Shown here in pieces: positions 1 to 64,000 of a stretch of 64,000 nt of DNA. This DNA is from an uncultured Clostridia bacterium (GTDB lineage: Bacteria > Bacillota > Clostridia > Christensenellales > CAAEEZ01): NCBI GenBank assembly GCA_934365195.1, contig CAKRNA010000003.1, positions 183,804-247,803 of the forward strand, written 5' to 3'. Below the pieces are notes generated by a model. It searched no databases, was not told where the DNA came from, and saw only the letters and a list, made by a program, of their open reading frames with translations. A program made the translations under genes and the position numbers. Within the stretch, counting starts at the first letter, position 1, and every line of letters begins with the position of its first letter.

Positions 1-1138
1 CGCCTCCGCTACCGCAAAGCAGTACGATGCTACTTATTGCGATTCGGTGGTCGTTTTTGCCGTCAAGTTCTGCCGTTTTAACTTCTCCGCCCTCTATGGT
101 CAAAGCGTCGTTATAGTAATTGTTTTTTATCCCCGCTTTATCCAAAAACTCCATAATGGAACTTAGCCTGTCGCTTTCCTTTATCCTCAGCCTATCCACG
201 CCTAATAGCGTGCTTTCACCCTCCGCATTTGCCATAAGTACAGCCAAGATAGGCGCAAGGTCAGGGCAATCTTTTACGGACACGCAAGCGCCTTTTAGCC
301 TAGACTTTTTCGCCACGTATTCCCCGTCAAAAGTGATATCGCCGCCCATTTTTTTAATTATATCCACAAAGACTTTATCGCCTTGCGTAGAATCAGGGTT
401 AAGCCCTCTTACCGCCACTTTTCCGTAAAGTAAGCCAAGCGCCAACGTAAACGCTGCGTTGCTCCAATCCCCCTCGCAAACTATCTGCCTCGGGCTAATT
501 AGTCCCGTTGGGTTTACCTTGTAGCCACTTACTTCTTGCCCGAATTTTTTAATATATTGTAGCGTGATATCCACGTACTCTTTCGAGGTTAAGTCCTTAA
601 CTTTCAGCGTGCTTTCTTTATCCATTAGGCAAAATGCGATTAGTAGCCCCGTTATAAATTGCGAACTTATGCTACCGTCGATTTCGTAATCCCCTGCCTC
701 CATTTTCCCTGATACTGTAAGCGGCAAACTTTCGCTAGTAAACCTTACGCCTTTATTTTTCATAAGGTTTACGATAGGGTAAATCGGTCTTTTTTGCAGG
801 CTCTTATTTCCGACAAACGTTGCCGTTATGCCTAGCGTAGACACTATAGGAAGCAAAAACCTAAGCGTAGAACCGCTTTCGCCAACGTCCAAAGTTACGT
901 TCGTGTTAGGCTGACTTATAGGTCTTACTTCAAAGCCGTTTTCCGTTTTTTTAATATCTGCGCCCAGCGTAATTAAACAACCCACGGTGTGCTCTATATC
1001 CTTGCCGTAATTATTGCATATTATCTCGGTTTCGCCCTTTGAAAAACTTGCCAAAATCAGCAGTCTATGAAGTACCGACTTCGAACTTAAAGCGGTAACG
1101 GTACCGTCTATTAAACTTTTTTTAACGGTTAGGTTCAT
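1..1138 (-). CDS. aroA: 3-phosphoshikimate 1-carboxyvinyltransferase (EPSP synthase); the 3' end runs off the window
   Basis: Absent from the ORF track because there is no stop in the window. My translation from the ATG at 1138 gives MNLTVKKSLIDGTVTALSSKSVLHRLLILASFSKGETEI..., and NVTLDVGESGSTLRFLLPIV is in frame. The start overlaps the aroB stop (ATGA). Confidence 0.8.
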   Translation of the reverse strand, partial: MNLTVKKSLIDGTVTALSSKSVLHRLLILASFSKGETEIICNNYGKDIEHTVGCLITLGADIKKTENGFEVRPISQPNTNVTLDVGESGSTLRFLLPIVSTLGITATFVGNKSLQKRPIYPIVNLMKNKGVRFTSESLPLTVSGKMEAGDYEIDGSISSQFITGLLIAFCLMDKESTLKVKDLTSKEYVDITLQYIKKFGQEVSGYKVNPTGLISPRQIVCEGDWSNAAFTLALGLLYGKVAVRGLNPDSTQGDKVFVDIIKKMGGDITFDGEYVAKKSRLKGACVSVKDCPDLAPILAVLMANAEGESTLLGVDRLRIKESDRLSSIMEFLDKAGIKNNYYNDALTIEGGEVKTAELDGKNDHRIAISSIVLLCGSGG

Positions 1139-2145
1139 TTCAAATCCTCTAAGTTATATCTTTTGATTACGGGCTTTCCTATCCCTTCAAGAACGACTAG
1201 GTCGATAGTTTTATTATCGCCCCTTTTTTTGTCCTTTGATAAAAAGACAGTAAGATCGCCCTCGTAGTCGTACTTATCGTAGCCGTAACGCTTTACTAAG
1301 CCGATTATCTCCTCTTTTTCCTCTTTATCTATATTGCAGTAATTATTTACTATATATTCTATACCTTTTACAACGGCAACCCCGTGCGGAACTTCAAAAT
1401 CAGTCACCTTTTCAATAGCGTGCCCGAAAGTGTGCCCAAGGTTAAGTAGTTTGCGCACTCCACCCTCGTTTTCGTCCGCTTCTACGATTTTGACTTTGCA
1501 CTCGATACACAAAGTCACAAACTCCAAAAAGTTGTTTTCGTTTAAGCCCTCTTTCACTATTTCAAGTAGCCTTCCGCCCTCGAGCATTGCGTATTTTATG
1601 CCCTCGCCAAGCCCCGATATAATCTCTTTTTGCGGCAAGGTTTTAAGCGTTTTAATATCCGCAAATACAAGGCTAGGCTGGTAAAAAGCACCAACTAGGT
1701 TTTTACCCTCTGCTACGTCGATAGCCGTCTTTCCGCCGATAGAGGCGTCTAAAATAGAAAGCAAAGTAGTAGGCACGATGATATGCCTTATCCCCCTAAG
1801 ATACGTAGCCGCAACAAAGCCTGCAACGTCACTTACAACGCCGCCGCCAAGCGACAAAACCACGTCCTGTCTGGTTAGGCTGTTTTTAATTAAAACCTTA
1901 AGTATGCTTTGGTAGGTATCGAAGTTTTTGTTTTCTTCCCCCGCTTTTATCACAAAACTTACCGCCTCATAGCCTTCCTTTTCTAGCGAACTAATTACGC
2001 TATCAAGGTAAATTTTGGCGTTAGTATCGGTGATAACCGCAACTTTTCGTGGGCTTAGCAGGTTTTTACAAGCCTTGCCTAAGTTTTCCAACTCGTCTAA
2101 AACTACGCTATATTTTTTAGAGGTGTTTACTTTGATTTCAGTCAT
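1135..2145 (-). CDS. aroB: 3-dehydroquinate synthase
   Basis: 336 aa with a GGGVVSDVAGFVAATYLRGI nucleotide-binding block and HGHAIE metal-site motifs. Lies in the aro operon. Confidence 0.9.
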   Translation of the reverse strand: MTEIKVNTSKKYSVVLDELENLGKACKNLLSPRKVAVITDTNAKIYLDSVISSLEKEGYEAVSFVIKAGEENKNFDTYQSILKVLIKNSLTRQDVVLSLGGGVVSDVAGFVAATYLRGIRHIIVPTTLLSILDASIGGKTAIDVAEGKNLVGAFYQPSLVFADIKTLKTLPQKEIISGLGEGIKYAMLEGGRLLEIVKEGLNENNFLEFVTLCIECKVKIVEADENEGGVRKLLNLGHTFGHAIEKVTDFEVPHGVAVVKGIEYIVNNYCNIDKEEKEEIIGLVKRYGYDKYDYEGDLTVFLSKDKKRGDNKTIDLVVLEGIGKPVIKRYNLEDLK

Positions 2146-2998
2146 TGTTTACTCCGTTTTTTCTGGATTTTTCCGCCGATTCTTTTAGTGCGTTACCTTT
2201 TTGTAACAACTCTTTTAAAAGTTCCTCGTTGCCGCTATCTATTGCGTTTTTGTACTGCTGCAAATTATTGATTAAATCGTCTATTTGCGGCGACAAATTA
2301 TCTCGGTTTTCTATCATAAGTTCCGCCCACATTGTAGGCTCTAATTTTGCCACCCTCGTCATATCCCTAAAACTGCCTGCCGAATAGCCCACGTGCTTTT
2401 GCGACAGCGGATTTTTTATATATGCGCTAGACACGACGTGTGCCAGTTGCGAGGTGTAACTGATGATTTCGTCGTGAGTACTGCTATCGGTGATTACCAC
2501 GTTCAAACAGCCTAGGCTAATCCAAAACGCCTTTAACGAAGCGGTGGTTTTGATATCGCCGTTCACCGTTACTAATATAAAGAACGCCCTATCAAGCAAA
2601 TTACCGGTTGAGTGTGCTATTCCCGAAAACTCTCTTCCTGCCATCGGGTGTCCGCCGTAGTACTTAATCTTAGGGTAAGCCTTGGCAAGTTTTTTCATCT
2701 CGTCAACCACTATCCTCTTGTTGCCGCAACAGTCCACTATCACCGTGCCGTCCTTTAATTTTGGCGAGATTTCCTTTATGATATTTATGGCAATACGAGG
2801 ATTAGTAGCCACTATCACCATATCTATTTTACCATAATCTTCCAAAGTTAGTACGTGGTTAATTGCTTTTAACATTTTTGCTTTCAGCAAACTGTCCTCG
2901 CTTACGTCAAAGCCGTAAACCACGTTGTCGGTATTTTTTATTATGCTTCTTCCTATCGAGCCGCCTATTAGCCCCAGCCCGAATATTGCTATATTCAT
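2138..2998 (-). CDS. tyrA: prephenate dehydrogenase
   Basis: 286 aa. N-terminal Rossmann motif MNIAIFGLGLIGGS and an HPMAG motif. Overlaps aroB by 8 nt. Confidence 0.85.
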   Translation of the reverse strand: MNIAIFGLGLIGGSIGRSIIKNTDNVVYGFDVSEDSLLKAKMLKAINHVLTLEDYGKIDMVIVATNPRIAINIIKEISPKLKDGTVIVDCCGNKRIVVDEMKKLAKAYPKIKYYGGHPMAGREFSGIAHSTGNLLDRAFFILVTVNGDIKTTASLKAFWISLGCLNVVITDSSTHDEIISYTSQLAHVVSSAYIKNPLSQKHVGYSAGSFRDMTRVAKLEPTMWAELMIENRDNLSPQIDDLINNLQQYKNAIDSGNEELLKELLQKGNALKESAEKSRKNGVNND

Positions 2999-2999
2999 A

Positions 3000-4004
3000 C
3001 TAGCCTCTTACTACCTCTAAAATCTTCTTTACGTCCTTTACTACTTCCTCGAATTGCTCCGGTTTTAGCGATTGTGCGCCGTCGCATAATGCGTGTTGCG
3101 GGTCGTTGTGAACCTCTATTAGCAAGCCGTCGCAACCACAAGCAGCCGAAGCCCTTGCCATAGGTCTTACCAGCCTGTTTATGCCCGATGCGTGCGACGG
3201 ATCGACAATTACGGGTAGGTGCGTTTTCTCTTTAAGTAGCGGAACGGCAGATAGGTCTAAGGTGTTTCTCGTGTACGGCTCGAAAGTACGGATACCCCTT
3301 TCGCAAAGTATTACCCTCTCGTTGCCCTCGCTCATAATGTACTCGGCGCTCATAAGCCACTCTTCCATAGTATTTGCTAGCCCTCTTTTTAGTAAAACAG
3401 GCTTGTCCAGTTTGCCTAATTCTTTAAGTAGTTCGAAGTTTTGCATATTCCTTGCGCCGACTTGAATTAAATCAACGTCCTCAAAGTCCTTTATAAAGTG
3501 GTCGCTCATAATCTCTGACACGATAGGTAGCCCCGTCACTTCTCTTGCTTTTTTAAGTAAGTCCAGCCCCTCTACTCCAAGCCCTTGGAACGCATACGGC
3601 GAAGTTCTAGGCTTAAACGCACCGCCTCTTAGCATCGTTGCGCCCGCTTTTTTCACAGCCTCGGCAATACTGATTACTTGCTTTTCACTCTCCACGCTGC
3701 AAGGTCCTGCTATAATTTGGAAATTGTTTCCGCCAAACTTCACGCCGCTTACGTCGATAATGCTATCCTCAGGGTGAAATTTGCGGTTTGCATTCTTAAA
3801 AGGCTCTTGAATACGGTTTACGCTGTCTACGATATCAAGCGAACGTATTAGGTCGATATCCACTTTGCTGGTATCTCCTATTAGTCCAAGAATGGTACTT
3901 TCCACGCCGTTGGATTCGTGAACGTCAAGTCCTAGCCCTTTTATCCAACTAATCAGGCTTTCGGTTTGCTCTTTGTCGTGTGGCGACTTTAAGGTAATAA
4001 TCAT
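3000..4004 (-). CDS. aroF: 3-deoxy-7-phosphoheptulonate (DAHP) synthase, type I-beta with an N-terminal regulatory domain
   Basis: 334 aa with GPCSVES, KPRTSPY and DPSHA motifs of the KDO8P/DAHP synthase I-beta family. First gene of the operon. Confidence 0.9.
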   Translation of the reverse strand: MIITLKSPHDKEQTESLISWIKGLGLDVHESNGVESTILGLIGDTSKVDIDLIRSLDIVDSVNRIQEPFKNANRKFHPEDSIIDVSGVKFGGNNFQIIAGPCSVESEKQVISIAEAVKKAGATMLRGGAFKPRTSPYAFQGLGVEGLDLLKKAREVTGLPIVSEIMSDHFIKDFEDVDLIQVGARNMQNFELLKELGKLDKPVLLKRGLANTMEEWLMSAEYIMSEGNERVILCERGIRTFEPYTRNTLDLSAVPLLKEKTHLPVIVDPSHASGINRLVRPMARASAACGCDGLLIEVHNDPQHALCDGAQSLKPEQFEEVVKDVKKILEVVRG

Positions 4005-4018
4005 TTTGTTTCTCCTAT

Positions 4019-4049
4019 AAAAAAACCGCCCTTAGTTTGTAAAGGCGGT
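4019..4049 (-). terminator. intrinsic terminator (attenuator) in the aro operon leader
   Basis: Minus strand reads ACCGCCTTT-ACAAACT-AAGGGCGGT, a 9 bp stem including one G-U pair, followed by six T. It ends about 13 nt before the aroF SD (GGAGA). Confidence 0.75.
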
Positions 4050-4078
4050 AAAATTCATCAATATATTTTCAATTTATT

Positions 4079-4159
4079 TTAACCGCATACCAAACAAGAC
4101 TTACCGTAATAGTAAGCCGAAAAATAGAAATAAACGTTGTTTGATAATACTTTTTTCAT
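4079..4159 (-). CDS. aromatic-amino-acid leader peptide, 26 aa: MKKVLSNNVYFYFSAYYYGKSCLVCG
   Basis: My own translation. SD AAAGAGG lies 8 nt upstream of the ATG. There are 5 Tyr and 2 Phe within 9 residues. It sits between a consensus promoter and the terminator, and its stop codon lies inside the antiterminator arm. Confidence 0.7.
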   Translation of the reverse strand: MKKVLSNNVYFYFSAYYYGKSCLVCG

Positions 4160-4185
4160 AAAATAAACCTCTTTGCTACATTGTT

Positions 4186-4214
4186 ATTCTATTACCACAG
4201 GCAAAAACTGTCAA
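4186..4214 (-). promoter_or_regulatory. sigma-A type promoter of the aro operon
   Basis: Minus strand TTGACA, 17 nt spacer, TAGAAT. Confidence 0.65.
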
Positions 4215-4241
4215 GTATTTTTAAAACAAATTAACTTTTGC

Positions 4242-5060
4242 CTATTTTTTTAGGTTTTCCAGTAAGAAAGGTATCGCCTTTTCAAAAGAAACGCCGTACC
4301 AATGCTCGCTACTCGTCAGTTTTATGCTGTCAAGCACGAACTTAATCGCCACTTTCACGGCTTTTTCAATGCTTTCGCCGTTAAACAAACAGCCCGCAAG
4401 CGACGAAGCGAAAACGTCGCCCGTTCCGTGATAGGACTTTGGTATTCTTTCGCTAAATTCGTACCTAATCGCCCCGTCGTAGTAGCAAACGCCCATCTTG
4501 TCCTCTTCAAAACTTACGCCCGTTAGCACCACGTTTTTAGGGCAAATTTCCCTTAGTTTTTGAATAAGCCCCTCGATATATTCCTTGCTTTGACTATTAG
4601 AGAATTTCTCCCCCGTCAAAAGACAAGCCTCGGTAATATTAGGCACGATTACGTCGGCACGGCTAAGTAGTTTTTTGTTGCTTTCAGGGTAAGTTTGATT
4701 AAACCCGCCGTACAAACTACCGTCATCGCCCATAACCGGATCAACGATAACAAGCCCGCCTTCGTTAAGCCTATCGTCTATTAGCCTAATCACTTGGTCA
4801 ATTTGCTTTTCGCTGCCAAGATACCCCGTGTAAATTCCGTCGAACTTAATATCGTTTTTTTGCCAAAATTCTAGTATTTTGTCAAACTCATTAGACAGGT
4901 CTAGGTAGGAATAGCCGTTAAACCCGGTGGTGTGATTGCTAAGCACCGACGTTGGCAAAATCGCCGTTTCCAACCCCATACTAGATAGAACGGGAAGCGC
5001 AACGGTAATGGAGCATTGCCCGACGCAAGATATATCCTGAACGGTAAGTATCCGTTTCAC
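4242..5060 (-). CDS. pdxK: pyridoxal/pyridoxine/pyridoxamine kinase
   Basis: 272 aa of the ribokinase-like PdxK family (ILTVQDISCVGQCS..., GTGDVFAS near the C-terminus). Confidence 0.8.
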   Translation of the reverse strand: MKRILTVQDISCVGQCSITVALPVLSSMGLETAILPTSVLSNHTTGFNGYSYLDLSNEFDKILEFWQKNDIKFDGIYTGYLGSEKQIDQVIRLIDDRLNEGGLVIVDPVMGDDGSLYGGFNQTYPESNKKLLSRADVIVPNITEACLLTGEKFSNSQSKEYIEGLIQKLREICPKNVVLTGVSFEEDKMGVCYYDGAIRYEFSERIPKSYHGTGDVFASSLAGCLFNGESIEKAVKVAIKFVLDSIKLTSSEHWYGVSFEKAIPFLLENLKK

Positions 5061-5581
5061 TATTTAACCCTCTTGTAGTTGCCGGTAAGCACGCCCATTT
5101 GCATTTCAAACGGCATATCGCCCTTTTTAATAAAGCCCATAATAGTGGTTTCGATAAGTTCAATGGTCATTTCCGTGCCCTTTTTAGTCATGTAAGCGTA
5201 CCTGATTTGTGCCCCTGCCGACTTAAATCTAGCGGTTTGGATAGGCTCGTAGCCCTCTTTTTTCATCTCCTCGATAGTCTTATCAAGGTTTTTGGTGTTG
5301 AACATTACGTGGTGGATTGCCTCGCCGTTTTTAGCGTAAAAATCCGTGTAATAGTTGCTGTCGCCCCTAGTTTGTATAAGTTCCATTTTGGTAGTACCCT
5401 TTCCGCCAAAGTACAAGGTTACGTCGCAGTTTCTATCTTCGCCCTTATACTTAAATTCTTCAAAAGGAGTGGCGTTAAGCCTGTACCATTTTTTAATTCC
5501 AAGCGCTTTGGAATATTCCTCTTTTGCCTTTTCGATATCCTCTACGACAATGCCGTAGTGATTACATTTACCTAATTTCAT
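5060..5581 (-). CDS. VOC (glyoxalase/bleomycin-resistance/dioxygenase) family protein
   Basis: 173 aa. N-terminal HYGIVVEDIEKA beta-alpha-beta-beta-beta module and a second HHVMF module. Overlaps the pdxK start by 1 nt. Confidence 0.55.
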   Translation of the reverse strand: MKLGKCNHYGIVVEDIEKAKEEYSKALGIKKWYRLNATPFEEFKYKGEDRNCDVTLYFGGKGTTKMELIQTRGDSNYYTDFYAKNGEAIHHVMFNTKNLDKTIEEMKKEGYEPIQTARFKSAGAQIRYAYMTKKGTEMTIELIETTIMGFIKKGDMPFEMQMGVLTGNYKRVK

Positions 5582-5614
5582 AAGTCCCTCGCTTAATTAA
5601 ATAATACGTAAAAT

Positions 5615-5643
5615 ATTATATAGTAAACAAATAATATTATCAA
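5615..5643 (-). promoter_or_regulatory. sigma-A type promoter of the VOC-pdxK pair
   Basis: Minus strand TTGATA, 17 nt spacer, TATAAT, about 30 nt upstream of the ATG. Confidence 0.5.
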
Positions 5644-5978
5644 CAATACTCGTGTTTTTTTTGCTCATTTTGAAAATAACTTAAAAGTTTTTTAACTTCT
5701 AAGTAACGTACATATTCCCACCCGTTCATTTATTTAGGTTTTTTTAATACTCATAAATGCTGATATTTTCATCCGTTCATACTTGGCTTTTAACCGTTTT
5801 TAGTATTTTCTTTACAAATCTTTTATCCATAAGGCTTTAAGCCTCCACAAAATATTAGCCACATACACAAGCATATTAGTAAATACCAACTTGCGTTTTG
5901 CGAAACCAACCCGATAATATATCCCTCGCCTAAGCCTTTTAGCAAAAAGTCGTGGCATAGTAACGTAAAAAATGCAAC

Positions 5979-6002
5979 AAAAAAAGCAGCCATCAGGCTG
6001 CT
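5979..6002 (-). terminator. intrinsic terminator of gap
   Basis: AGCAGCC-TGAT-GGCTGCT followed by six T on the minus strand, 17 nt after the gap stop. Confidence 0.8.
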
Positions 6003-6018
6003 TTTAGTTTTGTTTATA

Positions 6019-7035
6019 TTACTTTAATTCAGCAAAGTATTTGATAGTTCTTACCATTTGAGTGGTGTAAGAATTCTCGTTGTCGTACCAAGAAACAACT
6101 TGTACTTGGGTGGTTTTGTCGTCGATAGGGCAAACCATAGTTTGAGTAGCGTCAAACAATGAACCATATCTCATTCCGATGATATCAGAAGAAACGATTT
6201 CCTCCTCGTTGTAGCCGTAAGACTCGTTAGCGCTTGCTTTCATAAACTCGTTGATTTGCTCTTTGGTAACTACGCCATCAACAACAGCAACCAAAATGGT
6301 GGTAGAACCGGTTGGGGTAGGTACTCTTTGTGCAGAACCGATAAGTTTGCCGTTTAACTCCGGAATAACAAGACCGATTGCCTTAGCAGCGCCGGTGCTG
6401 TTTGGAACGATGTTCAAAGCAGCCGCTCTAGAACGACGAAGGTCGCCTTTTCTTTGTGGTCCGTCAAGAGTCATTTGGTCACCGGTGTAAGAGTGAATGG
6501 TAGACATAATACCGCTCTTGATAGGAACTAACTTGTTCAAAGCGTCAGCCATAGGAGCAAGACAGTTGGTGGTACAAGAAGCAGCAGAAATGATTTGGTC
6601 GGTTGGTTTCAAGGTGTCGTGGTTTACGTTGTAAACGATAGTAGGAAGGTCCTTTCCTGCAGGAGCAGAAATAACAACTTTCTTAGCGCCAGCGGTGATG
6701 TGAGCCATAGATTTCTCTTTTGAGCAGTAGAAACCGGTACACTCCAAAACAACGTCAACACCGATTTCGCCCCAAGGTAACTCTGCAGCGTTTGCTTTTG
6801 CGTAGATTTTGATTTCTTTTCCGTCAACGATGATAGAATCTTCGGTAGCAGAAACTTTATCAGCCAAAGCATATTTTCCTTGAGAAGAATCGTACTTCAA
6901 TAAGTGAGCCAACATTTTAGGGCTGGTAAGGTCGTTGATAGCAACAACTTCATAACCCTCTGCACCAAACATTTGTCTAAATGCAAGACGTCCGATACGG
7001 CCGAAACCGTTGATAGCTACTTTTACATTTGCCAT
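6019..7035 (-). CDS. gap: glyceraldehyde-3-phosphate dehydrogenase
   Basis: [11 protein letters not shown] and SCTTNC motifs. I place the start at MANVKV (7035) because GGAGGA lies 10 nt upstream; the track ORF extends to 7053. Confidence 0.95.
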
Positions 7036-7083
7036 AATATTATATTCCTCCAAAATGTATTCATTTTTATATTTACTGACAAT

Positions 7084-7112
7084 ATTTTAACAATTATATT
7101 GAATTATGGCAA
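7084..7112 (-). promoter_or_regulatory. sigma-A type promoter of gap
   Basis: Minus strand TTGCCA, 17 nt spacer, TAAAAT. Confidence 0.5.
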
Positions 7113-7222
7113 GTAATTTTATTCAAAAGTTGAAAATTATATATTATTTGTGCCAAACCGCCCCAAAACGATATCATAGTTAAAAATTACGCTATGCAAT
7201 ATTTAATTTTACTCAATTTATT

Positions 7223-7252
7223 AAAAATCCCGACAAAATAATTCGTCGGGAT
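7223..7252 (-). terminator. intrinsic terminator of the M48 peptidase gene
   Basis: ATCCCGAC-10 nt loop-GTCGGGAT followed by TTTTAA on the minus strand, directly after the stop. Confidence 0.6.
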
Positions 7253-7258
7253 ATATTA

Positions 7259-8122
7259 CTATGCTAAGTTTTCTAATCTTTTTTGCACAACAGGATGTGT
7301 ACTGGTCATTTTCTCAAACAATGACATATTCTTCACTTCTCCCTCGTTTGCCCAATTTAACAACCTTTCCAGTCCTTCTTGATATCCTAAATCTTTTGCT
7401 ATGTTGTCGGCAATAATTTCACATTTTCGCATTGAAAAAGTTACTAGCAATACGCCAATTAAATCCCAAATATACATAATAAGCCCAAGAATAACCACGT
7501 TAATTACAAAATATGCTCCTCGTGAAATAGTTACACCGAAAATTGTAAAAAATTTCACCACTAATGAGCCAACGAATCTGTATATTAAAAACATTAACGA
7601 CACGACGATATTTCCAACCTTTACCGATTGCAATTTAAAAGAATCACTATTTATAATATGTCCCAGTTCGTGAGCAAAAACTGCTTTTATAACGTCTTCG
7701 TCACACTCTGCTAGTATGTTATGCATTACTACCGTTTTTTTCCCACAAGCAAAAGCGTTTAACACGTTATCGAATTTTACGTATAATTTCACGTCTTTTG
7801 GAAGTTTATATCCCTTTTCAATAGCGTTAGACAATACTTCGTCAAATAGTTCTTGCATTCTTGCCCCATTCTCTAACCTATCCAAACTCTTGCAGCAATA
7901 AATTACTCTCATCATCCACTCGCCAACAAAAGAAAACGCTATAATTTGACCTATCAAATATACGCCAATTCCTGCCACTCCACTTAATATTCGATTGTTA
8001 AACCAACTAAAATTAAAAAAATAAAAACCGAAAAACACTAAAACTAAATTAAGTATTTGATAAAATAATACGGAAATATTCCTTTTGTAAAATAAACTTT
8101 TTACGTAATTAAAATAATACAT
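7259..8122 (-). CDS. M48-family (HtpX-like) integral-membrane zinc metalloprotease
   Basis: 287 aa with an HELGH zinc motif, a downstream glutamate (RKCEIIADN), a C-terminal STHP motif and several hydrophobic helices. Confidence 0.8.
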   Translation of the reverse strand: MYYFNYVKSLFYKRNISVLFYQILNLVLVFFGFYFFNFSWFNNRILSGVAGIGVYLIGQIIAFSFVGEWMMRVIYCCKSLDRLENGARMQELFDEVLSNAIEKGYKLPKDVKLYVKFDNVLNAFACGKKTVVMHNILAECDEDVIKAVFAHELGHIINSDSFKLQSVKVGNIVVSLMFLIYRFVGSLVVKFFTIFGVTISRGAYFVINVVILGLIMYIWDLIGVLLVTFSMRKCEIIADNIAKDLGYQEGLERLLNWANEGEVKNMSLFEKMTSTHPVVQKRLENLA

Positions 8123-8151
8123 AAATCCTCTCCCTTTTATTATTTAATTAC

Positions 8152-8180
8152 ATTATATATTCGTTTTTCGAATATGTCAA
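8152..8180 (-). promoter_or_regulatory. consensus sigma-A promoter of the M48 peptidase gene with an operator in its spacer
   Basis: Minus strand TTGACA, 17 nt spacer, TATAAT. The spacer is the palindrome ATATTCG-N5-CGAATAT. Confidence 0.65.
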
Positions 8181-8309
8181 TATTTTTATTCTTTTTAAGA
8201 ATATTTATTGCTTTGTATATCGTGTTTGTTAAAATCACTCTTTAAATTATAAAAAATATTATAATATTCGTTTTTAGAATATTTTAAGATAAAAATTCGT
8301 ATATGGAAT
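8157..8309. promoter_or_regulatory. four ATTC-N7-GAAT inverted-repeat operators in two pairs
   Basis: O1 8157-8175 ATATTCGTTTTTCGAATAT. O2 8187-8203 TATTCTTTTTAAGAATA. O3 8263-8283 AATATTCGTTTTTAGAATATT. O4 8295-8309 ATTCGTATATGGAAT. Centres within each pair are 29 bp apart. Confidence 0.6.
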
Positions 8310-8352
8310 AAACTAGCATTATAAACTACTTCGTATATAATAAACAATCACT

Positions 8353-8559
8353 ATGAACAAATTTGCAGAAAATCTAAAATTATATAGAAATGCCGATGGC
8401 ATATCTCAAAAGCGTTTAGCCGATATATGCAAGGTTTCGCAATGCACTATTGCTAAATGGGAAAACGAATATCAGCAACCTGATATTGATATGCTGATTT
8501 TACTTGCCGACTTGTTCAAGATTAGCATAGACGACCTAGTAGGAAGAGAAAATACTTAA
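8353..8559 (+). CDS. XRE-family helix-turn-helix transcriptional regulator
   Basis: 68 aa with an ISQKRLADICKVSQCTIAKWENE HTH_3-type motif. No SD is present, and TATAAT lies at 8336-8341, 11 nt upstream of the ATG. Confidence 0.85.
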   Translation: MNKFAENLKLYRNADGISQKRLADICKVSQCTIAKWENEYQQPDIDMLILLADLFKISIDDLVGRENT

Positions 8560-8590
8560 AAAGGCTACCATAAAGTAGCCTTTTATTTTT
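8558..8590. terminator. bidirectional intrinsic terminator between the XRE gene and the aminopeptidase gene
   Basis: AAAAGGCTAC-CATAAA-GTAGCCTTTT with T-rich tracts on both strands. Confidence 0.75.
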
Positions 8591-8595
8591 GGTTG

Positions 8596-9714
8596 TTATT
8601 TTAAGTTTTCAGGGTTTAGGCATTTTAGTTCGTCAAGCACAAACACGCCGTCTTTTCTAATTAGCACGTCGTCAAAGTAGATTTCGCCACCGCCGTACTC
8701 TTTGGTTTGAACAAGCACTAAATCCCAATGGATTGCCGAGTGGTTGCCGTTTGGTGCGTCCTCGTAGCAGCAGCCCGGGGTGAAGTGGATAGAACCGCTA
8801 ATCTTTTCGTCGAACAAAATATCGCCCATAGGGTTTTTGATGTAAGGGTTTACGCCAAGAGCGAACTCGCCCACGTATCTACTGCCCTCGTCGGTGTCGA
8901 ACACTTTGTTGATTTCTTCGGTGTGGTTGCTAGTAGCCTCAATAATCTTGCCGTCCTTAAAGGTTAGGCTGATATTTTCGTACTTAATACCGCCCTCGGG
9001 AGAACTTACGTTGTAAGTAATTTTTCCGTTTACGCTGTCCTTAACGGGTGCGGTGTAGATTTCGCCGTCCGGTATATTCATTTGACCTGCGCACTTAATT
9101 GCCGGTATGCCCTTTATTGAGAAGGTAAGGTCGGTATTAGGAGCAACGATTCTTACCTTATCGGTTTTGTCCATAAGCGCTTTTAAAGCGTCCATTGCCT
9201 TGTCCATTTTGGAGTAGTCAAGGTTGCAAACGTCAAAGTAGAAGTCCTCGAAAGCCTCGCTGCTCATACCGCTCATTTGCGCCATGCTCGGAGTTGGGTA
9301 TCTTAGTACCACCCACTTGGTTTCGCCCACCCTTATTTTGTGGTGAACGGGGTAGGAATATTCCCTATTGTATAGGCTCATTTTGTCGCTAGGAACGTCG
9401 CTAAGTTCGTTGTCGTTGTTAGTACCCCTAACGCCGATATAAGCGTCCATCTCCTTCATTTTGTCGGCGTCGAATTTTGCCATAAGTTTTACCATATCCT
9501 CGGTAAGACCGTTTAAAATTTCCCTCGTTATCCTCTCGTTAGAAAGATGAACGAACGGGAATGCGCCCACTTTGTATATTTCTTGAACCAAATGATTCAC
9601 AAATTGATAATCCACGGACTTTGCGTCTATCCAAACTTTTTCGCCTTTTTGAACTCTGCAAGAAAAATTTACAAGGTTGTAGGCTAATTTTTGTAATCTT
9701 TTATCAGTTATCAT
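8596..9714 (-). CDS. M29-family aminopeptidase (AmpS/PepS-like)
   Basis: 372 aa. Overall resemblance to the thermophilic-metalloprotease M29 family (N-terminal LQKLAYNLVNFS..., C-terminal HWD region). Confidence 0.75.
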   Translation of the reverse strand: MITDKRLQKLAYNLVNFSCRVQKGEKVWIDAKSVDYQFVNHLVQEIYKVGAFPFVHLSNERITREILNGLTEDMVKLMAKFDADKMKEMDAYIGVRGTNNDNELSDVPSDKMSLYNREYSYPVHHKIRVGETKWVVLRYPTPSMAQMSGMSSEAFEDFYFDVCNLDYSKMDKAMDALKALMDKTDKVRIVAPNTDLTFSIKGIPAIKCAGQMNIPDGEIYTAPVKDSVNGKITYNVSSPEGGIKYENISLTFKDGKIIEATSNHTEEINKVFDTDEGSRYVGEFALGVNPYIKNPMGDILFDEKISGSIHFTPGCCYEDAPNGNHSAIHWDLVLVQTKEYGGGEIYFDDVLIRKDGVFVLDELKCLNPENLK

Positions 9715-9894
9715 ATAATGCCTCCTAACTAATTACTATTATTATACAACAACCGCCAAAAAAAACAAGTTGATTTGACTTGTTTAAAATATTTTTAAGT
9801 TTTTTGAACATTTTTAAATAAATGCTTAAATTTGGATACAATTTAGGTTAAATAGTGTATAATATTAGCGTACCAAATTTATGGAGGAAATTTT

Positions 9895-10827
9895 ATGCCA
9901 TTAGTTAATACTAAAGAGATGTTCAAAAAAGCATACGCAGGCGGATATGCTATCGGTGCGTTCAACGTAAATAATATGGAAACTATCCAAGGTATCGTTG
10001 AAGCAGCAAGACTAGAGAAATCTCCGGTTATTTTGCAAGTATCGGCTGGCGCTAGAAAGTACGCTAACCCAACCTACCTTAGAAAGTTGATTGAGGCAGC
10101 AGTTATCGAAGCCCCTGAAATTCCTATTTGTATGCACTTAGACCACGGCGCAGACTTTGCTATTTGTAAAGATTCTATCGACGGTGGCTTTACCTCGGTA
10201 ATGATTGACGCATCTCATCATAGTTTTGAAGAAAATATCAAAATCACGCAAGAAGTTGTTAAGTACGCTCACGACAGAAACGTAACCGTTGAGGCTGAAC
10301 TTGGTCAACTTGCAGGCGTTGAGGACGACGTAAACGTAAGCGCTGAAGACGCTCACTACACAAGGCCTGAAGAGGTTGAGGAGTTCGTATCTAGAACCGG
10401 CGTAGACAGTCTTGCTATCGCAATCGGCACTAGCCACGGCGCATTTAAGTTCAAAACCCAACCAAAACTTCGCTTCGATATCTTAGAGGAAGTTGGTAAG
10501 AGATTGCCTGAATTCCCTATCGTTCTTCACGGCGCAAGCAGTATTCCACAAGAGTACGTAAAAGAAATCCGTGAGTACGGCGGAGATATGAGCGGCGCTA
10601 TGGGTGTTCCTGAAGAAATGCTAAGACAAGCAGCGTCTATGGCAGTTTGCAAAATCAACGTAGATAGCGACTTGCGTATGGCTTTCACCGCAGCAGTAAG
10701 AAAGCACTTTGCTTTAAACCCTGCTCACTTCGATCCTCGTCAATACCTTGGCGATGCCAGAAGTGCTATCACCGAAATCGTAAGACACAAAATTGTGGAC
10801 GTATTAGGCAGCAACGGTCAAGCGTAA
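9895..10827 (+). CDS. fba: class II fructose-1,6-bisphosphate aldolase
   Basis: 310 aa with GAFNVNN, HLDHG and TSHGAFKF motifs. Confidence 0.95.
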   Translation: MPLVNTKEMFKKAYAGGYAIGAFNVNNMETIQGIVEAARLEKSPVILQVSAGARKYANPTYLRKLIEAAVIEAPEIPICMHLDHGADFAICKDSIDGGFTSVMIDASHHSFEENIKITQEVVKYAHDRNVTVEAELGQLAGVEDDVNVSAEDAHYTRPEEVEEFVSRTGVDSLAIAIGTSHGAFKFKTQPKLRFDILEEVGKRLPEFPIVLHGASSIPQEYVKEIREYGGDMSGAMGVPEEMLRQAASMAVCKINVDSDLRMAFTAAVRKHFALNPAHFDPRQYLGDARSAITEIVRHKIVDVLGSNGQA

Positions 10828-10846
10828 TTATTAAAAAAACACACTT

Positions 10847-10874
10847 AAAGCAGGCAGTTCAGCCTGCTTTTTTT
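10847..10874 (+). terminator. intrinsic terminator of fba
   Basis: AAAGCAGGC-AGTTCA-GCCTGCTTT followed by a T run. Confidence 0.85.
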
Positions 10875-11135
10875 GTTCATCGTTACCACATATCCCCCTT
10901 TATCGTATTGCTTTTTCGTTCATTTGTAGCCTCTTATTCCCCTCTGCCGTACCGCTCTAAATTATCGTTATTCCTCATTTCCATTTATCGTGCCGCTCTT
11001 ATTACTATTTTCTGCCCTCGCTTGTAAAACGCTTTGTTATTTCATTATCTTTGCCACCATTTGTAAAATTTATCCTCAATCGGTATCACTACTCTAATAA
11101 ACGTAAGCCGCAACTTTCAACGATTTACAAAAGAA

Positions 11136-11927
11136 TTACTTGCCTTTGCGGTTTATTTTATGGTTTTTCCCTTTAAGCACGTGCCCACTCTTTTTCACGC
11201 CGACTTTTTTTAGTAGCGTGGCTCTACTTTTTGCGGTGACAGACTTATTGTTTGCGTTTTCTTTCAGTTTGCAGGATAAGGCGGTTAACTTACCCATAAT
11301 ATCGAGGTTAGCGCTTGGCAAGGCAGCCACTTTGTTTTTTAGCAAGAATTTGTAGGCGTAAGTGACGAAAGCAAACGCTACCAAAATAGCAAGCAATGTG
11401 ATGATTATATCTAGGTGCTGCTTAAAATACAGCGACAACACGGCGATAATCACCCCACTAATTAGGTTGCCGATAGCAACAGCCAAGAGGCTTTTAATCG
11501 GGTTTAGCCCCAAAAATACCGCAACGGTAGAGCCCGTGTACGCCCCCGTAAAAGGCACAGGAACAGCCACAAACATTGTTACCGCCACGTATTTTGCTAG
11601 GTTTTGGTGCTTTTTTGCTAGCGATTTTTTGTTGATTTCGCCGCTTTTTTTATTTACGTCCGCCTCGAAGTTTTCGGCGATATTTTTCATAAATTTGGTG
11701 CTTTTTAGGTAATTTACAAAGGGTTTTACAAAAATCATATTAGGAATAACCGCAAGCGTAGAGCCTAAAACCGACAGGAAAATTGCAAGAAAAACGTTCA
11801 TTTCCATACCGATTGCAATAGGAACTGCGCCACGAATTTCAATCATGGGCAAAACCGAAAGTAGCAGCACGGAAAGTTCGTCACTTTGGACTGCCTGCCT
11901 TAAAAAAGCGATAATATTTTCTACCAT
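11136..11927 (-). CDS. COG2426-type small multidrug-export-like membrane protein with a basic C-terminal tail
   Basis: IEIRGAVPIAIG motif and 4-5 hydrophobic helices. I place the start at MVENII (11927), preceded by AGGAGG; the track ORF extends to 12005. Confidence 0.5.
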   Translation of the reverse strand: MVENIIAFLRQAVQSDELSVLLLSVLPMIEIRGAVPIAIGMEMNVFLAIFLSVLGSTLAVIPNMIFVKPFVNYLKSTKFMKNIAENFEADVNKKSGEINKKSLAKKHQNLAKYVAVTMFVAVPVPFTGAYTGSTVAVFLGLNPIKSLLAVAIGNLISGVIIAVLSLYFKQHLDIIITLLAILVAFAFVTYAYKFLLKNKVAALPSANLDIMGKLTALSCKLKENANNKSVTAKSRATLLKKVGVKKSGHVLKGKNHKINRKGK

Positions 11928-11999
11928 ATCCCCTCCTAAGTGGTTATTTTTAGTTGCATTTTGCCCTAAATACCTATAAAATAATTGTGGAAGGTGTTT

Positions 12000-12737
12000 A
12001 TGCAAAAACTTTTAGGGCTAATGCGAAAAGCAATTACAGACTATAATATGATTCAAGACGGAGACCACGTAGCAGTAGGTATTTCAGGCGGAAAGGACAG
12101 TATCGTTCTACTATCTTTGCTAGCAAGATACCGCACTTTTTCCAGCGAAAAATTTACGCTATCGGGAATACACGTCAATATGAATTTCAAGGATACGAGC
12201 CAAGCCGAAGTGGAAAGCCTAAAAAGGTACTGCAAGGAGATTGACGTTCCGCTTTACGTAGTAGACACCAACCTTGCCGAGATAATTTTCGAGGAAAGGA
12301 AGGAAAAACGCCCTTGCTCCTTGTGTTCCAAAATGCGTCGTGGCGCACTAAACACCAAGGCAAACGAGATAGGTGCAAACAAAATTGCCCTTGGTCACCA
12401 TGTGGACGACGCCCTTGAAACGCTGTTTTTATCCTTAACGCACGAGGGAAGAATATCTACTTTCCCGCCGATTGCCTATATGAGTAGGACGGATAAATAC
12501 GTAATAAGACCTATGATTTACCTTGAAGAGCGCCAAATCGTAAATTGCCAAAGAAAGTACGACATGCCGGTCGTTTTTAACCCTTGCCCAATGGACAAGC
12601 ACTCCGAACGTGAGTACACCAAAAAGTTAATCGAAAGGATTGATACCGAAGTGGAAGGCTCTAAACTGCAAATGATTCGTGCACTTACAAACCCCGAAAG
12701 GAACAATCTTTGGGACAAATACAAAAACCTTGACTAA
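12000..12737 (+). CDS. ttcA: TtcA-family PP-loop ATPase (tRNA 2-thiocytidine biosynthesis-like)
   Basis: SGGKDS PP-loop plus CSLCSKMRRG and NPCP cysteine motifs. The ATG at 12000 is preceded by GGAAGGTG. Confidence 0.75.
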   Translation: MQKLLGLMRKAITDYNMIQDGDHVAVGISGGKDSIVLLSLLARYRTFSSEKFTLSGIHVNMNFKDTSQAEVESLKRYCKEIDVPLYVVDTNLAEIIFEERKEKRPCSLCSKMRRGALNTKANEIGANKIALGHHVDDALETLFLSLTHEGRISTFPPIAYMSRTDKYVIRPMIYLEERQIVNCQRKYDMPVVFNPCPMDKHSEREYTKKLIERIDTEVEGSKLQMIRALTNPERNNLWDKYKNLD

Positions 12738-12759
12738 ACCGCAGATAGCGGTTTTTTTT
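12737..12759 (+). terminator. intrinsic terminator of ttcA
   Basis: ACCGC-AGATA-GCGGT followed by eight T. Confidence 0.7.
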
Positions 12760-12877
12760 CTTGTAGATTTAACGAAATTCCCTATTTATTTAGCGATTCC
12801 TTTGCGTTTTACCTAAAAGCCCCTCTTTTTCTTGGCATTTTATCCTAAAACCTCTCTATTTCATTAGCGTTTTTACA

Positions 12878-13029
12878 CAAACTTGCACATTAAATACTCC
12901 CCTCATTGCACTTTAACACGCTACTCGTTACACTTAAATTTGCTACTCATTAAACTTAAATTTTACTACTCATTGCACTTAAATTTTATTGCTAATTGCA
13001 CTTTAAATGCTTGTAACTAACTTTATATG
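12878..13029. repeat. degenerate tandem array, about 7 units of 20-23 bp
   Basis: Units include ctactcgttacacttaaatttg, ctactcattaaacttaaatttta, ctactcattgcacttaaatttta and ttgctaattgcactttaaatg. The core is CTACT-N4-5-CACTTAA. Confidence 0.7.
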
Positions 13030-13106
13030 CAACTATTCTCGGCGTATTCAATTTTTAAGGCGTTTTACCTTAGATTTAGCGCTTAACACTCTCTTTTTAG
13101 CGGTTT

Positions 13107-13382
13107 TTAAGTTGGTTTTTTATCATTTTCACCACGCATTTTGCTCAACTCTTCGTAGCGTCGTTTAGTGCTTTCGCCCCCTCTTAAATGGCGGACAGAA
13201 AAATTATATTCCAAAATATCGCGCACCCTGTAATAGAGGTAACTATCAATCTTTATTAGCCTACCGGACATATCCAAGTGCACGGTGCTTTTGCTCACTC
13301 CGAATTTTTCGGCGGTTTGACGAATTGTGGATTTCGTATCCAGAATATAATTTGCCTCCTCTAAAATTCTATCTTCAATCAT
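13107..13382 (-). CDS. spoIIID: stage III sporulation protein D, mother-cell transcription factor
   Basis: 91 aa. The FGVSKSTVHLD HTH and the RHLRGGESTK motif closely match my recollection of B. subtilis SpoIIID. Confidence 0.9.
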   Translation of the reverse strand: MIEDRILEEANYILDTKSTIRQTAEKFGVSKSTVHLDMSGRLIKIDSYLYYRVRDILEYNFSVRHLRGGESTKRRYEELSKMRGENDKKPT

Positions 13383-13756
13383 TATTTTCCCCTTGGCATT
13401 TACTTCTTTATAAACTTATTTTTATAGACAATGATTTATGCCATAAAAACAAAATAATATATTTTTTTAGCCACAAATACCGCAAAACCAACTAATTAGT
13501 AATGCCAAAACAACGTTAAATGAAAGTACTTTTACAAAAGCATATATATTTTGCGTTTTATATACTAGCCAACAAAAGAAAAACGTCAAAAACCACTTTT
13601 ATTTGCCCTTTTAAAGTTATAAAAAAGCACTAATTTACAAATAAAACCCACTAAGCACAAGCAAATTCACTAAAAAAGCACAAAACTCTAACGAAAAATT
13701 CTTTAATAAAAAACCAAAAGCATTAAATTTAGCAGGGAAAACCGTTTGATAAGCAT

Positions 13757-13842
13757 CTACTAAACACTTAACAAACACCTATTAAATACTTAATAAACAC
13801 TTACCAAACACTAGCAAACGCCTAATAGATACCAAAAACAAT
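13757..13842. repeat. degenerate tandem array, 4 units of 21-22 bp
   Basis: ctactaaacacttaacaaacac, ctattaaatacttaataaacac, ttaccaaacactagcaaacgc and ctaatagataccaaaaacaat. Shares the CTACT..CACTTAA core with 12878-13029. Confidence 0.6.
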
Positions 13843-13866
13843 AAAAATCGAGCCACTTTAAAGCAC

Positions 13867-13898
13867 AAAAAAATAGGCTCACCATTTGGTAAGCCTAT
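13867..13898 (-). terminator. intrinsic terminator of the ribosomal alpha operon
   Basis: ATAGGCTTACC-AAAT-GGTGAGCCTAT followed by seven T on the minus strand. Confidence 0.85.
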
Positions 13899-13910
13899 CG
13901 GTTTTGTAAA

Positions 13911-14423
13911 TTAAACTAATTGTAAGATAACCATATCAGCGTTATCGCCAAGTCTGTTCTCTACACGAAGAATTCTGGTGTAGCCGCCGCCTTGTCCTAG
14001 TTCCTTAGCACGCTCAGCGTATTTTGGAGCGTATTCGTTAAAGATTTTCTCTACAAGAGGGTGAGCAACGTCAGCAGTTCTTGCTTTGTAAGCGCTCTTA
14101 GACTCTTTGTCGCCTTTGATTTCTTGCAAGTCTACAAGAGAAGCCATAAGTTTTCTTCTTGCAGCAAGTTTCTTAGCACCGTCATTAGTAAACTCTACGG
14201 CAACGGTCTCGCCTTTCAAGTTTTTCTTGTTTTTGGTAACGGTAACGGTATCTTCGTAAGTGTTAATAGCAAGAGTAATGTATTTTTCTGCTAATTTTCT
14301 TACTTCTTTTGCTCTATCTAGCGTAGTATTCAAAGTGCCAAACCACAAAAATTCGGACACTTGATTTTTTAATATAGCCATTCTCAAATCAGTTGGTTTA
14401 CTTAATTTTCTGTATCCAGCCAT
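13911..14423 (-). CDS. rplQ: 50S ribosomal protein L17 (bL17), long form with an internal insertion
   Basis: YRKL N-terminus and GGYTRI C-terminal motif. 170 aa. Confidence 0.9.
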
Positions 14424-14435
14424 TGTTATATCTCC

Positions 14436-15386
14436 TTACTCATCTTTGTTTCGTAAAGATAAGCCTAAATCATCTAGTTTCTTCTTAACTTCGTCTAGTG
14501 ATTTCTTACCTAAGTTACGAACTTTTAGCATATCATCTTCAGATTTTTGAGTTAAATCTTGAATTGTGTTGATTCCCGCTCTCTTCAAGCAGTTATACGA
14601 ACGAACCGAGAAGTCCAAATCTTCGATATTAGTTAGTAGTACCTTTTGTTGTTGGTTATCCTCGTGGTCAACAAGAATACTGCTTTCGCCCATACGGTCT
14701 ACTAGGTTTACGAATTCTAACAACAAGTCGTTCATAATTTTTGCTGCAAGACTTATGTTTTCTTTTGGAGTAGTAGTACCGTTAGTAGTAATTTCGATGG
14801 TTAGTTTATCGTAGTTAATACTTTGCTCTACCCTAGTAGGCTCTACGGTGTAGTTTACCTTTTGAACAGGAGTGTAGATAGAGTCGATAGGAATGTAACC
14901 TATAGGCTCAGATGCGTCCTTATTCTTATCAGCAGACTCATAACCTCTACCGGTGTTAGCGTACAAATCCATATCTAATACGCAACCTTCCTCAACCGAG
15001 CAGATGTACATATCCGGGTTAAGAATTTCTACGTCGCTTGGTACTTCTATATCTTTTGCGAAAACTTTTCCAGGAGTTTTAACAAACAATTTTAAGTGTT
15101 TTTTGCTGGTATCTGCGTTGTTATGAATTTTGATTGCCAAACCTTTTAGGTTAAGAATAATCTCAACAACGTCCTCTTTAACTCCTTCAATAGTAGAAAA
15201 CTCATGGTCTACGCCGGCAATTCTAACACCAACTAGTGCAGCGCCGGGTAAAGAAGAAAGTAAAATCCTTCTTAAAGCGTTACCTAAGGTAGTACCGAAA
15301 CCTCTTTCAAGCGGTTCGATAACGAACTTAGCGTACGATCTGTTTTCTTCCTCTATCTTTATATCAGGCTTACGCATTTCTATCAT
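14436..15386 (-). CDS. rpoA: DNA-directed RNA polymerase alpha subunit
   Basis: ERGFGTTLGNALRR motif and a C-terminal domain with SVRSYNCLKRAGI. I place the start at 15386 because GGAGGA lies 7 nt upstream. Confidence 0.95.
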   Translation of the reverse strand: MIEMRKPDIKIEEENRSYAKFVIEPLERGFGTTLGNALRRILLSSLPGAALVGVRIAGVDHEFSTIEGVKEDVVEIILNLKGLAIKIHNNADTSKKHLKLFVKTPGKVFAKDIEVPSDVEILNPDMYICSVEEGCVLDMDLYANTGRGYESADKNKDASEPIGYIPIDSIYTPVQKVNYTVEPTRVEQSINYDKLTIEITTNGTTTPKENISLAAKIMNDLLLEFVNLVDRMGESSILVDHEDNQQQKVLLTNIEDLDFSVRSYNCLKRAGINTIQDLTQKSEDDMLKVRNLGKKSLDEVKKKLDDLGLSLRNKDE

Positions 15387-15430
15387 AGAAAAATCCTCCA
15401 TTTAATAAATAATAGATTATTCAAAAACTA

Positions 15431-16054
15431 TTATTTAGAATACAACTCAACAATCAAGTGCTCAGCAATCGTTAGGTCAATATCGTCTCTTTGTGGCATA
15501 GCAACAACTTTACCCGACAAGGTAGCGTTGTCGAAGTTCAACCATTTAACAACGTTAAGGGTTTTTCCTTCCTTGATGTCTTTGTACATCTCTTTACTTT
15601 GCTTGCTCTCTTTAATAGCGATAACGTCGCCAACTTTTACAAGATAAGACGGAATATTAACAACTTTGCCGTTTACGGTAACGTGTCCGTGGTTTACAAG
15701 TTGACGGCTCATTGCTCTAGAAGAGCCAAGACCTAGTCTGTAAACAACGTTGTCTAATCTTCTTTCGATAAGAATTAACATATTCTCACCGGTTACGCCA
15801 CGCATTCTATCTGCTTTGTCATAGTACTCTCTGAATTGTTTTTCAAGAATACCGTAAATTCTCTTGCACTTTTGTTTTTCACGCAATTGAGTTGCGTACT
15901 CGGTTTGTTTTTTCTTTTGTGCGCCGTGTTGTCCCGGAACGTTAGGTCTAGACATAAATACGCACTTGTCAGAATAACATTTATCACCCTTTAAAAATAG
16001 TTTTTCGCCCTCTCTACGACATAGACGGCAAGATGCTTCTGTATATTTAGCCAT
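15431..16054 (-). CDS. rpsD: 30S ribosomal protein S4
   Basis: [17 protein letters not shown]-terminus and an S4 RNA-binding domain. Confidence 0.95.
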
Positions 16055-16066
16055 TTTTATTACCTC

Positions 16067-16456
16067 CTATATCCTTCTGCGTTTTGGCGGTCTGCATCCG
16101 TTGTGAGGGATAGGAGACACGTCTTGAATCATAGTTACTTCAAAGTCCAAGTTGCCTAATGCTCTTATTGCAGACTCTCTGCCTTGACCGGGACCTTTTA
16201 CGAAAACTTCTACTGAACGCATACCCATATCTTTTGCAACTTTACCTGCGTCTTCACAAACCATTTGTGCTGCAAAAGGAGTGCTTTTTCTAGAGCCTTT
16301 AAGTCCTAGTTTACCTGCGCTTGACCATGAAACTACGTTACCTTGTGTGTCGGTAAAAGTTACGATAGTGTTGTTGAAAGAAGAGTGAATGTGAACAGCG
16401 CCTTTATCGATGTGCTTAATATCTTTACGTCTTTTGATTTGCTTTTTAACTGCCAT
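16067..16456 (-). CDS. rpsK: 30S ribosomal protein S11
   Basis: 129 aa with NNTIVTFTD and [11 protein letters not shown] motifs. Confidence 0.95.
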
Positions 16457-16474
16457 TGATATCTACCTCCTCTC

Positions 16475-16834
16475 TTACTTCTTAACAGGACGCTTAGGAC
16501 CTTTTCTGGTTCTTGCGTTTTGTTTGGTGTTTTGACCACGAACAGGAAGACCTTTTCTGTGTCTTACACCTCTATAACAGCCTATTTCCATAAGCCTTTT
16601 GATGTTTAACATTGTTTCTCTTTTCAAGTCACCTTCAACACGAAGGTTTTTCTCGATGTATTCTCTTAGTTTAGCAGTATCGTCTTCGGTAAGGTCTTTT
16701 ACTCTTACGTCAGGGTTAACACCGGTTTCGCTAAGAATTTTGTTAGCAGTTGCACGGCCAATACCATAAATATAGGTAAGACCAATTTCCACTCTTTTCT
16801 CACGTGGTAAATCTACACCAGCTATACGCGCCAT
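16475..16834 (-). CDS. rpsM: 30S ribosomal protein S13
   Basis: [11 protein letters not shown]-terminus. 119 aa. Confidence 0.95.
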
Positions 16835-16966
16835 TACGCTACCTCCATTAAAATTAAAATATTATCTATTTCATTAGTCGAAGTTAAGATAATCGTTGTA
16901 TAGTAAATGGAATGTAAACAACGACCAGCCGCATCTCTTTCGAATAATTACGTATTAGTAGTTCAA

Positions 16967-17083
16967 TTAGCCTTGAACTTGTTTGTGCTTTTTATATTTA
17001 CTGCAAATAACCATAACTTTTCCGTTACGGCGAATTACTTTACATTTATCACATATTGGTTTTACTGATGGTCTAACTTTCAT
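16967..17083 (-). CDS. rpmJ: 50S ribosomal protein L36
   Basis: Below the track size cutoff. My translation is [38 protein letters not shown]. Confidence 0.9.
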
Positions 17084-17102
17084 ATCTAACCTCCATTTAT
17101 TG

Positions 17103-17324
17103 TTAGTTTTTGCTTCTCCAGGTAATTCTACCCTTCGTTAAGTCGTAAGGACTCATTTCAATTTTAACCTTGTCCCCTTCCAAAATCTTAATATAGTTCA
17201 TACGCAGTTTGCCTGAAAGATAACTAGTTACTACGTGACCGTTAGGCAACTCAACTTTAAATTGAGCATTTGGTAATACTTCAATAACAACGCCTTCGGT
17301 TTCTATATTATCACTTTTTGCCAA
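17103..17324 (-). CDS. infA: translation initiation factor IF-1
   Basis: 73 aa S1-like fold sequence. TTG start with GGAGG 8 nt upstream. Confidence 0.95.
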
Positions 17325-17607
17325 AATTATTTCCTCCGTTTAGGTTATAATACTTTTTTAGGGATATCTTTATTATTTTATCATAAAGAGGTGCCTTTTG
17401 AGAAATGATTTGTTGCACTTTTTCAAGAATTTCTCCATTACTTTGCAAATGTTTGATTTTTTTCAGTTTTGGAGCGCAGATTTTCCTAGTTTTGCCGTCC
17501 GCAATCCTTACGAACTTATCGCTTACGACTTCAACTACTACGAAAAATTTATCTTTGTCGTGTCCTTTTAACGATTTAACGACCGATCCAACCTGTAATT
17601 CTTGCAT
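17311..17607 (-). CDS. KOW-domain RNA-binding protein (conserved small gene between map and infA)
   Basis: 98 aa with a [23 protein letters not shown]-like motif. Positioned inside the spc/alpha operon junction. Confidence 0.6.
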
Positions 17608-17617
17608 ATTGTTTTCT

Positions 17618-18367
17618 CTATAACGTCAATATTTCGATACCGTTTTCGGTAAGTGCCACCGTATTTTCATAATGAGCACACGGTAAGCCGTCATTAGTTC
17701 TAATGGTCCAACCATCTTCGCTATCGCAATAAACTTTGTAAGTTCCCATAGCAATCATAGGCTCTATTGCCAGCGTCATACCAACGGCAAGCCTTGGTCC
17801 GTGACCTTCTCTGCCGTAGTTTGGAACGTTGGGATCTTCGTGCAAATCCCTTCCTACTCCGTGCCCTACTAAATCTCTGACTACTCCGTAGCCGAAGGAC
17901 TCGCAATATTTTTGGATAGCCGAGGATATATCGCCCAGCCTGTTTCCCACAACAAAGTTTTTAACTCCCCTGAAAAAACTTTCCTTAGTTACGTCCATAA
18001 GTTTTTGTTTTTCTTTGGAGATATTTCCTACGGCAAACGTTCTTGCCGCATCCGAATGGTATCCGTTTAGAAACGCTCCCGCATCAAGACTGATTATTTG
18101 ACCTTCCTTTAAGATTTCCTTTTTGCTAGGTATTCCGTGCACTACCACGTCGTCGATAGACGTACAAATAGCCCCCGGGAAACCGCCGTATCCCTTAAAA
18201 GATGGCTTTGCCCCACAACTAACAATGTAGTTGTAGGCAATTTCATCTAATTCGAAAGTAGATATGCCGGGCTTAACTTTTTCCCCGACAAGATCTAACA
18301 CGTCCCTTGTAATTTCCCCCGACTTTTTCATTAGTTTGATTTCGTCGGGAGTCTTAATAATAATCAT
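17618..18367 (-). CDS. map: type I methionine aminopeptidase
   Basis: 249 aa with characteristic D, D, H, E, E metal-ligand blocks (HGIP, DAGA, GHGVG, EPM). Confidence 0.95.
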   Translation of the reverse strand: MIIIKTPDEIKLMKKSGEITRDVLDLVGEKVKPGISTFELDEIAYNYIVSCGAKPSFKGYGGFPGAICTSIDDVVVHGIPSKKEILKEGQIISLDAGAFLNGYHSDAARTFAVGNISKEKQKLMDVTKESFFRGVKNFVVGNRLGDISSAIQKYCESFGYGVVRDLVGHGVGRDLHEDPNVPNYGREGHGPRLAVGMTLAIEPMIAMGTYKVYCDSEDGWTIRTNDGLPCAHYENTVALTENGIEILTL

Positions 18368-18990
18368 TATTTATCCAGAACCTTCTTTATTTCGTCGTAT
18401 ACTTCGCTGATTGCCTTGCTGCCGTCGATATCGAACACCACGCCGTCTTTCTTGTAATAATCGATAAGAGGTTTGGTTTGCTCGTTGTAAACGTTTAGTC
18501 TGTTTTCAACGGTTTCAGGTTTATCGTCGTCACGGATATACAACTCTTTACCGCACACTTTACATTTGTTTGAGCCGTTAAGCGTGCTAACGTGATAACT
18601 TTCACCGCAAGTGCACATTCTTCTACCGGTAATTCTATCCATTATTAGTTCGAATGGAACTTGCAAGTTAAGTACGTAGTTAACCGAAGTGAATTTTTTC
18701 AAAGCGTCGGCTTGTGCTATAGTTCTTGGGAAACCGTCAAGTAGGTATCCGTTTTTAGCGTCGTCTTGCTTTAATCTATCCTCTACGATTGCTACAACCA
18801 CGTCGTCCGGAACTAACTGACCTTGGTCGATATAACTTTTAGCCATCTTGCCAAGTTCGGTTTGCTCTTTGATATTTTTTCTTAGTATGTCGCCCGTTGA
18901 GATATGCGGAATATTGTATTCGGTAGCAATTTTGGTTGCTTGCGAACCCTTACCCGCACCGGGAGCGCCTAATAATATTATATTTTTCAT
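18367..18990 (-). CDS. adk: adenylate kinase with a zinc-binding lid
   Basis: GAPGAGKGSQ P-loop; lid CTCG...CKVCG. Confidence 0.95.
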   Translation of the reverse strand: MKNIILLGAPGAGKGSQATKIATEYNIPHISTGDILRKNIKEQTELGKMAKSYIDQGQLVPDDVVVAIVEDRLKQDDAKNGYLLDGFPRTIAQADALKKFTSVNYVLNLQVPFELIMDRITGRRMCTCGESYHVSTLNGSNKCKVCGKELYIRDDDKPETVENRLNVYNEQTKPLIDYYKKDGVVFDIDGSKAISEVYDEIKKVLDK

Positions 18991-18991
18991 A

Positions 18992-20284
18992 TTATTTCAA
19001 GAATCCTTTATAGTATCTCATCATTACTTGCGATTCAAGTTGGGTATTAAATTCAAGCGCAACGCTTACCAAAATTAGTAGTCCCGTTGCCGAGAAAGCG
19101 TTTGCTAAACCTAGTTGTTGACCTATCGCTTGGAAAATGAAGGTAGGTATAACTGCGATTATTGCTAGGAAAATTGCACCGAACAAAGTGATACGGTTAT
19201 TGATTTTTCTTAGATAATCACAAGTAGGTTTACCAGGTCTAATACCTTGAACGTAACCGCCGTATTGTTGAATGTTTCTTGCTACGTCTTCAGGATTGAA
19301 TTGTATTTGAGCATAGAAATATGCAAAGAATACGATAAACAATACCATAAATACGTAATAAGGCCAAGTACCGACACCCATATTAGCCGAATACCATGCG
19401 TATGCTTTTGAAGTCGGCCAGAATAATCCCATTATCATTTGAGGGAACATCAAGAATGCGCTTGCAAAAATTATTGGCATAACGCCTGATGCGTTCACTC
19501 TGATAGGAATATGAGTTTTTTGTCCGCCGTACATTTTGTTACCTTTAACTTGTTTTGCGTATTGAACGGTTATTCTTCTTTCTGATAGATCAACGAATAT
19601 GATAAATACGAAGATAGCAATTATTACAAGAATAAAACCAAACAAGTTCCATAATAAGTTCAAGTTGTTAGAAATAACACCGAAACTATTAAGTAACGCA
19701 GTACCGCCGCCTGACAAAATACCGATAAAGATGATTAGCGACGTACCGTTGCCGATACCGTACTCGGTAATTCTTTCGCCTATCCACATAACAAGGGTAG
19801 AGCCGCCTACCAAAATTATGCCCATAAGCGCCATAGTACAGTAAACACTTGCTTCGCTGTCGCCAAAAGCAGGTTTTATAGAGCCTTTCCAACTCATTAA
19901 AACGCCGATAGATTGAATAATTGCAAGTACGATAGCCACGTATCTAGTGATTTGGGTAATCTTTTTTCTGCCCTCCTCACCTTCTTTAGACATCTTTTCC
20001 AAACGAGGAATAATCAGCGTTAGTAACTGCATTATAATGAATGCGTTAATGAACGGTATAATACCAAGTGCGAAGATAGTACCTTGACTAAGTGCGCCAC
20101 CTGATACGATTCCTAGTAGTTGGAAAAACTCGCTATCACCGATTAAACTACCTATAGCGTCGGCTTTAATACCCGGAACAGGAATAAAACAGCCTATACG
20201 GTATATGAAAATCATAAGTACCGTATATAGCATTTTTTTCCTAATGTTTTTATCTTTGAAAGCGTTCTTAATGGTTTCAAACAT
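18992..20284 (-). CDS. secY: preprotein translocase subunit SecY
   Basis: 430 aa polytopic protein in the canonical position after rplO. Confidence 0.95.
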   Translation of the reverse strand: MFETIKNAFKDKNIRKKMLYTVLMIFIYRIGCFIPVPGIKADAIGSLIGDSEFFQLLGIVSGGALSQGTIFALGIIPFINAFIIMQLLTLIIPRLEKMSKEGEEGRKKITQITRYVAIVLAIIQSIGVLMSWKGSIKPAFGDSEASVYCTMALMGIILVGGSTLVMWIGERITEYGIGNGTSLIIFIGILSGGGTALLNSFGVISNNLNLLWNLFGFILVIIAIFVFIIFVDLSERRITVQYAKQVKGNKMYGGQKTHIPIRVNASGVMPIIFASAFLMFPQMIMGLFWPTSKAYAWYSANMGVGTWPYYVFMVLFIVFFAYFYAQIQFNPEDVARNIQQYGGYVQGIRPGKPTCDYLRKINNRITLFGAIFLAIIAVIPTFIFQAIGQQLGLANAFSATGLLILVSVALEFNTQLESQVMMRYYKGFLK

Positions 20285-20727
20285 TATAACACCTCTACTT
20301 TTCCGCCTGCCTTCTCAATTTTCTCAATAGCAGATTGAGTAAACTTTTTAGCTTGTACGGTTAGACTTTTTGTCAATTCTCCGTTGCCCAATACTTTTAG
20401 TCCGTAATCCTCAATTTTGCCGATTAACCCCTTATCACGCAATAATTCAGCATTAACCACAGTACCGTTCTCGAAGCACTCGAAAGCGCTTACGTTAACG
20501 GTAGTAAATTCCTTCTTGAAGTGGTTGGTAAAACCTCTCTTAGGAAGTCTTCTAATCAAAGGCATTTGTCCGCCTTCAAAACCCGGACGAACACCGCCAC
20601 CGCTTCTTGCCCATTGACCTTTATGACCTTTTCCACTTGTTTTGCCCGTTCCGGAGCCTATACCTCTACCTAATCTTTTAGCAGGTTTTACAGCACCTTC
20701 ACTAGGTCTTAACTCATTTATTTTCAT
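20284..20727 (-). CDS. rplO: 50S ribosomal protein L15
   Basis: 147 aa with [19 protein letters not shown]. Confidence 0.95.
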
Positions 20728-20755
20728 ATTAAACCTCCGTGTCCTTATGTAAAGG

Positions 20756-20941
20756 TTAGTCTTCGACGGTTTCTACTTTAACAAGGTGACTTACCTTGCT
20801 AATCATACCACGAATAACTGCATTGTCCTCATGTACTTTGCTACTTCTAATTTTGTTTAAGCCCAAAGCCTCTACGGTTGCTTTTTGTTTAGCAAGACAG
20901 CCTATGGTACTTTTTACTAACGTAACTTTAATTTTACTCAT
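20756..20941 (-). CDS. rpmD: 50S ribosomal protein L30
   Basis: 61 aa, assigned by family resemblance and spc operon position. Confidence 0.9.
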
Positions 20942-20951
20942 TTTCTGCCTC

Positions 20952-21467
20952 CTAGCCTAAAACTTCTTCTACGGCTTTGCCTCTAAGTTTTGCAACTTGC
21001 TCAACGTTTCTTAACTCGGCAAGACCGTTGATGGTAGCCTTTACACAGTTGATAGGGTTATTAGAACCGTAAGATTTAGTTCTAATATCTTTAATACCAC
21101 AGCACTCTAATACCGCACGAACAGGACCGCCTGCGATAACTCCGGTACCTTCTTCGGCAGGTATCATAAGAACCTTACCTCTTGAGAATACACCGATTAC
21201 TTCGTGAGGAATAGAAGTTCCTTTTACGTTAACGGTTACCATGTTTAGTTTAGCGTCTTGTACAGCCTTATCGATAGCCTCTGGAACTTCGGCTGCCTTA
21301 CCGATACCGCAGCCAACTTGACCTTTGCCGTCGCCTACTACAACTAGTGCTGCAAATCTCATAGTTCTACCGCCCTTAACAACCTTGGTTACACGGTTGA
21401 TACTAACTAATTTACTAAAGATTTCGTCGTTTTCTCTATTTTTCTTGTTAAATTTCTCGTTTGCCAT
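20952..21467 (-). CDS. rpsE: 30S ribosomal protein S5
   Basis: 171 aa with the [14 protein letters not shown] motif. Confidence 0.95.
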
Positions 21468-21476
21468 AGTATCCTC

Positions 21477-21845
21477 CTAGAATTGTAAGCCCGCTTCTCT
21501 AGCGCCGTCAGCCAAAGCAGAAACTCTGCCGATATATGGGTATCCGCCTCTGTCGAAAACAACAGCCGTGATTCCAGCCTTCAATGCTCTTTCTGCAACG
21601 ACTTTGCCTACTACTTTTGCTGCGTCTACTTTGTTCAAGCCTTTTACCGTTTCGATAATTTCTTTTTCCATAGTAGAAGCGGAAACCAAAGTTTGTCCGT
21701 TCTCGTCGTTGATGATTTGAGCGTAGATATTAGCGTTACTTCTGAATACGTTCAAACGAGGTACAGCAGCCGTGCCCGAAATTTTTACTCTGATTCTACC
21801 GTGTCTTTTTTGTCTGGTAGCGTTTTTATCTTTCTTATTAATCAT
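21477..21845 (-). CDS. rplR: 50S ribosomal protein L18
   Basis: 122 aa, spc operon position. Confidence 0.95.
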
Positions 21846-21856
21846 TTCTTCGCTCC

Positions 21857-22396
21857 TTATTTACCTGCTTTCTTGCCTTCTTTTAGTTGTACGAATTCGT
21901 TAGTGTATCTAATTCCGTATCCGTGATATGGCTCAACCTTTCTAGCAGCCTTGATGGTTGCAGCGATTTGACCAACAGCGTCTTTGTCGATACCTTTTAC
22001 TACGATTTCAGTAATTGAAGGACACTCAAAAGTAATTCCGTCCGGCTCTTCGATTTCTACCGGATGAGAATAACCGATATTCATAACCAATTTTTTGCCT
22101 TGTTTTGCAACTTTGTAACCAACGCCCTTAACGGTAAGAGATTTAGAGAAACCTTTGGTAACTCCCTCTACCATATTGTTGATAAGTGCTCTGTACAAAC
22201 CGTGCATAGCCTTAACGTCTTTGTCTTCGCTGGTTCTGGTTACTACTACTTCGTTGTTCTCAACTGCTACGTTGATTGCTTTGTTGTAGTCTTGTTTTAA
22301 CTCTCCTAGAGGGCCTTTAACCGTAACAACGTAATTGTCAACGGTAACGGTAACACCTTGAGGGATACTGATAGGAAGTCTTCCGATTCTTGACAT
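21857..22396 (-). CDS. rplF: 50S ribosomal protein L6
   Basis: MSRIGRLPI start, preceded by AGGAGG. The track ORF extends to 22414. Confidence 0.95.
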
Positions 22397-22407
22397 TTTC
22401 TTACCTC

Positions 22408-22800
22408 CTACCAAATGTAAGCAAGAACTTCGCCACCAACGTGGTTTGCTCTAGCCTCTTTATCCGTCATAATACCCTTAGATGTAGACAATATAGCAAT
22501 ACCCATACCGTTTAATACCTTAGGAATATTATCAACTTCTGCATAAATACGAAGACCCGGCTTACTGATTCTCTTTAAACCGGTGATAACTTTCTCGTTT
22601 TTGCCGGCATATTTCAAAGTGATTTTGATAGTGCCTTGAACTTCGCCGTCGATAGCCTCAACCTTCGTAACGTAACCTTCTTGTTCCATAATATTTGCTA
22701 TAGCAAGTTTAATTTTAGAAGCAGGCACTTCAACATACTCTTTTTTAGCAGTTAGGCCGTTTCTAATTCTAGTAAGCAAATCTGCGATTGGATCTGTCAT
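22408..22800 (-). CDS. rpsH: 30S ribosomal protein S8
   Basis: [16 protein letters not shown]-terminus. Confidence 0.95.
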
Positions 22801-22815
22801 TTCTTTCTCCTCCTA

Positions 22816-23001
22816 TTACCAACTTGCCTTCTTTACTCCAGGGATTTGACCTTTGTAAGCCAACTCTCTAAAGCAGATTCTGCAAATACCGTATTTCTTC
22901 AAAACAGCGTGAGGTCTTCCGCAGATTTTACATCTGGTGTATTCTCTGGTAGAAAACTTTTGCGTTTTTTGTTGTTTATTTATCATTGCTTTCTTAGCCA
23001 T
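22816..23001 (-). CDS. rpsN: 30S ribosomal protein S14, zinc-binding type Z
   Basis: 61 aa with CKICGRP...CRIC. Confidence 0.95.
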
Positions 23002-23019
23002 AAGTCGTTATTCCTCCTA

Positions 23020-23610
23020 TTATTTGGCAAAAGGCATTCCAACAAGAGTTAGTAACTCTTTAGCCTCTTCGTCCGTATTAGCGGTAGTGATAATACAAAT
23101 ATCAAAACCTCTAACTTTCTCTACTTTATCGTAAGAGATTTCAGGGAATATCAATTGCTCTTTTACGCCCATAGCGTAGTTGCCTCTTCCGTCGAAAGAC
23201 TTAGCAGGAACACCCTTAAAGTCTCTTACACGAGGAAGTGCGATAGAGATAAGTTTATCTAAGAAATCGTACATTCTAGCACCTCTTAGAGTAACCTTAG
23301 CACCAACCGGCATATTCTCTCTTACTTTGAAGTTAGCAATGCTCTTCTTTGATTTGGTAACAATAGGCTTTTGACCTGCGATTTGCATCAACTCGTCAAC
23401 TGCTGCGTTAAAACTCTTCGAGTTATCTTTAACGTCGCCAAGTCCCATATTGATAACGATTTTCTCAATTTTTGGAACCATATTAACGTTTTTGTAACCG
23501 AACTTTTTAATTAGAGCAGGAACAGCCTCTTCTAAATATAGTTTCTTAATTCTATATCTTTCTGAATCGGTTGCTTTACTTGTTGCAACCTGATTTTTCT
23601 TATTTGCCAT
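23020..23610 (-). CDS. rplE: 50S ribosomal protein L5
   Basis: 196 aa; L5 core preceded by an N-terminal extension of about 17 aa. Confidence 0.95.
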
Positions 23611-23624
23611 TATCTTTCCTCCGA

Positions 23625-24035
23625 TTATTCAGCCGCTTCGGTGCTGACTTTCTTAGTTGCTTTTTTAGTGGTTTTCTTTGCTACTTTCTTAGCCGATTTC
23701 TTAGCAGCCTTCTCGTCTAGGCTAGCACCACATTTAGCGCAAATTCTAACTTTTACTTGTTTGCCGTCTTTTTCAACTACTTCGTGCTTAACTCTAACTA
23801 CTTTTTCACACTTAGGGCAAACCAACATTACGTTAGACACGTCAATGCTACCTGCTTGTTTTACGATACCGCCCTTTTCTTGAGCGCTTCTAGGTCTTAC
23901 GCTTTTAGAAATCATGTTAGCGTCGTCAACGATTACTCTATGAGCATCTGGATTTACGCTAATAACTTCGCCAGACTTACCTTTATCTTTTCCGGCAATA
24001 ATCATTACGACGTCGCCTTTCTTAATATTATTCAT
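23625..24035 (-). CDS. rplX: 50S ribosomal protein L24 with a CxxC..CxxC insert and a Lys/Ala-rich tail
   Basis: KOW motif [16 protein letters not shown], then CPKC...CAKC and a [18 protein letters not shown] tail. Confidence 0.9.
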
Positions 24036-24044
24036 AAGTCCCTC

Positions 24045-24413
24045 CTATAAAACTTCCGGAGCAAGAGATATAATCTTCATAAAGTCTCTATCTCTAAGTT
24101 CACGTGCGATAGGTCCAAAAATACGAGTTCCTTTCGGTTGTTTTTGGTTGTCTATAATTACTGCTGCGTTATCGTCAAATCTGATGTGAGAACCGTCCGG
24201 TCTTCTTACGCTGTTAGTAGTTCTTACGATAACTGCTTTTACTACGTCGCCTTTTTTAACTGCGCCACCAGGGGTAGCCGTCTTAACGCTTGCAACGATA
24301 ACGTCGCCTACCGAACCGGTTTTACGATAAGAACCGCCAAGAACTCTGATGCACATAATTTCTTTTGCGCCCGAATTGTCTGCTGCATTAAGAATAGTTT
24401 GTTGTTGTATCAT
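24045..24413 (-). CDS. rplN: 50S ribosomal protein L14
   Basis: MIQQQT N-terminus. 122 aa. Confidence 0.95.
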
Positions 24414-24424
24414 TTTCTACCTCC

Positions 24425-24703
24425 TTATTCAGCCTTGGTGATGACTTTTACAAGTCTCCAGCACTTGTTCTTAGACATAGGTCTGGTCTCGGCAATCATT
24501 ACTTTGTCACCGATGTTGCACTCGTTGTTAACATCGTGAGCCATAACTTTCTTTGTTTTTGTAATATATTTTTTGTATAGAGGATGTTTGAACCTGTTTT
24601 CGATAGCAACTACGATGGTTTTGTCCATTTTGTTGCTAACTACCATACCAACTCTGGTCTTACGAAGGGTTCTAGCCTCTGCGTTTTTATTCATTTCTTC
24701 CAT
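24425..24703 (-). CDS. rpsQ: 30S ribosomal protein S17
   Basis: S17 core [20 protein letters not shown] prefer the third codon (24703) as start because GGAGG lies 6 nt upstream. Confidence 0.9.
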
Positions 24704-24717
24704 TTTCATCCTCCACC

Positions 24718-24957
24718 TTATTTAGTAGCCTTTGTTTTTTTAGCCGCTTTAGTAGGTTCGCTTGAAATATTTAACTCTCTTTCTCTTAAGATAGTTTTGA
24801 TTCTTGCAATATCCTTCTTAGTAGTATTTATTACGTTAGAATTGCTTAATTGATTTGTAGCATTCTTGAAACGTAGGAAGAATAACTCTGATTTTAATTC
24901 GTTCAATTTTGCTACTAATTCGTCATTAGTCATTTCAAAAAATTGTTTCGCTTTCAT
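24718..24957 (-). CDS. rpmC: 50S ribosomal protein L29
   Basis: 79 aa; L29 core plus a Lys-rich C-terminal tail. Confidence 0.9.
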
Positions 24958-24959
24958 TA

Positions 24960-25385
24960 TTATGCCTCCTCTACTACGTCTTCCTTCTTCACAAACTTAG
25001 TCTTAATAGGCAATTTGTGAGAAGCAAGTCTTAATGCTTCACGGGCAACTTCTTCAGAAATACCGCTCATTTCGAACAATACTCTGCCCGGTTTAACTAC
25101 TGCTACCCAGTACTCAGGAGAACCTTTACCGCTACCCATACGAGTTTCAGCCGGTTTCTCGGTTACTGATTTGTGAGGGAAAATGTCTATCCAAACTTTT
25201 CCGCCTCTCTTGATATATCTCGTCATTGCGATACGTGCTGCTTCAATTTGGTTAGAGGTGATCCAAGCAGGCTCTAACGCTACCAAACCGTACTCGCCGT
25301 AAGCGATAACGTTTCCTTTGTTAGCCTTACCTTTCATTCTACCACGGAAGACTTTTCTTCTCTTCACTCTTTTAGGCATTAACAT
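24960..25385 (-). CDS. rplP: 50S ribosomal protein L16
   Basis: [12 protein letters not shown]-terminus. Confidence 0.95.
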
Positions 25386-26047
25386 TATGCTTCTCCTCCT
25401 TGTCTTAACGACTCTTTACCAAGGATTTCACCTTTATAAATCCAAACTTTTACGCCGATTACACCGAAAGTGGTGTTTGCCTCAGCAAAACCGTAGTCGA
25501 TATCAGCCCTTAAAGTTTGTAGAGGAATAGAACCCTCTCTGTAACTCTCGCTTCTAGCAATTTCAGCACCGTTTAATCTGCCTGAGCACATGGTTTTGAT
25601 ACCCTTAGCGCCGGCCTTCATAGTTCTAGACATTGCTTGTTTCATAGCACGACGGAAAGCAACCCTCTTTTCTAGTTGCGCTGCGATTGACTCGGCAACT
25701 AGTTGAGCGTCTGCGTCTGCTCTCTTTACTTCCATAATATTGATATTAACGGTTCTGTTTGGGCAAAGTTTAGAAACTTGTTGTTTAATTTTCTCAACGC
25801 CTGCGCCACCTTTACCTATCATAACGCCCGGTTTAGCGGTGTAGATGCTAACGTTTAATTTGTTAGCAGATCTATCGATAGTGATTTTAGAAATAGCAGA
25901 ATCGTAATATTCTTTCTTTATAAACTTTCTTACTTTATCGTCTTCGATAAGGAAATCTGAAAAGTTCTTTTTATTAGCGTACCATTGTGCGTCCCAGCCT
26001 TTGATAACGCCTACTCTAAGTCCGTGTGGATTAACTTTTTGTCCCAT
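25385..26047 (-). CDS. rpsC: 30S ribosomal protein S3
   Basis: [14 protein letters not shown]-terminus and a KH domain. Confidence 0.95.
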
Positions 26048-26056
26048 TTTATCCTC

Positions 26057-26446
26057 CTAGCAATTTACAGCATCTAAAATGATGGTAATATGACTTGTAC
26101 GTTTGTCGATTCTAAACGCTCTACCTTGTGAATGTGGTTGCATTCTTTTAAGAATAGGGCCTTGATCAGCAAAACATTCTGCTACGAACAAATCATCTTT
26201 GCTCATATTAAGGTTGTTCTCTGCGTTTGCTGCTGCTGAGTTAAGCACCTTAATAATCGGCTTGCTTGCAGCCTTAGGAGTGTTTTCCAAAATAGCAAGG
26301 GCTTCGTTATATTTTTTGCCTCTGATTACGTCCAAAACAATTCTTACTTTGTATGGAGAAATCCTGATATATCTTGCAGTAGCCATAGGTCTTTTATCAG
26401 CGTTAGCCTTTCTAGCGGCTGCCTTTTCTCTACTTCTTGTAGCCAT
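26057..26446 (-). CDS. rplV: 50S ribosomal protein L22
   Basis: 129 aa; L22 core with a basic N-terminal extension. Confidence 0.9.
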
Positions 26447-26456
26447 TTCTTACCTC

Positions 26457-26735
26457 CTATCTTCCTTTAGATGCCTTTTCGCCGGCATGTCCTTTGTAAG
26501 TTCTGGTTGGAGCGAACTCACCTAATTTGCAACCTACCATATCCTCGGTAATATATACCGGAACGTGTTTTCTTCCATCGTGAACTGCGATAGTATGACC
26601 AACCATTTGTGGAAAGATTGTTGATGACCTTGACCAAGTCTTAACAGGTTTCTTGCTACCGCTTTCATTCATACTAATTATTCTTTTTAATAATCTTTCT
26701 TCTACGAAAGGTCCTTTTTTAACTGATCTACTCAT
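26457..26735 (-). CDS. rpsS: 30S ribosomal protein S19
   Basis: [10 protein letters not shown] start, preceded by GGAGGA. Confidence 0.95.
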
Positions 26736-26746
26736 TGTATCCTCCA

Positions 26747-27574
26747 CTAATTTATACGCTTGATAATCATACTGTTGCTAGCGTTCTTCTTCTTCCTAGT
26801 CTTGTAACCAAGAGCAGGTTTACCCCAAGGAGTAACCGGGCTTGGCATACCAACCGGAGATTTACCTTCACCACCACCGTGTGGGTGATCGCATGGGTTC
26901 ATAACAACACCTCTAACAGTAGGTCTAACGCCCATATGACGTGTTTTACCTGCCTTACCAACTCTAACGATTTCGTGGTCTAGGTTTCCGATTTGACCAA
27001 CGGTTGCTCTACAACCAATCAAAACGTATCTCATTTCGCCGCTTGGTAATCTTAGAATTGCGTACTTGCCTTCTTTACCCATAAGTTGTGCAGAAGTACC
27101 TGCCGAACGAACAAGTTGTCCGCCTTTCTTAGGTTGAAGTTCGATATTGTGTACTAGAGTACCTACAGGAATATTTTCAAGAGGAAGTGAGTTTCCTGCT
27201 TTGATATCTGCATTTGCTCCGCTCATTACAACGTCGCCTACGGTTAGGCCAAGAGGAGCAAGGATATATCTCTTTTCGCCGTCTGCGTAGCAAAGTAATG
27301 CGATGTTAGCCGAACGGTTTGGATCGTACTCGATGCTTACTACTTTAGCAGGGATATTGTCCTTATTTCTTTTGAAATCTATAATTCTGTATTTTTGTCT
27401 ATTTCCGCCACCGATATGTCTTACGGTAATTTTGCCTTGAGCATTTCTACCGCCGGTCTTGTTCAAACTTACTAACAAACTTCTTTCAGGAGTAGTGGTA
27501 GTAATCTCTGAGAAAGCCGATACCGACATAAATCTACGAGCAGGAGAAGTTGGTTTATATCTCTTTATAGCCAT
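26747..27574 (-). CDS. rplB: 50S ribosomal protein L2
   Basis: 275 aa with the HPHGGGEG motif. Confidence 0.95.
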
Positions 27575-27589
27575 TATTATATCCTCCTA

Positions 27590-27880
27590 TTAAGACAGGC
27601 TCTCGAAGAACTCGATTGCTTTGCTGTCTGCGGTTAGTTGAACGATTGCTTTCTTATAAGAAGGTCTTCTTCCCTCGCTTCTGCCCATTCTCTTCAACTT
27701 ACCTTGAACGTTTGCCGTGTTAACTTTTTGTACCTTTACCTTGAAGATTTCTTCAACAGCCATTTTGATTTGAGTTTTGTTAGCATCCTTTCTAACTTCA
27801 AAAGTGTAAACTTTATCTTGGATACCATCGTAACTTTTCTCAGATAAAATAGGTCTGATTATTACGTCGTAAGCCGTCAT
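27590..27880 (-). CDS. rplW: 50S ribosomal protein L23
   Basis: 96 aa, S10 operon position. Confidence 0.95.
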
Positions 27881-28500
27881 TATGCATATACCTCCTCAAG
27901 TTTTTCTACTGCCTTTTTAGTAAATAGGCAATTTTTGTTTGCAACCAAGTCGTAAACGTTTACAAGGTCAACGTGACAAGCGACAACGGTTGGGATATTC
28001 TTAGATGCTCTTGCAATCAAACTGTCGCTATCATCGTAAACTAAATAAGTAGTTTTATCTAGTTTCAAGTTCTTTAGCAAGGTTGCAATCTCTTTGGTTT
28101 TGTTTTCTTTCAATGCGATTTCGTTAACAACGGTGAATTCGTTGTCTGCTACTTTCTTAGATAGTGCGCTAGCAAGTGCAGCGTCCTTCATCTTCTTGTT
28201 TATTTTCTTAGAGAAATCACGAGGCTTTGGTGCGAATACTACGCCGCCCTTTACGAATTGAGGAGCACGAATCGAACCTTGTCTTGCTCTACCCGTTCCT
28301 TTTTGTCTGTAAGGTTTAATTCCACCGCCACGAACTTCGGTTCTGGTCAAAGTACATTTAGTACCTTGTCTTTTGTTAGCAAGTTGAGCAACAACTACTT
28401 GGTGAATCAACGCCTCGTTATATTCAGCAGCAAATAAACCGTCATTTAAATTCATTTTTCCACAAACTTTACCTGTGGTGTTTACAACATTAATTTCCAT
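27880..28500 (-). CDS. rplD: 50S ribosomal protein L4
   Basis: 206 aa with the [15 protein letters not shown] motif. Confidence 0.95.
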
Positions 28501-28516
28501 AGTTATTTACTCCTTA

Positions 28517-29146
28517 TTAACCTTTGATAGATTGTTTTACAACAACCATACCGCCCTTAGGTCCCGGGATACCGCCTTTGATTAAAAGCAAGTTTCTATC
28601 GCTGTCTACTTTAGCAACGGTTAGATTTTGCATAGTAACGGTGTCAACACCATAGTGACCTGGCATTTTGTGATTTTTGAACACTCTGCTTGGGCTAGAA
28701 CATGCGCTTAGCGAACCCGGTGCTCTGTGGAACTTAGAACCGTGTGCCATAGGGCCGCAAGATGCGTTCCATCTTTTAATAGTACCGCTGTAACCGTGAC
28801 CTTTAGAAGTACCTACAACGTCTACTTTGTCGCCGTTTGCGAATACGTCGCATTTGATTTCTTGACCAACTTGATAGTCAGCGCAGTTAGAGAATTTGAA
28901 TTCTTTCAAGAATCTCTTAGGAGCAACGTTTGCTTTTTTGAATTGTCCAAGCATAGGCTTGTTTACGTTCTTTTCCTTTACGTCGCCGAAAGCGATTTGT
29001 ATTGCCTCGTAGCCATCTCTGTCAACAGTTTTAACTTGCGTTACAAAGCAAGGACCTGCTTCAACTACGGTTACCGGTATTACAATGCCCTCTTCGGTAA
29101 AGATTTGGCTCATACCTAATTTTTTTCCAATGATTGCTTTATTCAT
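28517..29146 (-). CDS. rplC: 50S ribosomal protein L3
   Basis: 209 aa with [10 protein letters not shown] at the N-terminus. Confidence 0.95.
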
Positions 29147-29173
29147 AGATAAAGTTCACCTCCGATTTATTTG

Positions 29174-29482
29174 TTAAAGTTTGATTTGAATATCAACGCC
29201 TGCCGGTAAGTCAAGTTTCATTAAGTTTTCAACAGTCTTAGCAGTAGGATTGTAGATATCAATCAATCTTTTATGTGTTCTTAGTTCGAATTGCTCTCTA
29301 CTATCTTTGTACTTGTGCGGTGAACGCAAGATAGTAATTACTTCCTTATCAGTAGGAAGTGGAATAGGACCAGAAACTTTCGTTCCGGTTCTCTTTACTG
29401 TTTCTACGATTTTGTCTGCAGAAACGTCAATCAAATCGTGATCATACGCTTTAAGTTTGATTCTGATTTTTTGTCCAGCCAT
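29174..29482 (-). CDS. rpsJ: 30S ribosomal protein S10
   Basis: 102 aa with [12 protein letters not shown] at the N-terminus. Confidence 0.95.
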
Positions 29483-29688
29483 TTTTAATATCCTCCATAT
29501 TTTTCTAACCCTCTCGCATACACCTATCCGTGTGTGTCGTACTGTTCTGATAAAAAAAACGGGGCTTACCGTTTAAGTTATATAGAGTTAGTCGCTTGAA
29601 TTTTTTCAAACTTTAGTCCGTGGAAATTTTCTCCGTTAAGTGTATGAGTAACCTCCCACATCATCCGTAAAAGTCGAACAGCCTAATA
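29483..29688 (-). promoter_or_regulatory. long, GC-enriched 5' leader of the S10 operon (about 200 nt) with an internal terminator-like hairpin
   Basis: Minus strand AAACGG-TAAGCC-CCGTTT followed by five T at 29552-29574. CATACAC (around 29641-29647) and GTGTATG (around 29520-29526) could form an enclosing helix. Confidence 0.4.
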
Positions 29689-29717
29689 ATGATATACTTT
29701 TTAAAAAAATATGTCAA
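29689..29717 (-). promoter_or_regulatory. sigma-A type promoter of the S10 operon
   Basis: Minus strand TTGACA, 17 nt spacer, TATCAT. Confidence 0.55.
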
Positions 29718-29907
29718 GCAAAAATTATAGGTTTTCATACATTTCTTGCATATATTGATTTTTTATTTAAAAACACACAATATAGCCGATTTTTATTTAT
29801 TATTTATTGATTACTTACCTAAATACATATATATTATATATATAGAAAACAACTTTTTTTAAAAATAGACTGCTTTATCCAAGAACAATTCTATTTTATT
29901 TTTTTAT

Positions 29908-29936
29908 TTGATTTATCTATTTCACTATGTTATAAT
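29908..29936 (+). promoter_or_regulatory. sigma-A type promoter of the O-antigen-ligase-like gene
   Basis: TTGATT, 17 nt spacer, TATAAT, 22 nt before the ATG at 29959. Confidence 0.5.
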
Positions 29937-29958
29937 TCATAAGTAAGGAATTTTGTTT

Positions 29959-31344
29959 ATGGAAACAACTCATACTATAGAAAAAGTTAAACGCCAAAAT
30001 TTACTATCAAATATAAATAAATTTTGGTACACGAATTACTATTTTGTTTTAATAGGGCTTTTGTCCTTCGTTTTTTGGTGTTCTAATCTAAGTTCTGTGG
30101 GCATCGCTCTGCTTATGTTAGTAGGTACGCTGGTAGCCTTTACTTGTAAAGACTCAGCGCCTCTTTTACCATTACTTCCGCTTATGGTTGTCTCGGTATC
30201 GAAAACCGACTTTATGACAAGCACTACGGACCTTGCGGTAGTTATTACTTTCGGCGTAATATTTGCAATAAGCATAATTTATAATCTTGCACGGTTTAAA
30301 CACCCCGTTTCCAAAGGTCAACTAACCTTACCGCTTATTTTGGTCAGCATTGCTCTTATTTTAGGCGGAATAGGTTATACTGATGCCAAAAGTTATGCAA
30401 ACGGCATTTTGTTTATTTTTTGCCTTGGCCCTCTAATGCTTGTTTTATATTCTTTCGCAATTAGCAGAATGGATTTGCCAAGCGAAGTCGACCACAAAAA
30501 ATATTTTGCAAAAATCGTTGCAATTTGCACGATAGTTTGCGCCGGAGAGGTTGTCGTTGCTCAACTTAGAGTTGAGGGCGATATACTTAATCACGTTAGG
30601 GCTGTCCTTTCTGTAGGCTGGGCAAACCGTGCTAGTTTAGTTATGGTTTTGGTTCTTGGTTTATCGTCGGTATTTTACCTTGCAGAAAACTGTAAGCGTG
30701 CGCATTTTTTTGCTTATCTAGGCGCATTTGCGATATTCATATGCTTAATACTTACCTTTGGTAGAGGCGGTATTATATTTGGTACTTTAGAACTTATTGC
30801 AATAGTAATTTACTTACTTATCAAAAGCAAACACAAGCGCCCTCTTTTACTGTGTATTGCAACGGGCATACTTATTTTACTTATAGGTTGTATTATATAT
30901 TGGGACTCAATGGTACTAATTTTAAACAAATTACACGACCTAGGTCTTAATTCCAGCGGTAGAACAAATATCTACAAAGAAGGATGGGAATGTTTCCTTC
31001 GCTCTCCGCTTTTTGGCGTAGGACTAGGATTTATCGGCGTCAACACCACGCACAATATTCCGAACGTTATTTTTTGGTTTCACTCCACCCCGATACAAGT
31101 AATTGCCTCTATGGGCGTATTCGGTTTAGTATGCTACGCATATTATTACGTAAAGCGCATACAAATACTAAAAAAGAACAAAAACAATTTTACGTTGTTC
31201 ATGGCTTTTGGAATAATCGCATTAGAACTTCATTGCTTAATCGATGCAGGCACGTTCCAACCATTCCCGTACGTATACTACCTAATAATGATGCACGCAT
31301 TTATAGAGTACGACACCAAAAAACAACAAATTCAAATAGGATAA
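29959..31344 (+). CDS. O-antigen ligase/polymerase-like (Wzy_C-type) polytopic membrane protein
   Basis: About 12 hydrophobic segments and a late loop with GRGG...SSGRTNIYKEGW...PLFGVGLG typical of the O-antigen ligase family. ATG at 29959 follows AAGGAA. Confidence 0.6.
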   Translation: METTHTIEKVKRQNLLSNINKFWYTNYYFVLIGLLSFVFWCSNLSSVGIALLMLVGTLVAFTCKDSAPLLPLLPLMVVSVSKTDFMTSTTDLAVVITFGVIFAISIIYNLARFKHPVSKGQLTLPLILVSIALILGGIGYTDAKSYANGILFIFCLGPLMLVLYSFAISRMDLPSEVDHKKYFAKIVAICTIVCAGEVVVAQLRVEGDILNHVRAVLSVGWANRASLVMVLVLGLSSVFYLAENCKRAHFFAYLGAFAIFICLILTFGRGGIIFGTLELIAIVIYLLIKSKHKRPLLLCIATGILILLIGCIIYWDSMVLILNKLHDLGLNSSGRTNIYKEGWECFLRSPLFGVGLGFIGVNTTHNIPNVIFWFHSTPIQVIASMGVFGLVCYAYYYVKRIQILKKNKNNFTLFMAFGIIALELHCLIDAGTFQPFPYVYYLIMMHAFIEYDTKKQQIQIG

Positions 31345-31378
31345 AGAAAAAGGATAACCATTTCGGTTATCCCTTATT

Positions 31379-32200
31379 TTATATAAAATCATATTTCTTT
31401 TGCATTTCTAAATATACGTCGTAAACATCGTCAAAATCGTATATTTTCAACTTGTCGTGAACTTTATCTATATCCCATTGTTTTACGTTGTAGATATGGA
31501 AAAACGGCGTCCATTTAATTCCCTTACAAAAATGTTTTACCACCGTATCCTCTTTAACGCCTCGTTGTTCGTTATACTTGCCGTCGATATATTTTTTGTA
31601 GGTAACGGACTTGTTTAACGCAGTTTGGTCCGGCATTTTCATCCATTTCGTCTTAATTAGTTCCCTACACTTTATCATCATGCCTGTCTCACGCACTTTT
31701 TTTACGTTGATAAGCATTACCCCTGAGTTAGTATAGGTTGGCGATATCCAAAATTTACCCATAAAATCAAGCGCAGCGCCAAATTCATAATCTTCTACGT
31801 CTTCATTGTATAGTTCGCTTACGTCGTTTACAAGCATAGTATCCACGTCTAAATACACTACTTTGTCGGGTATTTCGTCCAAAATATCTACAAATAGCCT
31901 GTTTAAGCAGTACGGCGTGTATTCCGTGTTCTTGTTTTTACCGTCTTTGAACAAATCGTTATATATTTCGCCAACGTCTATTAGTTTCGCCTCGCTTTCC
32001 TTGTTTACGTCCTTTAAAACGCTATCTAACAAGCCGACTTGCTCGTCGGATATTATCTCGAAGTTAGGATTTTGCTCAGTTAAATCCATACTTAATATAA
32101 ATACTCTCAAAGGCTCTTTGCAATGCTTTATCATTGATAAACACGACAACAAAACCCCTTTAAATATTTTCTTATTGCCAGAATAAACTACATTTATCAT
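31379..32200 (-). CDS. family 8 glycosyltransferase
   Basis: YLDVDTMLVNDV DxD block, NSGVMLIN and PDQTALN blocks typical of GT8. Start at MINVVYSG, preceded by GAGGA. Confidence 0.75.
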   Translation of the reverse strand: MINVVYSGNKKIFKGVLLSCLSMIKHCKEPLRVFILSMDLTEQNPNFEIISDEQVGLLDSVLKDVNKESEAKLIDVGEIYNDLFKDGKNKNTEYTPYCLNRLFVDILDEIPDKVVYLDVDTMLVNDVSELYNEDVEDYEFGAALDFMGKFWISPTYTNSGVMLINVKKVRETGMMIKCRELIKTKWMKMPDQTALNKSVTYKKYIDGKYNEQRGVKEDTVVKHFCKGIKWTPFFHIYNVKQWDIDKVHDKLKIYDFDDVYDVYLEMQKKYDFI

Positions 32201-32207
32201 TTTTTCC

Positions 32208-33503
32208 TCAATTCTCTTTTGCCGTATCAATGTTTATATTCGGCTTAACAAAAACAGCATTATCGTCGTTTTCGTTATTTTCTGCCGAGTTCTCACTCGT
32301 ATTATTATCGCTTTCAGGCTCTTCTATGCCCTCATTATTTTCGCCGCTATCGTTTTCGCTATCTTTGGTATCTAACACAGCAACGTCTTCTAATGCTTTA
32401 TCGTTTCTCTTTTTCCTGTGATTAGGAATAATGCTCATTATTTCCTTTTCTCTTTTAAGGGTAATCTTTTCTAAAAGCAGGTAAATAAAGAAACTAATTA
32501 CCATAGTTAGAACGTAACTTAAACCTCTCCATAGTAGCATTCCGCCAAAAGCAACCTCCGTCGTAATACCGATTGCTACCGCTTGGAAAATAGACTTAAA
32601 CGCAAACTCTATACCTCCACTACTACCGGGAGTCGGAATAAATACGCACATAGTGATTGCAAATGCGGTACTGCAAATAATAAATATCAGTTTATCCGCC
32701 CCGACTTCTACGTTTAGCGCTTTTAGTATAAAGAAAGTGATTGCATAGTACACGCCCATCGTTATAAATCTAATAAAAAAACACAATAAAAACGCCTTTT
32801 TATTCTTCCAAAGTTCTTTAAACGCATTTTGGGCTTGGTAGCAATAGTCGTTTAGTTTAGGGATATTAGGCTCTATAAACCTTCTTAGACACTTCGCCTT
32901 GCATAGCCATAGCAATATTTTCTCCAACCACACACGAAGTTTTTTTGAGGTTGCTACGCTGAATAAAAATAGCAGCACGGAAAAGTTAATGGTAAAGCCT
33001 ATTATTACCATTGCGTTTAGATTGCTGATATTTTGCGCAAGTTTTGGATAGAAAAACAATGAAGTAAGGGCATAAATATTCGTCACTATCATAAAAGTGA
33101 TAAAATTCATCATCAGTATGCCCGTGCTTTCTGCCGGTTTTACGCCTAGCCTATTGTAAGCATATACTTGGAAGGGTTGCCCACCGGTTGCAAACGGCGT
33201 AATTCCGTTGAAAAAATGCTCCGTAGAGCCTATTAAATAGGTGTTTAAAAAACTAATCTTACACCCTCTCGTCTTCGTAAGAATACACAAAGGTATCGGG
33301 TACAACACCATATAAATTAACAGTAACAGCACGGCAAACATTAAATATCTTACGTTTGTGGTTTTGAGCACGCCCCAAATACCGTCAAAATCGTTCAACG
33401 TCAAAATCATCGTCATTATAAAAATGATGATTGCAAGCCCGAATATTACCATTCTAACGACTTTTTTTGAATCGTATTTTTCCGTATTTTGATTATTCGC
33501 CAT
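32208..33503 (-). CDS. flippase-like (LPG_synthase_TM / UPF0104) membrane protein with an acidic low-complexity C-terminal tail
   Basis: About 8 hydrophobic helices and GGQPFQVY and PTPGSSGGIEF motifs reminiscent of the MprF flippase-domain family. The tail is DSENDSGENNEGIEEPESDNNTSENSAENNENDDN. Confidence 0.5.
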   Translation of the reverse strand: MANNQNTEKYDSKKVVRMVIFGLAIIIFIMTMILTLNDFDGIWGVLKTTNVRYLMFAVLLLLIYMVLYPIPLCILTKTRGCKISFLNTYLIGSTEHFFNGITPFATGGQPFQVYAYNRLGVKPAESTGILMMNFITFMIVTNIYALTSLFFYPKLAQNISNLNAMVIIGFTINFSVLLFLFSVATSKKLRVWLEKILLWLCKAKCLRRFIEPNIPKLNDYCYQAQNAFKELWKNKKAFLLCFFIRFITMGVYYAITFFILKALNVEVGADKLIFIICSTAFAITMCVFIPTPGSSGGIEFAFKSIFQAVAIGITTEVAFGGMLLWRGLSYVLTMVISFFIYLLLEKITLKREKEIMSIIPNHRKKRNDKALEDVAVLDTKDSENDSGENNEGIEEPESDNNTSENSAENNENDDNAVFVKPNINIDTAKEN

Positions 33504-33940
33504 ATATTTAAGTACCTATTATACTATATAAAGTATGATATAAATATATCACATTAAACCGATATTGTAAACGAAATTATTTAAGAAAAGGCCTCTCTAC
33601 ACCCTAACGCATTACTAATATTTACACATTATTAACCTTATTTAAAACTTTATCGACATTATTGTTTTTTCGTTCATAAATTATCTTGGTTTTTTGCTAT
33701 TTTTTTGTTTTTTTTCGTAAAATTTAATAATTGTATTGTTTTTGTATTTTTTACGATATTTTTTACTCTGTTTTAAACTAATTATTTAGTTAAATATCGC
33801 CATATTTTTGTAGTAAATAGCCTTATTTTGCAAAATAACAACAATAGGCGAGTACTTAACGATTTTTGTGATTTTGAAAATTTGCGATTTTAAAAAATTT
33901 ATAATTTTGAAAAAAGGAGCGAATTTTATATAATTAAAAG

Positions 33941-33968
33941 AAAAAAACGGAACGCAAATGCGTTCCGT
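33941..33968 (-). terminator. intrinsic terminator of rplM-rpsI
   Basis: ACGGAACGC-ATTT-GCGTTCCGT followed by six T on the minus strand. Confidence 0.85.
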
Positions 33969-33989
33969 AATTTGTATATAAAGTTTCGA

Positions 33990-34400
33990 TTATCTCTTTG
34001 AGAATTGAGGTGCTCTTCTTGCGCCTTTCAAACCGTACTTCTTTCTTTCCTTTGCTCTTGGATCACGAGTTAGGAATCCTGCCTTTTTAAGTGCGCCACG
34101 TAGTTCAGGCTCTGCAACGCAAAGTGCTCTTGCAATACCGTGTCTGATTGCACCTGCTTGACCGGTTAATCCGCCGCCTTGTACGTTAACTGCTACGTCG
34201 TAACTATCGGTTTTGCCAGTAAGTTCTAGCGGTTGTTTAACGATATATTTCAAGGTGTCAAGTACAAAGTACTCTTCCAAAGATTTTTTGTTAATTACGA
34301 TATTTCCTTCGCCATTAGGGATGATACGAACTCTAGCGATTGCCTTCTTCCTTCTACCTGTTCCCCAATATTGAACTTTCTTAACAGACTTTTTAGCCAT
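33990..34400 (-). CDS. rpsI: 30S ribosomal protein S9
   Basis: 136 aa with the C-terminal [16 protein letters not shown]. Confidence 0.95.
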
Positions 34401-34414
34401 TATCCGATTCCTCC

Positions 34415-34843
34415 TTAAAATTTCAACTCAATAGGTTGTTGTGCTTGTTGTTCGTGCTCTGCACCCTTGTATACTTTAAGTTTTTTAATCATTTTTCTAC
34501 CCAAAGTATTTTTAGGAAGCATGCCTTTAACAGCCTCGTAAACTACGAAATCAGATTTAGTAGCCATTAAATCGCTATATTTTCTCTCTTTAAGACCACC
34601 AATGTATCCGGTATGATATCTGTAAACTTTTTGCTCTAATTTTTTGCCGGTAAGAACTACCTTGTCACAATTTACTACGATTACGTAATCACCTGTATCA
34701 ACGTTAGGAGTAAAAGTAGGCTTATTTTTACCTCTTAAAACAGCGGCAACTTGGCTAGCAAGTCTACCTAGAGGCATATCGGTTGCATCAACCACGTACC
34801 ATTTTCTCTCAACGGTTTCAGGTTTTGCCATATATGTTTTCAT
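34415..34843 (-). CDS. rplM: 50S ribosomal protein L13
   Basis: MKTYMAKPE start, preceded by GGAGG. The track ORF extends to 34858. Confidence 0.95.
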
Positions 34844-34970
34844 GGTGAAAACCTCCAAATTTTAACTTAATAATTTTTGGGAATCTCGAAAACATTTAGG
34901 GGCTAACTTCATGTAATCCTATTTCCCGATTAGACTAAACTATTTTAATATATCAAAAATAATAAGTCAA
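34844..34970 (-). promoter_or_regulatory. rplM promoter plus a leader of about 95 nt (possible L13 autoregulatory leader)
   Basis: Minus strand TTGACT (34965-34970), 17 nt spacer, TAAAAT (34942-34947). The leader contains a possible CGGGAA...TTCCC pairing. Confidence 0.4.
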
Positions 34971-35204
34971 GCAATTTTCATCGATTATCCAAAAAACCGC
35001 TATATATAAATATATTTAAGATAAAAACCACAATGCAAAACCTAATAAAATAGCAAAAATCACCAAAAAATCGCAAAACGCACTCGTATTTAACATAAAT
35101 TTAGTAAAAATCGGCTAACTCGACATTTTTACTTTGCTAACACCTATAAAACTTTAAAAAAGTTAAAAACTCGCTCCCACTACTACAAAAATCATTAAAA
35201 AATG

Positions 35205-35233
35205 CCAAAAAATTAAAAGAAGGGAAACCCTTC
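35205..35233 (-). terminator. intrinsic terminator of the Cys-rich gene
   Basis: GAAGGG-TTT-CCCTTC followed by TTTTAATTTTTT, 3 nt after the stop. Confidence 0.6.
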
Positions 35234-35235
35234 CT

Positions 35236-35697
35236 TTAACTAAACAATCTGCATAGGCACAAAAAATTTAGCGCATTTTGGCAAGTTCCGTTTTGACCTT
35301 GTGCTCCTCCTTGGCAGCAATTTAAACTGCCGCATTGACTATTTGCGCACCTTCCTACGTTTTGATAAGGTACTACGGGGGTAAAACCGCCGCAACCTAC
35401 CAAACTAGGCGTGGCACAGCCACAACCACAGCCGCCGCATTGCGCATTAAACGAGCCGGGGCAGATTAGATTGCTACTTAAACAGCCATTATTACTTTGA
35501 CCTACCGTAGAGCCTGCCGTTTGTGGCACAAAGTACACGTTACCTACTAAATAACCGCTTTCATTTTGACTTTTGCAACACCTACCATAGCCAAACGGAG
35601 CACTTACACACTCGGTTTTTAGCCCGCCGCTAGCAATTTGATAGGTATTGACGCCCATACAACTATTTTGTCCGCTAAAATTTGGGAAACAACTCAT
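35236..35697 (-). CDS. orphan Cys/Gly/Asn/Gln-rich protein, 19 Cys in 153 aa, no signal peptide
   Basis: Strong SD (GGAGG 7 nt upstream), its own terminator, higher GC than the flanks. CGGCGCGC and CC motifs and almost no charged residues. Confidence 0.7.
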   Translation of the reverse strand: MSCFPNFSGQNSCMGVNTYQIASGGLKTECVSAPFGYGRCCKSQNESGYLVGNVYFVPQTAGSTVGQSNNGCLSSNLICPGSFNAQCGGCGCGCATPSLVGCGGFTPVVPYQNVGRCANSQCGSLNCCQGGAQGQNGTCQNALNFLCLCRLFS

Positions 35698-35905
35698 AAT
35701 ACACCTCCAAAATTTTTATGTATGCGGACTACTACACAATACGCCTGCTTTCGTAATTTTGTTACTGCCATTTTACTTTATAATTACACAAACAATACTT
35801 TATCTATCAATTTTGACACTTTATATAATATATTTTGTTAAAATAACGTGTTTTATATTTTTTAAACTTTAAACGTAATCTTTTCTTACTTAATAAAAAC
35901 CCTAA

Positions 35906-35929
35906 TAAAAAAGAGAACTTTCGTTCTCC
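35906..35929 (-). terminator. intrinsic terminator about 305 nt downstream of truA
   Basis: GGAGAAC-GAAA-GTTCTCT followed by six T on the minus strand. Confidence 0.7.
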
Positions 35930-36061
35930 ATAATCAATTATTTCTGAATAATGCTTTTCTTTAACTCTTATTGCCCTTAATTTGCAAAACTCTTGTACTT
36001 ACAAAAATAAACTAACGTTTATCGGTATTCGTTTCTAACTATTTTTGATTAAATCTAATAC

Positions 36062-36240
36062 TCAAAACTAAAACTTAGCACCTCATACTAAAATACCGCT
36101 TTGTACTTGAACTTAGCGCTTCATACTAAACTTACTACTTTAAACTAATACTTAGCACGCCAAACAAAAACTAATATTTTAAACTAGAACCTAGCACGCA
36201 AAACTAAACTACTACTTAGCGCTCCAAAAAAACTTAGTAC
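36062..36240. repeat. degenerate periodic array of ACTTAGC(A/G)C motifs, about 19-20 bp and 38-40 bp spacing
   Basis: cttagc(a/g)c at 36074, 36112, 36151, 36191 (cctagcac) and 36215, plus acttac at 36130 and cttagtac at 36233. Confidence 0.55.
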
Positions 36241-36965
36241 TCTACGCTAACTAGATACAGCCCCTCGGGAGAAAGTTTCTTCCCGGACTTACTTCTATCT
36301 TTTCCCTCGAAAATTTTTGGGATATCGGCTACCGATATTTTGCCTTTACCCACCTCGACGATAGTGGCAACTATCACCCTAACCATATTGTACAAAAAGC
36401 CGTCGCCACACATTAGAATATCCACCTCGTCGCCATTTTGGGTTAGGTTTACGTAATCCAAGGTGCGAACGGTGTCCTCCTTGTCGCTCTTGCTACTAAA
36501 AGCGTAAAAATCGTGAGTGCCAACAAAATAACTGGTCGCTTCCTTCATCTTGTTTACGTCCACCTTGCCGTAAACTTGATGGGCGTAATTACGCCTAAGC
36601 GGACTAATTACGTCGCTTAAATAAAGTTTGTACAGGTAGGTTTTGCGCTTAGCATCAAACCTTGCGTGGAAGTTTTCATCGGCTTTTTCCAGTTTTTTTA
36701 TCCTTACGTCCTCAGGTAAATGAGCGTTCACAGCCCTTAGAAGTTTGCCCTCGGTCATAACGGTTTCGGCGTCAAAATGAGCAACTTGCCCCAAAGCGTG
36801 CACGCCCGTATCCGTCCTACCGCTACCGAACACGGTGATTTTTTTACCGAAAATCTCCTTTAATGCGTTTTCAATAGCGTCCTGCACGGTGTCCCCCTTA
36901 GGTTGCGACTGCCAGCCCTTGTAGTTCGTGCCGTCATATTCGATTGTAGCCTTGTACCTTGCCAT
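36234..36965 (-). CDS. truA: tRNA pseudouridine(38-40) synthase
   Basis: YKATIEYDGTNYKGWQSQ and GSGRTDTGVHA motifs. Start at 36965 with a TAATG overlap onto ecfT. Confidence 0.95.
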   Translation of the reverse strand: MARYKATIEYDGTNYKGWQSQPKGDTVQDAIENALKEIFGKKITVFGSGRTDTGVHALGQVAHFDAETVMTEGKLLRAVNAHLPEDVRIKKLEKADENFHARFDAKRKTYLYKLYLSDVISPLRRNYAHQVYGKVDVNKMKEATSYFVGTHDFYAFSSKSDKEDTVRTLDYVNLTQNGDEVDILMCGDGFLYNMVRVIVATIVEVGKGKISVADIPKIFEGKDRSKSGKKLSPEGLYLVSVEY

Positions 36966-37780
36966 TAGAATATTCCCATCCACAAATAAGTGTCCAGCAT
37001 AACCACCACGGTGTAGGCAATCATAAACAATGCGCCCACAAGGTCACGCCAGCCGACTTTTAGTACTTTCATTTTGGTCTTTTCACCACCGGACTTGTAG
37101 CACCTAGAATCAAGCGCTAGGGCAAGTTCGTCGGATTTTCTAAATGCGCTAACGAACAAAGGAATAAGGATAGGTATAAGCGCCTTACATCTTTTGATTA
37201 GTCCACCCTCGTCAATGCTGCTTCCTCTCGCCTTTTGCGCCATTATGATTTTGTCCGTTTCCTCAAGTAAGGTAGGGATAAACCTAAGCGCAATACTCAT
37301 AACAATCGCAATATCCGATACCGGAACTTTTAATGCCTTTAACGGTTTTAGCATACGCTCTATGCCGTCGGTTAAGTCCATAGGCGACGTGGTCATAGTC
37401 AGCAACGTACTGCCAAGCACGAGCAAAAACAACCTTAGCGCCATTTTGATAGCAATGTTTAAAGATACGTCGGTAATGGTAAATACCCACCAACTGCACA
37501 AAACCGTGCCTTCCTTGTTCATAAATAGGTTTAGCGCTGCCGTCAGTAGCACGATAAATATCATAGGTTTTACGGTTTTAATAGCATTCCAAAGCGGAAC
37601 TCTGGAAGCAAAAATCGCCGTAAGCACTACAAAACCTGTAAGTGCGTAGCCAAAATAACTGTTTACGAACATTATGGTTACGATATACAAAATCGCCAGC
37701 AAAAGTTTCACTCTGGCGTCCATTTTGTGCACGAAAGATTTTACGGGGTAAAGTTGCCCGAAAGCCACGTTATTCAGCAT
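36965..37780 (-). CDS. ecfT: ECF transporter transmembrane (T) component
   Basis: 271 aa CbiQ-like protein with conserved ARG and AxxxR coupling-helix motifs (AQKARGSSI, SAFRKSDELALALDSR). Confidence 0.9.
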   Translation of the reverse strand: MLNNVAFGQLYPVKSFVHKMDARVKLLLAILYIVTIMFVNSYFGYALTGFVVLTAIFASRVPLWNAIKTVKPMIFIVLLTAALNLFMNKEGTVLCSWWVFTITDVSLNIAIKMALRLFLLVLGSTLLTMTTSPMDLTDGIERMLKPLKALKVPVSDIAIVMSIALRFIPTLLEETDKIIMAQKARGSSIDEGGLIKRCKALIPILIPLFVSAFRKSDELALALDSRCYKSGGEKTKMKVLKVGWRDLVGALFMIAYTVVVMLDTYLWMGIF

Positions 37781-38657
37781 GAGCGCTACCTCCGTCTTTC
37801 GTATTTTTATATTTAACTATCGCCTCGACAAGTTCGTCCTGCGTGATTGCGTTAGCCTGCAAATCAACGCCTTTTTCCTTCAAAAAGTTCTCTATCCTTA
37901 CAACTAGCGGAAGTTCCAAGCCCATAGAGTAAAGTTCGTCCTTGTGAGCGAAAAGTTCCTTAGGCGGAAGATTATAGGCAAGTTTCCCTTTGTCCAAAAC
38001 GGCAATTCTATCGGCAAAATCCGATATTTCGTCCATATTGTGACTGATAATCACAATGGTTGGCGTGCACTCCGCTTTCACCCTTCTAATTAGTTCGTAC
38101 ATTTCCTTCCTGCCGCTAGGATCAAGACCTGCCGTAGGCTCGTCCAAAATAAGAATTTTCGGTTTCATAGCAAGCACGCCCGCTATTGCCACTCTTCTTT
38201 TTTGACCGCCCGAAAGTTCAAACGGCGACCTGTCTTTAATGGTTTCGTAGTCAAGCCCTACCACCTCGATAGCCTCTTTTACCCTATCCTTAATTTCCTC
38301 TTTTGGAATTTTTAGGTTTTTAGGTCCAAACGCCACGTCCTTTTCCACAGTTTCCTCAAAAAGTTGATACTCGGGGTATTGAAAAACCATACCCACTTCG
38401 CTACGCAAAACAGAGTACTTCGGCTTTGGTCTTTTTTTATTCGTAAGGGTGATATCGCCAACGGTAATAGTGCCTTCTTGCAACTTAATCAGCCCGTTAA
38501 TATGCTGAATTAGGGTACTTTTTCCGCTACCCGTATGCCCGATAATGCCTTGAATTTCGTTGTCTTTTATCTCTAAATTTATATTGTCCAGCGCCTTTTT
38601 TTCGTAAGGCGTTTTTTTCATATAGGTGAAGGACACACCGTTTATAGTAATTGACAT
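37770..38657 (-). CDS. ecfA2: ECF transporter ATPase component A2
   Basis: Walker A GHTGSGKST, signature LSGGQKRR, Walker B ILILDEP. Confidence 0.9.
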   Translation of the reverse strand: MSITINGVSFTYMKKTPYEKKALDNINLEIKDNEIQGIIGHTGSGKSTLIQHINGLIKLQEGTITVGDITLTNKKRPKPKYSVLRSEVGMVFQYPEYQLFEETVEKDVAFGPKNLKIPKEEIKDRVKEAIEVVGLDYETIKDRSPFELSGGQKRRVAIAGVLAMKPKILILDEPTAGLDPSGRKEMYELIRRVKAECTPTIVIISHNMDEISDFADRIAVLDKGKLAYNLPPKELFAHKDELYSMGLELPLVVRIENFLKEKGVDLQANAITQDELVEAIVKYKNTKDGGSAHAE

Positions 38658-39478
38658 AAACTATCCTCCAACTCCTTTTCGGTAAGAATGCCGCCCGCTA
38701 CGTCCAGCCCGTTATCTTTTAGTTTGTTAGCGATTTGCCTTGCAAGTGGAAGTTCCAGTTTGCACCTATTTAGCAGTTCCAAATCGTCAAAAATCTCACT
38801 TGGCGTGCCCACTCTTTCAATAAATCCGTCGTTCATAACCACCACTTTGTTTGCGCAAACCACCTCTTCCATGTGGTGAGTTATGTGCACTACGGTGATA
38901 TGCTCGTTGTGGTTTAGTTTCGTAATGGTGTCCATTACCTCTTTTCTGCCCTTAGGATCTAGCATTGCCGTGGACTCGTCAAGAACCAACACCTTAGGAA
39001 GAAGCGCAAGCACTCCCGCTATTGCGATACGTTGCTTTTGTCCGCCGCTCATTTTAAAAGGCGTAGCCGTCCTATATTCTAGCATATCCACAACGCTAAG
39101 CGCCCACTCTACACGCCTTACAATCTCCTCTCTTACAACGCCGATATTTTCAGGGCCGAAGGCGATATCGTCCTCCACCACGCTTGCTATCATTTGGTTG
39201 TCCGGATTTTGAAATACTATCCCTACGCTCTTTCTTATGTCGAACACTTTATCGTCGTCGGTAGTAAGGTTGCCGTAAACTTCCACCGTGCCTTCGCTTG
39301 GTAGCATAAGTCCGTTTAGCATCTTAGCAAGGGTGCTTTTACCACTACCGTTGTGCCCTACAAGTGCGACGAAATCCCCCTCCTCGATATCCAAAGAAAC
39401 GCCTTTAAGCGCCTCTAATTCGTCTTCTTGGCGGGGGTTATATACATATTTTACGTTTTTAATAGATATTGCAGTCAT
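38642..39478 (-). CDS. ecfA1: ECF transporter ATPase component A1
   Basis: Walker A GHNGSGKST, signature MSGGQKQR, Walker B VLVLDES. Confidence 0.9.
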   Translation of the reverse strand: MTAISIKNVKYVYNPRQEDELEALKGVSLDIEEGDFVALVGHNGSGKSTLAKMLNGLMLPSEGTVEVYGNLTTDDDKVFDIRKSVGIVFQNPDNQMIASVVEDDIAFGPENIGVVREEIVRRVEWALSVVDMLEYRTATPFKMSGGQKQRIAIAGVLALLPKVLVLDESTAMLDPKGRKEVMDTITKLNHNEHITVVHITHHMEEVVCANKVVVMNDGFIERVGTPSEIFDDLELLNRCKLELPLARQIANKLKDNGLDVAGGILTEKELEDSLCQLL

Positions 39479-39851
39479 TTTACCTCTTTATACTCTACTA
39501 GAATATCACACATTGTATTTTTAAGCAACGAATTTTAGTCCGCTACGATAAAGTTTAGCCTCTTGCTTGAAGCAGAAAACAACCGTTTAAAGTAAATAAC
39601 TTTTCTTGTTGCGTCATATAATATTCGCGCTTTTTATAGCAAAACTTCGGCTACCAAAAACGCCCTTATTATAAAAAATCCACACTAAAACTCGGTATCT
39701 ATAAAGTTTTCTGCCGATACTTGTTTAGTTATTCTCTCGTTTTACTCTTTTCAAAAGGTAAAAATCACCTAGTGTTTGTAATTTTTGGTGAAATTAAAAA
39801 TCATAAAAAACATAATCTTTTTTAAATTATCGTTTTAGGGGGCTTTTTATG

Positions 39852-39880
39852 TTGACATAAAAAATCAATAATAATATAAT
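39852..39880 (+). promoter_or_regulatory. consensus sigma-A promoter of PFOR
   Basis: TTGACA, 17 nt spacer, TATAAT. Confidence 0.65.
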
Positions 39881-39941
39881 TATAAAGATTATAACAATCA
39901 TAAATTTATACATTCGAAAATTATTATTGGAGGTTTATATA

Positions 39942-42900
39942 ATGAGTACAAAGATGACCATTGACGGTAATACCGCTGCTGCGCATATAGCGTACGCTCT
40001 TAGTGAAGTTGCCGCTATCTACCCTATTACTCCGTCCTCTCCTATGGCAGAGAACGCTGACGAATGGGCTACCGCCGGAAGAAAAAATATCTTCGGTGGC
40101 GAATTAAAAATAGCAGAAATGCAATCAGAGGCAGGTGCTGCCGGTGCAGTTCACGGCTCTCTAACTGCCGGTGCGCTTACTACTACGTTTACTGCTAGCC
40201 AAGGCTTATTGTTGATGATTCCTAATATGTACAAAATCGCAGGCGAATTGTTGCCTTGCGTATTCCACGTAAGTGCTAGAGCGCTTGCTTATCACGCTTT
40301 GAATATTTTTGGCGACCATAGTGACGTTATGGCTTGCCGTCAAACCGGATTTGCTATGCTTGCGTCTAACAGCGTTCAAGAGGTTATGGACCTAGCGCTT
40401 GTTGCTCACCTATCTTCTTTAAGAGCAAAAGTTCCTTTCCTACACTTCTTTGACGGATTTAGAACTTCTCACGAGGTTTCAAAAATCGAAATGATCGACT
40501 ATGAAGACATTAAGAAAATCGTTGATATGGACGATATTAAGGACTTCAAAAACAGAGCGTTAAACCCGGAGCACCCTGTTCAAAAAGGTACTGCTCAAAA
40601 CCCTGATATCTACTTCCAAGGCCGTGAAGCAGGCAACAAATACTACGAGCAAGTTCCTGAAGTAGTAGAAGAGATGATGGCTAAAGTTGAGTCAATCACC
40701 GGTAGAAAATACAACCTATTTGACTACTACGGCGCTAAGGACGCTGAAAAAGTTATCGTTATTATGGGTAGCGGCGCTGAGGCTATCGAGGAAACCGTTG
40801 ATTACCTAAACGCAAAAGGCGAGAAAGTTGGCTTAATCAAAGTAAGACTATATCGTCCGTTTGCTATTGATAGATTTGTAAAAGTTCTTCCTAAGACCTG
40901 CAAATTCATTTCGGTTATGGATAGAACTAAGGAAAGCGGAAGTTTGGGCGAGCCACTTTACCTTGACGTTGTTGCCGCTCTTAGCGAGGCAGGCGTTACG
41001 GGCGTTAAAGTGCTTGGCGGAAGATACGGACTTGGCTCTAAAGAGTTCAACCCTTCTATGATTAAGGCTATCTTCGACAATATGGGTGGCGAAAACAAAA
41101 ACCACTTCACCGTTGGTATCGTTGACGACGTAACTAACAGTTCTCTACAAGTTATCGAGAAAATCGACGCTTCTCCAAAGGACGCTATTAGATGTAAATT
41201 CTACGGCTTAGGTTCTGACGGAACTGTTGGTTCTAACAAAAACAGCATCAAGATTATCGGTAACTACACCGATAAATATGCTCAAGGATACTTTGCTTAC
41301 GATAGTAAGAAATCCGGTGGTCTTACCGTTTCTCACTTAAGATTTGGCGACACCCCTATCAAGTCTTCTTACCTAATCGACACCGCAGACTTCGTTGCTT
41401 GCCACAACCCTTCTTACGTAACTAAGTACGATATGGTTTCTGACCTAAAAGAAGGCGGCGTATTTTTGCTAAACAGCATTTGGTCACCAGCAGAAATGGA
41501 TGCTATGCTTCCTGCTCAAATGAAGAACGTAATTGCTAAAAAGCACATTAAGTTCTACACTATCGACGCTATCAAAATCGTTAGCGAAATCGGACTAGGC
41601 AACAGAATTAGCACCACGATGCAATCTGCATTCTTCAAACTTGCTAACGTAATGCCTTACGAAGAGGCTGTTAAGCACATGAAAGAGTTCGTTGTTAAAT
41701 CTTTCAGCAAGAAAGGTGAAAAGGTTGTAAATATGAACTTTGCCGCTATCGACAACGCTGTAACCGGTCTAATTGAGGTAAACTACCCTGAATCTTGGGC
41801 CACCACCACCGAAGGCGCTGTTGTTAAACCTGTAAGCGACGATCCATACTACACCGCATTCGTAGAGCCAATGCTTGCTCAAAAAGGTGACGAACTTCCT
41901 GTATCTATGATAGAGGCTGACGGACACGTTCCTACCGCTACTACCAGATTTGAAAAGAGAGGCGTTGCTGTTAGCGTTCCGTCTTGGGATATCGACAACT
42001 GTATCCAATGTAACCAATGTGCTTTCGTTTGTCCACACGCTGCTATTAGGCCTGTACTACAAACCGAAGAAGTACTTAAAGACGCTCCTAGCACTTTCGC
42101 TGTAAAAGACGCTATCGGCTTCAAGGGTTACAAATACAGAATGCAAGTTTCAACCATGGATTGTACAGGTTGCGGCTCTTGTGCTAATATTTGTCCTTCT
42201 AAGACCAAGGCATTGACCATGGTTCCTATCGACAAATCTATCGAGCAAGGCGATGCTGCAAACTGGGATTATGCTATGAGTTTGCCTGCTACTACCGCTG
42301 AAATTAAGAATATCAACGTAAAGAATAGCCAATTCAAACAACCTTACTTCGAGTTCTCCGGCGCTTGCGCAGGCTGTGGCGAAACCCCTTACATCAAGGT
42401 TATCACCCAACTATTCGGCGACAGAATGCTTATTGCTAACGCAACCGGTTGTTCTTCTATCTACGGCGGCTCTGCTCCTACCTGCCCTTACTCTAAGGAC
42501 GCTAAAGGTAACGGACCTGCTTGGTCAAACAGTTTGTTCGAGGACAACGCTGAGTTCGGTTATGGTATGAACCTTGCTTACGCAACCAGAAGAACGAAAC
42601 TTGTTGACGATATGAAAGCACTTATCGAAATGGGCATCTGCGACGAATTAAAGGCTGCATTCACCGAGTGGATTGACACCTATAAAGACCTAGAAACCAA
42701 CAAAGTTGCTAGCGAGAAAGTAAAGGCTATCCTATCTACCGTTGACACCGCTAAATGCGATTGCGACGCTACTAAGAAAGAGACCTTACAAAGAGTTATC
42801 GACAACCAAGACTGCCTAGTTAAGAAATCTATTTGGATCTTCGGTGGTGACGGTTGGGCTTACGATATCGGCTTTGGCGGACTAGACCACGTACTTGCTA

Positions 42901-43457
42901 TGGGCGAGGACGTTAACGTACTTGTACTAGACACCGAGGTTTACTCAAATACCGGTGGACAAGCAAGTAAGTCTACCCCAACCGGTTCTGTTGCTAAATT
43001 CGCTGCCGGCGGAAAACTAACCAAGAAGAAAGACTTAGGTAGAATTGCTATGAGTTACGGCTACGTATACGTTGCACAATGCTCTATGGGTTCTGACAAA
43101 AATCAATTTGTAAAGGCTATCACCGAGGCTGAGGCTTACGACGGACCATCACTAATCATTTGTTATGCTCCTTGTATCAACCACGGTATCAACATGAGCA
43201 AATCTCAATTTGAAATGAAGAACGCTGTTGATTCCGGTTACTGGCAACTATACCGTTACAACCCTACTGCTGCTAAGAAATTCAGCCTAGACAGTAAGGA
43301 AGCAACGGCTAACTATCAAGACTTCCTACTAAGCGAGAATAGATACGCACAACTTTACAAGGCAAAACCTGAAGTTGCTAAGAAACTATTTGAACTAAAC
43401 GAGGAACAAGCAAAAGAAAGATATCAAGAATACAAAACTCTTTCTGAACAAGAATAA
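39942..43457 (+). CDS. nifJ: pyruvate:ferredoxin (flavodoxin) oxidoreductase
   Basis: About 1171 aa single-chain PFOR. Two 4Fe-4S motifs, CIQCNQCAFVCP and CTGCGSCANICP, and a GDGW thiamine-diphosphate domain. ATG at 39942 follows GGAGG. Confidence 0.95.
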   Translation: MSTKMTIDGNTAAAHIAYALSEVAAIYPITPSSPMAENADEWATAGRKNIFGGELKIAEMQSEAGAAGAVHGSLTAGALTTTFTASQGLLLMIPNMYKIAGELLPCVFHVSARALAYHALNIFGDHSDVMACRQTGFAMLASNSVQEVMDLALVAHLSSLRAKVPFLHFFDGFRTSHEVSKIEMIDYEDIKKIVDMDDIKDFKNRALNPEHPVQKGTAQNPDIYFQGREAGNKYYEQVPEVVEEMMAKVESITGRKYNLFDYYGAKDAEKVIVIMGSGAEAIEETVDYLNAKGEKVGLIKVRLYRPFAIDRFVKVLPKTCKFISVMDRTKESGSLGEPLYLDVVAALSEAGVTGVKVLGGRYGLGSKEFNPSMIKAIFDNMGGENKNHFTVGIVDDVTNSSLQVIEKIDASPKDAIRCKFYGLGSDGTVGSNKNSIKIIGNYTDKYAQGYFAYDSKKSGGLTVSHLRFGDTPIKSSYLIDTADFVACHNPSYVTKYDMVSDLKEGGVFLLNSIWSPAEMDAMLPAQMKNVIAKKHIKFYTIDAIKIVSEIGLGNRISTTMQSAFFKLANVMPYEEAVKHMKEFVVKSFSKKGEKVVNMNFAAIDNAVTGLIEVNYPESWATTTEGAVVKPVSDDPYYTAFVEPMLAQKGDELPVSMIEADGHVPTATTRFEKRGVAVSVPSWDIDNCIQCNQCAFVCPHAAIRPVLQTEEVLKDAPSTFAVKDAIGFKGYKYRMQVSTMDCTGCGSCANICPSKTKALTMVPIDKSIEQGDAANWDYAMSLPATTAEIKNINVKNSQFKQPYFEFSGACAGCGETPYIKVITQLFGDRMLIANATGCSSIYGGSAPTCPYSKDAKGNGPAWSNSLFEDNAEFGYGMNLAYATRRTKLVDDMKALIEMGICDELKAAFTEWIDTYKDLETNKVASEKVKAILSTVDTAKCDCDATKKETLQRVIDNQDCLVKKSIWIFGGDGWAYDIGFGGLDHVLAMGEDVNVLVLDTEVYSNTGGQASKSTPTGSVAKFAAGGKLTKKKDLGRIAMSYGYVYVAQCSMGSDKNQFVKAITEAEAYDGPSLIICYAPCINHGINMSKSQFEMKNAVDSGYWQLYRYNPTAAKKFSLDSKEATANYQDFLLSENRYAQLYKAKPEVAKKLFELNEEQAKERYQEYKTLSEQE

Positions 43458-43474
43458 TATAAACCTTAATAATA

Positions 43475-43505
43475 AAGGCGTTACCGTTTGGTAGCGCCTT
43501 TTTTG
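43475..43505 (+). terminator. intrinsic terminator of nifJ
   Basis: AAGGCGTTACC-GTTT-GGTAGCGCCTT followed by a T run. Confidence 0.85.
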
Positions 43506-43517
43506 TTGCTTTTTTAC

Positions 43518-43546
43518 AAAAAAAACACGCCGAAAAGCGTGTTTTT
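43518..43546. terminator. second, bidirectional terminator (serves the minus-strand kinase gene)
   Basis: AACACGC-CGAAAA-GCGTGTT flanked by A and T runs. Confidence 0.7.
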
Positions 43547-43565
43547 ATTTACTATAATAATTATA

Positions 43566-44393
43566 CTATTTTATCCTTATTCTCGTGCTAGGCGCTTTGC
43601 CCTCTACTATATCTTTTAAGGTGTACTTGCTGTTTGCGATGAATACTTCCGTGCCGTTTTTAACGGGCTCTTTTATGTACTCTAATTTTGCTTTTGCCCC
43701 GTTAGCGCCTTTTCTACTACTGCCGTTGCAGAACTTTTGGAATTCGTTTATATTTTCGATTAGTTCGTAAGCGTCCTTGCCGTTTATCTCCTTAACTAGC
43801 GACGTTGCGTCCTTTGGATCGGTGTAAATTCCGTCCACGCTGGTAAGAATAACTAGCCTTTGCGACTTAACTAGGCAGGCAATTTGGCTTGCCGTTTCGT
43901 CGTTATCCACGCACTCTACAATGTGCGACTTTTTCGCCTTTAAGTTTTGAATTTCCCACTTTCTGTTTTCCTCGTAACTTACCGCATCGTTGTAGTTAAT
44001 GATAGGAATTGCGTTTTGGCTAGGGCATCTTAGTAGCATTTTTTTAAGGTTTTCTCTTTTTTCGTCGTCGTTAAAATGGTAGTGCTCCACCAAGATTTGC
44101 CTTAGGTTGTAATTGCTGTTCATATACTGGCGGTAATTTTGCATAAGGATAGATTGACCTTGGCTTGAGTAGTCCGTCTTGTTCTCCTCGTCCGTTCCGT
44201 CAAGTTCTTTTCCGTTACGCTTAATGTAGTCCAGCCTGCCTATTTCGGTAGCGCCGCTGGTTACCCAAATAAATCCCGGCCTTAACTCCCTTGAAAGCCT
44301 TGCAATAATATTGTAGTTTATATCGTGGTATTCCTTGTTTATCAAGGCAACCGAACCGACCTTACCAACTAATTCAATGTCGTATTTTTCCAT
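43566..44393 (-). CDS. amino-acid-kinase family protein, glutamate-5-kinase-like, without a PUA domain
   Basis: KVGSVALI, VTSGATEIG, NYNDAV and DNDETAS blocks run parallel to ProB blocks. Monocistronic, with no proA nearby. Confidence 0.5.
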   Translation of the reverse strand: MEKYDIELVGKVGSVALINKEYHDINYNIIARLSRELRPGFIWVTSGATEIGRLDYIKRNGKELDGTDEENKTDYSSQGQSILMQNYRQYMNSNYNLRQILVEHYHFNDDEKRENLKKMLLRCPSQNAIPIINYNDAVSYEENRKWEIQNLKAKKSHIVECVDNDETASQIACLVKSQRLVILTSVDGIYTDPKDATSLVKEINGKDAYELIENINEFQKFCNGSSRKGANGAKAKLEYIKEPVKNGTEVFIANSKYTLKDIVEGKAPSTRIRIK

Positions 44394-44589
44394 TTTTCTT
44401 CCTTGTCTATTTTAGCCCACACGCCGCCTAACACTATTTAAGGATAATTTACCGCCAAATAGTTTTTGGTAGGTTGTGAGGTAATTCTATAAGAATATAA
44501 TATACTACGCCCGTCATTTTGTCTACTAAATAACACCTGCCAAGCAGCAAGCGTTACGCTCTTGCCGTTCCCTTTTGTAATTAGCCCTA

Positions 44590-45963
44590 CTACGCAGCCA
44601 TTTGCTCAGGAGTATACAATGTATTATCTTTCACGCCGAACACCACGTCGCCGTACTTATCGGTGCGGTAGATTTTGTTGCCGTACTTTATCATATTTTC
44701 CATTACAGCCACACTAGGCATATCGTTGTACGAACCCTCTTTTACGCTAATAACGGTATACTCGGTTTTTATCATTTTTAAAAACTCTTCGTTATTACTC
44801 TTATGTGTAGAACTACCGTGGTGCGCCGCTTTGTACACGTCAAAGTCCATTTCCTTAGTGTTTCTCTTATTATATTCTTTTACAAAATTATCGTGGCTTG
44901 TACCTATGCCATCACCCGTAAACAAGAATTGCTTTCCCTGATATGTAAGAACAACGCTAGGTGATATTTCGTTCTTTTGCGCCGCCGTTTTAAACTCTTT
45001 GTTGTAAGTTTCGTCCGCCATACAATAAATATCAATTTCGTAACCTGTACCACTAATATTCATAAAATCAACGTTTGGATACACCTTTGCCTTTTGCGTT
45101 TTGCCTTTTTCATCGGTGTACGTTTCGTCGTGCGCCTTAGTAAAAAACTCGTAATAGCCTTTGGTGTCAATCACCCCGATTTTTGTTTCGGCGGTGATAT
45201 CCTTGTACCTATTTAGTTCCGTACCCGCTTTCCAGTTTGGGTAAAGTTTTGGAATAAATAGGTTTTTTATTTCGTACCAACTAAGCACGTCGTCAAATGA
45301 CTCTACGTGGTCACTATCGGTATGAGTTAAAAGTGCGTAATCGATAACCCTTACTCCTTGCTTATCCAAATACGCCTTTATGGTATCCTTTTTTCCGCCT
45401 GCGTCAATCAGCATATTTCTGCCGTCAGGAAGTTTGATTAAAATGCAATCCGCTTGCCCAACGTCAATATAATGCACCTCGAGTTTCCCTCGGTTTTCGA
45501 TAATGTTAAAGTGGTTTAAGTTTTCCTCTTGGTACACGTCAAAAGTAAACGAGGTAACTTTGTTGCCGCCCGGGGTGTTGTCCTTTGGCTCGTAAAAAAC
45601 AAAGTAATACACCATACCGCAGGTTAAAGCAACCACAAGAAGAACCGTGACGGCTATATTAAACTGACGTAATTTGCCGTGCTTTTTCGCCGTCTTTCTG
45701 GCGGATTTGTACACCTTTTCCACAGCCTTTTGCGTGTCGGACTTAGATGCGCTAGATTTATTTGCCGTGCCGGACCTAGTTGCGCTTGTTTTAGTAGAAC
45801 CACTCTTACTAGAAGTGGATTTAGTGGTATTTGACTTACTAGAAGTTGATTTAGTAGAACTAGCCTTACTGCCGTTACTTTTAGCGCCACTCGTAGATTT
45901 TTTCGGTGTCTTTTTAGCGTTAGAATTTTCTTTCTTTCCGTCGTTATTAGATTTTTCTGCCAT
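44590..45963 (-). CDS. membrane-anchored metallo-beta-lactamase-fold protein (ComEC C-terminal-domain-like) with a Ser/Thr/Lys-rich N-terminal tail
   Basis: YIDVGQADCILIK, LIDAGG and LLTHTDSDH motifs. One TM helix (FNIAVTVLLVVALTCGMVYYFVF). The first 105 aa or so are low complexity. Confidence 0.65.
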   Translation of the reverse strand: MAEKSNNDGKKENSNAKKTPKKSTSGAKSNGSKASSTKSTSSKSNTTKSTSSKSGSTKTSATRSGTANKSSASKSDTQKAVEKVYKSARKTAKKHGKLRQFNIAVTVLLVVALTCGMVYYFVFYEPKDNTPGGNKVTSFTFDVYQEENLNHFNIIENRGKLEVHYIDVGQADCILIKLPDGRNMLIDAGGKKDTIKAYLDKQGVRVIDYALLTHTDSDHVESFDDVLSWYEIKNLFIPKLYPNWKAGTELNRYKDITAETKIGVIDTKGYYEFFTKAHDETYTDEKGKTQKAKVYPNVDFMNISGTGYEIDIYCMADETYNKEFKTAAQKNEISPSVVLTYQGKQFLFTGDGIGTSHDNFVKEYNKRNTKEMDFDVYKAAHHGSSTHKSNNEEFLKMIKTEYTVISVKEGSYNDMPSVAVMENMIKYGNKIYRTDKYGDVVFGVKDNTLYTPEQMAA

Positions 45964-46084
45964 ATTTTTCCTTATCTTACAAGTTTATTTCTCTTTCCCT
46001 TAATTTATTATACTAAGAGATTTGCATTTTTACAACAAAAAAGAACGCCGAAGCGTCCCTTTTTTTAATATGGTTTTTTAAATT

Positions 46085-47902
46085 TTAGTCGTCCACGTCG
46101 AAATGTTCTAGCATTGATTTTTTAGGAATAGCCCTAGAATCGCCGTGTTTTACAAATAGTAGCATTACAAGTGACAATATGAAGAATACTATTGCGTAGA
46201 TAAACATATATTGTCTGCCAAACTTCATAATAAGTCCTGCTAAGAACGGAGTGATTGCTTGCGCCGACATCGTAGCCGTGTAGTAAACGCCCGTGTACTT
46301 ACCGACGTCTGCGCCCTTGCACGTTTCAAGCACCATAGGTAAGGTGTTTACGTTGATTGTGATAGCAGCGTAGGTAACCATAAACCACGAAATAACGAAC
46401 AGCCAGTTGAAACTTGGTTTTACGAAGAAACCGATAATAAACGCTATGATTGCTAGAATTAAGCCGACAAGTATCGTCTTTTTCCTGCCGAACTTGGTTG
46501 CCATCCAGCCAACCGGGATAAACGCAATCGCCGAGAATACCGTAGCCGCCATAACGATGTTACCAGCCATAGCCGTTTCAAAGCCTAAGTTTTGAGTAAG
46601 GTAAACCGATAGGTTAGAGTTTACGGCGTTGTGCCCCATAAACCACATAAATATCGAGCCAAGTAGCAAGAAGAAACTAACCTTTTTGCCCTTGTTAAGT
46701 TCTTCTACGCTTACGCCCTCTTGTGCAGCCTCTTCGGTGTCGTCATCGTCGTCAAAGCCAAACTCCTCGCACAAGTTTTTCTTTTGTTCAAGTAGTTTGT
46801 TCTCCTTAACCGTGCCCATAAATACGCCTAGCATAACTATCATTAGTATACCAACCGACGTCCACGCCCAAATATAACTATCATACGCTCCTTTGGACAC
46901 GAATTTTAGCACTATCGTGCTCATAAACAACATTACTAGCACTTGACCTACACCACCCATAAGATTGATGATTGCGTTCGCCTTACTTCTAAGTGGTTTT
47001 GGCGTAACGTCCGGCATAAGTGCAACCGCAGGCGACCTGAAACTTGCCATAGCAAGCAGTAGTAATAATAGCATTACCATAAATCCTGCAAGCACGCCCG
47101 GATTTTTTGCCGTGTAGTTGTGATAAATATATTCCTCCACAAACGGTTGAATTTTCTCGTTGTAGGTCATATTCTTTGCTGCGTTGCCGCTCTCTACTAC
47201 CTTTTCGGTAGTGCGGATAAACTCGTCACGAGCGATGCCCTCCGGCTTTTCGCTATCGTAAACAAGCGCAAGTTTTTTAACGTTTTGGCAAGGCAAGAAC
47301 ACGTAGTTGTAAGCCATTACGTCCTTTTTGGTAATAGTCTTGAACGCTGCCTTTACGTCCTCTTCCTTAGTAATATCGTAAGCCGAGCCGTCAGCCTTTT
47401 TGTTTTCAAGCATATATGCTTTCATCACGCCTTCAATCGTGGTAGACTTTTCGTCGGCGGCAGCAATCTTACCCGTTTTTAAGATATCGTTTAGTATTGC
47501 GTTGTCGTAAGCCTCGTCCACCGTTACGATTTCAGAGTCCATCGTCTTTTTAACCTCTGCGGTTTGGATATTTTCCACAACCGGAAGTATCACAAGGCAG
47601 ATAACCGACAAAATCGTGCCCACCAAAATAAACGGCGTTCTTTTGCCCATTTTGGAATTGACCTTATCCGATATTGTACCGAACAAAGGCAACAAAACCA
47701 AAGCAAGAATATTATCTAGTCCCATTATCAGACCACGCATTGCGTCCGACAAGCCGAACGTCCTGTTAATCATTAGCGGAACTAAAAAGTCGTACGCATA
47801 CCAGAATGCAGATATAATAGCAAACGCAAAACCAACTAATATGGTATTTTTGTAGTTTAACTTCATACCTGTATTTTCAGTCTTTTTTTCTTTCCTTCTC
47901 AT
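46085..47902 (-). CDS. GPH/SLC45-like MFS sugar transporter with a soluble insertion of about 160 aa between TM3 and TM4
   Basis: 12 TM pattern with a cytoplasmic SDKVNSKMGKRTP loop. Start at MRRKEKK (47902), preceded by GGGAGA. Adjacent to the alpha-glucan genes. Confidence 0.65.
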   Translation of the reverse strand: MRRKEKKTENTGMKLNYKNTILVGFAFAIISAFWYAYDFLVPLMINRTFGLSDAMRGLIMGLDNILALVLLPLFGTISDKVNSKMGKRTPFILVGTILSVICLVILPVVENIQTAEVKKTMDSEIVTVDEAYDNAILNDILKTGKIAAADEKSTTIEGVMKAYMLENKKADGSAYDITKEEDVKAAFKTITKKDVMAYNYVFLPCQNVKKLALVYDSEKPEGIARDEFIRTTEKVVESGNAAKNMTYNEKIQPFVEEYIYHNYTAKNPGVLAGFMVMLLLLLLAMASFRSPAVALMPDVTPKPLRSKANAIINLMGGVGQVLVMLFMSTIVLKFVSKGAYDSYIWAWTSVGILMIVMLGVFMGTVKENKLLEQKKNLCEEFGFDDDDDTEEAAQEGVSVEELNKGKKVSFFLLLGSIFMWFMGHNAVNSNLSVYLTQNLGFETAMAGNIVMAATVFSAIAFIPVGWMATKFGRKKTILVGLILAIIAFIIGFFVKPSFNWLFVISWFMVTYAAITINVNTLPMVLETCKGADVGKYTGVYYTATMSAQAITPFLAGLIMKFGRQYMFIYAIVFFILSLVMLLFVKHGDSRAIPKKSMLEHFDVDD

Positions 47903-48007
47903 AAATTTCTCCCTTATGAAAGTCGCTAAGTACATTATACTAATTTAAAAAGCCTTTGTAAATACTACTTGCAATCTAATTAGCGATATATTACCTAACT
48001 TTTCCCT

Positions 48008-49828
48008 CTATTCCCCTTTTATCGCTTTAAGCAAAACAAAATCTTCGTTTTTAACGTCGATTTCGTCGCCTTTAATATATATTCTGCCCGTAAATAAATC
48101 CTCATAGCCCTCATTTAGCAGATATTTATCATCTTTTCCGCTGTTGTTTACAATCACTTTTACGTTATCTCTGTCGTAAACTATCATATCGCAGTCGTAG
48201 TCAAAACTAATGCCCTTTGTGTCGGCTAGGTTCTCGTTATGAATTTTGCCCATCTTTACGTAGAAGTCGTGTAAAGCCTCGTCCTTAGCAACAAACGGCA
48301 CTCGTGACAGAGGATCGTCCCAGCCCGTTAGCCCTTGCTCGTCGCCGTAAAACACCGTTGGAGAGCCTATTAAGGTGTATTGCATTACTACGCCGAGTTT
48401 TAATAGTCTAACCGCATTTTCGTACTCTTCGTCCGTGAACTTGTACGCTTGTCTTTCAGCTTCGGTCATTTTGCTTACGTTCACCTTGGACAAAACGTTG
48501 ATGATTCTGTACGTGTCGTGAGAGTCTAGCATCGTTAAAGAAACTTCCAAAGAAGAGGTAGGATAGTTGTTGATAATAGAGCAAACAACCTCCATAAAAT
48601 CCTCCTTTTCCCCCGTTAGTAAGTAGCCGATTATTGCGTCTTTTACGGGGTAGTTCATCACTCCGTCAAGTTGACCTCCTAGTAAGTACGGTCTTCTTGT
48701 AGAGTAACTAACCTTGGTGGTTGCGTCCTCCCACACCTCGCCGATAATTACCGCATCTTCGTTAATAGATTTCACCTTTTGCCTAATTTTGTCAACGAAA
48801 AACTCGGGAAGTTCGTCCGCTACGTCCAGCCTCCAACCGCTAATACCCTTTTTCGTCCACTTGTCTAATACCTCGTCGAAAATTAGGTGCTGATAACTAG
48901 GCGACTTCTTGTTAGTCACGGTAGGAACGACCGTGCACCCCCACCAGCAAGCGTACTTATCGGGAAAACTTGAAAAAGAGTACCAGTCGTAGTACTTAGA
49001 GGATTTGTCGTTATACGCACCCACGCTGTCGTAAGTTTTGTTTTTGTTAAAGTACAAACTGTCGCTACCCGTGTGGTTAAACACCCCGTCCAGCATTACG
49101 CCGATGCCACGCTTTTTCGCCTCAAAAATAAGTTCGTCAAAGTCCGCCTCGCTGCCCAGTAATTCGTCTATTTTCATATAGTCGCCCGTGTCGTAGCGGT
49201 GATTACTGCTCGACTTAAAGATAGGCGACAAGTAGATATTTTTTACGCCAAGTTCTTTGATATAATCTAGTTTTTGGGTAATACCCGATAGGTTACCTTT
49301 GTAAAAATCGTTTGCCCTGTACACCCCGTCGCTATCCACGATAGTTAGAGGCTCGTCCCAGCGCTTTTCCACGCCGTTTTTTGTAAAAGGCAACTTTTTA
49401 CCCACGTTAAACCTATCCACAAATATTTGATAAGTAATATTGTTTTTTCTCGCATTCGGTACTTTATACCCTTGTTTTGACACCGTTAACTGCCATTCCG
49501 GTAAAAAGTCCTGTATTTTCGCTCTTTGATTACTATCCCTTCCGACAAACCTGATTCCGCTACTAACGTCTATCTCAAAGCGGTAATAGTAGATACCTTC
49601 CTTCCCCACGGTAAAGGTTAGTTCGAATATATCGTAGCCAAACTCCTCGCCCGTTTTTATAAAATTAAAGTTCTCGCCCTCGCTACTATCGATAAACCTC
49701 AGCACCATACGTAAACCTAATGCGTTTTCCGTTTTGCTTACTTTTACACGCAAAAATACGGGGCTACTTGTGTAAACAGCCCCGATAGGATTTTTGTCGA
49801 TAAGAGAATTAAAAATTATCCTCTCCAT
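48008..49828 (-). CDS. GH13 alpha-amylase-family enzyme (neopullulanase/cyclomaltodextrinase-like)
   Basis: DGVFNH, GWRLDVADE, EVWE and LDSHD conserved regions I-IV. Start at 49828 with a TAATG overlap onto glgP. Confidence 0.85.
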   Translation of the reverse strand: MERIIFNSLIDKNPIGAVYTSSPVFLRVKVSKTENALGLRMVLRFIDSSEGENFNFIKTGEEFGYDIFELTFTVGKEGIYYYRFEIDVSSGIRFVGRDSNQRAKIQDFLPEWQLTVSKQGYKVPNARKNNITYQIFVDRFNVGKKLPFTKNGVEKRWDEPLTIVDSDGVYRANDFYKGNLSGITQKLDYIKELGVKNIYLSPIFKSSSNHRYDTGDYMKIDELLGSEADFDELIFEAKKRGIGVMLDGVFNHTGSDSLYFNKNKTYDSVGAYNDKSSKYYDWYSFSSFPDKYACWWGCTVVPTVTNKKSPSYQHLIFDEVLDKWTKKGISGWRLDVADELPEFFVDKIRQKVKSINEDAVIIGEVWEDATTKVSYSTRRPYLLGGQLDGVMNYPVKDAIIGYLLTGEKEDFMEVVCSIINNYPTSSLEVSLTMLDSHDTYRIINVLSKVNVSKMTEAERQAYKFTDEEYENAVRLLKLGVVMQYTLIGSPTVFYGDEQGLTGWDDPLSRVPFVAKDEALHDFYVKMGKIHNENLADTKGISFDYDCDMIVYDRDNVKVIVNNSGKDDKYLLNEGYEDLFTGRIYIKGDEIDVKNEDFVLLKAIKGE

Positions 49829-52242
49829 TATTTTCTTGTAACAGGAGTTAAGTTCCAAATTCTGTCGGCATATTCTTTTACCGCTCTATCGCTAGAGAAG
49901 AAACCTGCCTTTGCAATATTGATTAAACTCATTCTTTGGAATTTTTCTTTATCCAAATAGGTCTTTGTTAGGTCGTTTTGCCTGTTCTTGTAACTTTCAA
50001 AGTCCGCTAAGCATAGGTACGGATCTTTAAATAGCAAGTAGTCCGCAATCTCGCCAAAGTTCGTGTTGTTCACGCCGTTTCTAAGTTCCGATATCACACG
50101 TTTTAGGCTGTCGCTTTCGTTGTAGTATTTGGTTGGGTTGTAGCCCTCGGCATACAACTTGTTTACTTGCTCAGTTAGTAAGCCGAAGATAAACATATTC
50201 TCCTCGCCAACAGCCTCTGCAATCTCCACGTTTGCGCCGTCCATAGTGCCGATGGTTACCGCTCCGTTTATCATAAACTTCATATTGCCCGTGCCCGACG
50301 CCTCTTTACCTGCCACCGATATTTGCTCGCTAACTTCGGACGCAGGCATAATCCTTTCTGCTAGGCTAACCGAATAGTTTTCCAAAAATACTACTTTTAG
50401 TTTGTCGTTTATGCTCTTGTCGTTGTTGATTACCTCGCCAAGCATTACTATAAGCCTAATAATTTGCTTTGCCATATAGTAACTAGACGCAGCCTTAGCG
50501 CTGAAAATGTACACCTTTGGCACGATATCCATATTAGGATTATCTTTTAGCATATAGTAAGTGTCCATAATATTTAATACGTTTAGTAGTTGTCTCTTGT
50601 ACTCGTGCAACCTCTTTACTTGTACGTCGAATATTGCGTTAGGGCTAACTAGCACGCCGTTTTGCTCGTAAATAAAGTTTGCTAAATCCTCTTTATTTGC
50701 AAGTTTTATCTTGGCAAGTTCGTCCAAAACCTTTTTATCGCCTTGGTACTTCAACAGTTTTTCCAGTTCCTCGGACTTAGTCATAAAGCCATCACCGATA
50801 AGTTCCGTAATAAGTTTGGTTAGCCTTGGATTAGCAACTTTTAGCCACCTTCTGTGCGTAATGCCGTTCGTTACGTTGGTGAATTTTTCCGGCGCTATAG
50901 AATAATAGTCCTTAAACACGTCCTTTTTCAAAATCTCGGAGTGTAGCATAGACACGCCGTTGATTTTGTGCGATGCTGCAAGGCATAGATTTGCCATTTT
51001 GATTTGTTCGTACGAGATAATAGCGTTGTTTGCCACCTTCTCGTTATCGTTTGTAAAATGTTGCCACAATACTTCGCAATATCTACGGTTGATTTCCTCG
51101 ATAATTTGATAAATTCTCGGTAGTAAGGTCTTGAATAACGATATAGGCCACTTTTCAAGCGCCTCGCTCATAACGGTGTGGTTGGTGTAAGAAGTTGCGT
51201 TTGTAACGATTTCCCAAGCCTTATCCCAGTCGTAGTCGTACTCGTCAACAAGCAACCTCATAAGTTCGGGAATGCAAAGCGTAGGGTGAGTATCGTTAAT
51301 GTGGATTGCCACCTTATCCGCTAGGTTATCCAGCGTTTTGTACGCCTTTAAGTGCCTGTTGATAATGTATTGCATAGATGCGGATACAAAGAAGTATTGT
51401 TGCTTTAATCTTAAAGATTTTCCTTCGTAATTGTTGTCGGCAGGATACAAAACCTTACTGATACTTTCAGCCATAGCCTTTTCTTCCATAGCCTTTACGT
51501 ACTCTCCTTGCGAGAATAGTTTCATATCGAATGCGTTTCTTGCCTCAGCCGACCAAAGCCTTAGTTTGTTTACGGCAAAGTCGTTGTAACCTGATATATT
51601 CATATCATAAGGCACAGCCTTTATCGTGGTGTAGCCGGTATGCTCCACCCTAAGTTTGCCGTTTTCCCAATGTTGCTTTACCGTGCCGCCAAGTCTTACG
51701 TCTAACGTGCCTTCAGGACGAGGTGCAAGCCATACCGAGCCGTTTTTTAGCCACTCGTCCGGCATTTCTATTTGCCAGCCGTCCACTATCTTTTGCTTGA
51801 AGATACCGTAGTCGTACCTAATACTAAAACCCGACGCTACGTATCCTAGCGAGGTCAAACTTTCCATATAAGCAGCAGCAAGCCTACCAAGACCTCCGTT
51901 ACCTAAGCCTGCGTCCGGCTCTAATTCGTACAAGTCGTCGATATCATAGCCTAATTTTTTTACAACCTTAGTAAATACGTCGGTCATCTCCATATTTGCA
52001 AGGTGGTTTTTTAGCGACCTACCTAGCAAAAACTCCATAGACATATAATATACTCTCTTTTGTTCTTCCTCTCTTACTTGCCTTTTAAATACTAGCCTGC
52101 GGTTTGTTAAAATATCCTTAACAACCGAACATACTGCTTGGTATAATTGATTTTTGCTTACCTCTTGCGGTGTTTTACCAAAGTATCTCGCTGTATTTTC
52201 AGCAAGCCTTTCTTCGATTTCTTTTGCTGTAATTTTGTCCAT
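49828..52242 (-). CDS. glgP: glycogen/alpha-glucan phosphorylase
   Basis: 804 aa with GLGNGGLGRLAA and EASGTGNMKF (PLP lysine) motifs. Confidence 0.95.
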   Translation of the reverse strand: MDKITAKEIEERLAENTARYFGKTPQEVSKNQLYQAVCSVVKDILTNRRLVFKRQVREEEQKRVYYMSMEFLLGRSLKNHLANMEMTDVFTKVVKKLGYDIDDLYELEPDAGLGNGGLGRLAAAYMESLTSLGYVASGFSIRYDYGIFKQKIVDGWQIEMPDEWLKNGSVWLAPRPEGTLDVRLGGTVKQHWENGKLRVEHTGYTTIKAVPYDMNISGYNDFAVNKLRLWSAEARNAFDMKLFSQGEYVKAMEEKAMAESISKVLYPADNNYEGKSLRLKQQYFFVSASMQYIINRHLKAYKTLDNLADKVAIHINDTHPTLCIPELMRLLVDEYDYDWDKAWEIVTNATSYTNHTVMSEALEKWPISLFKTLLPRIYQIIEEINRRYCEVLWQHFTNDNEKVANNAIISYEQIKMANLCLAASHKINGVSMLHSEILKKDVFKDYYSIAPEKFTNVTNGITHRRWLKVANPRLTKLITELIGDGFMTKSEELEKLLKYQGDKKVLDELAKIKLANKEDLANFIYEQNGVLVSPNAIFDVQVKRLHEYKRQLLNVLNIMDTYYMLKDNPNMDIVPKVYIFSAKAASSYYMAKQIIRLIVMLGEVINNDKSINDKLKVVFLENYSVSLAERIMPASEVSEQISVAGKEASGTGNMKFMINGAVTIGTMDGANVEIAEAVGEENMFIFGLLTEQVNKLYAEGYNPTKYYNESDSLKRVISELRNGVNNTNFGEIADYLLFKDPYLCLADFESYKNRQNDLTKTYLDKEKFQRMSLINIAKAGFFSSDRAVKEYADRIWNLTPVTRK

Positions 52243-52257
52243 AAATCTCCTAGTTTA

Positions 52258-53682
52258 TTATTTGGTTATTTCGTCGTAAATCTCTACGTATTTTTTTGCC
52301 GAATTATCCCAACTGAAATCTTCTTTTGCCATATTCTTTTGTACTTGTTTGATTAGTTCCTTATCGAAGAACGCCCCAAACGACCTCCAAACCGCATCTA
52401 ACATATCGTAAGAATTAAAGGTTTTAAAGGTGAATCCTGTGCCCGTCTTTTTAACAGGGTTTATAGGTTTTACGGTGTCCACAAGTCCGCCCGTTTCCCT
52501 AACGACAGGGATAGTGCCGTAGCGCATTGCCACCATTTGACTTAGTCCGCAAGGCTCGAACTGGCTTGGCATCAAGAAAAAGTCGCTGCTTGCGTAAATT
52601 TTCGATGCAAGGTCTGTTGAGAAGTTGATAATTACTTTTAGTTTAGTTGGGTAAATCTCCGCCATAGCAGACAGCAAACTCTCGTACTTCCAGTCGCCCT
52701 GACCTAGTATTACAAGTTGCAAATCCGCCGATAGCATTTCCTCTAATCTTTCGCACACAAGGTCTAAGCCCTTTTGGTCGGTAAGCCTAGTAATCATAGC
52801 GTACATAGGCGTATTCTCGCTGTAAGGAAGGTTCAACATTTCGCAAAGTGCTTGCTTGTTTTTTGCCTTTCTTCCTATCGACCTAATCGTGTAGTTTTCC
52901 ACTAGCGCCTTGTCGGTTTTCGGGTTGAACACGTCAACGTCGATTCCGTTCACGATGCCACGTAGTTTGTAACTTCTTTCTTGTAAAATAGTGTCCAGCC
53001 CGAAACTATAATACGGATAGGTGATTTCGTGTGCGTAAGTTTCACTTACGGTAGTTACCATATTGCTGCATTCGATACCGCCTTTTAGGTAATTGCAGCA
53101 GTCATTATATTCTACTAATTTTTGGCTATTCTCGTCAAGTCCTAACATATCACCTGACAAAAATTTATCATATTGCCCTTGGAATTTAATATTGTGGATA
53201 GTTAGTACCGTCTTAGTGTTTTTGTATCCCTCGGTATTCCTATAAAATACGTCCAAAAATACGGGAACAAGCGAAGTTTGCCAGTCGTTACAATGAATAA
53301 CGTCCGGGTAAAAATCCGTAAGTGTAGCCACTTCTAAAATTGCTTTTGAGAAGAAAGCAAACCTTTCGCCGTCGTCAAAATGCCCGTAAATATTTTGCCT
53401 GTCAAAGTAGTACAAATTATCCAAGAAGTAGTAAACTACTCCGTCCATACTTAGTTCGTACAATCCGCAATACTGATTACGCCAAGCAAGGTTTACGTTT
53501 ATTGCGCCCCTTGAAATTGCCGTTCTAAGATATTTTTTATCTATGCTAGCGTACATAGGCATAATTACTCTTACGTCGTGCCCCATTTTAGCAAGTGATT
53601 TTGGCAAAGCGCCCGCTACGTCACCTAGTCCGCCCGTTTTAATAAACGGAGCAACTTCTGACGAACAAAATAGTATTTTCAT
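52258..53682 (-). CDS. glgA: glycogen synthase (ADP-glucose type)
   Basis: 474 aa with the N-terminal KTGGLGDV motif. Confidence 0.95.
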   Translation of the reverse strand: MKILFCSSEVAPFIKTGGLGDVAGALPKSLAKMGHDVRVIMPMYASIDKKYLRTAISRGAINVNLAWRNQYCGLYELSMDGVVYYFLDNLYYFDRQNIYGHFDDGERFAFFSKAILEVATLTDFYPDVIHCNDWQTSLVPVFLDVFYRNTEGYKNTKTVLTIHNIKFQGQYDKFLSGDMLGLDENSQKLVEYNDCCNYLKGGIECSNMVTTVSETYAHEITYPYYSFGLDTILQERSYKLRGIVNGIDVDVFNPKTDKALVENYTIRSIGRKAKNKQALCEMLNLPYSENTPMYAMITRLTDQKGLDLVCERLEEMLSADLQLVILGQGDWKYESLLSAMAEIYPTKLKVIINFSTDLASKIYASSDFFLMPSQFEPCGLSQMVAMRYGTIPVVRETGGLVDTVKPINPVKKTGTGFTFKTFNSYDMLDAVWRSFGAFFDKELIKQVQKNMAKEDFSWDNSAKKYVEIYDEITK

Positions 53683-53692
53683 ATATACCTCC

Positions 53693-54805
53693 TTATACCG
53701 TCTTATCCTTTGCGATTGCTATAGGATAACTCTCGTGTCCCGATAGGTTTCTACCGCTCTTAATCACAACGTTTTTATCGGTGATTGTGTAGTTTATGCT
53801 GGAATCCGTCATAATTAGTCCCTTTTGCATTACGATAGAGTTTTGAACAACTGCGCCCTTTTCTACTGTGACGCCTCTGAATAAAATAGAGTTTTCTACC
53901 ACGCCGTCGATTACGCAACCATCTGCAATTAGCGAGTTTTTAACTACTGCGTTTTCCTTATATACGGTAGGGGCGCTGTCCATAACCTTGGTAAGCACCT
54001 TGCCGTTGGTTTCGAAAATCTCTTTTCTTAGGTTGTAATCTAGCATATCCATACTGGTGTCGTAGTAGGTTTTGATATGGTCGATAACGCTTACGTACCC
54101 ATCGGTGTAATAGGTGTTGATAAACATATTGTTTACGTTGTTTAGGATAATGTATTTTTCAAAATCCATTTGACCTCTTGCGTACGCATCGTCCACTAAT
54201 TTTATCAAAAATTCCTTTTCGATTACGTACACTTTTAGGTTTACGAGTTTTTCGTTATTGTTTGGTACGGTGGTTAGCATCATATCCGTCAGTCTACCGT
54301 TTTCGTCCACCGACACGATATTAGAGTTTGCGTACATATTAGTGGTTTTGTAAGTAACCATAGTGATGTCCGCACCGCTCTCTTCGTGCTTTTCCACAAT
54401 ATCCTCGAAGTCCAGCCTGCAAATAATATTAGACGGAGTAAGTACCACGTACTTTTCCTTTCTCTTGTTTAGGTAGTTTTTGATGCCGTAAAGCGCCTCA
54501 ACCGTGCCTTGATAACTGGTGCTGTTATTTAATACGTACGGTGGGAACATTACTATTCCGCCGTTTTTTCTGGACAAATCCCAGTCCTTTCCAAGCCTAA
54601 TGTGGTCCATTAAAGAACTGTAATTACTTCTTGTGATTAGTCCTATTGATATTATGCCCGAATTAACCAAATTAGATAAGGTAAAGTCGATAATCCTATA
54701 CCTAGCGCAGAATGGTAAAGACGCCGTCGTTCTATGTATAGTCAATTCGTTTAGTTTGTTTTCTTGTTCTAGTGCGTACACAACGCCAATCGCATTTCCT
54801 ATCAT
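53693..54805 (-). CDS. glgD: glucose-1-phosphate adenylyltransferase regulatory subunit GlgD
   Basis: 370 aa paralogue of GlgC lacking the GGxGxRL motif. Canonical position after glgC. Confidence 0.85.
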   Translation of the reverse strand: MIGNAIGVVYALEQENKLNELTIHRTTASLPFCARYRIIDFTLSNLVNSGIISIGLITRSNYSSLMDHIRLGKDWDLSRKNGGIVMFPPYVLNNSTSYQGTVEALYGIKNYLNKRKEKYVVLTPSNIICRLDFEDIVEKHEESGADITMVTYKTTNMYANSNIVSVDENGRLTDMMLTTVPNNNEKLVNLKVYVIEKEFLIKLVDDAYARGQMDFEKYIILNNVNNMFINTYYTDGYVSVIDHIKTYYDTSMDMLDYNLRKEIFETNGKVLTKVMDSAPTVYKENAVVKNSLIADGCVIDGVVENSILFRGVTVEKGAVVQNSIVMQKGLIMTDSSINYTITDKNVVIKSGRNLSGHESYPIAIAKDKTV

Positions 54806-54807
54806 AA

Positions 54808-56004
54808 TTATTCTCCTATCATCTCGTCTTCTTTTACCACCGTGCCTTGTGGCAACTTAACCTTAGAGCCCACAACCGCTATCTTCCACTCACCGTTTAC
54901 GCAATGACCTTCCGGGCTACCTACTTTTGCTTTTTTGCCAACGTGTGCGTTAGAGCCTATTATAGAGTAGTTGACCTCTGCATCCTCGTCGATAATAGCG
55001 TTGTTGAAGATTACGCTGTTTTTAACCTTTGCACCCTTAGCGATAATTGCGCCCCTGAATATTACGCTGTTTTCCACGTCGCCGTCTATGTAACCGCCCT
55101 CTGATATAGCGGAGTTTTTAATGGTGGCGTTGTTGCCTACGTAATGCGGGGTTTCAGCCATATTCCTTGCGTAGATTTTCCACGAATTGTCCGATAGGTT
55201 TAGCCCGCTATTCGGATCAAGTACGTCCATATTAGCCTCCCACAAGGACGATATCGTTCCAACGTCCTTCCAGTAGCCGCTAAAATCGTAACTATATAGT
55301 TTTTCGCCGTTTTCCAGCATTTTAGGAATAATGTTTTTACCAAAGTCGTTAGAACTGGTTTTGTCCTCTTCGTCCATCTCTAAGTACTTTTTAAGTACAG
55401 GCCAGTTGTAGATATATATTCCCATAGAGGCTTTCGTGCTTTTCGGTTGCTTTGGCTTTTCCTCAAATTCGTAAATTTTGCCGTCTTTATCGGTGTTCAT
55501 AATACCGAACCTACTTGCCTCCTCCAAAGGAACGTTGATAACGGCTATCGTACAATCCGCACCCTTCTCTTTGTGTTGGTCAAGCATTAGTTCGTAATTC
55601 ATTTTGTAGATATGGTCGCCCGATAAGATTAAAACGTACTCCGGGTTGAACCTATCTATAAATTGTATGTTTTGATAAATAGCGTTAGCAGTACCTTTGT
55701 ACCACTCGCCTGCTTTTGCTTTCATATAAGGAGGCAAAACGTAAGCGCCGCCGTTTATTCTATCTAAGTCCCAAGGCTGTCCGTTGCCTATGTATTGATT
55801 TAATTCAAACGGTTGGTATTGCGTAAGTACGCCCACCGTATCTATACCGGAATTTATGCAGTTAGATAACGTAAAATCGATTATCCTATACTTTGCTCCA
55901 AACGGAACTGCCGGTTTTGCAACGTTTTGAGTAAGCACGCCAAGTCTTGTACCTTGACCGCCTGCAAGCAACATTGCTACGCATTCTTTACTATTGTTAT
56001 ACAT
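54808..56004 (-). CDS. glgC: glucose-1-phosphate adenylyltransferase
   Basis: LAGGQGTRL motif and a C-terminal left-handed beta-helix. Confidence 0.95.
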
Positions 56005-57895
56005 TCCCCTCTTTCCTCCTTAAAATCGTTACGCTGTTTTTAGGAATCAGCATTTTTATACTTTGATTTTGATTGTGATATTTAAATTTGCGTGGTTTGT
56101 AACTTGCCTTGCCCTCTTTTACGCTGCCGTATTTTGCCTTGTCGCTGGAAAATACCACTTCGTACTCGGCAAATTCAGGAACGCCAAGGACGTAATTTTT
56201 CCTAGTTACCGGCGAGAAGTTTATCACCACCACGTAATAGTCGCCGTTTTTCGCATACCTAGTATATGCAATAATGTTTTGCGTTTTGTCCTCCACCACC
56301 AGCCAATTAAAGCCAAGATAACAGGTATCCTGCTCGTACAGGCAAGGTGAAGAAATATATAATTCGTTTAAATCCTTTACAAACCTTTGGAATTTAGCGT
56401 GCATAGGATAGTCAAGAAGCAGCCAGTCCAAGCCTTTCTTGTAATCCCACTCTATAAACTGCGCAAACTCGTTGCCCATAAAGGACAATTTTTTGCCAAC
56501 GAAGGTCATAAAGTAGCCGTACAAAGCCTTTAAACTTTCAAACTTTTGCGTGTAGTCGCCGTAATTTTTGCCTATAAGCGACTTTTTGCCGTGCACCACC
56601 TCGTCGTGAGAAAGTGGCAAAATAAAGTTCTCGCTGTAAGCATACGTAAGCGAAAAAGTAAGTTTATTGTGGTTATCCTTCCTGAAAAACGGATCGGTTT
56701 CGATATAACTTAAAGTGTCGTTCATCCAACCCATATTCCACTTGTAGTTAAAGCCAAGCCCTCCGTCGTAACTAGGCTTTGTAACCATAGGAAAACTTGT
56801 GGACTCCTCTGCAATAGTTATTACGCCCGTACCCTCTTGAAGCACCACTTTGTTCATATTCTGCAAAAATTTAATCGCATCATGGTTGTAGTTGCCTCCC
56901 TCACGGTTAGGCTTCCATTCCCCTTCCTTTTTGTCGTAGTCAAGGTAGAGCATACTAGCCACGGCGTCCACCCTAAGCCCGTCGATATGATATACGTCCG
57001 TCCAGAACTTTGCAGAGGAAATCAAGAAACTTTGAACCTCCGGCTTAGAATAATCGAACACCTTCGTGCCCCACTCCTTATGCTCCATCCATTCCTCGTC
57101 GTACTCGTACATAGACGTGCCGTCAAAATTGCTTAGACCGTGCTTATCCTTAGGAAAATGCGACACAACCCAGTCAAGTATTACGCCGATATTATTCTCG
57201 TGGCACTTATCCACAAGGTACATAAAATCGCTAGGCGTTCCGTACCTACTGGTTGGCGCAAATAAGCCCGTGATTTGATACCCCCAAGAGCCGTCGAAAG
57301 GATACTCCGTTATCGGCAACAACTCGATATGAGTGTAATGCATTGACTTGCAGTAAGCGACGATTTGGTTTGCAAACTCTCTGTAACTAAACACGTTGCC
57401 GTCGTCGTACCTACGCCACGAACCGATATGCACTTCGTAAATGTTCATAGGGTTTACGTAAGTATCGGTTTTTGCCCTCTTTTCCAGCCACTTTTTGTCG
57501 TGCCAGCGATAACCGGACAAGTCGTACAATTTACTTGCGGTACTAGGTGCTGTTTCAGCGTGTAATGCGTAAGGATCTGCCTTAAAAACTATCTCCCCCT
57601 TGTAATCCTCGATTGCATACTTATAGTTGTCGAACTCTTTTAAGCCCTCGACAAACAACCTGAAAATACCTTGGTCGCTGATTTTTTCCATAAAGTTTTT
57701 GCTGTCGTCCCAGCCGTTAAAATCGCCCACCAGCCTTACTGATTTTGCGTTTTTAGCGTACACGGTAAATTCCCACCCCGCTTTTTTGTTTAAAACCGTG
57801 CGACGTGGCGAAAAAAACTTGTAGGCCTCGTAATTAGTGCCTTGAAAAAATAAATAAATCGGAATCTCGTCCTTCTTACGAATTAAATCTTTCAT
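55997..57895 (-). CDS. glgB: 1,4-alpha-glucan branching enzyme
   Basis: 632 aa GH13 with [18 protein letters not shown] and SHDE regions. Confidence 0.95.
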
Positions 57896-57901
57896 AAGGT
57901 A

Positions 57902-57930
57902 ATTATAACAAAATAATTATCTTTATACAA
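57902..57930 (-). promoter_or_regulatory. extended -10 promoter positioned for a leaderless glgB mRNA
   Basis: Minus strand TTGTAT, 17 nt spacer ending in TGT, TATAAT, then only 6 nt (TACCTT) before the ATG. No SD. Confidence 0.4.
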
Positions 57931-58795
57931 TATCACTATCTAAAATTTCTATACCTTTATTTATAAAATTTACATAAAAAACACCAAATTTTCCGTTATT
58001 TAGCGTCAAAATCTCTTTTATTGCGGTTTTCGTGCTCTCCTCATCCGAAAAATATCCCAAAACTCCGCTACCGCTACCCGTCATAAACGCCTTGCCGCCC
58101 ACCTTTTCTATCAGCGCAATTTTTTCATCGATTAGCGGGTTTAATCTTGACGAACTATCGTAAAGTGCGTTGCAAAAATGCTCGCTAGCCCCGTCGTTAT
58201 CGCCTTTAATTAGTTTTTTAACTAGGCTTTTGTTGTCAAACCTATTGTAGCCGTAAGAGTAGGTTTTGTAACTTTTGGCAGTATCCACGCCCTCGCTATC
58301 GGTAAGCAAAGCAAAACAAAGAGGCTTGGTGTAAATCTCGGTAGATATCACCTCACCAACGCCGCTAACTCGCCTAGTTCCGCCGTAAAGCATAAACTTA
58401 ACGTCGCTACCCACCTTGGCTAAGTCCTCGTCCAAAATATCCTCCACCTCTAAGCCGTTCATTTTTGCCATACCGAAAATCACCCCCGAGGCATCGGCAG
58501 ACGAGCCCCCAAGCCCGCTTTTTTCGGGGATATTTTTCTCTATATAAATATCCGCACCTTTTAGTCCGTACCTTTTCACCATCATTTCGGCGGATTTTTT
58601 TGCAATATCATTTTCGTAACTTCTTTTATCAAAATATTCCACGGTTATCTTATCGTCGCAACGCTTGTTTAAAGTTATCACGTCAAAAAGCGACACCGAC
58701 GAAAAAACGGAGTCTAACAAATGATACCCGTCCTCTCTTTTACCCGTAATATCTAGTGACAAATTGATTTTTGCATATACTTTTAGTTTCAACAT
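57923..58795 (-). CDS. ispE: 4-diphosphocytidyl-2-C-methyl-D-erythritol kinase
   Basis: AKINLSLDITGKREDGYH and GLGGSSADA GHMP-kinase motifs. Start at MLKLKV (58795) with GAGG 7 nt upstream. The track ORF's 17-codon extension overlaps the promoter. Confidence 0.9.
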   Translation of the reverse strand: MLKLKVYAKINLSLDITGKREDGYHLLDSVFSSVSLFDVITLNKRCDDKITVEYFDKRSYENDIAKKSAEMMVKRYGLKGADIYIEKNIPEKSGLGGSSADASGVIFGMAKMNGLEVEDILDEDLAKVGSDVKFMLYGGTRRVSGVGEVISTEIYTKPLCFALLTDSEGVDTAKSYKTYSYGYNRFDNKSLVKKLIKGDNDGASEHFCNALYDSSSRLNPLIDEKIALIEKVGGKAFMTGSGSGVLGYFSDEESTKTAIKEILTLNNGKFGVFYVNFINKGIEILDSDIV

Positions 58796-58798
58796 AAA

Positions 58799-58846
58799 AT
58801 GACCTCGCATTGAGGTCATTATATAATATTTTGCCGTTTTTTTCAA
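58799..58846 (-). promoter_or_regulatory. ispE promoter overlapping an SD-containing hairpin
   Basis: Minus strand TTGAAA (58841-58846), 17 nt spacer, TATAAT (58818-58823). A perfect 8 bp hairpin ATGACCTC-AATGC-GAGGTCAT (58799-58819) is followed by TTT and the ATG. The SD GAGG lies in the 3' arm. Confidence 0.55.
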
Positions 58847-58849
58847 CTA

Positions 58850-60331
58850 TCAGCCGTAATTTCTACTAAGTTTGCGGTAATAGTACAGTTTATCGCCAAG
58901 TTTTAGAGGCTCGGTTAGGCTTGGATTTTGCCTTTCCAGTTCCTCAGGCGTAGTAAGTAAAGTTTTTGCCACCTCGAAAAAGGTTTTCGGCTTGTCGATA
59001 ACGATTATGCTTATTGCGTTTTCCTTAGCCTCTATTACCCCCGTTTCCTCAGCCTCTGTCACCGCTTCTAATTCTTGAATATTGCGTTTTTCGTAACAGA
59101 ATTTTATTGTGGTATCGATTACGATTTCGTTGTCGCTCTTTTTCCTTGCCGTAATTTCGACCACTTTGCCCGTTATCATATTTAGGTCGGTTAGCGCTTC
59201 ATCCACTTCTTTTTCGTACGGGCTTTCTATATTTATAGAGCATACGTTGTTTTCCTGCTTATATAGTAAACAAGCGGTAACAACGCCCCTAATCACGCTA
59301 ATTCGCCCGTCGTAACTCACGCCGGACACAACGTTTTTAGGGCAAATCACACCTATAATTTCCTTGCTTTCGGCATCGTCTATTTTGCTTTCGCCGGTTA
59401 TTCTTTCGGTAAAACAGCCGTAACCTATAAAGTTAGTTGCCTCGACTTTCTCTTTTTTTAATTCTAATTTATTGCACATAGAGTACATATCGCTAACTAC
59501 TTCCACTTCAAGCGGCTTGAACACAACAACCCTTAATCCTGCGCAAATTCTTAGTCTCAAACACTCCTCGCCCTCTTTCGCTATCACCTTTGTGCTCTCA
59601 ACGTACGCCTTTGCGTAAGCGCTACAACTTTCGTCGCACGCACCCTCGATTTCTTCGTTAAAAGGCAGTATAAAGCGCCTTGTTGCCACGTTGTTTCCCT
59701 CTTTATAGGTAGCCGTCACGTAGCACTCGCCACTTGCGGTGATTTTGTTAGCGTCGCACTTTGTTTCGATAAGCAGAATATTGCTGTCTAGGGCTATAAT
59801 TTCGTCGAATTTACATGCGTTTTCCTCCTCTATCGTAAAGGAATTTACAAGCGTGGTCACGTAGTTATCCACCACCGCTTTTTCCGTTTTACAATAACAT
59901 TCCTCGCCTGTCGGCGCTAGCACCCTTATAGGATTTTCGTAGATTTTGTACGCCTTCACCCTAATATTTGAGGATAGCCTTACAATATCCATACCGCTAC
60001 TTGTCACGCTAACCACGTCGCAATCCACTATGATTTTGTCGGTTTCTAAGATTTTGTCCGAACTAATCGACTCGGCAAAATCGCACGAATAACTAAGTGC
60101 TTTCACCTCGTCCTCTTGGTTTACGTAACTTAAACGGTAGTTAATTTTGCCCGTAAATTTCACTTCTTTGCCTATCACGTCGTACCCGTCCACAATGCCC
60201 ACGCCGTCTAGGTGTAGTATCCTTTTTACGTCGTCGTAAGTTAAATCATTCACCCTGCACTCCACGGCAAACTGCTTATTTTCAACAAGGCAAATCCCCT
60301 CGCCGCTTAATTGTTGGTACTGAAATTCCAT
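58850..60331 (-). CDS. SipL/SpoVID-like spore morphogenetic protein candidate (DUF3794/SPOCS-type repeats with a C-terminal LysM-like domain)
   Basis: 493 aa. The C-terminus FEVAKTLLTTPEELERQNPSLTEPLKLGDKLYY resembles LysM. Placement next to ispE matches my recollection of sipL in Clostridioides. Confidence 0.5.
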   Translation of the reverse strand: MEFQYQQLSGEGICLVENKQFAVECRVNDLTYDDVKRILHLDGVGIVDGYDVIGKEVKFTGKINYRLSYVNQEDEVKALSYSCDFAESISSDKILETDKIIVDCDVVSVTSSGMDIVRLSSNIRVKAYKIYENPIRVLAPTGEECYCKTEKAVVDNYVTTLVNSFTIEEENACKFDEIIALDSNILLIETKCDANKITASGECYVTATYKEGNNVATRRFILPFNEEIEGACDESCSAYAKAYVESTKVIAKEGEECLRLRICAGLRVVVFKPLEVEVVSDMYSMCNKLELKKEKVEATNFIGYGCFTERITGESKIDDAESKEIIGVICPKNVVSGVSYDGRISVIRGVVTACLLYKQENNVCSINIESPYEKEVDEALTDLNMITGKVVEITARKKSDNEIVIDTTIKFCYEKRNIQELEAVTEAEETGVIEAKENAISIIVIDKPKTFFEVAKTLLTTPEELERQNPSLTEPLKLGDKLYYYRKLSRNYG

Positions 60332-60903
60332 ACTTTAATCCTCCTATAACTCGTATCCTTATATGTTTATTAGAGGATAATTCTTTTTATGCCAAAAATA
60401 AAAATAAAATTGAGCGCTATTAGGCTTAGACTAATTTACCCCAAAACCTCGCCAAAACCCGCCATTATTCTAGATTATATATTTATATATACAAAATACT
60501 ATATAATCGCTATGTAGCGAATTTTTGCACGATACTGCAAGTGTTTTGATTGCCCAAAAAGATATACCGCATTTTCTAAACGCCTATAACCGCTTTTATT
60601 TAATTAAACGCTACCGAAAATACTTAAAATAACGTATAGCAATTAAATTGCCGCTTACTAAAATTTTTTAGTGATTAAACCAACACCACCAAAAACGCAA
60701 GTTCGTTGCAAATCAAAAAAATTTATATAAACAATATATATGAACAATAATTATAGTAGGCAATAAAATAATGATTATACAACAATTAAAACAACTATTT
60801 ATTCAAAAATGCCGTAATCAATAAAAAATACTACTACAAGCAATATAATAATGCTTAACAAGTAGTATCGGGAAAACACGGCTTTGTACTGATTTTAGCC
60901 AAC

Positions 60904-60928
60904 AAAAAAAGGGCTTAGTAGCCCTTTT
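60904..60928 (-). terminator. intrinsic terminator of the zinc-ribbon gene
   Basis: AAAGGGCT-ACTA-AGCCCTTT followed by a T run on the minus strand. Confidence 0.8.
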
Positions 60929-60931
60929 GTT

Positions 60932-61282
60932 TTATTCTTCTTCCTCTTCGTCCTCGTCGAACTCGTCCTCTTCCATTTTGTCAAGACTTAGTTCGCTGTC
61001 GTCGTCAATTCCTAAGTCCTCGTCCTCCTTAGACCAGTCGTCATCTTTCTCTTCGCTTTCCTCCCTAGCAATCTTAGTACGACACTCGTCGCACATATCT
61101 TGACCGACAGGAATATAGTTATCTTTACAAATTGGGCATGGAACTAAATCCTCTTCGTACTCGTCCTCGTCGATAAGTTCGATTCCTCCCATTTTAAGTT
61201 CGGCTTTACATACGTCGCAAAGTTCCTCACCTTCCAAAATATAATTCAGTTCACAACGTGGGCATTTAATATATTTAGCCAT
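60932..61282 (-). CDS. small protein with two CPxC..CDxC zinc-ribbon motifs and a strongly acidic tail
   Basis: 116 aa with CPRC...CDVC and CPIC...CDEC. The last 45 residues or so are mostly D/E. AGGAGAG lies 9 nt upstream. Confidence 0.7.
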   Translation of the reverse strand: MAKYIKCPRCELNYILEGEELCDVCKAELKMGGIELIDEDEYEEDLVPCPICKDNYIPVGQDMCDECRTKIAREESEEKDDDWSKEDEDLGIDDDSELSLDKMEEDEFDEDEEEEE

Positions 61283-61405
61283 AATAAAACTCTCCTAATA
61301 AATAACTGGTTATATTATATTTACTAAACGCTATATTGTAAACTAATTTACGATACTTTTTTCATATTTTTTAATATTTATTCAATATATCGCATATTTT
61401 CAGGT

Positions 61406-62170
61406 TTAAGCCCCTTCGATTAGCATTTTATCGGCAACCAAAGCGATAAACTCGCCGTTTGTTGGCTTGTCGTTTGCAGAGTACACCTTAATTCCAAAGA
61501 TTTGGTTTATATTCTCTATTTTTCCCCTGTTCCAAGCCACTTCGATTGCGTGCCTAATTGCCCTTTCCACCTTGCTTGCCGTCGTTTCAAACTTCTCTGC
61601 TATGGACGGGTACAATTTTTTGGTAATGGAATTGATTATTTCGGGGCTATCCACCGCCATTTTTATTGCCTCACGCAAAAATTGATAGCCTTTAATGTGC
61701 GCAGGTATTCCCACCGATATAAAGATATTTGCAATCTTTTCGTCTAGTGCGTTTTTGGTTGGCTTTGCAACCTCCTCCATCACCACTTCTTGCGAGCCCT
61801 TTTCAAACTCTATCAGCCTTTCCCTTAGGCTTGAAGTTACAAACGGCTTTGCGATAAAGTAATCCGCACCGTACTTGATTGCCTTACTAATAAAGCCGTC
61901 GCTAGCAAGTTGCGACATAATAATCACCGTGGTTTTACTTCTGTCCAGTTTGTACTTTATCTCGCTAAGCACTCCAAATCCGTCAAGTTCGGGCATTACG
62001 ATATCTAGTAATACGTAATCAGGGTTTAGGGTTTCTATTTTGTTTATGGCGTCTAATCCGTCGTTTGCTACTGCTACCACCTCAAAGTCTTTATCGTTAG
62101 AAAAAAAATCGGTTAATTCTTTAGTAAGCGTCAAACTATCGTCAACAATAATTATAGTCTTTTTTGCCAT
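61406..62170 (-). CDS. spo0A: sporulation master response regulator Spo0A
   Basis: Receiver domain (DD..D..K) and the signature Spo0A C-terminal domain GIPAHIKGYQFLREAI...SKVERAIRHAIEVAW. Confidence 0.95.
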   Translation of the reverse strand: MAKKTIIIVDDSLTLTKELTDFFSNDKDFEVVAVANDGLDAINKIETLNPDYVLLDIVMPELDGFGVLSEIKYKLDRSKTTVIIMSQLASDGFISKAIKYGADYFIAKPFVTSSLRERLIEFEKGSQEVVMEEVAKPTKNALDEKIANIFISVGIPAHIKGYQFLREAIKMAVDSPEIINSITKKLYPSIAEKFETTASKVERAIRHAIEVAWNRGKIENINQIFGIKVYSANDKPTNGEFIALVADKMLIEGA

Positions 62171-62199
62171 AACGTCCTCCGTATTTTTAATTCCATTAA

Positions 62200-62284
62200 A
62201 TTATAACAAAAAATTCGAACAAATTTTCGAACATATTGCGGAAAATAAGCATTATTTTGTAATGTTTTGTCGAATTTTATCGAA
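62200..62284 (-). promoter_or_regulatory. spo0A control region: extended -10 promoter and 0A-box motifs
   Basis: Minus strand TGTTATAAT (62200-62208). TTCGAAC repeats at 62214-62220 and 62226-62232. Exact TGTCGAA (62268-62274) and TATCGAA (62278-62284), 10 bp apart on the plus strand. Confidence 0.5.
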
Positions 62285-62342
62285 TTTGAAAAAACTATTT
62301 ATTAAAAAGTTAGTATTTTTCTTCTAAACAAAATTTTCCACG

Positions 62343-62373
62343 AAAAAAGAGGAAGTTGCCTTCCTCTTTTTTT
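62343..62373. terminator. bidirectional intrinsic terminator after the lipoprotein gene
   Basis: AAGAGGAAG-TTGC-CTTCCTCTT flanked by A and T runs. Confidence 0.85.
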
Positions 62374-62388
62374 ATATTGAAAATCATA

Positions 62389-63858
62389 TTATTTCTTTTC
62401 TTCTTCTTTCTTCAAAGCGTTGCTATCGGCGGTGGTCATTTTACCAACAAGTTCAGGATTTACCTTGCTGCTGCCCTCCTCTAATTCTTCGGTAGTGTTC
62501 ACTTTGGTTACGTTAATTCTGTAAACGTAGTCCTTCTTTGCAGAGTAGTCAAAGTAGAAGTAGTCGCCGATAAACTCGTTTCCGAATAGGTTAGCGCTAA
62601 TAGTACCGTCGTAAATTTTTTCAGGTGCTTCGATACTGATAACGCCGTTTCTTTCAACTACGACTTTGTACATACTGGTAGACTTGGTGTAGTACATCAT
62701 TACCACGTCGTCCTCGCCTGCCTTTTCCTTTCTAAATTGAACTAGCGTGCCGTCAAACACTCCGCTTTCACCGATATAAGTTAGCGGCTCTTTTGTGCCT
62801 GCTTTATATAGGTAAATGGTTTTGTCGCTTACCTCGATTACGCTATCTGCCGTGTACGGAGTAAAACTTGAAATAGTAGAACTATAAATAAGTTTTTCGT
62901 TTGCTTTATTAAACGCCGTGCCGTCGGTTTTCTTTAAGTCCTCAACCTTGAAGGTGTAAGAATAGGTTTTTTCTTGTAGTTGACCGTTTACGGCGTCCTT
63001 TCTGGTGTAATAAATAGTGATATTTTCGCCCTCTACCAAGTAGTTTTTAATGGTGGTAGTGTAGCCGTTAGTCGTGTAGTCGCTGCCCTCGAAAGTAGTA
63101 GCCTTGCCAAAAATATCTATTTGGCTAGAACCGTCGCACTTAACGGCGCAAAGCATATTGTTTTTAGCACCGTCTTTGCTCTCGTCCTCGGTAAGCCTTC
63201 TGGTGTAGAATACATAATCAGATGCGTACTCCTTGCCTTTTTCAAAGTACTCGGTTTTTGGAATTACAATGCCCGTAACCTCTTTTATCGTTTTAACGGT
63301 TGGCAAACCGTCTTCCATTTTGCAAATGGTGATAGTGTTGTCTTTGTAGTAGGTCAAGTAGCCGTTTATAAACTTGTATTGAAAATCAAGACCTTTAATA
63401 GTGCCAAGTTTTTTCGTGCCGGTGCCGTCAAGGTTAACTCTCATAACGTCAAGCCTATCGTTAAGAAGTTTGTCGTTTTTATCCACCTCGTTGTTTGGCG
63501 TCATGTAGTAAATAGAGCCGCCAAAGATATAAAAACCTGAGTTAGCGCCCTTGCTGTACACGTTCTTTGGTACGATGGTTACAAAGTCACTCAAACTGCC
63601 GTCAGCACCTATCGTAGCCCTAACGATAGCGCCCTTTAACACCTCGCCAAACTTGTTCGATGCTTTCTCGTCGGTTTTGCCGTTTACAAAGTACAATTTG
63701 TCGCCTTGTTTCACCACTTGACCGCCGTTGCTCTCGGTAGGTGCGTTAGGATTACCCCCGGGTACTGCCTTAAAATCATAGTTATTGCTACATGCGGTAA
63801 GCGAAAATACCATAACCGCTATGCAAAGTATTAGTAGAATATATTTTTTGATTTTCAA
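62389..63858 (-). CDS. lipoprotein, probably beta-propeller (DUF5050-like)
   Basis: Signal peptide with lipobox LTAC at residues 20-23. Repeated YY/YF beta-strand motifs. C-terminal Lys/Glu tail. Confidence 0.55.
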   Translation of the reverse strand: MKIKKYILLILCIAVMVFSLTACSNNYDFKAVPGGNPNAPTESNGGQVVKQGDKLYFVNGKTDEKASNKFGEVLKGAIVRATIGADGSLSDFVTIVPKNVYSKGANSGFYIFGGSIYYMTPNNEVDKNDKLLNDRLDVMRVNLDGTGTKKLGTIKGLDFQYKFINGYLTYYKDNTITICKMEDGLPTVKTIKEVTGIVIPKTEYFEKGKEYASDYVFYTRRLTEDESKDGAKNNMLCAVKCDGSSQIDIFGKATTFEGSDYTTNGYTTTIKNYLVEGENITIYYTRKDAVNGQLQEKTYSYTFKVEDLKKTDGTAFNKANEKLIYSSTISSFTPYTADSVIEVSDKTIYLYKAGTKEPLTYIGESGVFDGTLVQFRKEKAGEDDVVMMYYTKSTSMYKVVVERNGVISIEAPEKIYDGTISANLFGNEFIGDYFYFDYSAKKDYVYRINVTKVNTTEELEEGSSKVNPELVGKMTTADSNALKKEEEKK

Positions 63859-64000
63859 CGTTTCTCTCCTAAAACTGTAAATTATATATTAACTTTATTA
63901 TTATATAGTAAAAACAATAATATTGCAATAAGCAATACGAGTAATTTTCACTTTTAAAAAACGATTTTTGCAAAAAATAGCAATTTTAGTCGCTTTAATT

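Follow-up and report, generated by a model that had tools for sequence, protein, structure and literature searches.

The 64-kb window analysed here, that is, the whole stretch of 64,000 nucleotides from an uncultured Clostridia bacterium, carries on its minus strand a leader that is, with high likelihood, a classical four-region ribosome-mediated attenuator sensing charged tRNA-Tyr and tRNA-Phe and controlling an aroF-tyrA-aroB-aroA operon. The element is real; it belongs to a known classical mechanism and not to a new one, and its host lineage has been little studied. Its component elements, the three mutually exclusive structures that they form, and their conservation, covariation and geometry are observed over about 115 related loci. 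From these features we propose that the Tyr/Phe leader very probably turns on the aromatic operon when charged Tyr and Phe tRNAs are low.

The operon begins with aroF, encoding a type I-beta DAHP synthase with an N-terminal ferredoxin-like regulatory domain (3000..4004, minus strand, ATG at 4004; Pfam DAHP_synth_1 and FXD, PF00793 4.9e-78 and PF18152 5.8e-20), which would be the first gene under the predicted control. It is followed on the same strand by tyrA, for prephenate dehydrogenase (2138..2998), aroB, for 3-dehydroquinate synthase (1135..2145), and aroA, for an EPSP synthase truncated by the window edge (1..1135; PF00275 1.7e-72), and Pfam thus confirms the gene identities given in an earlier reading of the letters alone (henceforth the sequence-only reading). 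Upstream, also on the same strand, lies a pdxK/thiD-like (pyridoxal/HMP kinase-like) gene (4242-5060), and between it and the leader sits a promoter composed of a perfect -35 hexamer TTGACA (4209..4214, minus strand), a 17-nt spacer and the -10 hexamer TAGAAT (4186..4191, minus strand). This promoter matches the consensus at 11 of 12 positions, the joint best within the first 8 kb, and would place the transcription start near 4179. A Shine-Dalgarno sequence AAAGAGG (4168..4174, minus strand), with its GAGG 8 nt 5' of the ATG at 4159, precedes the leader ORF MKKVLSNNVYFYFSAYYYGKSCLVCG of 26 codons plus TAA (4079..4159, minus strand). The peptide contains YFYFSAYYY, namely five Tyr and two Phe within nine residues, arranged as UAU UUC UAU UUU (Tyr-Phe-Tyr-Phe, codons 10-13; 4121..4132, minus strand) and UAC UAU UAC (Tyr16-18; 4106..4114, minus strand). 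The stop TAA (4081-4079) lies inside GCGGTTAAAAT (4086-4076), and the segment embedding the UAA reads GCGGUUAAAAU. Hence, the promoter, the Shine-Dalgarno sequence, the 26-codon ORF with its stop and aromatic cluster, and the terminator described below are all present in the sequence as first reported. In a scan of the window, no intergenic amino-acid-rich leader ORF with a terminator was found besides the aroF leader.

Folding resolves the leader into four regions. Region 1 (UAUCAAACAA, 4137..4146, minus strand) forms the 5' strand of the 1:2, or anti-antiterminator, helix. Region 2 (UUGUUUGGUAUGCGGUUAAAAU, 4076..4097, minus strand), homologous to TTTGGTGTGCGG in relatives, holds the leader stop codon and can partner either region 1 via 4097-4088 or region 3 via 4095-4076. 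Region 3 (AUUUUACCGCCUUUACAAAC, 4035..4054, minus strand) provides the 3' strand of the antiterminator and spans both the 5' arm (4049-4040) and the loop (4039-4035) of the terminator, while region 4 (4019..4034, minus strand) comprises the terminator 3' arm UAAGGGCGGU (4034-4025) and the U-tract. The terminator (3:4) has the arms ACCGCCTTT (4049-4041) and AAGGGCGGT (4033-4025) followed by six T (4024-4019), and was also recorded as ACCGCCUUU/AAGGGCGGU plus the U-tract over 4049-4019; RNAfold adds a tenth pair (4049-4040 with 4034-4025, and seven U at 4025-4019). Its energy is -14.0 kcal/mol (z = -4.4 versus dinucleotide shuffles), and the U-tract ends 15 nt upstream of the aroF ATG. The antiterminator had been proposed as a 10-bp helix of GCGGTTAAAAT and ATTTTACCGC (4054-4045) in which a single U is bulged; this complementarity exists, but it understates the helix (2:3), which actually spans 4095-4076 and 4054-4035, loop included, and joins GUUUG..GCGGU(U)AAAAU to AUUUUACCGC..CAAAC. 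The fold of 4100-4034 reaches -14.4 kcal/mol (z = -3.6 versus dinucleotide shuffles); it is as stable as the terminator, and its GUUUG/CAAAC pairs enter the terminator loop. The sequence-only reading correctly had the terminator and the antiterminator but missed the 1:2 structure, in which UAUCAAACAA (4146-4137) pairs with UUGUUUGGUA (4097-4088) around a hairpin (4118-4098) that holds Tyr16-18, with codons 10-13 in the internal loop; the fold of 4146-4086 has -14.6 kcal/mol (z = -4.6 versus dinucleotide shuffles). Thus, 1:2, 2:3 and 3:4 exclude one another and have almost equal energies of about -14 kcal/mol, with z <= -3.6 in every case.

If region 2 is unoccupied and the terminator is present in full (4100-4019), the minimum free energy structure is an extended antiterminator of -18.3 kcal/mol. 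When the entire 175-nt leader was folded at equilibrium under ribosome masks, the terminator persisted every time, in part because the U-tract pairs spuriously with the A-rich 5' end. As the masked equilibrium folds still give the terminator, the switch, on the model adopted here, must be kinetic and co-transcriptional, the decision being taken as in classical attenuators. In the window, region 2 starts about 12 nt past the first base of Tyr18, and the stop codon lies within it. A ribosome stalled at Tyr16-18 would overlap the 5' end of region 2 and leave a weaker antiterminator of -10.5 kcal/mol, and for the window alone the shuffle test of the transcript from a ribosome stalled at Tyr18 to just before the 3' arm gives p = 0.095.

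Briefly, we advance the following mechanism, of which the start of transcription, the translation of the leader, the stalling and the regulatory outcome are steps that we infer. Transcription would begin at the strong promoter, and a ribosome would start on the 26-codon leader. With Tyr-tRNA and Phe-tRNA in good supply, it would reach the UAA inside region 2, which would then be masked by it or, after its release, be re-paired with region 1. Region 3 would thus be left to pair with region 4, forming the terminator, and RNA polymerase would stop at the U-tract. If, on the other hand, either charged tRNA is scarce, the ribosome would stall at codons 10-13 (YFYF) or 16-18 (YYY), with a footprint covering region 1 and the inner hairpin and ending just before region 2. 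Region 2 would then be available to pair with region 3, the 5' arm and loop of the terminator, so that no terminator forms and the operon is transcribed. The mixed Tyr/Phe run therefore implies an OR logic, whereby a shortage of either charged tRNA may open the common pathway.

The comparative evidence comes from 80 genome and 80 metagenome loci with the closest DAHP synthase relatives (60-74% identity), the metagenome loci acting as a replication set. They derive from uncultured Clostridia labelled Christensenella(ceae), Oscillospiraceae, Faecousia, Ruminococcus and Acutalibacteraceae, from Clostridium butyricum and from Phascolarctobacterium; the nearest relative is 74% identical in AroF, and none in the metagenome set is closer than 71%. 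Leaders were counted over 78 genome and 71 metagenome loci (n = 149) as ORFs of 8-60 codons with at least five Phe/Tyr/Trp per 9-residue window, ending 50-250 nt before aroF in the genome set and 40-260 nt before it in the metagenome set. Such an aromatic ORF is found upstream of aroF in 115/149 loci as against 6/149 reverse-complement controls, kinship among the loci being ignored in these counts. The two sets agree (65/78 genome and 50/71 metagenome loci, with three reverse complements each), and shuffles yield 2.6/78. In at least nine loci, aroF lacks a leader of its own and is the second gene, the aromatic ORF lying ahead of the operon's first gene. That first gene is pheA (PDT+ACT) in three of them (L055, L105, L106) and, according to Pfam, a second DAHP synthase in L046; five more (L100, L103, L109, L111, L115) share the layout of L046, with an untyped first ORF of 347-354 aa whose end lies 73-111 nt from aroF. 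It is thus the start of the operon that the element follows. Among the 19 related loci that seem to be without a leader, none has a T-box or other Rfam element.

These observations bear on the view that the hairpin is simply a constitutive terminator or insulator of the pdxK/thiD-like gene, with aroF expressed by read-through or from another start and the ORF a chance product of AT-rich DNA. The terminator does lie downstream of a same-strand gene, and AT-rich DNA so readily supplies Phe and Tyr codons that about 20% of the controls reach four aromatic residues in nine. At a density of at least 6/9, however, the real loci part from the controls (59/78 versus 0.45/78 shuffled and 0/78 reverse-complement). 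Moreover, a near-consensus promoter separates the upstream gene from the leader; the upstream neighbours change among loci, but the leader and its terminator remain next to aroF or the operon's first gene; and an essential biosynthetic operon would be silenced if a constitutive terminator stood 15 nt ahead of it and no promoter followed. We accordingly accord this view very little probability and favour the attenuator.

The leaders themselves range from 16 to 44 aa and, outside the aromatic run, vary in sequence across lineages. The median position of the first aromatic codon is 10. Over 98 distinct leaders, Phe makes up 18% and Tyr 15% of the residues, and Trp is rare. Tyr and Phe are each encoded by both of their codons (TAT 166 and TAC 200; TTT 371 and TTC 84), which favours selection on the encoded amino acid over selection on an RNA motif. 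Most of the related leaders are preceded by the same perfect TTGACA and 17-nt spacer; translation would start either behind an SD or, in the leaderless type, at an ATG 6-7 nt past the -10 box. The window's leader has an SD, and its closest relatives are predicted to be of the leaderless type.

The secondary structures are conserved along with the ORF. A strong hairpin with a U-tract follows nearly every related leader by 20-60 nt, with stem sequences that are lineage-specific. Since the helices fell out of register between rows of a MAFFT alignment of 11 subgroup sequences, the antiterminator was assessed by alignment-free comparison of cognate with non-cognate pairings, in which kinship is ignored. 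The terminator 5' arm as the sole target gave a weak signal (mean z = -0.8); the pairing in relatives extends into the terminator loop, and the test was therefore redone with the loop included. Region 2 then pairs with its own terminator (5' arm and loop) with a mean energy of -15.3 kcal/mol versus -11.1 for non-cognate terminators, a difference that over 90 distinct pairs, with kinship ignored, has t = -15.6 and p = 3e-27. The cognate pairing falls in the best decile at 62% of the loci, the window ranking at 0.04 (best 4%). Equal-length control segments of the same locus reach -11.2 despite their higher GC (p = 8e-15), and in the window the values are -11.8 for region 2 versus -7.6 for such controls. 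Likewise, transcripts ending before the terminator 3' arm form more stable structures than their shuffles (mean z = -1.96; p <= 0.05 in 58% of 57 loci), with 76% of the terminator 5'-arm nucleotides paired upstream versus 55% in shuffles. The loop contacts covary, being GUUUG/CAAAC in the window, UUUGG/CCAAA in L003, L004 and L007, UUGCG/CGCAA in L001, and GCGU/ACGU or ACGC in L006 and L008. For the 1:2 pairing there is likewise an enrichment across loci, though a weaker one (z = -1.2, p = 2e-9); in 60/90 loci the partner of region 2 overlaps the aromatic codons. Relatives thus keep the small ORF, the aromatic run within it and both helices, which is the check that the sequence-only reading had named.

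Across the loci, region 2 starts at a median of 19 nt (IQR 17-24), counted from the first nucleotide of the last aromatic codon, which is just past the leading edge of a ribosome stalled there, and at a median of 2 nt past the first base of the stop codon, which is within the footprint of a terminating ribosome. In the window and in L091, region 2 lies inside the end of the ORF, and in most close relatives the stop falls about 10 nt before it; both placements satisfy the attenuation model. Together with the recurrence of the leader ORF and the cognate pairing, this stop and stall geometry lends strong comparative support to ribosome-mediated attenuation, with the function being a predicted one.

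An alternative that grants the small ORF a role is that it encodes a functional hydrophobic micropeptide, acting in the membrane, in trans or by nascent-chain arrest, such that the peptide sequence and not charged tRNA matters. Trans-acting leader peptides have a precedent in peTrpL of Sinorhizobium (PMC7298713), and some sub-families of our leaders share C-terminal motifs such as ...SDLCCK or ...FFTRKK. These conserved motifs, however, coincide with region 2 nucleotides (UGCUGCA), and RNA pairing therefore explains them; further, the variation in length and the lack of cross-lineage conservation outside the aromatic run speak against a conserved peptide, the invariant association being with aro operons and a terminator. 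We consider such a micropeptide hardly probable.

Another alternative retains the terminator switch as real and replaces the ribosome as its sensor by an RNA-binding protein or small ligand (TRAP-, PyrR- or riboswitch-like) acting on the U/A-rich UAY/UUY tract, with the ORF incidental. The terminator/antiterminator alternatives by themselves do not name the sensor; the aromatic codon run doubles as a periodic U/A-rich RNA tract, e.g., UUUUACUUUUAC in relatives; and frame +1 of the window's tract also codes for six aromatic residues. Against this, the leader has no match to the T-box (RF00230) or to any Rfam riboswitch even at E <= 10 and lacks the TGGNACC core of the T-box, and as to TRAP it shows five scattered triplets with no run of four or more, an array being 9-11 (G/U)AG spaced by 2-3 nt. 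Further, the tract is always part of an open frame that begins at an ATG, either preceded by an SD or, as a leaderless 5' AUG, set directly behind a promoter, with the first aromatic codon typically near position 10 and the stop codon placed relative to region 2; Tyr/Phe swaps and synonymous changes vary freely; such ORFs are lacking on the reverse strand and in shuffles; and the Tyr share tracks the presence of tyrA. On this evidence a protein or ligand sensor is quite unlikely.

The last of these points deserves elaboration. The leader Y/(Y+F) averages 0.50 at loci with tyrA as against 0.29 at those without tyrA in the fetched flank (p = 1.5e-9, with kinship ignored). The window's leader, at 0.71 (5 Tyr : 2 Phe) and with tyrA as the second gene of its operon, fits this trend, and the match between Tyr bias and tyrA on which the sequence-only reading had remarked extends in this manner to the relatives.

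Taken together, such attenuators look widespread and largely uncatalogued in gut Clostridia, and look to be the prevailing design of the aro operon in many of them. A broader proposal, in which belief and doubt are for us evenly balanced, is that a large uncatalogued class of dual Tyr/Phe attenuators, and not T-boxes, constitutes the predominant control of aromatic operons in gut and rumen Clostridia (Christensenellales-like, Oscillospiraceae, Ruminococcus, Clostridium butyricum) and some Negativicutes, with lineage-specific switching between SD-led and leaderless forms and a Tyr:Phe ratio tuned to tyrA or pheA, and that it would also explain the aroF terminator of C. difficile. In the 5' UTR of the latter gene, premature termination has been mapped, with no riboregulator or mechanism assigned (PMC8237595), and the attenuator offers a candidate mechanism for this unexplained Term-seq signal. 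The data suggest that the shikimate/tyrosine operon stands under a ribosome-sensing Tyr/Phe leader in many uncultured gut and rumen Clostridia. This has several consequences: (i) a simple sequence rule for annotating aro operons and their small ORFs, which as a rule are overlooked or listed as hypothetical; (ii) about 100 independent natural variants of one design (SD-led or leaderless; stop inside or before region 2) for studies of attenuator evolution; (iii) compact Tyr/Phe-responsive parts for the engineering of anaerobes. In the open-access literature we found no description of Tyr/Phe leaders in Clostridia, where an earlier comparative-genomics mention is possible.

How, then, does the element relate to known systems? 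T-box riboswitches and TRAP are the textbook means of aromatic amino acid control in Bacillota, and the window's leader is like them in choosing between terminator and antiterminator in the 5' leader of aromatic genes according to tRNA charging or amino-acid level. It differs in being without a specifier loop, a T-box sequence or a (G/U)AG array, and in that the proposed sensor is the translating ribosome. Measured against that background, the sequence-only reading was right to call the leader unusual in Firmicutes; the qualification is that it is common among the relatives, and that a similar candidate uORF of aroF has been published (PMC8632094).

That candidate, the uORFC-13-1 motif (Brewer et al. 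2021, PMC8632094), is the closest published one in Bacillota. It was found exclusively upstream of aroF, in 24 representatives confined to Acholeplasma and unassigned environmental sequences, and combines -35/-10 elements, an RBS, a start codon, Phe-coding U runs with 'at least one' Phe encoded and an adjoining intrinsic terminator, for which a Phe-dependent attenuator was proposed (PMC8632094). Compared by description, the window's leader shares the aroF position, promoter, RBS, Phe-codon uORF and adjacent terminator; it differs in its Tyr-dominated run, the published description being without Tyr, an antiterminator or an analysis of geometry. The family is absent from the Rfam 15 matches of the leader. 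Elsewhere in Firmicutes, leader-peptide attenuators have been reported from bacilli, where a His leader precedes hisS/hisZ (PMC2965389), and from Streptococcus and Lactococcus, whose leuA has a Leu leader (PMC5314783); both studies stress the rarity of leader peptides in the phylum. These follow the same principle in a T-box-dominated phylum, each seemingly lineage-specific, but concern other amino acids and operons and bear no sequence relationship to our element.

The leader, like the 64-kb window as a whole, contains no Rfam match that attains the gathering score of its family. The best match of the leader is to Phe_leader (RF01859), the gamma-proteobacterial pheL attenuator, at 23.5 bits and E = 0.18 over 4146-4019, which with a gathering threshold of 55 is a resemblance and not membership. 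That resemblance has a counterpart in design: as in E. coli pheL-pheA and in trpL/hisL/leuL, a promoter-proximal short ORF carries a run of product codons, and as in the pheL class the leader has 1:2, 2:3 and 3:4 alternatives, a terminator just before the first structural gene, and a stop codon so placed that a terminating ribosome would mask region 2. The differences from pheL are that the window's element is proposed to sense both Tyr and Phe, with Tyr dominant, that its operon encodes the common shikimate pathway together with tyrA and not pheA, and that its host is a Clostridia-like member of Bacillota. The two attenuators are probably independent in origin.

By analogy, the closest functional counterpart is the aroR-aroF system of Corynebacterium glutamicum, an organism whose attenuators are reportedly leaderless transcripts. 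There, a leader peptide with F-Y-F upstream of a DAHP synthase gene, first noted in PMC4046766, constitutes a ribosome-stalling attenuator, which responds to Phe limitation with Tyr reportedly without effect, in the account of Neshat et al. (2014) given in PMC11802643. The system differs from the window's in belonging to Actinobacteria and in having three aromatic codons as against seven, the window's leader being Tyr-dominated and equipped with an SD, with tyrA in its operon. The likeness lies in a mixed Phe/Tyr leader ahead of a DAHP synthase gene, and in the reportedly leaderless transcripts, an architecture also predicted for the window's closest relatives.

The proposed attenuator in the window couples a Tyr/Phe-rich leader ORF to the aroF-tyrA-aroB-aroA operon, and among the leader-bearing loci of our set of related DAHP synthase loci (L001-L160) the leader's balance of Tyr to Phe tracks operon content: Y/(Y+F) is 0.50 where tyrA is present vs 0.29 where it is absent (p = 1.5e-9, a value not corrected for phylogeny). 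The Ruminococcus-type leaders are long and rich in Phe, with one Trp. Where the operon's first gene is not aroF, an aromatic leader ORF precedes that first gene. In L055, L105 and L106 it lies ~1.1 kb upstream of aroF, ahead of pheA (prephenate dehydratase with an ACT domain), and in L046, L100, L103, L109, L111 and L115 ~1.27 kb upstream. Among these six, the first gene was typed for the Phascolarctobacterium-like L046, where it encodes a second DAHP synthase, a tandem paralogue; the other five share a similar arrangement.

A search of Rfam with both strands of the window (1-64000) returned no family at the gathering score, be it a riboswitch, T-box, ribosomal-protein leader, tRNA or rRNA. 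A sub-threshold match to the freshwater-2 RNA (4002-4077; 22 bits, threshold 49.9) is based only on the arrangement of a terminator, U-tract, AGGAGAAA ribosome-binding site and AUG, and probably reflects a generic resemblance. Elsewhere in the window, a terminator-like hairpin (AAAAGCAGCC-loop-GGCTGCTTTT; 5982-6005), perfectly symmetric and scored on both strands, lies just 3' of the GAPDH gene (minus strand, 6019-7053).

Within the leader, the TTTGGTGTGCGG segment of the antiterminator strand (region 2) is conserved and lies 3' of the leader stop codon in most close relatives. Comparison of window positions 4079-4100 (minus strand) with L004 and L007 places the 3' end of the window's leader ORF ~7 codons beyond that of most close relatives, and the segment here falls within the ORF, encoding ...CLVCG*; in L091 it encodes ...FGMRG*.

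Upstream of the leader ORF, the window (at 4159-4214) and most Oscillospiraceae, unlike the window's closest relatives, possess an SD and a 20-45-nt 5' UTR. In those relatives (L001, L003, L004, L006, L007, L008 and L011), the ~75 nt upstream of the leader ORF hold a perfect TTGACA set 17-18 nt from a -10 box, which ends just 6-7 nt ahead of the leader ATG, and there is no SD. This spacing, together with the missing SD, makes it probable that their leader peptide is translated from leaderless transcripts. The attenuators of C. glutamicum are reportedly likewise leaderless.
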